DNA of 64,000 nt. Origin: Eledone cirrhosa. Taxonomy: Eukaryota. Where the stretch lies: the NCBI GenBank assembly GCA_964016885.1, contig OZ024744.1, forward strand, positions 82,646,001 to 82,710,000. Reading direction: 5' to 3'. Below the pieces are notes generated by a model. The model worked only from the letters and a program-made list of their open reading frames with translations, ran no database searches and was not told the origin of the DNA. How positions within the stretch are numbered: position 1 is the first letter of the stretch; every line of letters starts with the position of its first letter. Positions 1-64,000 of this stretch are shown piece after piece. Made by a program: the position numbers and the translations under genes.

Positions 1-348
1 CATCCTCACACCCCTCACCCAAATCTCCACACCTCTACTTGAATTTCGCCACACTCTCTTTTAACCTTTAATGCTGAACACTATCTACAGTAACCATGTC
101 ACTCATACACCCACAAATAAGACACAAAAAGCTCATGCTGACATGAATATAAACAGTTATTATCAACGCTAACCAGACAGGCTTAATTTTGTGTTTTGTA
201 TAGGTAAAAAAACAACAACAAAATAGCGAGTAACCTACTGGTCACTCGTAATGGATTGGAGGACCTTCTATTAGAATTTTACTAATTACTATACCAAATC
301 TGCATTTATATAGATTCTGTATGTATACATGAATGTATGTATGTATGT

Positions 349-378
<30 letters not shown>

Positions 379-381
<3 letters not shown>

Positions 382-1240
382 GTAGAATAATCGAGTATCG
401 AAAAATCGGCGCACGAGTTCACGATAAACAAAAAATTCGACATGAGTGGCAGAGGGCTCAATAATTCAGATAAATCAGAGCTATAACTATCGTTAAAATA
501 CCAACACACATAGATTATGTCTAAAATCAACCATACGACCGAAAAATTACGATCAGGAAGATTCGGGTCACTCAGATAAAATATCAATAAATCAATAAAT
601 CATGTGAATGTAAAAAGCTTACCCGGACCCACTAGAAAGATGGTAAATCTAGCTTCTTGGGTTTCTGTAAATCCTTAAACCGCCCACTATCAGCCCACAT
701 AAAAATATATAAGACTTCTAGAGAGCGGCGGACAGGAAATACTTTATCAACGAGCTTTGTCCAGACGAATAAAAAAGCCAACCCTAGCTGAAAACGTACA
801 TGGAATCCAGCAAGGGAGATAACCTCTATATCCGCGAAAAATATTCGGGAATGTGGAAAATCACATATCGAATAAGAGTGCTCAATAGACATGTTAAAAT
901 AAACAGGAGCTATTCATCATTTAATAGAATTGACAAAAAATGAACAATAAAATTAACTGGTCAATAGCTAAGTCTAGAGCTAAATATAGTAGAATAATCG
1001 AGTATCGAAAAATCGGCGCACGAGTTCACGATAAACAAAAATTCGACATGAGTGGCAGAGGGCTCAATAATTCAGAGAAATCAGAACTATAACTATCGTT
1101 AAAATACCAACACACATAGATTATGTCTAAAATCAACCATACGACCGAAAAATTACGATCAGGAAGATTCGGGTCACTCAGATAAAATATCAATAAATCA
1201 ATAAATCATGTGAATGTAAAAAGCTTACCCGGACCCACTA
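379..1240 (-). mobile_element. Non-coding ~608-bp repeat family A (1 full unit + partial tandem copy), PLE pseudo-LTR/retrozyme-like, in (TA)n
   Basis: 379-632 recurs at ~987-1240. (TA)n flanks both sides. The same family occurs at 8641-10353. AGCACTC motif on the minus strand at 876-882. Confidence 0.7.
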
Positions 1241-1271
1241 GAATATATATATATATATGAATGTATGTATG

Positions 1272-1360
<89 letters not shown>

Positions 1361-1365
<5 letters not shown>

Positions 1366-1583
1366 CAGTCGATCGACTTTCGTCAAATCGGACCGAGAAA
1401 AGCATGTTTCCACTGGTCTTTCCAATTGCTAATACTATCTATCGGTTGCAACTCCAGGTAGAAGGAGCATCGTGAAATAAAGTGTCTTGCTCAAGGACAT
1501 AACGCAACACCCGGTACGGGAATCAAACTCACGACCTCACGAATATGAATCCAATTCTCTAACCACTCAGCCACGCGCCTTCA
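1361..1583 (-). mobile_element. tRNA-derived CORE-type SINE
   Basis: Minus strand reads ggcgcgtggctgagtggttagag (A box) ... gagtttgattcccgtacc (B box) ... gtccttgagcaagacacttt (CORE-like). Confidence 0.7.
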
Positions 1584-1596
1584 TATATATATATAT

Positions 1597-1775
1597 CAAT
1601 GCTCCCGTGGGAGCCACTGCATGGACACACTGGAAGAGGAAGACCGAGGTTAACATATGTTGATGCCCTAAGGACAAACACCTGTCTGTTGGAGACGCAG
1701 GACATAGCAGCGATAATGAGGAACAGAGACCGCTGGAGAGAACTCGTCCATGGATCTCGGGAATTTTCCCCGCCC
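1597..1775 (+). mobile_element. 3' end of RTE-like LINE
   Basis: Peptide LPWEPLHGHTGRGRPRLTYVDAL...MRNRDRWRELV is typical of the ORF2 C-terminus. Same family as 2311-2620. (TA)n flanks. Confidence 0.75.
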
Positions 1776-1797
1776 TATATATATATATATATATATA

Positions 1798-2180
1798 TAG
1801 TTAAAAGAATAGAGGTGTAACACACAAGTTATTATATATTGGTAAACGGAATAGAAAATGCTGACAAATTGTTCACAGTGAAAAATAGTTTAATTAGGAA
1901 TAAGTGAGAATTAGTAATTGCATTCAGTTTTGGTTTTAAGTTTTACCGGTTGCGCATTTCTAAATGCTTTTCAAAAATAATTTTGAGATAGAGCGTCCGT
2001 GATGTTTGCTTCACGGACGTTCTATCTCAAAATTATTTTTGAAAAGCATTTAGAAATGCGCAACCGGTAAAACTTAAAACCAAAACTGAATACTAACCAA
2101 TGCAATTACTAATTCTCACTTATTCCTAATTAAACTATTTTTCACTGGGAACAATTTGTCAGCATTTTCTATTCCGTTTA

Positions 2181-2186
<6 letters not shown>
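1798..2186. mobile_element. Fold-back (inverted-arm) non-coding element, family B
   Basis: ~1835-2002 is the reverse complement of ~2011-2186. Embedded in (TA)n. Same family as 10903-11320. Confidence 0.75.
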
Positions 2187-2270
<84 letters not shown>

Positions 2271-2310
2271 AATATATATATATATATTTATATTATATAT
2301 ATATATATCT

Positions 2311-3034
2311 AGGGCGGGTAAAATTCCCGTTTCCATGGACGAGTTCTCTCCAGCGTTCTCTGTCCCTCATTATCGCGTCTCCAACAGACCAGTGTCTGTC
2401 CTTAGGGCATCAACATATGTTAATCTCGGTCTTCCTCTTCCAGTGTGTCCATTCAGGGTCTCCCACGGGAGCACTGAGTGCAATGTCAACTCTGGATTTC
2501 GGTGAGCATGTCCGCCTAACCCCAGTCTCCTCTGTGTCACTTTTGAGCTGACTTTTGGGAGGCTCCCGTACAGCTCTCAGTTTTTCATTCTCAGTGTATA
2601 TTGATTAATGTTCAGAGCCTTCCTCAGCAGTCTCGAGGATTTGATGCAGGAGGTTGAGACTGTGTCGATGAGTGTGGGGCTGAGAATGAATGAGATTAAG
2701 ACAAAATATCTGGCAGAGAATGTTGAGAAGCCAGAGGGGATTACTAATGTAGGCGGGAAGCCGCTAGAGTTGGTTGAGGACTTCCTGTATTTGGAAGCAA
2801 AGATTGGGAATATGGAAGATAATGTGATCGAGATGAAGAGCAAAGCCTGGGCAGCGTGCCACAGCTTGAGATAGGTGTGGAGGTCGGAGCTTCGTAAAGA
2901 CCTGAAGATCCGCCTCTTCATTGCTGTAGTGGAGTCTATGCTGCTGTACGGGTCTGAAACTTGGACACTGACCAAGAAACTCACTCAGATGGTGGATGGG
3001 TGCTACACGAGAATGCTGAGGATGGCTCTGAACA

Positions 3035-3037
<3 letters not shown>
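2311..3037. mobile_element. RTE-like LINE fragment with 5' inversion (3' part on minus 2311-2620, upstream part on plus 2621-3037)
   Basis: Plus: GLRMNEIKTKY...DFLYL...ESMLLYGSETWTLT...DGCYTRMLRMALN. Minus continues ALNIN...ELYGSLPKVS...GRGRPRLTYVDAL. In-frame stops are present. Confidence 0.85.
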
Positions 3038-3123
<86 letters not shown>

Positions 3124-3234
3124 AATATATGTATAATATATGTATAATAAATAAGAGAGACGGTTTTATTCGTACATCTTCATTTTATTACATAATTGCA
3201 CTATGCATATTTCAAAGATGTCAGAGTGGTTATA

Positions 3235-3420
3235 TAATTGTTTCTACTTTTGGCACAAGGCCAGCAATTACCCAGTGCATTACTGGTACTTTATTTTATC
3301 GACCCCATAAGGATGAAAGGCAAAGTTAACCTCGGTGGGATTTGAACTCAGACCATAAAGGGCCGTAACTCTTTGCTGCAAAGCATGGTGTCACACCCTC
3401 TACCAATACTGCCAATCCAT
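3235..3420 (-). mobile_element. tRNA-head SINE with Nin/Deu-type domain
   Basis: Minus: tggcagtattggtagag (A box), gagttcaaatccc (B box), gcctttcatccttatggggtcgataaaataaagtaccag. Confidence 0.85.
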
Positions 3421-3629
3421 CATAATAAATACCTGTATACGGGTCAGTGCTGTAAACACCTCGACAAACCAGCAACGTATCAATGGATAGGAAAATACAT
3501 CTTACACTAACTGATAAAAACATATCATGTAATATATACATAGAGAGAGGTGGGTGAGTGAGTGTATGCGTGTGTGTATGTATATATGCATGCATGTATG
3601 TATCCATGTATGTATGTATGTATTTTATA

Positions 3630-3972
3630 CGCGGGGACATAGAAATAGTCGGGCTGGATACCCGATCGCGCAGTTAAACCACTGGGAGTGAAGGACCCCT
3701 AGCCTTTGTCGGGGCATTCTTCTAGGAGAAGGCAACTCAGGAAACTGGGATAACGCCGATATAAAACCTGCGGCTCAGTAGTTACCGATGATGTTGATCT
3801 TTTCTTCTTTTGGAGTTATAGCTACTGTTGGAGTGGGATTGGCTCAGTGCACAGTCTTTCCCCACTTTAAAAAATATCTTCACGCACAGTCATTGCACGA
3901 TAGCATTAATTGATAATTATTATTAATGGTATATCGTGCAATGGCCATACTCGATAACGAGGGTGCAACCAA
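3630..3972 (+). mobile_element. Non-autonomous RTE-related element
   Basis: Homologous to 47000-47345 (minus). Ends in atggccatactcgataacgagg followed by (TATG)n. Confidence 0.6.
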
Positions 3973-4837
3973 CATGTATGCATCTATGCACATTTATGTG
4001 TATGTATTATCCTTGCTGTTTCGAGATCGGCCCGGTGCAAGCTTGTAATCAGCGAAGCTATTTGTTCACACAGAGCAACATAAAATAATTAAATAAATAT
4101 ACAAAATCCTGGGTAGAACTTAGGCTACTTTTGAGAAGAAATCAATATAAAATAGTTACTGGTGGACTGAATGACTTAGACATATACTCACACACACACA
4201 TACATACACATACATACACATACACACATGCACACACATACACACACATAGATGCACTTGCGCACTCATATACATACACATACATACACACATATACAAA
4301 CACACACACATACACTTACACATACAGACACCAACACACACAAATTCTCTATCTCTCTCTCACACACGCACACACACTAAGTCTCTCACACATGCATAAA
4401 GACAGACACACACAAACACACCCACATACACATATACACACATGCACATTCACACATATACATACGCACACATGTACACACACCCATACACACAGATACT
4501 CTCACACACACACACACACACACATAAACACATACATAGACACATACACACGCACATACACATATACAAACACATACACAGACACACAGACAGACACACG
4601 CGCACAAACACACACATAAACACACCTGCACAATACATACATTCACACACACATGCACACGTATATACTCACACATGCACATGCACACACATATACCAAC
4701 ACACACATACACACACATACACACACACAAAAACATATCCAAACACGCATAAGCATATGAATGAATCTATGTATATGTATATATATATATGTATATGTAT
4801 ATATATATATATTTATATATATATATATACACATATA

Positions 4838-4895
4838 GTCCAGAAATAGCCGTCGAAACGGCTTGAGCTCAGCCGTCGGGGTCTTACTTGTTCCT
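4838..4895 (+). mobile_element. Short truncated PLE-type fragment with the 3' half of a hammerhead
   Basis: GAAACGGCT-tgagctc-AGCCGTC gives GAAA + stem III + GUC. Same family as 59030-59240. Confidence 0.6.
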
Positions 4896-4954
4896 ATATA
4901 TATATATATATATATATATACGTCTGTATGTATACGTACTTACATATATGTATA

Positions 4955-5410
4955 ACAGTAGTATGTATATATATACATACATGCACACATATATATATGC
5001 ACGTATCAGTTTACCGAACATTTATTTTGTTTGCAAACAAACAAACAGCCCGAATTACGCCGTACAGTGTTTAGGCAACCGCGTCACCTTTTTGTTCAAC
5101 ACTGACACAGGAACGATGTACTAGTTTCAAGCTTATTAGCTATCATCAGCATCGTATACCTTCCTGCCAGATGGTTGAACGTCTGAAAGTATAACGTTAT
5201 ACTTTCAGACGTTCAACCATAATAAGCTTGAAACTAGTACATCGTTCCTGTGTCAGTGTTGAACAAAAAGGTGACGTGGTTGCCGAAACACTGACGGCGT
5301 AATTCGGGCTGTTTGTTTGTTTACAAACGAACAAACCGAGCATAATAATAAATGTTCGGTCAACTGATACGTGCATATATATATGTGTGCATGTATGTAT
5401 ATATATACAT
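4955..5410. mobile_element. Fold-back non-coding element carrying a hammerhead
   Basis: Inverted arms centred at ~5195 (aaagtataac|gttatacttt). The right arm lacks ~33 nt that include the CTGATGA segment. Confidence 0.75.
5113..5155 (-). ncRNA. Minimal type I hammerhead ribozyme
   Basis: ACGAUG-CUGAUGA-uAGCuaauaaGCUu-GAAA-CUAG-UA^CAUCGU. It has a 6-bp stem I and the palindromic minimal stem III typical of PLE hammerheads. Confidence 0.85.
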
Positions 5411-5533
5411 GCTACTGTACGTCTGTATACATATATGTATGTACGTATACATACAGACATACATACTTACATTTAAGTAAGTGCCGTACTAAGAGTGAGA
5501 AATGAAATTCTATTCCATTTAATATATATATAC

Positions 5534-5590
<57 letters not shown>

Positions 5591-6087
5591 TATATTCAGG
5601 TTTGAGGTTCACCACTGGATAGAGCTGGTCTATTCCGTATGGTCAATCGTACACAAATCCAGCCTCCTGTCATTTCATTATATAAATATATATATATATA
5701 CATATACATATATATAAAGATATATATATATACATATACATATATATATATATATATATATGTGTATATATATATGTATATATATATGTGTTTGTGTATA
5801 CATATATATATACACACATATATATATATATACATATATATATACATATATATATATATATATGTGTGTGTGTGTTTGTGTGTGTGTTTGTGTGTGTCTG
5901 TCTTTATGCGTGTGTGAGAGACTTAGTGTGTAAATAACATTATTCTTTCTGCACCTTCTCTTTAACATGTGCGACACCACACTAATACATATCACTATCA
6001 TTTGATAATTGTTTCTACTTCTGGCACAAGGCCATCAATTACCCAGTACATTACTGGTACTTTATTTTATCGACCCCGTAATAATAA

Positions 6088-7674
6088 TAGTTTGGAGTAG
6101 ATAAATGCGCCAAACAATGTTCACCAGAGGAAAGCTGCTGAAAAGTTCAGACATTAATCTTGACCGGGGGAATGTGATAAGAGAACTTGATCAAGAGGAA
6201 ACTTACAAATATCTAGGTGTTTGTGAAGGAGACGGAATCAAGCACTCGACAATGAGGGAAAGGATAAGGAAGGAATGTTACCGCAGAGTAAGAGCAATCT
6301 TAAGAACGGAATTGAATGCAAGGAATAGGATCGATGCCATAAACACGCTTGCCATACCAGTAGTAACCTACAGTTACAATGTCATCAACTGGTCAAGCAC
6401 AGAGATCTGTAGGCTCGATACAAAAATTAGAAAATTCTTAACCATGCACAGAATGCAGCACCCTAAGATAGAATATATCTCCCTAGGAAAGAAGGAGGAC
6501 GTGGGTTAATCCAGTTAGATATTGCGTTGAAAACTGCAACAATTAGATTATCTACATATCTAAGGGAATCACATGGTTGGATGATCAAATTCGTTTTGAA
6601 ACACGAAAGCATCAAAAGATCATACTCCATTACAAAAGTTGCACAAAGATACAGTAATGGACTACAAATTTCAGAAGTCCCATTTACTGCTGAAATGGAA
6701 AACACAGAAAAAAGCAAAGCTGGTAAAAGTAACTGCAAAGAAAGAACTGCTACAGAAACTGGCTAAGAAATGGCAAGAAAAGCCTCTGTATGGAAAATAC
6801 CCAGAAAGAGCTAACAATCCTGATGTTGACAAAACTTTAACTCATCAGTGGTTGGCATCCTCTGGACTGAAATCGGAGACTGAAGGACTGATTATATCAG
6901 CACAAGATCAGTGTCTGCCAACAAAAAATTATCAAGCCAACATAATAAAAAATGGATGCAACCAATTATGCCGTCTGTGTAAAAACCAACCAGAGACCAT
7001 TGATCATATAATCTCAATGTGCAGTCCTATAGCTCCAACCGAATACCTAAACAGGCATGACAGAGCTGCACAATACATACATTGGATAATGTGTAAGCAT
7101 TTTGACCTGTCTCATCAAAAGAATTTGAGGAGCATCAACCACTTCCCATACTTGAAAAAGATCACATCTCAATCTTATGGAACTTTAGCATCCAAACAGA
7201 CCGAAAAATAGATGCAAATAGACCTGATATAATACTAAACGACTTTAAAAAGAGGGTATGCCTGCTAATTGATATGTCCGTTCCAATAGACAAGAATGTA
7301 TCTATAAAAACATTAAAAAAAATTGAGCAAGTATAAGGACCTGACGATAGAAATTGGAAAAATGTGGAAACTGAGAACTAAAACAATACCAGTGGTTGTA
7401 GGCGCTCTAGGAATGATACTTAAGGGGTCTAATGATTACTTATCGCAAATCCCAGGAAACCCGCGTATAGGAGAAATACAAAAGGTAGTACTAATGGGAA
7501 CTGCCCATATACTAAGGAAGATTCTGTCAATATAAGTACATCACAAGTACATTCACCTAAAGATGCATGTGTGTGTTTGTATGTTCTTTCTTGAACATGG
7601 CGGACCTTGTTGTCTCTTGAGGTCACTGGTTGTGACTTGGTGATAACTCGTAAGAACATAAAGCAAGATAAATG

Positions 7675-7675
<1 letters not shown>
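6088..7675 (+). mobile_element. 5'-truncated R4/Dong-clade non-LTR retrotransposon (RT end, zinc knuckle, restriction-like endonuclease), frameshifted
   Basis: FGVDKC, YKYLG, LKSETEGLIISAQDQ, CRLCKNQPETIDHIISMC, RHD, NRPDII, KYKDL, PVVVGALG. (TAA)n lies on both sides (6079-6090, 7676-7728), the known Dong target. Confidence 0.9.
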
Positions 7676-7715
<40 letters not shown>

Positions 7716-7894
7716 GTAATAATAATAAATTTGAAGACTAAAATCCAAAGAAGGCTCGATAAGGATAAATATATATCAAATATATAAGAACCGTAGAGCA
7801 AATATTTATTTTTCAGAAGATCCCGTTAAGGGTGAAAGCAGCGATACTTTGCTTAAACTTTAATATGTTATTTTAATATATATATATGTGTATG

Positions 7895-7970
<76 letters not shown>

Positions 7971-8640
7971 ATATATATATATATATGTATATATATCAGT
8001 TCTGTTTTTAGCCTAAGAAAATATCTATATGCGTGTGTAATTTATACACGCATACATTTATTTTTTTAATTTCAATTGAGTTCTTAACACGTTGGATTGA
8101 TAATGTTTTTGAAAAAACTAATTAACCCACGTGTATATTATTTTCTTTTCTCGTGAATCGTGGTTGTCTTCCTTTCCCACTTAGTGACGCTATGATACTT
8201 CCTCAGTCAAAAGACTGCTGGAATTTCAAATTTGGCGGTCATTCGATGCGTGAGGCAGCAGCTTAGCAGACACGATTTTTAACTGCGGTAAGAATTTTTT
8301 TCTCATATCAAAGTTTAATGGGCTTCCACTGAATATTTATAAGTGCCCACCTAAATATATTCATACATGAATATATGTTAGGCTTCTACATAAACTGGAA
8401 ACATTCTCCCAATTTGTAGAAAACTTATAATGAAACAATTGTTTGGAAAGAGAGATATATTTTAACTTTAATTATATCTCATAAAATAATACAACTGGCT
8501 TTCCACAAAATAAATATAGTTAGCACCCCAAACACTTAAATTGGGTTTATACTAACATATAACCTAATGTTTGTTGAGTGAGATGGTTACCAGTCGGAGT
8601 TTAGCTTTAAGCTATCTCTGTTATTGTATTAAATATATAT

Positions 8641-10353
8641 AGTAGAATAATCGAGTATCGAAAAATCGGCGCACGAGTTCACGATAAACAAAATTCGAGA
8701 TGAGCGGCAGAGGGCTCCATAATTCAAATAAATCAGAGCTATAACTATCGTTAAAATACCGTCACACGTAGAATATGTCTACAATCAACCAAATAACCGA
8801 AAATTTTCGATATGGAAGATTCGGGACACTCAGATAAATTATCAATAAATCAATAAATAAAATGAATGTAAAAAGCATACCCGGCCCCACTAGAGAGATG
8901 GTATATCTAGCTTCTTGGGTTTCTGTAACTCCTTAAACCGTCCTCTATCAGCTCACACAAAAATATAAGACTTACAGACAACGGAGGACTGGAGCTACTT
9001 CTTCAACGAGCCTTAGTCCAAACGGATGAAAAGGCAAAACCCAGGTTGAAAATACGCACATGGATTTCAGCAAGGGAGATAACCTTTATATCCGCAAAAA
9101 ATATTCGTGAAAATGTGGAATAACACATATCGAATAAGAGTGCTCAATAGACATGTTAAAATAAACAGGAGCTATTCATCATTTAATAGAATCGACAAAA
9201 AAATGAACAATAAAATTAACTGGTCAATAGCTAGGTCTAGAGCTAAATATAGTAGAATAATCGAGTATCGAAAAATCGGTGCGTGAGCTCACCATAAACA
9301 AAATTCGAGATGAGCGGCAGAGGGCTCCATAATTCAAATAAATCAGAGCTATAACTATCGTTAAAATACCGTCACACGTAGAATATGTCTACAATCAACC
9401 AAATAACCGAAAATTTTCGATATGGATGAGCACTCTTATTCGATATGTGTTATTCCACATTTTCACGAATATTTTTTGCGGATATAAAGGTTATCTCCCT
9501 TGCTGAAATCCATGTGCCTATTTACAACCTGGGTTTTGCCTTTTCATCCGTTTGGACTAAGGCTCGTTGAAGAAGTAGCTCCAGTCCCCCGTTGTCTGTA
9601 AGTCTTATATTTTTGTGTGAGCTGATAGAGGACGGTTTAAGGAGTTACAGAAACCCAAGAAGCTAGATATACCATCTCTCTAGTGGGTCCGGGTATGCTT
9701 TTTACATTCATTTCATTTATTGATTTATTGATAATTTATCTGAGTGTCCCGAATCTTCCATATCGAAAATTTTCGGTTATTTGGTTGATTGTAGACATAT
9801 TCTACGTGTGACGGTATTTTAACGATAGTTATAGCTCTGATTTATTTGAATTATGGAGCCCTCTGCCGCTCATCTCGAATTTTGTTTATCGTGAACTCAC
9901 GCGCCGATTTTTCGATACTCGATTATTCTACTATATTTAGCTCTAGACCTAGCTATTGACCAGTTAATTTTACTGTTCATTTTTTGTCGATTCTATTAAA
10001 TGATGAATAGCTCCTGTTTATTTTAACATGTCTATTGAGCACTCTTATTCGATATGTGTTATTCCACATTTTCACGAATATTTTTTGCGGATATAAAGGT
10101 TATCTCCCTTGCTGAAATCCATGTGCGTATTTTCAACCTGGGTTTTGCCTTTTCATCCGTTTGGACTAAGGCTCGTTGAAGAAGTAGCTCCAGTCCCCCG
10201 TTGTCTGTAAGTCTTATATTTTTGTGTGAGCTGATAGAGGACGGTTTAAGGAGTTACAGAAACCCAAGAAGCTAGATATACCATCTCTCTAGTGGGTCCG
10301 GGTATGCTTTTTACATTCATTTCATTTATTGATTTATTGATAATTTATCTGAG
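8641..10353. mobile_element. Family A tandem + inverted array (~610-bp units)
   Basis: 8641-9250 is a full unit and 9251-9425 a partial one. About 1.5 inverted units follow at 9426-10353. Homologous to 379-1240. Confidence 0.75.
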
Positions 10354-10846
10354 TGTATATATATATATTTATATATGTGTGTGTGTACATATGTTTGTAT
10401 ATATGTGTGTATATGTGTGTGTATATGTGTGTATATATGTGTATATATGTGTGTGTATATGTGTGTATATATGTGTGTATATATGTGTTTATATGCGTAT
10501 ATATATATATATAAAGTGTGTGAAATAATAAAGAACTTTTTTCGCTCTACATGACTGAATACAATAAATATATTCTGAGTGTTTAATAATATAAATATTA
10601 ATAATAACATTCGATTCGTTTGCATTTATGCAAACAAGCCTCAATTTTATAGACATGTCAGTAGAATGAACCCTTCCTTCTTGCTCTTGTGTTGGCATGT
10701 GAACAGAACTGCAGACACTAATGCTTCTGGGTCATTCTTCATCAGTACAGCTCACTTTTCACCTGTCAGACCTATTGAAAATATATGCAAGTTTAAAAAA
10801 TACACATTGACTGATCGGCCTGGTTAGCATATTAGCAGACTGGCTG

Positions 10847-11430
<584 letters not shown>

Positions 11431-11521
11431 CTATTTCCATATGAAAGATAAAGGAAAAGAGAGCGCTCTATGTAGGCTACAGAGCTTTTTAGTTATGTAA
11501 TAAACAACATGAGATAATTAT

Positions 11522-11583
11522 TTCATTTACCAGTGGTTCCTTGAAGACAGATATTTATGTCTGTCTTCATTCATCAGAAAGAA
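11522..11583 (-). ncRNA. Degenerate type I hammerhead (GGAA instead of GAAA)
   Basis: uucuuu-CUGAUGA-aUGAAGACAGAcauaaauaUCUGUCUUCAa-GGAA-CCACUGG-UA^aaugaa. Related to the 14.8-15.0 kb copies. Confidence 0.6.
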
Positions 11584-12447
11584 TAACATGAAATATTTAT
11601 TTAATATGGATTTCAAAACAGAATTTAGGATAAATGAAAGTGAGGCTGAAGTAAAATACCGGGCAAACAATTGAGGGAAAAAGATATATAAATAAATATC
11701 CAAAACTTAAACGTACACATACTGAAACTCACTCATAAACTTAACGTATACGTATACATTCGAATGTATACGTAAACGTAGACATTCACACATAAGTATG
11801 TGTGCGTCTACATGGAAATACAAATACACACATATATAAACGCGTCATCTTTTGCTGACATATGCGCACACACAAGCGTACATTCACGCAGGTACTCAGT
11901 AATATCGTATAAATAAATATACACACATGCACATCTCTCCATACATATATACATAAATATATATATACACACACATATATACATATATATATATATATAC
12001 ATATATATATACATACATACACACATAAGTATACATACGCACATACACAAATATCTCTATACATACTCGCACACACACATATATATATATATATACACAT
12101 ATGTGTGTATATATACATATAGACATACATATATCTACTCAAGCACATACAAGCATGTGTAAACATACATACGCACTTCTGCCCATGTACGCACGTATAC
12201 ACAGACGTACAAAAGTTCAGACACACGTCCACACACTTACGCTTATGTGTGCACATACACGTGATCACACGTATAGGCCTGATGCTACAAGATACATTGG
12301 GAGGTAGTAGGGGAACAAATATGAATAACTAAAATCAAAAACATCAAACAATAAAAAAATAAATAAATAAAGAATAAGAAAAAAATAAAAATAAAAGCCC
12401 TATAAGTTGAGCACTCTACAGTTTCAGGAAATTAACCAACATACACC

Positions 12448-14125
12448 ATGGACGTTTATGATATGGATTATTGAATCAAAAATATTCATACTTCTTCCAA
12501 CACCACTTACACCAAATTATTAATTGACAAAATTGAACAAGTCATAAAAAGAATGAGATGGAATGCGACGATTTTCGATGGACAATTCTGTGCTGATTCT
12601 AATGACTACTTTGATATTAAATCACGCAAATACCCACCTAGAGTTAAGGATATGGCCCACTTCGAAATAGACCTAGTTAACATGATTAATGCATTAAATT
12701 TCCGTAAGTACAACGACAATCTTCAATCTAAACTCTTTATCGACATTTCTAATTTTAAATACTCTAAAAATACTTTCGTGTTTTCTGACAAAACCAAAAA
12801 TCTTTATGAAGTAAATAACAATTTGTATAACCAACTATTAACAGATAGCATCACTGTTAAAGGCCAAAAAGCTAATATTAATATTTATCATATCATTAAT
12901 AATGAAGCTAAAGCCCTAGCTAATACTTTAAAAACTGATAACCGAACTGAAAGCCTAGCCAAACGTAAAGCATATATTACCATAAATCAGACTTTACTAA
13001 TCGACCTATTTGTAGATTAATCAACCCTGCTAAATCTGAAATTGGTCTTGCGCGTAAAAAGATTCCTAAGAAATATAATACTTCAAATAAGAACTAAGAC
13101 TGACTTATCCCAATGGTTAAATACTTCCTCTGTTATATCTTGGTTTAATAGTATACAAGGTAAAAATAAGTGTAGATTTACCCAATTTGATATTGTTGAT
13201 TTTTACCCCTCTATCACAGAATCCTCATTAACTAAAGCCTTAGATTTTGCTAGACTTTTCATTAATATTTTCTAAATTAGAAGAAGGTGTTATCTTACAC
13301 GCTAGGAAAACACTACTTTTCGCTAAAGAAGGTACTTGGGTTAAAAAATGAAGCCCTGAAAACTCTTTTGATGTCTCGATGGGCTCATATGATAGCGCCG
13401 ATGTGTGCGATTTAGTAGGATTATTCCTACTCTACACCCTTAAAGAGAAATGTCCTTGCCATAATATCGGCTTATACCGAGACGATGGTTTGGTAGTTTC
13501 TCATACCACCAACGGCCATAACCTTGATACATTCCGTAAAGAGTTAATCAATACCTTTGTTAACCTAAACCTAAAAATTACTATAGATACGAATCTTACT
13601 AATACCAACTTCCTCGATATCAATCTTGACCTACTTACTGCCTCTTTTAAACCTTATCATAAACCCAATGAAAATTTAAGATATATACACAAAGAGTCTT
13701 GCCATCCCCCTATAGTCTTTAATAACCTTATTCCTAACATTAGTCGTAGGGTCTCTACATTATCTTCGTCTCTTGATATTTTTTAATAAAGCTGCCCCTT
13801 ATAAGGCCCTAAAAAACAGCGGATTCACCGAACAAATCAAATATTTACCTACTCCTCTTTCTAAGACTAAAAACAACAGGAAAATAAAAATTATATGGTT
13901 TACACCTCCTTTCTCTCTAACTGTTAAAACTAATGTAGGAAGAAAATTCCTCGAACTCCTAGACAAATATTTTCCCCCAAATCATAGATATAATAAGATA
14001 TTTAATAGAAATGTTCTTTGTGGATAACGGAGAAATTTAGAATTCTTCAAAACCTGAAAACTTGCCTCAACACTAAGACCTAGGTCTTCAGAAGTTGTCC
14101 GCACCTGAAATCGCGTCTCCTTTTT
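12448..14125 (+). pseudogene. Decayed Penelope-like element ORF (RT; GIY-YIG endonuclease mostly deleted), probably Naiad-like
   Basis: KNI..., KRMRWNA, DKTKNLY, QFDIVDFYPSI, MGSYDSADVCDLVG, GLYRDDGL, NFLDINLDL, ESCHPP, IIWFTPPFS, IFNRN. It then jumps to the C-terminal KCSLWITEKFRIL...CLNTK...CPH. Several stops and frameshifts. Confidence 0.85.
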
Positions 14126-14621
14126 TGCTGGATTAATACAGCAACGATCACTCAACCACCCTGAGCTTCCTCTTTACATATTATCCCTTCCACTCACTAC
14201 CTATATTATCACTTTGTGAACACTACATCTTATCCAGTTCCTTATATAAACACATGCGTTCTATATATACATTTTTTCCCCCAGGTTTATTTATTAATTT
14301 CATTTGATTTATACTAAACCCCCTCTTTTTCTACCATACTTCTAACACATACACACCCACCACCTTCTTTCTGTTCTCTACCTTTACCCAGATCACTTTA
14401 TAACCACATACCTTTATCCAGACCTATTTACAAGCATGTACTTTCGACAACAATTTATACTCATCTTTTCCCCATCACCTGTTCATTTTATATTATATTA
14501 TTTTATTTTAGTTATACTCCCCATGTCCTTACATATCCACTATGTTTTTAAGTGTACTCACATATCGTTGTATGTGGGCGCATGTGTGTGCGGACATATG
14601 TGTACATACACATATATATGC

Positions 14622-14720
<99 letters not shown>

Positions 14721-14822
14721 AATGAAGTAATTCCATCGGAAAAGTCCAGGAAAAAAGAGTGCTCTATGTAAGCAACAGAGCTTAATTATTATTATTATGT
14801 AATAAACAACATAAGGCAATTA

Positions 14823-14882
14823 TTCCATTTACCAGTGGTTTCTTAAAAGCAAAAGGTTTTGCTTTCAATCCTCAGAATGAAA
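14823..14882 (-). ncRNA. Type I hammerhead ribozyme (inverted copy)
   Basis: Reverse complement of 14958-15017. Confidence 0.8.
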
Positions 14883-14957
14883 AATCCTGGTTTGTTTATT
14901 GAATATGGATTCATATTCAATGAATATGAATCCATATTCAATAAACAAACCAGGATT

Positions 14958-15017
14958 TTTCATTCTGAGGATTGAAAGCAAAACCTTTTGCTTTTAAGAA
15001 ACCACTGGTAAATGGAA
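14958..15017 (+). ncRNA. Type I hammerhead ribozyme
   Basis: UUUCAUU-CUGAGGA-UUGAAAGCAAAAccUUUUGCUUUUAA-GAAA-CCacuGG-UA^AAUGGAA. Confidence 0.85.
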
Positions 15018-15046
15018 TAATTGCCTTATGTTGTTTATTACATAAT

Positions 15047-15096
<50 letters not shown>

Positions 15097-15548
15097 ATAT
15101 GTATGTGTTTGTATGTGTGTGTGTATGTATGTGTGTATATGTATGTATATCTATGCATAACTGTGTGTGTGCAATTATTTATATAAGCATATATATATAT
15201 ATATATATGTATATAAATATATATATATATTTATATGACTATTTGTATATCTATAATTATAACCTTTTGCGCGTGTATCTGTGAGTATAACCTTGCACAT
15301 ATTGGTGTCCTCATTTGTTTATATACGATTACCTTAATTGTCCGTGTGTGTGCGTGTGCATATATAGTTTGTCTGCCTATATGTATGTATACACGTGCAC
15401 GCACTTGTATGTGTATATATGTATGCATGTATATATACATATGTGTGTGTGTAGATATATTATTGTGTGTGTATATGTGCGTGTGTGTTTATGTCCTCAC
15501 ACTTTTATTGTGTACTTGTATTTGCGTGTGAAGGCATATACACACATA

Positions 15549-15582
<34 letters not shown>

Positions 15583-16466
15583 GTTATACATGGGGAGGGT
15601 CATATTGTTGTAATAATATTTTCAGAAATAATAACAGAAAACACTCACTGTTTGGTTGGTTTTCGCTTCTGTATCTTTTATATCTCCACAGTTAATTCAT
15701 TTGGCCATCAATATTTATCATTGACTGACCAACAGTAAAAAATACAGATATAATATAGACACAAACACATATATATAGTCTAACAAAGTTCTTTCGTTGC
15801 ACATCTGCAACATCGTCAGTGGTGCTATTATTATGTTCCTCCTGTTGTATTGTATATCTACGCCATTTTTATTTAATCTGTTTATTTATTTATTTATTTA
15901 TTTATTTATTTTCGTCTTCTGCTTTGCGCATGCGTTTGCGTGTGTGTATAGTGTTTGGTGTGTGTTCGCGTTTCGGTGACTGTATTTTGGTTATTGTATT
16001 CTATCCTAGTTTATTAGTCTGTGTTTATATGTGTTTCTTGTTATGTGCTTGTGTATATATTTATTTATTTATTTATATTTCTCTTAAGTCAGTATTGTTT
16101 GTTTGGGTGTTGTTGTTGTTTCATTCATTTTTTTCTGTTTAGCTTTGGCCTTCTAAGCTCTATTTCGCTTGCCTCTCTGATTTGCCTATCTGCTGGGTCA
16201 TTGCTATGTTTAGATATTATTTTAATTTCTATGTTGTCTATGTTACCGTCATGTTATATATATATATATATATACATATGTGTATGTACGCGCGTGTATT
16301 TGTATGTGTATGTATGCGTGTGTGTGTTTGTACGTATGCTATGTCCACTTCCTTATGTTGTGTACGTGCGTACGTATATTTTTGAATGTATACGCATAAT
16401 TTATAATTGTATAAGCTTGTGTCGGTATGTCATTGGCCATATATGTGTATGTGTGTATATATATGC

Positions 16467-16630
<164 letters not shown>

Positions 16631-17136
16631 GTGTGTGTTAGTGTATGTATGTATATATATATATAGTCCTGGCTTCTATTTCTAAGTTTCCATTTTAATT
16701 TGCATATCACAATGCAACAGCACAGCACACCATTTTTTATTCCTATATGCCTTTCCCTTCGCTGTGACCTGTCTTTTGCACTTCCCTTACTGCTATCCTC
16801 TTTCTCTCTCCCCCTTCTCACTCCTTTTTTTCTTACTTTCTTTCACCCACTCTGGTAGTCCCCCTCTCTTGGCTAACCTCTTCCTCGCACTTTCACTCAC
16901 TCACTCTCTGCTATTCACCCTCTCTCTCACTTCCTCCATCGTCCCATACCGTGCGGAATTCTTTCCTCGCTTACATTTCGCACGGTTAAGATGTGTCTTT
17001 CGTCTTCTCGTCAATATTTGCAAGTTCTTATGTTCAAATGAATCATTGACTTGATTTTCTCATTTTTTTCCCCTCTTTACGTTGCCTCACCATTCGTGTT
17101 TGTTTATCTGTCCCTCTTTCTCCACCCAATTCTGTT

Positions 17137-17239
17137 TATCCCAATAACTTATTTTAGTTATTGTTCGCGCTAGCCTGAGGTATCTGGTCTTTAATGCGAA
17201 GAAATACATATGATGGCTAGTGACCACTGATGATGTATA
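17137..17239 (+). ncRNA. Candidate permuted/pseudoknotted hammerhead-like RNA with kink-turn, copy 1
   Basis: GGUAU-C^UGGUC ... GAAAUAC ... GACCA-CUGAUGA, plus CUAGCC/GGCUAG, UCGCG/UGCGA and AAUAACU/AGUUAUU pairings. Confidence 0.7.
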
Positions 17240-17710
17240 GTCCAGGCTTCTATTTCTAATTCTTCATTTTAATTTGTATATCACATTTGCAACATCACAG
17301 CACGCCATTTTTCATTCCTATATGCTTTACCCTTCGCTGTGACCTGTCTTTTTCTCTTCCCTTACTGCTATACTCTTTCTCTCTCCCCCTTCTCTCTTCT
17401 TTTTCTCTTACTTTCTTTCACCCACACTGCTAGCCCCCCCCCTCTCGGTTAGCCTCTTCATCATACTTTCACTCACTCACTCTCTGCTATTCACCCTCTA
17501 TCTCATTTCCACCATCGTCCCACACCGTGCGGAATTCTTTCGTCGCTTACTTTTCCCACGGTTAAGATGTGTCTTTCGTCTTCTCGTCAATATTCGAAAG
17601 TTATTATGTTCAAATGAATCATTGACTTGATTTTCTCATTTTACCCCTCTTTACGTTGTCTCACCATTCGTGTTTGTTTATCTGTCCCTCTAACTCCACC
17701 CAATTCTTTT

Positions 17711-17814
17711 TATCCCAATAACTTATTTTAGTTATTGTTCGCGCTAGCCTGATCTATCTGGTCTTTAATGCGCAGAAATACATATGATGGCTAGTAGACC
17801 ACTGATGATGGATA
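17711..17814 (+). ncRNA. Candidate permuted hammerhead-like RNA, copy 2
   Basis: Same layout. Stem I UGGUCU/AGACCA, closing UAUCC/GGAUA, one C-C mismatch in stem III. Confidence 0.62.
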
Positions 17815-18272
17815 TTCCTGGCTGCTATTTCTAATTCTTCATTTTAATTTGTATATCACATTTGCAACAACACAGCACCCCATTTTTCATTCCTATATGC
17901 TTTCCCCTTCGCTGTGACCTGTTCTTTTCTCTTCCCTTACTGCTATACTCTTTCTCTCTCCTTCTCCCTCTTACTTTCATTCACCCCCTCTGCTAGTCAC
18001 CCTCCCTCGGCTAGCCTCTTCCTCACACGTTCATTCACTCACTCTCTGCTATTCACCCTCTCTCCCACTTCCTCCATCGTCCCACACCGTGCGGAATTCT
18101 TTCGTCGCTTACTTTTCCCACGGTTAAGATGTGTCTTTCGTCTTCTCGTCAATATTTGCAAGTTCTTATGTTCAAATGAATCATTGACTTGATTTTCTCA
18201 TTTTTCCCCTCTTTACGTTGCTCCACCATTCGTGTTTGTTTACCTGTCCCTCTTTCTCCACCCAATTCTTTT

Positions 18273-18373
18273 TATCCCAATAACTTATAGTTATTGTTCG
18301 TGCAAGCCTGAGATTTCTGGTCTTTAATGCGCAGAAATACTTATGATGGCTAGTAGACCACTGATGATGGATA
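18273..18373 (+). ncRNA. Candidate permuted hammerhead-like RNA, copy 3 (more decayed)
   Basis: Same layout. The 5' strand of stem III is mutated (GAUUU). Core CUGAUGA and GAAA are intact. Confidence 0.55.
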
Positions 18374-18792
18374 TTCCTGGCTGCTATTTCTAATTCTTCA
18401 TTTTAATTTGTATATCACATTTGCAACAACACAGCACCCCATTTTTCATTCCTATATGCTTTCCCCTTCGCTGTGACCTGTTCTTTTCTCTTCCCTTACT
18501 GCTATACTCTTTCTCTCTCCCCCTTTTTAATTTGTATATATATATATATATACATATATATACATATTGTGTGTGTGTGTGCGTGTGGCTACGGTATGTC
18601 ATATATCAAATCATATATTCGCAGTACCTTTGAAATATGTATAATAAAGTATATATTTTGGTTATGTGAATATTTTTCATTTGTTAACATTTTTAATAAT
18701 ATTAAAAACTCTAGGAAATTCCACTGTTGAGTGCTTCTAATTTATTGTAAAATTGTATTCGTTAGTAATCGACGAACCATAATAACCTATGG

Positions 18793-18856
<64 letters not shown>

Positions 18857-19199
18857 TAAGGGTTTAAATCAAATCATATACGATACGTTTATGTATAATA
18901 AACATACGAGCGTCTCGTTATATGCAAATGATCATCGCCAGCCAATGTTTCATTTAGGCTTTAGTCTATTTTGTCTCAGTAGTGAGTAAGTAAATGCCAG
19001 TGATGACTGGTAAAACTCGAGAAATAGGTATCTGGTATTCTTACAGCTACTAAGATAGTTGTGACACGATCACTACCTTTAATCCTGACTTTTGTTTGTA
19101 TTTATTATACATAAACACATCGTATATGCTTTCATACACATCACTTTATTGAAACACTCTATTTGTTTGTCACTTCTAATTACACTGGTCAACACACTT

Positions 19200-20062
19200 T
19201 TTGCTGACTTAGGTTTTGTTGTTTTTAGCTATTTTTGAGATGGTGATTTCAAATAGGCCATCCCGTTGTTCCCAAAACATCACTTTTGTCTTTCGCTCGG
19301 CTATCCCATAAACCTAGGAAAGTCGAATATTTTGTATACCATCCTTGTTGGTCAAGTAGAAAGTTTACCAAGAATCTCCATTCATGAGGATCATACTGTA
19401 TAGCACCCATCGCTTTTAACATTTCCGCCACGTCACACCAGTAAACAAAATCTTTTTCAGTTTTAAAGAATGTTAAGAGATCTTTTTTCCTGTTCCGATA
19501 AAAAGTTACATTTGTTTCTTTCTGCAGCATATTCTTCTCCTTAAGTCTAGAAGCTAACAGTTCTGATAACTCTTTTGACCGGCCTAAGTCTCTAACTAAA
19601 TCGTTCAGTTCTGTCTGGCTGAAGTTTTCACGTTCCTTGGCTGCTGCATCTACAAATAATTTTGATCTGACACAGATATATCACTTTCATCTTCCAGTGA
19701 AGGTGACTTTCTATAAACAGGTACTGGTACTTCACCTGAGTGAAGCTCGGGACAAATTTCTGAATCCAGATTTGGGTAACTTATTTTCTGTCGAGTTTTC
19801 TTTCCAGAAGACTTTGTAAGACAAAAGTAACAATCTTCTGCATGGTTCTTTGGCTCCGGCCATACCATAGGAATGCCAAATGCTAGTTGTTTCCTTGTGC
19901 CCTTTGTCCATTGGAGCAGAGTTTCGACATATGGTTTACATACATTGTGCGGGGTCCACGATTTATCCCGATCACCAAGTTTAAGCTTAAAGCAAGCCAA
20001 GTATGCTCTTTTCACAAATTCACTAATGTTCATTCTTTGACTTGGCACTGTAAAACTACCGC
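19200..20062 (-). pseudogene. Decayed DNA-transposon transposase-like ORF with Cys-rich N-terminus (internally deleted)
   Basis: LGDRDKSWTPHNVCK, FGIPMVWPEPKNHAEDCYFC, FSQTELNDLVRDLG, ELLASRLKEKNML, EWRFL. This is a widespread invertebrate family usually grouped with Tc1/mariner-like elements; the subfamily is uncertain. Confidence 0.65.
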
Positions 20063-20454
20063 CTGCATACATAGGTGCATATATACATACATAAATAAAT
20101 ACTTATATACATACATGCATACATACATGCATACATACATACATACAAATATACATGCATACATACATGCATACATACATACATACAAATATACATGCAT
20201 ACATACATGCATTCATGCATGCATACATACATGCCTTCATGCATTCATGCATGTATACATGCATACATACATTTATGCATGCATTCATACATGTGAGTGT
20301 GTGGATTTGCATGTTTTACTGCGTAAATATGCATATTGATGCATATACAATACATCATTAATGCACACACACTCACTCGCAGTTATAATGTCAGATATGC
20401 ATGTCCAACTCTCCTCTTTCACACACATATATATACACACACACACACACACAG

Positions 20455-20492
<38 letters not shown>

Positions 20493-20674
20493 TTAATGAT
20501 ACATACAAACATAGACACTAACATACACACACACATATATAAATATACACAATCATAATCATACATATATATATATATATACATATACATACATATATAT
20601 ATATACGTATACATACATACACATACATACATACATTCATACATACATACATACATACATACATACATACATTT

Positions 20675-20748
<74 letters not shown>

Positions 20749-21017
20749 GTACATACATATATGTACACACAGACATCTATTATTCACATACTTCATACAT
20801 TTTGTTTTTTTAACTTCTTTCCCTATCCTTACGCCATTTTCTTTATCTTACCACCGTTCCCTCAATCTGCTCTCCAACAATGACCTGCTCTCTTCTCTCC
20901 ATTTCTACTTAAAATATCATACAGAAACTATATGACCTCGCTTGTTTACATTTTCTTTAAGAATTCAATTACATTTCTATTTGGATTCTTCACTTTTATT
21001 CCTTTTATTATTATTAC

Positions 21018-21905
21018 AGGGTCGGTGGGTTGGTAGTAAGGGTAGAGGGTCGGATGCCATGTTTTGCAGCAAAGAGTTACGGTCGTTTATAGTCTGAGTT
21101 CAAATCCCGCCGAGGTTAACTTTGCCTATCATACGTACGGGGGTCGATAAAATAAAGTACCAGTAATACACTGGGATAATTGCTGGCCTTTTGCCAAAAG
21201 TAGAAACAATTATTATTAGAGGGTCGGTCGCCATGATTTGACGCATTGAGTTACGGCCCTTGCCATTCTGAGTTCAAATCTTGCCGAGGTTAACTTTGCC
21301 TTTCATCCTTACGGAGTCGATAAAATAAAGTACCAGTAATACACTGGGGTAATAGCTGGCCTTGTACCAAGAGTAGAAACAATTCTTATTATTATTACTT
21401 TCTTTCTAGGGCGGTGGATTGGCAGTATCAGTAGAGGGTCGGACGCCATGCTTTCCAGCATAGTTACGTCCCTTTACGATCTGAGTTCAAATCCCGCCGA
21501 GGTTGACTTTGCCTTTCATCCTTACGGGGTCGATAAAATAAAGTACCAGTAATACACTGGAGTAATAGCTGGCCTTGTGCCAAGAGTAGAAACAATTCTT
21601 ATTATTATTACTTTCTTTCTCTTTTCATTTAACGTCGATTTCTTTCTAGACTTTCCTTCACAAAACATTCACTCATTCTTATTCAATATTTCATTCTCTG
21701 TCACCATTCTGTGTCTGGGATTAGCAGTATTGGTAGAGGGTCGGACGCCATGCTTTGAAGCATGGAGTTACGTCCCTTTATGATCTGAGTTCAAATCCCG
21801 CCGAGGGATTTGAATTTACCTTTCATCCTTACGGGGTCGATAAAATAAAGTACCAGTAATACACTGGAATAATTGGTGGCCTTGTGCTAAAAGTAGAAAC
21901 AATTA
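21018..21905 (+). mobile_element. Cluster of four co-oriented Nin-domain SINE copies
   Basis: Copies at ~21018-21213, 21219-21385, 21409-21600 and 21716-21905. Each has gagttcaaatc and gtcgataaaataaagtaccag. Confidence 0.85.
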
Positions 21906-21935
21906 TACTAAACTATCTAAGCTATCCTCTTCTTA

Positions 21936-21991
<56 letters not shown>

Positions 21992-22125
21992 ATATATATA
22001 TATACTATATACACACGCATGCACGTACAAACACATACACACACATACACATACACACACATATACACGTACATATTTATATATATATGTACATGTATAT
22101 ACATATAAATGCATACACACACACT

Positions 22126-22161
<36 letters not shown>

Positions 22162-22569
22162 CATGTATATATGTATATATATATATAAGTGTGTGTGTAT
22201 GCATTTATATGTATATACATGTACATATATATATAAATATGTGCGTGTATATGTGTGTGTATGTGTATGTGTGTGTATGTGTTTGTACGTGCATGCGTGT
22301 GTATGTGTGTGTGTGTATTTATATGTAGGTGTGTATGTGTTTGTGCGTGTATGTGTGTGCATGTGAGTATGTTTGTGTATGTGTATTTGTGTGTATGTAT
22401 GTGTGTATGTGTATGTATATGTGTGTATGTGTATATATGTATGTGTGTGTGTGTGTGTATTTATATGTGGGTGTGTATGTGTGAGTATATGTATGTGTGA
22501 GAGTGTGTGTGTAATCATTACCTATTTCTCTATTTCTTCCTTCATTGTTTCCTTCCTTGCTTCTGTCTC

Positions 22570-22571
22570 TC

Positions 22572-22610
<39 letters not shown>

Positions 22611-24030
22611 CATATATATATATACACTCACTCTCACTTTCATACACACACATACACACAGACATACTCAGAGACATACACATACATATATACACACTCT
22701 CTCTCTCTCTCACTCAATCTCACATACACATACACACATTAACATACATATATACACACATACATATATACACACATACACACATACATATATCCACTCT
22801 TTCTCTCTCACTCAATCTCACACACACATACACACATACACACATACATATATACACGCCCTCTCTCTCTCACTCTCTCTCACACACACATACGCACATC
22901 CACACATACACAGACATACACACATATATATGGATATATGTATGGATATATGTATGTGTGTATGTGTGGATGTGTGTGTGAGATTGAGTGAGAGAGACAG
23001 AGAGAGTAGATATATGTATCTCTCTCTCACTCAATCTCACACACACACACATACACACATACATATATCCACTCTCTCTCACACACATTCACACACACAT
23101 ACACACATACACACACATACATCCACTCTCTCTCTCTCAACATACATATATCCACTCTCTCTCTCACTCAATCTCACATACATATATACACACATACACA
23201 CATACATATATACACTCCACTCTCTCTCTCACACATTCACACACACATACACACATACACACATACACACATACATATATCCACTCTCTCTCTCTCACAC
23301 ATTCACACGCACATACACACATACACACATACATATATACACTCTCTCTCACACACATTCACACTCACACTCACACATACACACATACACACACACATAT
23401 ATACACTCCACTCTCTCTCGCTCAATCTCACACACACATACACACATACATATATCCATTCTCTCTCTCACACACACATTCACACACACATACATACATA
23501 CACACATACACACATACATATATCCACTCTCTCTCTCTCACACACATACACACACACACACACACATACACAGATACATATATCCACTCTCTCTCACACA
23601 CATTCACACATACATACACGCATACACTCATACACATACATATATCCACTCTCTCTCACACACATTCACACTCATACTCACACATACACACATACACACA
23701 CATATATATATATACACTCCACTCTCTCTCTCACTCAATCTCACACACACATACACACATACATATATCCACTCTCACTCACACAGTCACACATACACAC
23801 ATACATATATACACTCTCTCTCTCACACACACATTCACTCTCACAGTCACACATAAACACACACATACACACAGACATATATCCACTCTCTCTCTCACAC
23901 ATTCACTCTCAGTCACACACACACACACACACACATACATATATCCACTCTCTCTCACACACATTCACACACACACACACATACACACATACATATATCC
24001 ACTCTCTCTCTCACACATTCACTCTCACAG

Positions 24031-24071
<41 letters not shown>

Positions 24072-24528
24072 CAAACATATATACACTCTCTCTCACACAC
24101 ATTCACTCTCACAGTTACACACACACACATACACACATACACACATACATATATCCACTCTCTCTCACACACATTCACACACACACACATACACACATAC
24201 ACACATACATATATCCACTCTCTCTCACACACATTCACACACACACACACATACACACATACACACACATATATCCACTCTCTCTCACACACATTCACTC
24301 TCACAGTCACACACACACACATACACACATACACACACATATATCCACTCTCTCTCACACACATTCACTCTCACAGTCACACACACACACATACACACAT
24401 ACACACATACACATATACATATATCAACTCTCTCTCACACACATTCACTCTAACAGTTACACACACACACATACACACATACACACATACATATATCCAC
24501 TCTCTCTCACACACATTCACTGTCACAG

Positions 24529-24562
<34 letters not shown>

Positions 24563-24971
24563 ACACACACATACACACATACACACATACATATATACAC
24601 TCTCTCTCACACACATTCACACACACACACACATACACACATACATATATCCACTCTCTCTCTCACACATTCACTCTCACAGTCACACACACACACACAC
24701 ACACACCCACACACACACATACACGCAAACATATATACACTCTCTCTCACACACATTCACTCTCACAGTTACACACACATATACACACATACACACATAC
24801 ATATATCCACTCTCTCTCACACACATTCACTCTCACAGTTACACACACATATACACACATACACACATACATATATCCACTCTCTCTCACACACATTCAC
24901 ACACATACACACATACACACATACACACATACATATATACACTCTCTCTCACACACATTCACTCTCACAGT

Positions 24972-25002
<31 letters not shown>

Positions 25003-25941
25003 ACATACACACATACACACATACATATATACACTCTCTCTCACACACATTCACTCTCACAGTTACACACACACACATACACACATACATATATACACTC
25101 TCTCTCACACACATTCACTCTCACAGTTACACACACACACATACACACATACACACATACATATATCCACTCTCTCTCACACACATTCACTCTCACAGTC
25201 ACACACACACACTCACACATACACACATACATATATCCACTCTCTCTCACACACATTCACACACACACACACATACACACATACACACACATATATCCAC
25301 TCTCTCTCACACACATTCACTCTCACAGTCACACACACACACATACACACATACACACACACATATCCACTCTCTCTCACACACATTCACTCTCACAGTC
25401 ACACACACACACATACACACATACACACATACACACATACATATATCAACTCTCTCTCACACACATTCACTCTCACAGTCACACACACACACACAGACAC
25501 ACATACACAATTACATATATCCACTCTCTCTCAGACACATTCACTGTCGCAGGCACACACACACACATACACACATACACACATACATATATACACTCTC
25601 TCTCTCACACATTCACTCTCAGTCACACACACACACACACACACATACATACATCCACTCTCTCTCACACACATTCACATACACACACACATACACACAT
25701 ACAAATATCCACTCTCTCTCACACATTCACTCTCACAGTCACACACATACACACACACACACACACATACACGCAAACATATATACACTCTCTCTCACAC
25801 ACATTCACTCTCACAGTTACACACACACATACACACATACACACATACATATATCCACTCTCTCTCACACACATTCACACACATACACACATACACACAT
25901 ACATATATACACTCTCTCTCACACACATTCACTCTCACAGT

Positions 25942-25972
<31 letters not shown>

Positions 25973-26389
25973 ACATACACACATACATATATACACTCTC
26001 TCTCACACACATCCCCCTCACAGTTACACACACACACATACACACATACACACATACATATATCCACTCTCTCTCACACACATTCACAATCACAGTCACA
26101 CACACACACACATACACACATACACACACATATATCCACTCTCTCTCACACACATTCACTCTCACAGTCACACACACACACATACACACATACACACACA
26201 TATATCCACTCTCTCTCACACACATTCACTCTCACAGTCACACACACACACATACACACATACACACATACACACATACATATATCAACTCTCTCTCACA
26301 CACATTCACTCTCACAGGCACACACACACACACACACACATACACAATTACATATATCCACTCTCTCTCACACACATTCACTCTGACAG

Positions 26390-26435
<46 letters not shown>

Positions 26436-26840
26436 ACATACACACATACATATATACACTCTCTCTCACACACATTCACACTCATACTCACACATACACA
26501 CATACACACACATATATATATATACACTCCACTCTCTCTCTCACTCAATCTCACACACACATACACACATACACATATCCACTCTCACTCACACAGTCAC
26601 ACATACACACATACATATATACACTCTCTCTCTCACACACACATTCACTCTCACAGTCACACATAAACACACACATACACACAGACATATATCCACTCTC
26701 TCTCTCACACATTCACTCTCAGTCACACACACACACACACACACATACATATATCCACTCTCTCTCACACACATTCACACACACACACACATACACACAT
26801 ACATATATCCACTCTCTCTCTCACACATTCACTCTCACAG

Positions 26841-26891
<51 letters not shown>

Positions 26892-27289
26892 CAAACATAT
26901 ATACACTCACTCTCACACACATTCACTCTCACAGTTACACACACACACATACACACATACACACATACATATATCCACTCTCTCTCACACACATTCACAC
27001 ACACACACACATACACACATACACACACATATATCCACTCTCTCTCACACACATTCACTCTCACAGTCACACACACACACATACACACATACACACAAAT
27101 ATATCCACTCTCTTTCACACACATTCACTCTCACAGTCACACACACACACATACACACATACACACATACACACATACATATATCAACTCTCTCTCACAC
27201 ACATTCCCTCTCACAGTTACACACACACACATACACACATACACACATACATATATCCACTCTCTCTCACACACATTCACTCTCACAGT

Positions 27290-27322
<33 letters not shown>

Positions 27323-27852
27323 ACATACATATATACACTCTCTCTCACACACATTCACTCTCACAGTTACACACACACACACACATACACACATACATAT
27401 ATCCACTCTCTCTCACACACATTCACTGTCGCAGTCACACACACACACACACACATACACACATACACACATACATATATACACTCTCTCTCACACACAT
27501 TCACTCTCACAGTTACACACACACACACACATACACACATACATATATCCACTCTCTCTCACACACATTCACTGTCGCAGTCACACACACAGACACACAC
27601 ACATACACAAATACACACATACATATATACACTCTCTCTCTCACACATTCACTCTCAGTCACACACACACACACACACACATACATATATCCACTCTCTC
27701 ACACATTCACTCTCAGTCACACACACACACACACACATATACATATATCAACTCTCTCTCACACACATTCACTCTCACAGTTACACACACAAAACATACA
27801 CACATACACACATACATATAACCACTCTCTCTCACACATTCACTCTCACAGT

Positions 27853-27883
<31 letters not shown>

Positions 27884-28076
27884 ACATACATATATACACT
27901 CTCTCTCACACACATTCACTCTCACAGTTACACACACACACACACATACACACATACATATATCCACTCTCTCTCACACACATTCACTGTCGCAGTCACA
28001 CACACACACACACACACACATACACACATACACACATACATATATCCACTCTCTCTCACACATTCACTCTCACAGT

Positions 28077-28109
<33 letters not shown>

Positions 28110-28218
28110 ACATACATATATACACTCTCTCTCACACACATTCACTCTCACAGTTACACACACACACATACACACATACATATATCCACTCTCTCTCACA
28201 CACATTCACTCTCACAGT

Positions 28219-28252
<34 letters not shown>

Positions 28253-29498
28253 CATTCACTGTCGCAGTCACACACACACACACACACATACAAACATACA
28301 CACATACACACATACATATATACACTCTCTCTCACACACATTCACTCTCACAGTTACACACACACACACACATACACACATACATATATCCACTCTCTCT
28401 CACACACATTCACTGTCGCAGTCACGCACACACACACATACACACACATATATCCACTCTCTCTCACACACATTCACTCTCACAGTCACACACACACACT
28501 TACACACATACATATATCCACTCTCTCTCACACACATTCACTGTCGCAGTCACACACACACACATACACACATACATATATCCACTCTCTCTCACACACA
28601 TTCACTCTCACAGTCACCCACACACACATACACACATACACACACATATATTCACTCTCTCTCACACACATTCACTCTCACAGTTACACACACACACATA
28701 CACACATACACACATACATATATCCACTCTCTCTCACACACATTCACTCTCACAGTCACACACACACACTCACACATACACACATACATATATCCACTCT
28801 CTCTCACACACATTCACACACACACACACATACACACATACACACACATATATCCACTCTCTCTCACACACATTCACTCTCACAGTCACACACACACACA
28901 TACACACATACACACACACATATCCACTCTCTCTCACACACATTCACTCTCACAGTCACACACACACACATACACACATACACACATACACACATACATA
29001 TATCAACTCTCTCTCACACACATTCACTCTCACAGTCACACACACACACACAGACACACATACACAATTACATATATCCACTCTCTCTCAGACACATTCA
29101 CTGTCGCAGGCACACACACACACATACACACATACACACATACATATATACACTCTCTCTCTCACACATTCACTCTCAGTCACACACACACACACACACA
29201 CATACATACATCCACTCTCTCTCACACACATTCACATACACACACACATACACACATACAAATATCCACTCTCTCTCACACATTCACTCTCACAGTCACA
29301 CACATACACACACACACACACACATACACGCAAACATATATACACTCTCTCTCACACACATTCACTCTCACAGTTACACACACACATACACACATACACA
29401 CATACATATATCCACTCTCTCTCACACACATTCACACACATACACACATACACACATACATATATACACTCTCTCTCACACACATTCACTCTCACAGT

Positions 29499-29529
<31 letters not shown>

Positions 29530-29946
29530 ACATACACACATACATATATACACTCTCTCTCACACACATCCCCCTCACAGTTACACACACACACATACAC
29601 ACATACACACATACATATATCCACTCTCTCTCACACACATTCACAATCACAGTCACACACACACACACATACACACATACACACACATATATCCACTCTC
29701 TCTCACACACATTCACTCTCACAGTCACACACACACACATACACACATACACACACATATATCCACTCTCTCTCACACACATTCACTCTCACAGTCACAC
29801 ACACACACATACACACATACACACATACACACATACATATATCAACTCTCTCTCACACACATTCACTCTCACAGGCACACACACACACACACACACATAC
29901 ACAATTACATATATCCACTCTCTCTCACACACATTCACTCTGACAG

Positions 29947-29992
<46 letters not shown>

Positions 29993-30397
29993 ACATACAC
30001 ACATACATATATACACTCTCTCTCACACACATTCACACTCATACTCACACATACACACATACACACACATATATATATATACACTCCACTCTCTCTCTCA
30101 CTCAATCTCACACACACATACACACATACATATATCCACTCTCACTCACACAGTCACACATACACACATACATATATACACTCTCTCTCTCACACACACA
30201 TTCACTCTCACAGTCACACATAAACACACACATACACACAGACATATATCCACTCTCTCTCTCACACATTCACTCTCAGTCACACACACACACACACACA
30301 CATACATATATCCACTCTCTCTCACACACATTCACACACACACACACATACACACATACATATATCCACTCTCTCTCTCACACATTCACTCTCACAG

Positions 30398-30448
<51 letters not shown>

Positions 30449-30846
30449 CAAACATATATACACTCACTCTCACACACATTCACTCTCACAGTTACACACA
30501 CACACATACACACATACACACATACATATATCCACTCTCTCTCACACACATTCACACACACACACACATACACACATACACACACATATATCCACTCTCT
30601 CTCACACACATTCACTCTCACAGTCACACACACACACATACACACATACACACAAATATATCCACTCTCTTTCACACACATTCACTCTCACAGTCACACA
30701 CACACACATACACACATACACACATACACACATACATATATCAACTCTCTCTCACACACATTCCCTCTCACAGTTACACACACACACATACACACATACA
30801 CACATACATATATCCACTCTCTCTCACACACATTCACTCTCACAGT

Positions 30847-30879
<33 letters not shown>

Positions 30880-31409
30880 ACATACATATATACACTCTCT
30901 CTCACACACATTCACTCTCACAGTTACACACACACACACACATACACACATACATATATCCACTCTCTCTCACACACATTCACTGTCGCAGTCACACACA
31001 CACACACACACATACACACATACACACATACATATATACACTCTCTCTCACACACATTCACTCTCACAGTTACACACACACACACACATACACACATACA
31101 TATATCCACTCTCTCTCACACACATTCACTGTCGCAGTCACACACACAGACACACACACATACACAAATACACACATACATATATACACTCTCTCTCTCA
31201 CACATTCACTCTCAGTCACACACACACACACACACACATACATATATCCACTCTCTCACACATTCACTCTCAGTCACACACACACACACACACATATACA
31301 TATATCAACTCTCTCTCACACACATTCACTCTCACAGTTACACACACAAAACATACACACATACACACATACATATAACCACTCTCTCTCACACATTCAC
31401 TCTCACAGT

Positions 31410-31440
<31 letters not shown>

Positions 31441-31633
31441 ACATACATATATACACTCTCTCTCACACACATTCACTCTCACAGTTACACACACACACAC
31501 ACATACACACATACATATATCCACTCTCTCTCACACACATTCACTGTCGCAGTCACACACACACACACACACACACATACACACATACACACATACATAT
31601 ATCCACTCTCTCTCACACATTCACTCTCACAGT

Positions 31634-31666
<33 letters not shown>

Positions 31667-31775
31667 ACATACATATATACACTCTCTCTCACACACATTC
31701 ACTCTCACAGTTACACACACACACATACACACATACATATATCCACTCTCTCTCACACACATTCACTCTCACAGT

Positions 31776-31809
<34 letters not shown>

Positions 31810-32372
31810 CATTCACTGTCGCAGTCACACACACACACACACACATACAAACATACACACATACACACATACATATATACACTCTCTCTCACACACATTC
31901 ACTCTCACAGTTACACACACACACACACATACACACATACATATATCCACTCTCTCTCACACACATTCACTGTCGCAGTCACGCACACACACACATACAC
32001 ACACATATATCCACTCTCTCTCACACACATTCACTCTCACAGTCACACACACACACTTACACACATACATATATCCACTCTCTCTCACACACATTCACTG
32101 TCGCAGTCACACACACACACATACACACATACATATATCCACTCTCTCTCACACACATTCACTCTCACAGTCACCCACACACACATACACACATACACAC
32201 ACATATATTCACTCTCTCTCACACACATTCACTCTCACATACACACATACACACACACACACATATATCCACTCTCTCTCACACACATTCACTCTCACAG
32301 TCACACACACACACATACACACCTACACACATACATATATCAACTATCTCTCACACACATTCTCTCTCACAG

Positions 32373-32416
<44 letters not shown>

Positions 32417-32598
32417 ACATACATACATCCACTCTCCCTCACACACATTCACTCTTACTGTCACACATACACACATACACACATACACACAGACATATAT
32501 CCACTCTCTCTCACACACACATTCACTCTCACAGTCACACACACACACATACACACATACATATATCCACTCTCTCTCACACACATTCACTCTCACAG

Positions 32599-32639
<41 letters not shown>

Positions 32640-32655
32640 CATTCACTGTCGCAGT

Positions 32656-32689
<34 letters not shown>

Positions 32690-32857
32690 CAAACATATAT
32701 ACACTCTCTCTCTCACACATTCACTCTCACAGTTACACACACACATACACACATACACACATACATATATCCACTCTCTCTCACACACATTCACACACAT
32801 ACACACATACACACATACATATATACACTCTCTCTCACACACATTCACTCTCACAGT

Positions 32858-32888
<31 letters not shown>

Positions 32889-33353
32889 ACATACACACAT
32901 ACATATATACACTCTCACACACATCCCCCTCACAGTTACACACACACACATACACACATACACACATACATATATCCACTCTCTCTCACACACATTCACT
33001 CTCACAGTCACACACACACACACACATACACACATACATATATCCACTCTCTCTCACACACATTCACACTCACAGTCACACACACATACACACATACACA
33101 CATACATATATCCACTCTCTCTCACACACATTCACTCTCACAGTCACACACACACACACACATACACACATACATATATCCACTCTCTCTCACACACATT
33201 CACTCTCACAGTCACACACACATACACACATACACACATACATATATCCACTCTCTCTCACACACATTCACTGTCGCAGTCACACACACACACACATACA
33301 CACATACACACATACATATATACACTCTCTCTCACACACATTCACTCTCACAG

Positions 33354-33404
<51 letters not shown>

Positions 33405-33956
33405 TACATATATGCACTCTCTCTCACACACATTCACTCTCACAGTCACACACACACACACACAATACACACATACATATATCCACTCTCCCTCACACAC
33501 ATTCACTGTCGCAGTCACACACACACAAACACACACATACACACACATATATCCACTCTCTCTCACACACATTCACTCTCACAGTCACACACACACACAC
33601 ACATACACACATACATATATCCACTCTCTCTCACACACATTCACTGTCGCAGTCACACACACACACACACACACACATACACACATACACACATACATAT
33701 ATCCACTCTCTCTCACACACATCCACTCTCACAGTCACACACACACACATACACACATACACACACATATATCCACTCTCTCTCACACACATTCACTCTC
33801 ACATACACACATACACACATACACACATATATCCACTCTCTCTCACACACATTCACTCTCACAGTCACACACATATTCACTCTCACAGTCACACACACAT
33901 ACACACCTACACACATACATATATCAACTCTCTCTCACACACATTCTTTCTCACAG

Positions 33957-33994
<38 letters not shown>

Positions 33995-34896
33995 ACATAG
34001 ATACATCCACTCTCTCTCACACACACATTCACTCTCACAGTCACACACACACACATACACACATACACACATACATATATCCACTCTCTCTCACACACAT
34101 TCACACACACACACATACACACATACATATATCCACTCTCTCTCACACACATTCACTCTCACATACACACATACACACATATATATATCCACTCGCTCTC
34201 ACACACATTCACTCTCACATACACACATACACACATACATATATACACTCTCTCTCACACACATTCACTCTCACATACACACATACACACATACATATAT
34301 ACACTCTCTCTCACACACATTCACTCTCACAGTCACACACACACACATACACACATACATACATGCACTCTCTCTCACACACATTCACTCTTACTGTCAC
34401 ACACACACACATACACACATACATATATACACTCTCTCTCACACACATTCACTCTCACAGTCACACACACACACACACACACGCACACACACACACACAT
34501 ACATACATCCACTCTCTCTCACACACATTCACACTCATACTCACACATACACACATACACACACATATATATATATACACTCCACTCTCTCTCTCACTCA
34601 ATCTCACACACACATACACACATACATATATCCACTCTCACTCACACAGTCACACATACACACATACATATATACACTCTCTCTCTCACACACACATTCA
34701 CTCTCACAGTCACACATAAACACACACATACACACAGACATATATCCACTCTCTCTCTCACACATTCACTCTCAGTCACACACACACACACACACACATA
34801 CATATATCCACTCTCTCTCACACACATTCACACACACACACACACATATACACATACATATATCCACTCTCTCTCTCACACATTCACTCTCACAGT

Positions 34897-34930
<34 letters not shown>

Positions 34931-35623
34931 CAAACATATAAACACTCTCTCTCACACACATTCACTCTCACAGTTACACACACACATACACACATACACA
35001 CATACATATATCCACTCTCTCTCACACACATTCACACACATACACACATACACACATACATATATACACTCTCTCTCACACACATTCACTCTCACAGTCA
35101 CACACACACACACACACACACATACACACACATACACACATACACACATACATATATACACTCTCTCTCACACACATTCACTCTCACAGTTACACACACA
35201 CACATACACACATACACACATACATATATCCACTCTCTCTCACACACATTCACTCTCACAGTCACACACACACACACACATACACACATACATATATCCA
35301 CTCTCTCTCACACACATTCACACTCACAGTCACACACACACACACATACACACATACACACACATATATCCACTCTCTCTCACACACATTCACTCTCACA
35401 GTCACACACACACACATACACACATACACACACATATATCCACTCTCTCTCACACACATTCACTCTCACAGTCACACACACACACATACACACATACACA
35501 CATACACACATACATATATCAACTCTCTCTCACACACATTCACTCTCACAGTCACACACACACACACACACACATACACAATTACATATATCCACTCTCT
35601 CTCACACACATTCACACTCACAG

Positions 35624-35667
<44 letters not shown>

Positions 35668-36443
35668 ACATACACACATACATATATACACTCTCTCTCA
35701 CACACATTCACTGTCGCAGTCACACACACACACACACACATACACACATACACACATACACACATACATATATACACTCTCTCTCACACACATTCACTCT
35801 CACAGTTACACACACACACACACACACATTCACACATACATATATTCACTCTCTCTCACACACATTCACTCTCACAGTCACACACACACACACACATACA
35901 CACATACATATATCCACTCTCTCTCACACACATTCACTGTCGCAGTCACACACACACACACGCACACACACATACACACATACACACATACATATATCCA
36001 CTCTCTCTCACACACATTCACTCTCACAGTCACACACACATACACAGATACACACACATATATTCACTCTCTCTCACACACATTCACTCTCACATACACA
36101 CATACACACACACACACACATATATCCACTCTCTCTCACACACATTCACTCTCACAGTCACACACACACACATACACACCTACACACATACATATATCAA
36201 CTCTCTCTCACACACATTCTCTCTCACAGTCACACACACACACACACACACACATACACACATACATACATCCACTCTCTCTCACACACATTCACTCTTA
36301 CTGTCACACATACACGCATACACACATACACACAGACATATATCCACTCTCTCTCACACAGACATTCACTCTCACAGTCACACACACACATACACACATA
36401 CATATATACACTCTCTCTCTCTCAGACACATTCTCTCTCACAG

Positions 36444-36483
<40 letters not shown>

Positions 36484-36717
36484 ACATACATATATACACT
36501 CTCTCTCACACACATTCACACACATACATACATACACACATACATATATCCACTCTCTCTCTCTCACACACATTCACACACACACACATACACACATACA
36601 TATATCCACTCTCTCTCACATACATTCACTGTCGCAGTCACACACACACACACACACATACACACATACACACATACATATATACACTCTCTCTCACACA
36701 CATTCACTCTCACAGTT

Positions 36718-36750
<33 letters not shown>

Positions 36751-36994
36751 TACATATATGCACTCTCTCTCACACACATTCACTCTCACAGTCACACACA
36801 CACACACACAATACACACATACATATATCCACTCTCTCTCACACACATTCACTGTCGCAGTCACACACACACAAACACACACATACACACACATATATCC
36901 ACTCTCTCTCACACACATTCACTCTCACAGTCACACACACACACATACACACATACATATATCCACTCTCTCTCACACACATTCACTGTCGCAG

Positions 36995-37044
<50 letters not shown>

Positions 37045-37290
37045 ACATACATATATCCACTCTCTCTCACACACATTCACTCTCACAGTCACACACACAC
37101 ACATACACACATACACACACATATATCCACTCTCTCTCACACACATTCACTCTCACATACACACATACACACATACACACATATATCCACTCTCTCTCAC
37201 ACACATTCACTCTCACAGTCACACACACACACATACACACCTACACACATACATATATCAACTCTCTCTCACACACATTCTCTCTCACAA

Positions 37291-37332
<42 letters not shown>

Positions 37333-38207
37333 ACATAGATACATCCACTCTCTCTCACACACATTCACTCTTACTGTCACACATACACACATACACACAT
37401 ACACACATACATATATACACTCTCCCTCACACACATTCACACACATACACACATACACACATACATATATCCACTCTCTCTCTCTCACACACATTCACAC
37501 ACACACACATACACACATACATATATCCACTCTCTCTCACACACATTCACTCTCACATACACACACATACACACATACATATATCCACTTTCTCTCACAC
37601 ACATTCACTCTCACATACACACATACACACATACATATATCCACTCGCTCTCACACACATTCACTCTCACATACACACATACACACAGACATATATACAC
37701 TCTCTCTCACACACATTCACTCTCACATACACACATACACACATACATATATCCACTCGCTCTCACACACATTCACTCTCACATACACACATACACACAG
37801 ACATATATACACTCTCTCTCACCACACACATTCACTCTCACATACACACATACACACATACACACATACATATATACACTCTCTCTCACACACATTCACT
37901 CTCACAGTCAAACACACACACATACACACATACATACATCCACTCTCTCTCACACACATTCACTCTTACTGTCAAACACACACACATACACACATACATA
38001 TATACACTCTCTCTCACACACATTCACTCTCACAGTCACACACACACACACACACGCACACACACACACACACATACATATATACACTCTCTCTCACACA
38101 CATTCACTCTCACAGTCACACACACACACACACACGCACACACACACACACACATACATACATCCACTCTCTCTCACACACATTCACTCTCACAGTCACA
38201 CATACAC
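22570..38207. repeat. ~15.6-kb compound CA/CT satellite (variable ~45-75-bp monomer) with higher-order structure
   Basis: Monomer catacatatatccactctctctcacacacattcactctcacagtca(ca)n. The plus strand is nearly G-free. Confidence 0.95.
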
Positions 38208-38324
38208 CCGTGGTTAGTTTCTACCCCGTTCACGTTGCTCTCCATTTTCTCCACTCTCTTCTATATAACTATATCCATTGTACAACTGTTGTTGTTAGAC
38301 AGAGTATTTTCTCGTAACAAAATA

Positions 38325-38500
38325 ACTGTTTCTACTTTTGGCACAAGGCCAGCAATTAACCCAGTGTATTACTGGTACTTTATTTTATCGACCCCGAAAG
38401 GATGAAAGGCAAAGTTAACCTCGGCGGGATTTGAACTCAGAATGGCAAGGACCGTAACTCTATGCGTCAAAGCATGGCGTCCGACCCTCTACTGGTACTG
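38325..38500 (-). mobile_element. Nin-domain SINE
   Basis: Same family signature as 3235-3420. Confidence 0.85.
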
Positions 38501-38657
38501 CAAAATAACAAAACCAAATAAGGTATTAAGGCTGTCTCTTCCAACAGCACAATAGCCATAAACTACCACCTCACTTTCTCTCTCTCTCTCTCTATCTCTC
38601 TCTCTTTCTCTCTCTCTTTCTCTTTCTCTTTCTTTCTCTCTCTCTATATATATATAC

Positions 38658-38711
<54 letters not shown>

Positions 38712-38717
38712 ATATGT

Positions 38718-38878
<161 letters not shown>

Positions 38879-39042
38879 CACATATATATATATACATATA
38901 TATACAGTATATATATATATATATATAAATATATATACTGTATATATATGTATATATATATAAATATATATACTGTATATATATGTATATATATATATAT
39001 GTGTATATATATATATATATATGTGTATATATATATATATAC

Positions 39043-39073
<31 letters not shown>

Positions 39074-39132
39074 TATGAAGTGATTTTTTAGTAAGTAAGT
39101 TAATTTTATAATTTTCTTATTTTACGTCTCTC

Positions 39133-39171
<39 letters not shown>

Positions 39172-39245
39172 TATATATATATATACACACATATATATAT
39201 ATATACATATATATACATATATATATATATACATATATATATATG

Positions 39246-39316
<71 letters not shown>

Positions 39317-39348
39317 GTATATATATGTATATATATATATATGTGTAC

Positions 39349-39406
<58 letters not shown>

Positions 39407-39545
39407 GTAAATATAAATATATTTATATGTGTGTGTCTGTGTGTGTGTGTGTGTATGTGTGCACATGTGCATGTGTATGTGTGTATGTGTCTGTGTGTGT
39501 GCCAGTGTGTGTACAACATACACACACACATCTCTCTCTCTCTTG

Positions 39546-39619
<74 letters not shown>

Positions 39620-39640
39620 AGAGAGAGACAGAGTGAGAAA

Positions 39641-39686
<46 letters not shown>

Positions 39687-39779
39687 GTGAACCTCGAACA
39701 ACATGGTCTAAAATAAAAATTTAGACCATGTAATCTTCATTTATCGATTTGTTTGTTTACTTCAGAGACCATTACCCTC

Positions 39780-39793
39780 TTCACCATCATAAC

Positions 39794-39845
<52 letters not shown>

Positions 39846-39982
39846 ATCATCATCATTACCGTAATCGTCTTCGTCATCGTCATCGTCATCATCATCATCA
39901 TCATCATCATCACCCTCATAACCTTGGTCGCGATCACCATCATCATCATCATCATCATCATCATCTCCATCATAACAATCGC

Positions 39983-40034
<52 letters not shown>

Positions 40035-40060
40035 AGCAGTAGTAGCAGCAGCAGCAACAG
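39780..40060. repeat. (CAT)n/(CGTCAT)n/(CAG)n compound microsatellite
   Basis: Direct reading. Confidence 0.9.
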
Positions 40061-40329
40061 TAACTACATAAGAAGTGAGACTGTATGTGATATCTCTAAT
40101 TGCTAGAAATATTCCCCCCAAATCTCTCTCAAATCACACCTTACTGTATGAAATAAGAAGACGATACATTACCCTATTATGGTTCTATATACGTTTTAAT
40201 GAACGAGATGGTCATGGCTGGAAAGTATTTAATCACATGACTTTTAGGTCATAGTTGGACTTGGGCTAAATAGAACAAGAGTTACGTCAGCAATGTACGT
40301 TTAGCTAATACGTTTCTCTATTACTTCTA

Positions 40330-40486
40330 GAACAACAACAACAACAGCAGCAACAGCACCAACAACAACAACTACAACAACAACAACAACAACAACAACA
40401 GCAACAACAACAACAACAGCAACAACAACAACAAAAGCAGCAACAGCACCAACAACAACAACAGCTACAACAACAACAACAACAGC

Positions 40487-40529
<43 letters not shown>

Positions 40530-40714
40530 GCAACAGCACCAACAACAACAACAACAGCACCAACAACAACAACAACAACAGCAACAACAGCTACAACAAC
40601 AACAACAACAACAGCAACAACTGCTACAACAACAACAACAGCAACAACAACAACAGCACCAACAACAACAACAACAACAGCACCAACAACAACAACTACA
40701 ACAACAACAGCACC

Positions 40715-40751
<37 letters not shown>

Positions 40752-40798
40752 GCAACAACAACAACAACAGCAACAACAACAACAACAACATCACCAGC

Positions 40799-40853
<55 letters not shown>

Positions 40854-40857
40854 TCAT

Positions 40858-40896
<39 letters not shown>

Positions 40897-40897
40897 T
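40330..40897. repeat. Interrupted (CAA)n microsatellite
   Basis: Direct reading. Confidence 0.9.
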
Positions 40898-41214
40898 ATC
40901 ACCATCAACCATGTAAACACTTGTATACATATTTACTTTCCAGCGCCCTTTATTCATATAAAAAGGGTTTTAAAGATGCGGCTGTGTAATAGTCTAAAGG
41001 TGAACTTAACTTTATTATACAACCTTACGGAGGAGTGAATAAATTAAACAACAGTGAAGTTGAAGTTGATTCCATCGAAATACAGATGCTGAAGTCATGT
41101 GTACATGTTAAAAATATATTTCCATTATTGATTGCATTACATCACGTAAATACTAATGATTTATGTAGTTTGAAATGCTTACCATTCTGTATAGTAACTT
41201 TTATTGTGTTGTAT

Positions 41215-42075
41215 TAGATGAAAGAATGGTATTTAACTAATGTATTGGTACGCGATGGGGCCCACCCACAGCCCCGGCAGACAGAATGGAGAAGGCGTTT
41301 CCCCGGAGGACGACAAGGGAGACGCGCTGGAAAAGCCACTCCACCTCGCGAGGCTCACACCTGCGGCTGGCCAGCTCAGCGCCTATGGTGGTGAGTAAGG
41401 AGGTAGCCCTGGAGCCGAGGACACCAGAAGTTTTCCACTGCCAGGGGTACGACCGCAAACCTGTCGATGAGCGACCGGTATTTGAGGAGTTTGGCCCCCT
41501 CATCCCGACGTGCAGCAGAACCTGGGTCAGTCGCAGACTGCACCAGGTTGCGGCTGCAGAAAGTGTCGGTGCAAGTGGCATCCCAAACGAGGGGTTTGCC
41601 ACCGCGGAACGGGAAGATGGTCATGCCATCTGGCCTTTTGCCGTACTCTTGATCCAGCCCCACCGGCTCGAGCTGGGAAGGGAAGCCTGCAGCGTCCAAA
41701 CCATGCTTAATGACCTCGTTGAGGGCAGTATGGCGTGGAATGCGGCCGGCACTGTGGAGACAGGAAAGCGGGTGGAGGCCGAAAGAGCCCACGGTGGAAC
41801 CGCAGCGACATTGGTGTGGCTAGCAGATCCGGAGGCCGAGCCTCAGGAAAACGCCGATTCGCAGGCTATGGTTGTCTAGCTGCGTGCCAGTGAAGAAGGA
41901 GGACAGAGCATGGAGCCAACCACCACTGTGGGGTTTGGAGGCCGCACGAAAACAAGCAAGGCGGTGCTGGTCAAGCTGGCGCGTGAGCCTGTCTGAGGTC
42001 AGGTTGCACTGGATGGCATGCCAAATGCTTTGGAAGACTTGACGTCAGCAGGGGAGAAGGAGGAGGGGCGTCTAC
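41215..42075 (-). mobile_element. 3' part of a CRE-clade non-LTR retrotransposon (restriction-like endonuclease), frameshifted
   Basis: HPLSCLHSAGRIPRHTALNEVIK, EPVGL, GKRPDGMT, LVWDATCTDTF, KYRSL, PLAVE/TSGVLG, FQRVSLVVLRGNAFSIL. GC-rich relative to the host. Confidence 0.85.
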
Positions 42076-42624
42076 TGGGCTAAGTCCCAGCCGGTCCCAC
42101 GTCTCACAGGCGGCCTTACGCTCCCTGATCGCAGAGCGTTCCATTGTGTTTTGGAGAACCCGGCTGACGAGGACGTGGCATGTCTTCGAAAACGTTTCTC
42201 TTCTGTCCTATCCCACTTACAAAGCATCATTCGACACGAAACTATGGTAAATGATGCGTGTCCAACATACTGCAACATGGTTGCGAAGTCTACTTCTTAA
42301 ACTTCTTAACCTTTCGGCCATGCAGCGTGCACAAGAGAAATATTAACTTTCTTGATCTCACAAGTAACGAAGGGACTTCGATGACAATGTTCATGATCTT
42401 TCCCTCTAACGGACTAAGCCAATGGTAAAAAGATTTAACTCTACAATGTGTCTCTACATTACTCTAAGTATCTGTCTTAGAACATTCATCGGATATACAA
42501 TGCTTATACCATCGGAACCTATATAAAATGCATTTGTGGAGGGCTTTAAAAAGGCGAAACCGTGTGGAGCCCTAAAGGATGAAAAACGAAAATATCTCAG
42601 TGAGAGAAGGAACATGAATTAAGA

Positions 42625-42822
42625 ATTGTTTCTACATTTGGTACAAGGTCAGCAATTCGAAGGTAAGGGGAAAATCGTTTAAATCAACCCTAGTACATTA
42701 CGGGTACTTTATTTTATCGACCCGTAAGGATGAAAGGCGAACCTAACCTCGATGACATTTAACCTCTGAATCTAAAGGGACGTAACTAACTGTCACAAAG
42801 CATGTTACTGCCAATCCACCGC
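42625..42822 (-). mobile_element. Nin-domain SINE (divergent)
   Basis: tttattttatcgacccgtaaggatgaaaggc signature. Confidence 0.75.
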
Positions 42823-42934
42823 ATTAACATAAATATAGAATAGTGTGGAAAAGGAAATACAAAAAATGAAATTCTCATAACCAACAGAGAACCATGATGG
42901 AAACAGAAAAATCAAAAAGCCGTTGAAGTATCCT

Positions 42935-43086
<152 letters not shown>

Positions 43087-43199
43087 GCAAAAGTTCTATT
43101 TAAAATTGTTGGGATACAACAAGTAAATATTTTTATAACTGATATAAAGCACTCGACAAGGGTACGTCAACGCTTATTTGTAAAACTGTTATATATTGC

Positions 43200-43262
43200 A
43201 TTTTGTCTGATGAAGGCATACCATAATTTAATTTGGTATCCCTGAAATATGTATAATGAAAT
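43200..43262 (+). ncRNA. Minimal type I hammerhead in a short PLE-type element (43087-43302)
   Basis: AUUUUGU-CUGAUGA-AGGcAUACCA...UGGUAUcCCU-GAAA-UAUGUA-UA^AUGAAAU. Confidence 0.8.
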
Positions 43263-43302
43263 AAATATGGTTTTATAAATATAGTTTCCATTTATTAATA
43301 TC

Positions 43303-43342
<40 letters not shown>

Positions 43343-43565
43343 CTGCTCTCCAAACAAGCAAGTCAGTCCGATCGATTTTTTAAGTCTCTCATATCGTTAC
43401 TCCCTTGATAATTAAACTGGAAGATATTTGTGATCGTTAGATTTGCTATCTTGGCAATTTAATGTTCTTCCTAACGCATTGTTTCGCTTTCAAAATTATT
43501 TGAATTTGTGGTTCCTATTCAACAATGTTTCAAGCAAGCTACCAAACTCTGTTATATATATAATA

Positions 43566-43695
43566 ATGTTTCTACTTTTTGGCACAAGGCCAGCAATTAC
43601 CCAGTACATTACTAGTACTTTATTTTATCGACCTCATAAGGATGAAAGGTAAAGTTAACCTCGGCGGTATTCGAACTCAGAAGGGTAACGGCCGT
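43566..43695 (-). mobile_element. Nin-domain SINE, truncated
   Basis: Family signature. Confidence 0.75.
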
Positions 43696-44046
43696 AATAA
43701 TAATAAGTCAACAGGACTAGCAAAAGGTTTGCCTGCTAGTACCGGTTGCATCTCAGCGTATTCAATAGGTAAGGTTATGTATAAATCTCAGAGTTGACAC
43801 AATGTTATTTGCCTCGATACAACACACGTAAATGGGTACCATACATTTTTACCCGTACTCGAGTTTTCGCCACACATAATGCAGTAAGAGAGCGTACGGC
43901 ATCCATTGCCTGCATTTATTATGCACCAATGCACAATCGGTGCATGTGGCTTCATCAGCGTGTCTCGCTTAATCAATAACCAATCGATCGACAGGATTCG
44001 ATTCCAGTCTGTGTTGGCTATGGCAGTAAATGTAACAGGTGACGCA

Positions 44047-45225
44047 TGAGGGTTACTGAAAAGTTCCTGGCTTTAAGGGTATCGTGAAATTGAGGAGCTG
44101 TTACTTTACAGGGGAGGTAGGACAACTATTTAAGAGAAGATAAGCCCCAATTCATGATGGTATACATTATATATTCTCTTTTATGCAGATTTAACGAATG
44201 ATGACAGCTCCTACAGTGGATTTTGGTAAAATTGATGCACGGACCGTCATCAAATTCCTCTTCATGCAAGGCAAAAGAGTGGTGGCAATCCATGGTAAGA
44301 TTAAAGAAGTCTTGAAGGATGGCTGTCCAACATACTTGGTGTCAAGGCTTTGGACCGGTCATTTCAAGGTCACAGATGAACCCCGGTCATGACGGCCAAC
44401 TTCCGCGACTCAGAGGACAAAGCCGACGCAGTGCACGTCATGATTCTCGAGGATCAATGGATATTAGCTAAATTAATAGCTGAATCTCTGAGGATTTCCC
44501 ACGAAAGAGTTGACCACACCATCCACAACATTCTGGACATGAGAAAGCTTTCCGTAAAATGAGTGCTGAAATGCCTGAACGAAGATCAGGAGCGCATCAG
44601 GATGACATCAAAGGCGATTTTTAATCGGCTTGCGACGGGAGAGGCTGATTTAATGGCTCGTCTAGTCACCATGGATGAAACTTGGCTTCACCATTATGAT
44701 CGCCAGACCAAACAGCAATCAATGGAGTGGCGTCATAGCGGTTCACCGCGTCACAAGATATTTCGGGCCCAGAGTTCTGCTGGAAAGAGTCTGGCTTCAG
44801 TTTTTCGAGACAAAGATAGAGTACTCCTCATAAAATACCTGTCAAAGAGTCACACATTCAATACGTAATACTACATTTGTCTGTTGGTCGAACTGTGTGA
44901 AGCTTTCAAGCAGAAAGACCGTGGTAAGTTAAGACATGTGTCCTGTTTTTACATGAAACCTTTCGAAAAATACCTGACTTTAGCTTCGAATTGGTAAATC
45001 ACCCACCTTACTCTTCTGACTTGACCTCTTCCGGCTATCATCTATTTCCACAACTGAAGAAACATCTCAAGGGAACGAAGTTTTACTCCGATTTGGAAGT
45101 GATCGCTGCTACAGAGACCTGTTTGGAGGCCCAACTTATCGAGTTCTTTTTATAGGTCTTAGAAAAACTGAAGGAGCACTGCAATAAGTGTGTGAATCTG
45201 AGAAGGGCATATGTTGAATAAAATC
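44047..45225 (+). mobile_element. Decayed mariner transposon
   Basis: RTVIKFLF, LVTMDETWLHHYD-QTKQQSMEW, HPPYSSDL (YSPDL motif), CNKCVNLRRAYVE*. 5' TIR-like gagggttactgaaaagttcctggcttta. Many stops; no 3' TIR seen. Confidence 0.9.
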
Positions 45226-45244
45226 ATAAGGAATGATAATGGAT

Positions 45245-45400
45245 GCAGGCATGATGGTTAAGAAATTCGCTTCGCAATAATGATGTTTCATGTGCGATCC
45301 TACTGAGTGGCATTGTGGAAGATGACTTCACAAGAGCGCCGAGTCGACTCAAACACTGTAAGTGAAACTGTGTAGACGGAAAATCTGTGGAAGCCCGCCT
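45245..45400 (+). mobile_element. Old tRNA-derived SINE remnant
   Basis: gcaggcatg...tggttaagaaattcgcttcgcaa head and gtagacggaaaatctgtggaagcccg tail. Confidence 0.5.
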
Positions 45401-45856
45401 AAGGAACTGAATTTGTAATTCAATGGTCCAAACTTGTTCCATATTGTGTTACGCTGAACCTGCGTGGGCACACGCGTTTGTGGAATACTCAATAATTTAG
45501 TCGATAATTCACATGCCGCATGTTCAATCGAGCAAATAACCAAATGATCATCGTCAAAAGCGATGGAGAATCAGAATTTAATCCATTATCTAATTTACTT
45601 TATGATCGTAGAATGTGATTCGAGCGAGATTTAACTCATAATTTTAGCAGGTCAAGCGGAGGCGTAGCGGTTTCTTCGTTGAAATTGTGCACTTACTCAA
45701 ACCTTTAACTGCCATATTTCTAATGAAATTCACTGCTTATAAATTTCAAATCATTTTGAAAATAATCAAGAATTTAGAGGGATTTATTAATATAACTATC
45801 TTTCTCATCATTAAGCTACTGTTTGGGAGATAACTTAACAGAACAGAAAGACACAG

Positions 45857-46005
45857 CGGTGTATTGGCAGAGTCGTTAGAATGCCGGATAGAATGCTTTG
45901 CAGCAATTATTCCGACTTCCTGTTCTCTTCAAACCCCGCCGGTGTCATCTTTGATTTCATCCATTTAAGGTCGATAAAAAAGTACCAGTTTAACACTGGG
46001 GTCAA
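45857..46005 (+). mobile_element. Divergent Nin-domain SINE
   Basis: tggcagagtcgttaga...ttcaaaccccgccg...tttcatcc...ggtcgataaaaagtaccag. Confidence 0.65.
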
Positions 46006-46179
46006 TTCTCCCTCTGCATCTGTTTCTCACTTCCTTTCTCTCTGGAAGAAATCTGCTGTTTTCAGACGTGGAGGTGACATGGGTTCCGTCAAGTTTATAA
46101 ATACCCTAGAAGGACCACATGTCAATATGGCGCCTCTTCGACCTCCTTGGGAGATATTGGTACATACATACATATATAC

Positions 46180-48133
46180 ATGGTGGCTGCCAACTCGTTT
46201 TCGAGTACGGCCACTACTTTATATCCATGTAGGAGAACCCCTACCGATGCGCTGAACGAGTGTGACTTTTTAGTCCAGCCAGCGACTTGAAAACTCTGGT
46301 ACAAACACTACACTTGTGACAATTACTGACACATAGTGCTGGGCCCATGGTACCATGTGACGACAAGTGCAGAGAGATCTCCAGATATAAAGCAATGCCT
46401 GTGCCGTGAAGCTTTTATAGTGAGCAAAGGCACTGCATAAAGCCAGTCCCACTCTCTTAACCAAGATGATATTTACCAAAAAGAAGAACAAGTCAACATC
46501 ATTGGATACCATCAGGGTTGCAGGTGTTATATCAGAGTTTTCCTTCTCCTAGAATTCTGCCTTGACATATATACATACATACATACATACATACAACAAA
46601 CAATACAAGAGAAGAAGTACATCTACGGACCGTTGATGAGGAGTTTGCAGATCCAGTATCCAAGATACTCCTTCAGCTTCATACCCATTATTATTGGAGC
46701 TACAGGTTATATACCAACCCACTTGGACGAAAGTATGAATAAACTTGGATTTGTGGACAATGAGCGCAGCTCACTAATTCATAGACTATAAATGGCTACA
46801 ATATCTGGCACCTTCAAAATTTGCAAAACATTCTTGCGATTCAAGGGATGACAATTCCTTTTCTTTTACAACCTTGCCACCAGGAAGGTGGCCGGTCATA
46901 AGTGTACTCAAAATTAAGAGAAAGAGCGACATACATAAGTACATACATAAATACATACATACATAAATACATACATAAATACATACATACATGCATGATG
47001 GCTGCCTCCTCGTTATCGAGTATGGCCATTGCACGATATACCATTATTAATAATTATTAATTAATTCTATCGTGCAATGCCTGTGCGTGAAGATAATTTT
47101 TAAAGTGAGGAAAGACTGCACTGAGCCAATCCCACTCTCTGAGCGACAGTAGTTATAACCCGAAAAGAAGAAATGATCAACATCATCAGTAACTACTAAG
47201 CCGCAGGTTTTATATCGGAGTTATCCCAGTTTCCTGACTTGCCTTCTCCTAGAAGAATGTCCTGACAAAGGCTAGGGGTCCTTCACTCCCAGTGCTTTAA
47301 CCACGCGACCGGGTGTCCAGCACGACTATTGCTATGTCCCCGCGCAAATACATACACATGCACCCATGTATATATATACATATACATATGTACAAGTGTA
47401 TATACATATTTACACACTTTTGGATGGCCGTTGACCCTTATGAGTTCTTCCGCCCTTTGTCAGGTTTTGTTTTTTGTCCTGCAGGGTGTCCAAAATCACC
47501 CTCCTCACCAAGAAAACTTGGTGGGGTTGCCGGTTGAGTCGCTGACGACCCGACCATGCGACAGGTTTTACTGGGTTACATGTTACCAGTAGCACTCAAG
47601 AATGACCCGACATACATACATACATACATATATACATACATACATACATACATACATACATACATACATACATACATACATACATACATACATACATGGT
47701 GGCTGCCAACTCGTTTTCGAGTACGGCCACTACTTTATATCCATGTAGGAGAACCCCTACCGATGCGCTGAACGAGTGTGACTTTTTAGTCCAGCCAGCG
47801 ACTTGAAAACTCTGGTTCAAACACTACACTTGTGACAATTATTGACACATAGTGCTGGGCCCATGGTACCATGTGATGACAAGTGCAGAGGGATCTCCAG
47901 ATATAAAGCAATGCCTGTGCCGCGAAGCTTTTATAGTGAGCAAAGGCACTGCACAAAGCCAGTCCCACTCTCTTAACCAAGATGATATTTACCAAAAAGA
48001 AGAACAAGTCAACATCATTGGATACCATCAGGGTTGCAGATGTTATATCAGAGTTTTCCTTCTAGAATTCTGCCTTAACAAAGGCTAAGGGTCATCTCTC
48101 ATGCATACATACATACATACATACATACATACA

Positions 48134-48169
<36 letters not shown>

Positions 48170-48776
48170 TGGTGGCTGCGAACTCGTTTTCGAGTACGGC
48201 CACTACTTTATATCCATGTAGGAGAACCCCTACCGATGCGCTGAACGAGTGTGACTTTTTAGTCCAGCCAGCGACTTGAAACCTCTGGTACAAACACTAC
48301 ACTTGTGACAATTATTGACACAGTGCTGGGCCCATGGTACCATGTAACGACAAGTGCAGAGAGAAAATCCAGATATAAAGCAATGCCTGTGCCGTGAAGC
48401 TTTTATAGTGAGCAAAGGTACTGCACAAAACCAGTCCCACTCTCTTAACCAAGATGATATTTACCAAAAAGAAGAACAAGTCAACATCATTGGATACCAT
48501 CAGAGTTGCAGGTGTTATATCAGAGTTTTCCTTCTCCGAGAATTCTGCCTTGACAAAGGCGAAGGGGTCATCTCTCCCGGCGATTTTGGATGGCCATTGA
48601 CTCTTAAGAGCTCCTTTGCCCATTGACAGGTTTTGTTTTTAGTCCTGCAGGATGTCCAAAGTCACCCTCCTCACCAAGAAACCTTGGTGGCGTTGCCAGT
48701 TTAGTCGCCAACGACCCGACCATGAAACAGGTTGTACTGGGATACATGTTTCCAGTAGCACCAACTGGTGACCTGA
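46180..48776 (-). mobile_element. Cluster of short non-autonomous RTE-type elements in (TACA)n (46180-46567, 47000-47345, 47417-47610, 47697-48100, 48171-48776)
   Basis: Near-identical copies. The 3' end encodes CSVCTRGFKSLAGLKSHTRSAHR (RTE/BovB-like terminal zinc finger), with a (TATG)n tail. Confidence 0.75.
46597..46930 (+). mobile_element. 3' end of a restriction-like-endonuclease LINE (R4/NeSL-like) inserted in (CATA)n
   Basis: EKKYIYGPLMRSLQIQYP...IPIIIGATGYIP...GTFKICKTFLRF*. Confidence 0.7.
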
Positions 48777-49489
48777 CATAGACATACATATATGCATACA
48801 TACATACATACATACATACATACATACATACATACATACATACATACATACATACAAACAAACAAATAATTTCGAAACAAACAGCTTTGTATCATAGAAC
48901 CAGGATCAGTTTCAGCCAGTTTGGCATGTAAAGGGTTAACAGACAGTGAAAGGTCTCGGACAAAATGTTGATCAAGTTCATGAGGATTATCTTGTTTAGA
49001 CTATTGGTCATTTGTAAATGATGTACAGAACAAGTTCCCACCTTATTCTATGTAAATAGAAAAAAAAACGAAAGAACAACCATCGGGCTTATTTCTAGAT
49101 CCATTGTAAACTCTGTAAATGGCCGACAGGTTGAGCCATTGTTGTTTTGTTGTTGTTCTTCCTATTGTTGCCTGATGCTCTTATTGATGTTGCCTTGTTA
49201 ACTTTTTCCTTACTGCTTCTGCATTTTGTCGTTGTTTATATTTTTAAACTTTTATTTTTGTTCATACCTAAATTTTTTCTTTGTTTGATTCATTTTGTTT
49301 GCTGCTGCTAATGCTACTGTTGCTACTGTTGCTACTGCTGCTGTTCCTGCTGCTGCTACTGAAAACACCAACACCATCAACACCACCAACACACCCCAAC
49401 AGCACCAACACCATCAACACACACACACACACACACATCACCATAAACACTTAAATCCACCACCAATTCCACTGACAAAATCAATACAG

Positions 49490-49501
49490 CCCACCACCAC
49501 C

Positions 49502-49532
<31 letters not shown>

Positions 49533-49563
49533 GCAGCAGCAGCAGTAGCACCACCACCACCGA

Positions 49564-49651
<88 letters not shown>

Positions 49652-49852
49652 GCTACTACTTTTTCGTCTTCCCTCCTCCTCGTCCTCCTACTGTTTATAT
49701 GCATTCTTCTTCTTCTTCTTCTTCTTCTTCTTCTTCTTCTTCTTCTTCTTCTTCTTCTTCTTCTTCTTCTTCTTCTTCTCCTCCTCCTCCTCCTCCTCCT
49801 CCTCCTCCTCCTCCTCCTCCTCCTCCTCCTCCTCCTCCTCCTCCTCCTCCTC
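49490..49852. repeat. Compound trinucleotide run (CAC, CAT, CAG, CTA, CTG, CTT, CTC)
   Basis: Direct reading. Confidence 0.9.
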
Positions 49853-50106
49853 AATATTATGTTGAATTAGCGCAGCTAAAGTTTGTTTTATTTCTTAAGG
49901 ATGTTATTGTCGTTGCTACTGCTGGGGTTGCTGCTGGTACTGCTGCTTCTGCTGATATTACTGCTGCTGTTATTGTTGTTGCTGCTGCTGCTGCTGCTGC
50001 TTCTGTTGCTGCTGCTGCTGCTGTTACTATTGTCATTAGATTTTTTTTTGGTGTTGCCTCTGTTGTTATAGTTTCGGTGTGTTTATTTTAGTTTTTGTTC
50101 CGTTAA

Positions 50107-50592
50107 CCCCCAGCTTCTTTGCCAAGATCTCACCACTACCCCCAGCCTCTTTACTCACACCAACATCTCCACCACTACCCCCAGCTTCTTTACTCATACC
50201 AACATCTCCACCACTACCCCCAGCCACTTTACTCACACCAACATCTCCACCACTACCCCCAGCCTCTTTGCTCACACCAACATCTACACCACTATCCCCA
50301 GCCTCTTTACTCACACCAACATCTACACCACTACCCCCAGCCTCTTTACTCACACCAACATCTACACCACTACCCCCAGCCTCTTTGCTCACACCAACAT
50401 CTACACCACTACCCCCAGCCTCTTTACTCACACCAACAACTCCACCACTACCCCCAGCCACTTTACTCACACCAACATCTACACCACTACCCCCAGCCTC
50501 TTTGCTCACACCAACATCTACACCACTACGCCCAGCCTCTTTGCTCACACCAACATCTACACCACTACCCCCAGCCTCTTTGCTCACACCAA
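50107..50592. repeat. 39-bp minisatellite, ~12 copies
   Basis: Unit caccactacccccagcctctttactcacaccaacatcta. Confidence 0.95.
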
Positions 50593-50683
50593 AATCACCC
50601 CACTCCCGCACCAGCTTCTTTGCCTGCACCACAATTTTCCGCCACCAGCACCATCACCGTCTTTGCTTACACAAAAAAATATC

Positions 50684-51290
50684 CACCACCAGCACCACCG
50701 TCGCCGCAACCATCCCACACCCACCACCTTTCTCTCCCCCGCCGTCACCACGACCTCCACTCCACCACCACCGTCATCACCACCACTACCATCTCCACCA
50801 CCACCACCACCACAACCACCACCAGCACCACCAGCACCACCGTCGCCGCAACCACACTCCACACCCACCACCTCTCTCTCTCCTACCGTCACCACGAGCT
50901 CCACTCCACCATCACCATCATCACCACCACCACCACCATCTCCACCACCACCACCAGCACCACCGTCGCCGCAACCACCACTCCACACCCACCACCTCTC
51001 TCTCTCCTACCGTCACCACAAGCTCCACTCCACCATCACCATCATCACCACCACCAACACCATCTCCACCACCACCACCACCACCACCACCACCACCACC
51101 ACCACCAGCACCACCAGCACCACCATCGCCACAACCACCACTCCACACCCACACTACCTCTCTCTCCTACCATCCATAGCCATGACCTCCACTCCACCAC
51201 CACCACCATCATCACCACCACCAGCACCACCACCACCACCACGCCGCCTTCCTCCCATCACCACCAACACCTCCGCGCCACCCTCTCCAC
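50684..51290. repeat. (CCA)-rich degenerate tandem repeat
   Basis: Recurring block caccgtcgccgcaaccac...ccacctctctctctcctaccgtcaccac. Confidence 0.85.
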
Positions 51291-51522
51291 ACTCACCAAT
51301 CTTAGAGGTGGAGAATGCTAATATTTTCATGACCAACACCGTCATTGCCGTTATTAGGCTTAGACGGATAAGTTCCTTTATAAAACAAATTGACCAATTG
51401 GATGGAAGACATCTCGTAGAAATACGATCCCCCATTCACAATTGACATTGACAAAGTCTTTCTGTTAAGCAACGATGTATGTCTGTCTGTGTGTATGTAT
51501 ATATGTATGTATGTATATATAC

Positions 51523-51576
<54 letters not shown>

Positions 51577-51626
51577 AACATTCGTTGTACTGCCTCTCTG
51601 TTTTGTCCCTGTTCAAATTTTTCCAT

Positions 51627-51688
<62 letters not shown>

Positions 51689-51822
51689 CATATATACTTA
51701 TATTTATACATGCATATATGCATATACATATATGCATATATATATATATATATATGCATATATGCATGTATAAATATAAGTATATATATATATATACACA
51801 CACACACACATATATATTTGTG

Positions 51823-51880
<58 letters not shown>

Positions 51881-52165
51881 CATATATGTAAATACATACA
51901 CACGCAGGCACGCACACACACAGACGCACACACACACAACATACACATGTATGTATAATTGTAAATATATGCATATATGCATATATATATATATGTGTGT
52001 GTAAAGCGAAAAGGAACTCCTAACCCCACCCCGCGCCGCCCGCCCAAAGTACTCACTTTTGAACAGTCATGTAAAATATATATCACCTCTCACTTTCTTA
52101 CTTTAATTACATTAACAACAACAACAGCAATAACAAGAATAACACGGACAGGGGGATGAAGAAGA

Positions 52166-52588
<423 letters not shown>

Positions 52589-52789
52589 GTAAAATACCAA
52601 AAGCAAACATTTGAATAACGAAAGTTGCAACAGCAACAACATCAGTAGCAATACTGGGCCTAAAATGAAATCTCTACGTGTTCGTTCGAGGTACTAGAAA
52701 TAGCAACCAAATTTCCCTCAAATCAAGTGCTCCCGTCTAAGAAATGGTGGGACACAGTGAGTAATATAATATTTAATACTTTATACATA

Positions 52790-53210
52790 ATGGTTAGTAC
52801 TATAGGCACAAACAAGGCCAGCAATTCTGGGGGAAGACAAAGTCGATTAGATCGACACCAGTGCATTACTGGTACTTTATTTTATCGACCCCGTAAGGCA
52901 AAGCTAACCTCAGCTGAATTTGAACTCAGAACGTAAAGGACCTTATTCAAAGCATGTTGGCGGTATGCAGGGTATCTTGTCCGACGCTCTACCGACACTG
53001 TCAGTCTACTGTCCATTATACCTAATTGTTTCTATTTTTGGCACAAGGCCAGCAATTATACCAGTACGCTACTGGTACTTTATTTTATCGACCCCGTAAG
53101 TATGAAAGGCAAAATTAAGCTCGGCGGAATTTGAACTCAGATCATAAAGGGACGTAACTCTTTGCTGCAAAGCATGGCATCCAACCCTCTACCGATACTG
53201 CCAATCCACG
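52790..53210 (-). mobile_element. Two adjacent Nin-domain SINEs
   Basis: Family signature at ~52860-52930 and ~53024-53210. Confidence 0.8.
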
Positions 53211-54169
53211 TCTCTTATACGTAATGTGCCAAACTACGAGATGGTTATAGTAAAAACGTAATTAATCATAGGCATGCCCAAACTAGGCTGTCCTGTGGCT
53301 AAACAATAATAACAACAAAAATTACAGTAGTTTTTATTATACTTTTTGTAGAGAATGACCAGTCTCTTCTCTCTCTCCCATCCTCTCTCTCTCTCTGTCA
53401 CTCCCCTCTCTCTCCCTCCCCCGCTCCCACTCTCTCTCTTGCCATCTGTCACCCCTCTCTTTCTCTCTCTCTCACTCACTCTCTCTTGCCATCTGTCCCA
53501 TCTCTCCATCCTCACTCTCTTCTTATGTCATTCTCACCATTTTATTTTTATTCATTTTCTCCGGTTATAATTTATTCATTACTTGTTATTATTCCTATTG
53601 TTGTTCTTGCTATTGCTGTTATTGTCCTCCTCCTCCCCCTCCTCCTCCTCCTGATCCTGCTCCCCCCCCCTCATCCTCCACATCCTCATCCTCATCACCA
53701 TCATCACCATCATCATCAACATCACGACCATCATCATATCATCATCATTATCATCACCATCGTAATTACCCCCCACCCCCCCCCCACCCCCACCTAAATC
53801 ACGCCAAAGCCACTCCTCCACACCTACTCCCCCTGCCCCCTCCGCCCCCCTCCTCCTCTTCTTCGTTAGTAAGCAATAAAACAAATCGTTTAAATACTTT
53901 ACGGTGGATTTTCCGGTTATTTACGTCCCGAGTTCAAATCCAACCGATATCAATTTCACCCTCGCGGAGTCAATTTGGCAGAACTGTTAGAGCATCGGGC
54001 AAGATACTTGCGGTGGTTATTGCAGATTTTCATGTTCTCAGTTCGAACCCCGTCAAGGTCACTTTTACCACTCATCCTTTTGGGAGTGGGTCGATATAAT
54101 AATGTTCTTGTAAAACAAAAGTAGTAGTAGTAGTAGTAGTAGCATCAGCAGCAGCATCAGCAGTAGTAA

Positions 54170-54199
<30 letters not shown>

Positions 54200-54200
<1 letters not shown>

Positions 54201-54770
54201 CCATGTGCAACCATGCAGTATTCTTCTCCCCGTATTTTTCACATATATTTACCTAAACTGCGATTCTGTGTTTCTCTCTTTCTCTCTTACTGCTCCCTCG
54301 TTCTCTCTGTTTCTCTTACTTTCTTTCGTCCTCTCTGTCATGTCAGTTAACACTTTCTCTCTACTGACCTCTTCCTCGCACTTCCACTCACCCACTCTCT
54401 GTTTCTCCCCTTCTCACTTCCCCCCGTCCGCTACGAACCCGATTTTCCTTCTTTCTTACATCGGATTCACTAGCAGAAGGTCTGTTTCTTACTCGCACAT
54501 GTATTCACCCAGCTTATACTGACAGAATAACCATGTTGCTTGTGTTTCTTTCTATCTTCGGTTAGCTTTCCCCTGTGTTGTTTACTTGTCTCACTCGTTT
54601 TACGCGTTTCAATTGTCCTAATAACTTATTTTAGTTATTGTCGCACCAACGTGAGGTATATGATTTTTAATGCGATGAAATACCAATGATCGTTGGCAAA
54701 TCACTGATGAGGGACTCATTTTATAACATGTAATCCATGTGCAACCATGCAGTATTCTTCTCCCCATATT

Positions 54771-54775
<5 letters not shown>
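54200..54775 (+). mobile_element. ~534-bp pyrimidine-rich unit + 41-bp restart (family D), distantly related to family C
   Basis: tccatgtgcaaccatgcagtattcttctcccc at 54200 and 54734. It lies between (GTA)n and (TA)n and carries the structured motif. Confidence 0.75.
54615..54715 (+). ncRNA. Candidate permuted hammerhead-like RNA with kink-turn, divergent and best-paired copy
   Basis: GUCC-uAAUAACU(uauuuu)AGUUAUUg-UCGCA-CCAACG-UGA-GGUAU-A^UGAUUU-uuaa-UGCGA-u-GAA-AUACC-aau-GA-u-CGUUGG-c-AAAUCA-CUGAUGA-g-GGAC. Confidence 0.75.
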
Positions 54776-54848
<73 letters not shown>

Positions 54849-54851
<3 letters not shown>

Positions 54852-55296
54852 GAGGTTATATTTAATTTGTTGGGATTCAACAAGCTTATATATTTTTATA
54901 ACAGTTATAAAGCACTCAACAGTTTAGTGGAGTAAATATACAATATATTAATAAATGGAAACTATATTTATAAAACCATATTTATTTTATTAAACATATT
55001 TCAAGGGCAACCAAGGCAAATAATGGTGCGCTTTCATCGGATAAAATACAGATTTGTTTTATAAATAAATATTGACATACCCGGAAAAAAGACAACCTTA
55101 ACGGTTGGGGCTATCCAGGAAGCCCCAACCGTTAAGTTTGTCTTTTTTACGGGTATGTCAATATTTATTCATAAAACAAATCTGTATTTTATCTGATGAA
55201 AGCGCATCATTATTTGCCTCGGTTGCCCTTGAAATATGTATAATAAAATAAATATGGTTTTATAAATATAGTTTCCATTTATTAATATATTGTATA
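54849..55296. mobile_element. Fold-back PLE-type element with hammerheads
   Basis: Arms ~54936-55112 and ~55121-55296. Homologous to 43087-43302. Confidence 0.75.
55185..55250 (+). ncRNA. Minimal type I hammerhead (inverted copy at 54983-55048 has CCGAUGA)
   Basis: UAUUUUAU-CUGAUGA-AAGcGCA...UGCcCUU-GAAA-UAUGUA-UA^AUAAAAUA. Confidence 0.8.
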
Positions 55297-55356
55297 TATA
55301 TATATATATATTAATTCAAAATATTAACAAAAATAGATATTCGTGTGATCAAGTAT

Positions 55357-55421
55357 ATTTTATTATACATATTTCAGAGGTACTGAGCTATCTTCAACAG
55401 TACGTCCTCATCAGATAAAAT
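55357..55421 (-). ncRNA. Minimal type I hammerhead
   Basis: AUUUUAU-CUGAUGA-ggacGUACUG...CAGUACcucu-GAAA-UAUGUA-UA^AUAAAAU. Confidence 0.78.
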
Positions 55422-56961
55422 GAGATGCATGACATACCCTGACATAGTAGATGGTTAAGATTCAGTCATGGTAGTGAATATATGACAAGACTCAATATTT
55501 ATATACCTTAAGATAGAGACATGAAAAAACTTTCATATAATACAGAGGGTGCGTGTGAGAAAGCTTAACAATACATTAAAGCAATTTACATAACTGTTAG
55601 AGATTCAAATAATTTAAATTATTGAAGAAAGAAGAAAGACAGGGAGAAACAGATGAGGAAAAAATATAGTTACTAGAAGTATAGAAAGCAAAAGAGAATT
55701 GATCAAGGATAGAGAGACAAAAGGGGAATAATTTTTATAGTATAAAGCATAGATAAATATACATTTGGGCATAGCTTTGTGAAAGAGTAAACTCGAATCT
55801 TTGAATTATCTAGAAGTATCCATCTATCTAAATATTAAATATATCTCGGTGTAATTATATGAGGGTTTAATTTCGAGTCCTCAATTAATAAGAAATATAC
55901 TAACAATTATTTATACACCATATATATTCAAACTTATTCGGCTGACCGTTAAATTTCAAATTCCTTATGTTAGTTCAGAATAATGGATTAAACTAAAGGT
56001 ATAATATTTCAGGCTATAAAAGTTTATAAATGTCTATATTAATATTAAAGTATACTAACATATTTAATTTATAAAATCATATTTAAAGTATTTTCAAACA
56101 TGAGAAAGAAACTCAGTATTTTCATCCACACGAAGGTAAACCATATTAAATTATATTATCTCATATTATTTTCCCATACTAAAATAATTCTCACTATATA
56201 ATTTAGAAAATAATTACAGTTATAACTTTAAAAAATTAAAATTAACAATTACAATTCCCTAAAGCATCTAAATGCCTTATAATTAAACTTAAAAAAGTTA
56301 TTATTAAATTTGATATATTCATTTGTCCAAAGCATATTGTCTAAAGTTCAAAACGATATTAGTCAGTTATACATAACACAATATAATATAATAGAATAAA
56401 TAAGTTACTGTTAATATTGTTACAATTAAGGTTTTAGATCAATTATTGTATCTTAGGATCATGTAATACATATATACTATAAACATTTCATGAATCGTAA
56501 GGAAACGAACCAGATTCAAAATAAATAAGTAAATTGTTTGCGATCATATAAGTGCCAAATATTTAAGCTAATTTAAAATACGAGAACATTTTTTTAAAGG
56601 ATCTATATAGTAGTATAGTATCATATTTAAAGTGTCTGCAAACATGAGAAAGAGAAAACTTAAGATTTTCATCGACCCAAAGGTAAGCAGAATTTAATTA
56701 AATTAAAAAATATTAATCGTTATATAATTTAGAAAATATTTAACAATTATAATACTAGAATGTCCTTAAGTATCTAGAGTACATATAAATGTAGCTAGAA
56801 GGCTGTTATTAAACCAGATATTCACATTTGTCCAAACACATACAGAGTATTCTGTTCGGAACTCAAGACGATATTAGTGATCCAAAACCGTCACTGTTGA
56901 GTGCTTCCAATCTATTGTAAAACTAATTCTTTGATTTATTCATTGAACCTTGTTTAACCTT

Positions 56962-57073
<112 letters not shown>

Positions 57074-57169
57074 TGTGTCTGTCTGTCTGTGCGTAGACAA
57101 GCCCACATCTAAGTAGAAATAGACGCCTAAAATCTTTTTTATCACTTTAAAAAATGAGGATGGATTAGA

Positions 57170-57350
57170 TAATTGTTTCGACTTTTGGCACAAGGCCAGC
57201 AATTATCACAGTGCATTACTGGTACTTTATTTTATCGACCCCGTAAGGATGAAAGGCAAAATTAATCTCAGCACGATTTGAACTAAGACCGTAAAGGGAC
57301 GTAACTCTATGCTGGAAAGCATGGCGTCCGACCCTCTGCCGATACTGCCA
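57170..57350 (-). mobile_element. Nin-domain SINE
   Basis: Family signature. Confidence 0.8.
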
Positions 57351-57889
57351 AATGTAGTCCTAGATATGCTAGATATCCGAAAATGATGCAATGGCTATGT
57401 ACTGGAAGGCGTTTTATTATACCTCAACTGGATCCGAACAGTCGGCTTGATGAACAAAACTGACCTCTCACCTCACCAAGATAACACAGTGTTTAGCTTA
57501 AACACTAGCACAATCATTACCAATTCTATCATATCAAACAACGCCAGTAACACTTCTGCTACGTGGACGTGGGGCGGCCAACAGTTGGGACTCCATTTGC
57601 ACATAATTCGCGGAGATGGGGAAGGGCGGGAGAGATGGAGGCGATGACAGTGGGACTTCGTCTATTCTGTGTTCAGACCTGGCGTGCAACGTCAGCTGTC
57701 CGTAAGGAGGTGAGCGGGACTAACATATACAGGTATATGAATTGAAAGGTTATTAACATAGTGTATAGTTTAACAACACTAAAGTCCTGAGCGCAAGTAT
57801 ATCACCAATGAATGTCAGACGCAAGTATGTCACCAATGAATATTATATAGTCACTGCTAGTAACAGCAGCCGTATTTCCCACAAATTAC

Positions 57890-58410
57890 ATGCTACATCT
57901 TGGAAAAGGAAATGATACATTGGATAATGTAGACGGTATTCTCACATCTGTTACACCTTTTATCACAGATCCACTTAATAGGACTGGCCTTGGGTTAAAC
58001 AATTATAACAACAACATAACAACCCTGAGTACCTTTTTCAATTCCATGTGTCTAACACCCGTGGACATGCCTACACAATCAGAAAACAGTACAGCTCCCA
58101 TGACTTTCGGAAACATTTCTTTCGTGCTCAGATTTGCTGAAGCATGGAACAAACTACTACCTGCATCAGTTGTTAGATGTCTTAAAACTGCATCCTTCAA
58201 AACTTCCATGCTTCTCAAAATTCTCCATCGCTACACCTGATATTGCCCCTTCATACACACGCACGCTTGTGTCTGTGTAGTGTGTATGGTGCGGGTGTGC
58301 CCGTGTGTTTATCATGACTTATACATTGTTCACTTTCCTGACATTTGTACTATACATGCACAGTCGATGAGCTGTATGCATCTGAGCACTGTATACAATA
58401 ATTCTCATTA
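57890..58410 (+). mobile_element. CR1/L2-like LINE 3' remnant
   Basis: Frameshifted ...RGHAYTIRKQYSSHDFRKHF/FVLRFAEAWNKLLPASVV...ASFK, the typical 'WNxLP' C-terminus. Confidence 0.6.
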
Positions 58411-58934
58411 TATATATATATATAATTCCACCTGGGAGTAGCGGGTGTGACGGTGTAGCTAACACTGGTAGTATTAGTGATGCTATTCATGGTCTTGGTA
58501 GTGTTGATGGTGTTGCACGTAGTGTTACGATGGCGTTAGTGTTAATGGTAGTGGTGTTCTGGATATCCGAAACTCTTTCCTACTTACTGCTATCGGGTTG
58601 GAGGTAGCCATCGGCAAGAAAGAATTTCTTGAGTTGAACTGGTTCTTTCAGCACACCTCCGTCGCTATATTCAGGTGTAACACATTCATCCCGCTATTCG
58701 CCTTGACCCTAAAGTACCGTACTACCAGGCGTCGAAGACGCTACTCTTTTCCTAAAATAAGTCTAAAAAAATCTACCATACGTTCTGGAGGCTGAAGGTA
58801 GTTTATTACTTCTTTTCAAATTTTTGGTTGTCAAAATTGGGGTTTGTTCTGGTGGACGAAGCGTCTTCGGCGCCGGGAAGTACAATAACTTCTATCTGTG
58901 ATGTTTTGCGAAGGACATTGAAAGTCTAGGAAAT

Positions 58935-59029
<95 letters not shown>

Positions 59030-59031
<2 letters not shown>

Positions 59032-59240
59032 CGAAGGAAATGTGGTAAGGAACCAAGTGGACCATAACGCACCACAGTACTTAATACTTAGGGTAGTAGA
59101 GTGGGTAATAGGAACGAGTAGGGCCCCCGACGGCTGAGCTCAAGCCGTTTCGACGGCTAATTCTGAACAAGTATTCTGAACAAGAATTAGCCGTCGAAAC
59201 GGCTTGAGCTCAGCCGTCGGAGTCCTACTCGTTCCTATAT
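59030..59240. mobile_element. Fold-back element with two hammerhead 3' halves
   Basis: ~59109-59164 is the inverse of ~59184-59238. GAAACGGCT...AGCCGTC is on each arm. (TA)n flanks. Confidence 0.7.
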
Positions 59241-59745
59241 ATATATATATATATATTTAACTGAACATCCTATACATATGTATGAATAGAGAATGGGTAT
59301 TCCAGCTTTAAATACCATGCAACTTTGCCGAATATTACCATTGCTACCATGCTGTGAGATATGTTAGTACTTGTAGTGATGATGATGGTCGTGGTGGCAA
59401 TGGTATGGATGATTGTGGTGATTGATGGTGTAGGTGTTAGCAGTTGTGGTGGTGGTGGTGGTGTCGGTGGTTGTGGCGGTGGTGATGGTGGTGATGGTGG
59501 TGGTGGTGAATCACCGTACTGCCAGCGCTATTAACGTCACCGCTAACACGGTTTCTATTCCTAATTCCACTAGTAAGAACACACCACCAAAATAACACTA
59601 GTAGTACTCCAATAGTAAACAATACGTGAAACACCACAGAGTTTGGTAGCACTAAACATCACCAATATCGTTACTTACGAGTATGAACAGTAATTCATCG
59701 GCGCCATTTTCCGTTATACCCGTCACCCTTATTATCATTCAATTC

Positions 59746-59935
59746 TGGTGGACTGGCAGTATCGGTAGAGGGTCGGACGCCATGCTTTCTAGCATAGAGT
59801 TACGGCCCTTGCCTTTCTGAGTTCAAATCCCGCCGAGGTTAACTTTGCCTTTCATCCTTACGGGATCGATAAAATAAAGTACCAGTAATGTACTGGATCA
59901 TTGCTGGCCTTGTGCCAAAAGTAGAAACAATTATT
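59746..59935 (+). mobile_element. Nin-domain SINE, near full length
   Basis: A box tggcagtatcggtag, B box gagttcaaatccc, Nin domain. Confidence 0.85.
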
Positions 59936-59999
59936 ATTATTTAATTCTTCAGCGTTGACATGCATTAATTTTACCGTTCCGTTCCGTAGATTTTACTTG

Positions 60000-60108
60000 C
60001 TGTAGTAGTAATAGTAGTAGTAGTAGTTGTTATTGTTGGTGTAGTAGTAGCAGCAGTAGTAATATTAGCAGTAGTTGTAGTTGTTATAATAGTAGTAGTA
60101 GTAGTAGT

Positions 60109-60174
<66 letters not shown>

Positions 60175-60240
60175 TGTAGTTGTTGTAATATTAGTAGTAG
60201 TAGTAGTAGTAGTTGTAGTAGTAGTAGTAGCGGCAGCAGC

Positions 60241-60296
<56 letters not shown>

Positions 60297-60370
60297 CAGC
60301 AGTAGTAGTAGTAGTAGTTGTTGTTGTTGGAGTAGTTGTTGTTGTTGTAGTAGTAGTTGTAGTTGTAGTG

Positions 60371-60405
<35 letters not shown>

Positions 60406-60453
60406 GGTGGTAGTAGTAGAAGTAGTAGTAATAGTAGTAGTAGTAGTAGTAGC

Positions 60454-60485
<32 letters not shown>

Positions 60486-60577
60486 CAGTAGTAGTAGTAG
60501 TAGTAGCAGTAGTAGTAGTAGTAGCAGTAGTAGTAGTAGCAGTAGTAGTAGTAGTAGTAGCAGTGGTGGTGGTAGTA

Positions 60578-60609
<32 letters not shown>

Positions 60610-60610
60610 T
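60000..60610. repeat. (GTA)n microsatellite
   Basis: Direct reading. Confidence 0.9.
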
Positions 60611-60689
60611 CTTTATGTAGTTATTGTTGCCCATCGTTGAAGAAAGGTTTAGCGTAGGACTAATGCTAATGATGCTGTGAGATGTTAGT

Positions 60690-62620
60690 GTTTGTAGTGA
60701 TGATGATGGTCGTGGTGGCAATGGTATGGATGATTGTGGTGATTGATGGTGTAGGTGTTAGCAGTTGTGGTGGTGGTGGTGGGGTGGGGGTGGGGGGTAG
60801 TGATGGTTGTGGTGATGGTGGTGGAGCTGGTGGTGGTGGTCGTGGTGGTGTTGGTGGTGATGGTTGTGGTGGTGGTGGTAGTGTTTGGTGGTGGTGGTGG
60901 TGGTTGTGGTGGTGGTGTTGGTGATGGTTGTAGTGATGGTAGTGGTGGTGGTGGTGGAGGTGGAGCTGGTGGTGGTAGTGTTTGGTGGTGGTGTTGGTGG
61001 TGGTGGTGGAGGTAGTGTTTGGTGGTGGTGTTGGTGGTGGTGATGGTGGTGATAGTGGTGGTGATGGTGGTGGAGCTGGTGGTGGTAGTGTTTGGTCGTG
61101 GTGTTGGTGGTGGTGGTGGGGGTAGTGTTTGGTGGTGGTGATGGTGGTGGAGCTGGTAGTGGTAGTGTTTGGTGGTGGTGTTGGTGGTTGCGTTGGTGGT
61201 GTTGGTGGTATTTGCTGGTGTTGGTGGTTGTGGTGGTGGTGGTGTTGGTGGTGGTGGTGTTGGTGGTGGTGGTATTTGGTGGTGGTGTTGGTGGTGTTGG
61301 TGTTAGTAGTTTGTGGTGGTGATGTTGGTGTTTGGTGGTGGTGGTGGTGGTGGTGTTGGTGGTGGTGTTGGTGTTTGTGTTGGTGTTGGTGTTGGTGGTG
61401 TTGGTGATGGTGGTGGAGCTGGTAGTGGTAGTGTTTGGTGGTGGTGTTGGTGGTTGCGTTGGTGGTGTTGGTGGTATTTGCTGGTGTTGGTGGTTGTGGT
61501 GGTGGTGTTGGTGGTGGTGGTGGTGTTGGTGGTGGTGGTATTTGGTGGTGGTGTTGGTGGTGTTGGTGTTAGTAGTTTGTGCTGGTGATGTTGGTGTTTG
61601 GTGGTGGTGGTGGTGGTGGTGGTGGTGGTGGTGGTGTTGGTGTTTGTGTTGGTGTTGGTGGTGTTGGTGATGGTGGTATTTGGTTGTGGTGTTGGTGGTT
61701 GTGGTGGTGGTGTTGGTGGTGGTGATTGTGACGGTGGTGATGGAGGTGGTGATGGTGGTGGAGCTGGTGGTAGTGTTTGATGGTTGTGTTGGTGGTGGTG
61801 GTGGTGATGGTGGTGGTGATGGTGGTGGAGCTGGTGGTGGTAGTGTTTGGTTGTGGTGTTGGTGGTTGCGTTGGTGGTGTTGGTGTTATTTGCTGGTGTT
61901 GGTGGTTGTGGTGGTGGTGTTGTTGTTGGTGGTGGTGTTGGTGGTGGTGGTATTTGGAGGTGGTGGTGGTGGTGGTGCTGGTGGTAGTGGTGGTAGTGGT
62001 AGTGGCGTGTTGGTAGTGGAGGTGATGGTAGTGGTGGTGTTGGAAGTGGTAGGGGTGTTAATGGTGTCGGAGAAGGGAAGGGTATTAGTGGTATTAGTGG
62101 TGATGGTGGTGGTGGTAGTGGTAGTGGTGGTGGCTGCAGTGGTGGTGGTGATGGTGGTAGTGGTGGTGGTGATGGTAGTGGTGGTGTTGGTAGTAATGGT
62201 GATGGTGGTGGTGGTGGTAGTGATTGTAGTGACGGTTTTAATGATGGTGGGAATATTAGTGGTGGTGATGGTGGTGATTGTGACGGTGGTAGTGGTGGTG
62301 GTGATCGTGATGTTGGTGACGGTGTTAATAGTGGTGGTGGTGGTAGTGGTGGTGATAGTAGTGGTGGTAGTGGTAGTGGTGCTAATGGTGTCGAAGAATG
62401 TGTGGAGAGGCAGATATTAGTGGTATTGGTGGTGATGGTGGTGGTGTTGGTGTTGGTGACGAAGTGATGGTAGTGGTAGTAGCGGTGGTGGTGGTGTTTA
62501 ATGGTGTCGGAGAATGTTGGGGGGGGGGGCATATTATTGGTATTGGTGGTGAAGGTGGTTGTGTTGGTGTTGGTGATGAAATGATGGTAGTGGTAGTGGT
62601 GGTTGCGGGGACGGTGTTAG
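60690..62620. repeat. (GGT)-rich degenerate tandem repeat with internal duplications
   Basis: Direct reading; for example ~61138-61350 recurs at ~61405-61620. Confidence 0.85.
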
Positions 62621-62799
62621 TGATGGTGTAGCTAACACTGATGGTATTGGCAATGTTGTTCATTGTTCAATGGTGTTGTTAATGGTAGTGTTGTAACAGT
62701 GGTGTCAGTGTTTTCAAGTATTGTGGGACTTGTATTGATTAGGAGATGTTATGATGGTTATGCTTAGGCTTAAACGTGATAGAGGTGGTGTAGTAGTGT

Positions 62800-63378
62800 T
62801 GGGTTTGGCAGCATCGGAAGAGGGTCGGACGCCATGCTCTGCAGCATAGAGTTAAGTCCCTTTACGATCTGATGTCAAATCCCACCGATGTTAACTTTGC
62901 TTTTCATCCTTACGCGGTCGATAAAATAAAGTACCAGTAATACACGGGAATAATTGCTGGCCTTGTGCCTAAAGTAGAAACAATTATTGTTAGTTAGGCT
63001 GGTGGATTGGCAGTACCGGTAGAGCCTCCGATAACATGCTCAGCGGCATAGAGTTATGGCTCTTTACTTTCTGGGTTTAAATCCCGCCGAGGTTAGCTTT
63101 ACCATTCACTGTTATGGGGCCGATAAAATAAAGTACCAGTAATGCACTGGTGTCAATTTAACCGAATTTCCCCTCGCCCCAAATTGTTGGCCTTGTGCCT
63201 GAATTATAAACCATTATTGTTAGTGCTTTGCAGCATAGAGTTACGGCCCTTTAGTTTCTGAGTTCAAATTCCGCCGAGGCTAACTTTACCTTTCATCCTC
63301 ACCGGGTCGATAAAATAAAGTACCAGTAATGAACTAGGGTTGTTGCTGGCCTTGTGTCAAAAAGTAGAAACAATTATT
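62800..63378 (+). mobile_element. Three co-oriented Nin-domain SINEs
   Basis: Copies at ~62800-62985, 62998-63220 and 63225-63378. Confidence 0.8.
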
Positions 63379-63584
63379 GTTAATGGTGGTGGTGGTGGTG
63401 TTAGCTGTAGTTGTCTGGTAGGTTGTCGTGTCGGTGGCTGTGGGGTTAGCAGCGTTAGTCGGGTGCGTTGTTGATAGTGTAGGGTTAACAGGGTTGGTTG
63501 GATATGTTGTTGATGGTGGTGTCGCAGTGTTGGTGTTATTGGGGTGAAGGATATTATTAGAGTTGTTAAGTTTTGGGGGGTTGG

Positions 63585-64000
63585 TGTTAGCAGTGTTGGT
63601 AGGGTAGCTTGTTGATGATGGCGCTTTCTCTTAGTGTTCGAGGTATTGCTAGTGGTGTTGGTTGAAGGTGTTAGTAGTGTTGGTAGGGTAGCTTGTTGAT
63701 GATGGCGCTTTCTCTTAGTGTTCGAGGTATTGCTAGTGGTGTTGGTTGAAGGTGTTTGTAGTGTTGGTAGGGTAGCTTGTTGATGATGGCGCTTTCTCTT
63801 AGTGTTCGAGGTATTGCTAGTGGTGTTGGTTGAGGGTGTTAGTAGTGTTGGTAGGGTAGCTTGTTGATGATGGCGCTTTCTCTTAGTGTTCGAGGTATTG
63901 CTAGTGGTGTTGGTTGAGGGTGTTAGCAGTGTTGGTAGGGTAGCTTGTTGATGATGGCGCTTTCTCTTAGTGTTCGAGGTATTGCTAGTGGTGTTGGTTG
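63585..64000. repeat. 84-bp minisatellite, ~5 copies, runs off the window
   Basis: agggtagctt recurs at 63601, 63685, 63769, 63853 and 63937. Confidence 0.95.

Follow-up and report, generated by a model that had tools for sequence, protein, structure and literature searches.

The stretch of DNA analysed here, referred to as the window, comprises 64,000 nt of Eledone cirrhosa (positions 82,646,001-82,710,000 of the forward strand of contig OZ024744.1, assembly GCA_964016885.1). Its plus strand carries, at 54202..54774, a copy of a non-autonomous retroelement, termed family D. The copy has 1.07 units of a 535-base monomer, with a direct repeat at 54202/54737, a pyrimidine-rich body in which no long ORF was seen, and a 3′ end at a (TA)n run (54775..54848), which is the likely insertion target. 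Directly 3′ of this copy lies a long inverted repeat with arms of ~130 bases (55000-55290), which resembles a miniature inverted element. A second family, termed C, forms a plus-strand tandem array, flanked by (TA) runs, of ~3.2 units that measure 559-574 bases each (16663..18535). The window also contains a CA-rich satellite of 15 kb with a period of 70-72 bases (23432-38207).

The family D copy contains a putative structured RNA motif at 54615-54715, all parts of which are on the plus strand. At its 5′ end is a bridging strand, which begins with the 5′ strand of helix P1 (54615..54618, pairing with 54712-54715, the bases 3′ of CUGAUGA) and continues with a hairpin of 8 pairs (54619..54640; pairs 54619-54626/54633-54640), i.e. 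one arm of the junction found in place of stem II, and with the 5′ strand of a pseudoknot (54641..54645), the partner of which is 54671-54675, the bases preceding GAAA. The next segment, 54646..54654, combines the 5′ strand of a distal stem (54646-54651/54691-54696) with the non-bulged strand of a K-turn (UGA). Block S (54655..54666) consists of a stem III strand, the triplet AUA, in which H17 is A54660, and a stem I strand. It is followed by a four-base linker, the 3′ strand of the pseudoknot, position 11.1, and block G (together 54667..54684, with GAAA at 54677-54680), and then by the K-turn bulge strand and the 3′ strand of the distal stem (54685..54696). Block C, at 54698..54715, comprises a stem I strand, CUGAUGA (54704-54710), position 10.1, and the 3′ strand of P1. 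Stem III (54655-54659/54680-54684) and stem I (54661-54666/54698-54703) were read as strand pairs in the sequence. All strands that a first-pass annotation had named for this motif were recovered at their places.

The 5′ to 3′ order of the hammerhead blocks is S-G-C (S 54655-54666, G 54677-54684, C 54698-54710), and a descriptor that covers all six orders matched this copy as SGC only. The core letters of hammerheads, i.e. CUGANGA, GAAA, U16.1, and an H17 that is not G, are all present. In the 78 copies that were parsed, H17 is A in 50, C in 28, and G in none. As in type SGC, only a short linker, of four bases (54667-54670), separates stem I from the stem II side. The extra helix by which stems I and II of that type are joined at their far sides is absent; the connectivity via the distal stem and the pseudoknot is found instead. 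The window has two core matches, compared with 0.02 per dinucleotide-shuffled window (100 shuffles). An Rfam scan of the window at the gathering level gave no match, and a scan of seven loci with E ≤ 1 gave no hammerhead or twister match. By its sequence, the motif is hammerhead-like in every test except that for a canonical stem II, and it is therefore classed as a variant of type SGC and not as a standard hammerhead. Because the hammerhead core places the cut there, cleavage is predicted to occur, likely, 3′ of A54660. That the motif cleaves itself is likely.

Instead of a canonical stem II, in which they would pair with one another, the arm 3′ of CUGAUGA and the one 5′ of GAAA share at most one pair, and both arms pair with opposite ends of one continuous 5′ bridging strand that bears the hairpin between its two paired ends. 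The bridged arms would form a four-way junction, with the core as the fourth arm. The single pair between positions 10.1 and 11.1 is G-U, A-U or U-A in large subfamilies, is unpaired in at least 1,818 of 12,082 genomic matches (at least 15%), and has no spare base at its position in L291, one of the Naiad-like loci discussed below. The first-pass annotation had counted this pair as a one-pair stem II that is preserved by compensatory change; it is also unpaired in 10 of the 32 aligned copies (see below), a sample enriched for such copies. The pair is optional, because the Naiad versions join the core straight to two helices.

A K-turn consists of a three-base bulge followed by tandem G-A/A-G pairs, located between two stems. 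This sequence pattern is present between stem III and the distal stem in this copy and in most subfamilies, while one subfamily has a U in place of a G in the K-turn strands. We therefore regard the site next to stem III as a predicted K-turn. The kink may let the distal stem fold back, because its 5′ strand leaves the pseudoknot and its 3′ strand enters stem I. According to the available text of Eckert et al. (2023, PMC10085705), the SGC connection is hard to square with the hammerhead crystal structure.

For the analysis of covariation, 32 copies were hand-picked from 114 distinct intact copies to represent ~10 subfamilies. The invariance of the core in this alignment is partly built in, because the search pattern required the core. 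Pair cells were intact in 92.5% of the cases, compared with 26-45% paired in slid controls. Two-sided changes were found at 17 of the 35 pairs and at some pairs occurred in 13 of the 32 copies. The covariation score was 0.296 versus 0.145 after shuffling, and 0 of 500 shuffles, a test that ignores the kinship of the copies, reached a score as high. Two-sided changes affect five of six pairs in the distal stem, four of eight in the hairpin arm, three of six in stem I (95.3% paired), and one of four in P1 (90.6% paired). Stem III is paired in 94.4% and nearly invariant. The pseudoknot is paired in 88.8%, with two-sided changes at two of five pairs, in one sequence each, and with the last pair open in 11 of the 32 copies. 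The distal stem, stem I, and the hairpin are strongly supported; the pseudoknot and P1, which vary little, have weak support.

These values modify the original proposal that every helix has been kept by compensatory change. It holds for the distal stem, for half of the pairs in stem I and the hairpin, and for a single pair of P1, but not for every helix: for the pseudoknot, the cited change (G-U to A-U) affects one side only. Invariance had been claimed for the hairpin and the K-turn strands, and both vary once more subfamilies are added. Selection on an RNA fold common to the diverged subfamilies, which was the conclusion drawn, is backed by the covariation in the 32 copies. In contigs that were aligned regardless of the core (three sets from one sample, 90% likeness), seven differences fall inside the motif; none of them lies in GAAA or CUGAUGA, and one is at H17 (A to C).

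RNAalifold, applied unaided, recovered the distal stem and no other helix. In the nested ensemble of the 54615-54715 copy, the probabilities are 0.99 for P1, 0.87 each for the hairpin and stem III, and 0.36 for the distal stem. Nested folding gives no score for stem I and the pseudoknot, as both cross the nested helices. The folding energy of the nested scaffold exceeds the minimum by 4.4 kcal/mol in this copy, and the z-score of the copy is only −1.54. For the distal stem, the probabilities are 0.84-0.99 in three other copies of the genome (L034, L032, and L126), so that the 54615-54715 copy, which had been recommended as the best test substrate, deserves this rank among the window copies only. 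Individual genomic copies often break helices, which probably reflects neutral decay after insertion, the signal for the fold residing between subfamilies. The sequence that had been quoted for family C is a majority reading, and each of the three family C copies in the window (plus strand, near 17138-17238, 17712-17813, and 18273-18372) breaks at least one helix. The identity between the C and D units does not peak at the motif alone, as had been expected, because a block at unit bases 200-250 also reaches 0.80 (shuffled mean 0.61, maximum 0.72).

The core pattern has 12,082 matches in the genome, compared with 8 for the reversed control. A variant pattern added an older family F (250 matches versus 2). 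Copies of family F (L113-L141) are ~75-80% alike and have kept the core and the K-turn; they have a G10.1-C11.1 pair and no hairpin arm. For the D motif, there are 1,633 candidates, and the best 40, which were scored, are all 99-100% identical; family D is therefore young. The units are 510-630 bases long, have a low GC content, and are related beyond the motif. Tandem continuation was found for 15 of 121 copies. Among 30 D loci, the element end is at unit position 42-54 in 28, while the 5′ starts vary and the lengths range from 213 to 890 bases. D elements end at or beside a simple repeat, which is (TA)n in nearly all cases. In 97 of 106 non-tandem copies, (TA)4 follows 10-110 bases after the core, versus a background of 19.5%. 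Such an anatomy is that of target-primed retrotransposition and of animal retrozymes (PMC7229834, available text). A search for an autonomous element with a D-type unit yielded none, and the Penelope-like ORFs near the examined motif copies are antisense or unrelated.

Several neighbouring observations were made during the survey of the genome. A set of loci at C1:153.75-153.83 Mb (L176-L186) comprises tandem repeats at a spacing of 3.6-11 kb, the unit of which seems to hold a tRNA-like sequence. An inverted duplication of a different G-block/C-block sequence (L112:1420-1600) is perhaps an SGC family that has lost its S block. A short element with an ordinary-order hammerhead (L071:7269-7366 on the minus strand and 7793-7890 on the plus strand) shares 14 letters, starting from CUGAUGA, with subfamily E. 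The P1 letters of subfamily E are the stem II letters of L071, a possible trace of how the permutation originated.

Type SGC is a non-circular permutation of the hammerhead and was defined by Eckert et al. (2023, PMC10085705). In the available text of that study, the only non-circular permutation in the genome of a known organism is one doubtful bacterial GCS candidate. The motif has the S-G-C order, the full core, a short stem I linker, and a pseudoknotted core in common with the published SGC ribozymes, although their linker has about three bases and that of the motif four. The CSG order of the same study is found also in related Naiad loci. In contrast, the published examples form stem II directly and connect it to stem I by an additional helix, whereas the motif has the bridged junction; they stem from metatranscriptome contigs, whereas the motif has ~12,000 chromosomal copies; and they were shown to cut, whereas the motif is known from its sequence alone. 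Neither the replacement of stem II nor the K-turn at stem III appears in the main text of PMC10085705 on SGC ribozymes, as far as available.

The second known system is that of the animal non-LTR retrozymes (PMC7229834; 10.64898/2026.07.22.740005, available parts). Like the elements described here, they are short, ORF-less, low-GC units that are both dispersed and in tandem, have one hammerhead per unit, reach thousands of copies, and occur beside Penelope-like elements. They differ in having type I hammerheads and units of 150-450 bases, compared with SGC and 510-630 bases, and circular RNA is known in their case, while the present elements are known as DNA. The accessible text of the 2026 preprint on retrozymes (Li et al., 10.64898/2026.07.22.740005) uses type I models only, and a 2026 paper, in the part available, mentions alternative permutations by citation only. 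In the open literature, as far as the texts were accessible, we found no report that animal genomes or Naiads contain SGC or CSG hammerheads. In the same genome, canonical Penelope-like elements have minimal type I hammerheads (L071, L342-L346), which are likewise situated ~60-110 bases before a (TA)n 3′ end; these hammerheads, however, have the ordinary order and a hairpin stem II, and they are devoid of a bridging strand and a K-turn.

The third system, the Naiads, is a clade of Penelope-like retrotransposons. According to the available text of Craig et al. (2021, PMC8557442), Naiads prefer (TA)n and lack canonical hammerheads, and some bear core words that fail the descriptors and are listed merely as 'HHR_core' or 'HHR_half_core'; in the text seen, these words are not folded as permuted ribozymes. 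Their (TA)n ends, partial tandems, and inverted 5′-truncated copies are matched by the present elements, and these traits are common to other Penelope-like clades according to the same source. In contrast, Naiads have an ORF with an N-terminal GIY-YIG, a CxC linker, a DKA motif, and an RT, and the units described here are devoid of such an ORF.

Reading the published Naiad records in the available supplement of PMC8557442 by eye, we found a non-circular layout at 17 consensus ends. At least 11 of 54 records have S-G-C with a bridging or similar strand, i.e. the same layout in the 3′ tail as in the motif; these are Beroe, Clytia-3, three Acropora, Morbakka-2, Pomphorhynchus, Eulimnadia, two Octopus, and one further record. 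Six nematode records have C-S-G, and a reading of the nematode motifs as ordinary order was rejected. The two Octopus records share the K-turn strands and the hairpin loop with the motif. The same reading shows the complete core to be retained in Naiads that range from ctenophores to molluscs. The Paralithodes and Didymodactylos records, read whole, have no such motif by eye. The ends of Naiad-1_Chem and Naiad-2_Chem (600 letters in the available records) have no hammerhead core; they share a GC-rich motif that is perhaps another structured RNA.

A scripted test used 47 Naiad-like loci (L283-L329) that were chosen by protein alone, the first sequence of the search alignment (P0002) having the N-terminal GIY-YIG, CxC linker, DKA motif, and RT. 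Among the 24 loci that extend for 500 bases or more beyond the 3′ side of the match, five have a hammerhead core 3′ of the ORF, all in sense orientation and all non-circular, i.e. SGC in L291 and L297 and CSG in L285, L292, and L293. The controls gave 0 of 24 for antisense and 1 of 960 for shuffles. Each of these loci holds a single motif copy. L291, which was missed by a scan restricted to 1.2 kb, and L297 have the same six-helix layout as the motif with unrelated letters. L292 and L293 have an ordinary 5-pair stem II at the same position 3′ of the ORF. The C-S-G core of L285 (4900-5080) has a multi-helix junction on the stem II side, with two hairpins and a helix before GAAA. The other 19 of the 24 loci, several of which are from the same bins or partial, gave no hammerhead match, and an Rfam scan (E ≤ 0.5) of 14 loci without hammerhead core gave no hammerhead or twister. 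In L286, L289, L309, and L305, SECIS matches follow the Naiad-like ORFs, three of them above the gathering score, as in selenoprotein Naiads. The Naiad-like contigs stem from prokaryote genome bins, in which they are most likely host contamination.

In the Eledone genome, all Naiad-like RT remnants that were scored are fragments or contain stops, and no intact Naiad was found in 70 matches from the best 81 of 4,034 candidates. A decayed motif was recognised by eye behind the remnants in 4 of 25 loci, with stem III and K-turn letters that match the motif; nhmmer with the motif profile missed these decayed copies. A DKASNN-type pattern for the Naiad RT had 34 matches versus 4, mostly noise and one remnant, a short Naiad remnant used as a query found no protein, and a search of viral contigs with the Naiad alignment found none. 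Core-pattern matches in viral (1) and metagenome (34) contigs were rejected as chance matches, as none passed the structure descriptor. From these sequence comparisons, an origin of the motif in the 3′ tail of Naiad retrotransposons is likely, and the motif is likely to be among the self-cutting RNAs that Naiads were said, in the available text, to lack.

A possible helper is a young Penelope-like element with 29,858 candidates in the genome, the best 150 of which were scored and have 94-100% identity and open frames of up to 951 aa. Five near-complete copies (L342-L346) encode a C-terminal GIY-YIG, a Cx4CxxC linker, and a DKG motif and carry, ~105 bases upstream of (TA)n, a minimal type I hammerhead. 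The 3′ end of the young element, T-run-CA before (TA)n, is similar to that of the motif units; the shared end consists of few A/T-rich letters, with a crude background count. BLAST of the units against five near-complete copies of the young element revealed no other likeness. Because the Naiad ORFs found in this genome are decayed, the young element, which is of the Neptune/Nematis type, is on balance the better guess for the helper of today.

We propose the following mechanism. The motif, which lies near the fixed 3′ end of small, RT-less mobile elements, would be a hammerhead-type RNA of type SGC. The place of stem II would be taken by the pseudoknot helix, which the four-base linker would tie to stem I, in place of a contact between loops I and II, while the K-turn would bend stem III back and so bring its strands to stems I and II. 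Cleavage after H17 would divide the transcripts of tandem copies into unit-length RNAs, which could be circularised by a host ligase, as has been shown for retrozymes (PMC7229834, available text). Starting at an internal site located ~115 bases downstream of the cleavage position, reverse transcription onto nicked (TA)n DNA would then cross the junction once or twice, yielding partial tandems; crossing the junction would require a circular or an uncut multimeric template.

Several alternative explanations have to be weighed. The one that leaves the ribozyme intact holds that an active Naiad, rather than a Neptune/Nematis-type element, mobilises the young copies. The Naiad-type motif, the preference of Naiads for (TA)n (PMC8557442, available text), and the restriction of the scoring to the best 81 of 4,034 candidates are compatible with this view, which we nevertheless regard as rather unlikely, because every scored Naiad-like match is a fragment or stop-bearing, cephalopod Naiads are old remnants according to the available text of PMC8557442, and a young (TA)n-ending element is abundant. 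An alternative that concerns the activity itself is that the fold is kept without a useful cutting rate, e.g. as a protein-binding or packaging signal that is recognised by the helper RT or a K-turn-binding protein. It would explain why a canonical stem II is lacking, why positions 10.1 and 11.1 are so often unpaired, and why K-turn-type strands are kept in most subfamilies. However, a binding signal would not be expected to obey the hammerhead rule of A or C and never G at H17, to retain all core letters from ctenophore to mollusc Naiads (in the records available), or to alternate with CSG versions that have an ordinary stem II at the same position (L292, L293). We consider it improbable.

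Another possibility is that C, G, and S are joined from three successive tandem units in circular order, or in trans, and that the local pairings are incidental. Copies are often in tandem, and dimeric cleavage is known from amphibian retrozymes (PMC7229834, available text), but the single pair between the CUGAUGA and GAAA arms leaves the blocks without a stem II whatever their order, covariation is seen in the local distal stem and hairpin, and the Naiad-like loci have only one copy, making this scenario very improbable. Similarly low is the chance that the pattern is inherited likeness among repeat copies in the absence of structural selection: although the subfamilies are related across the whole unit, kinship is ignored by the shuffle control, and stem III, P1, and the pseudoknot vary little, this explanation is at odds with the two-sided changes at 17 of the 35 pairs, in up to 13 of 32 copies, and with the six-helix layout built from unrelated letters in L291 and L297. 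Least credible is a box C/D small nucleolar RNA-like element with UGAUGA as box C and CUGA as box D. Its K-turn strands with a U-U pair would be like the C/D kink, but CUGAUGA does not have the leading purine of box C, the letters beside the kink change with compensation, the Rfam scans, at the gathering level or at E ≤ 1, revealed no match to a family of this kind, and the motif is part of a mobile repeat.

We therefore prefer the reading as an SGC hammerhead, and assign a probability of about 0.7 to the whole account, i.e. that the motif would cut after A54660, is derived from a Naiad tail, and is carried by an RT-less mobile family. The wider interpretation is somewhat less certain but more likely than not: Naiads across animal phyla may house SGC and CSG hammerheads, including an active form with a four-way junction and, in this lineage, a stem III bent by a K-turn, and the ribozyme, now present in more than 12,000 retrozyme-like copies that ride on another Penelope-like clade, may have survived the loss of its Naiad parent. 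If true, animal chromosomes would be a place where non-circularly permuted hammerheads occur at high copy number, an explanation would be at hand for the 'HHR core' words reported without a fold in Naiads, and the hammerhead core would work without the stem II hairpin, a long-assumed requirement. Standard descriptors for types I-III and Rfam miss the SGC order, and therefore the counts of animal ribozymes and of circular RNAs made by ribozymes may be too low.
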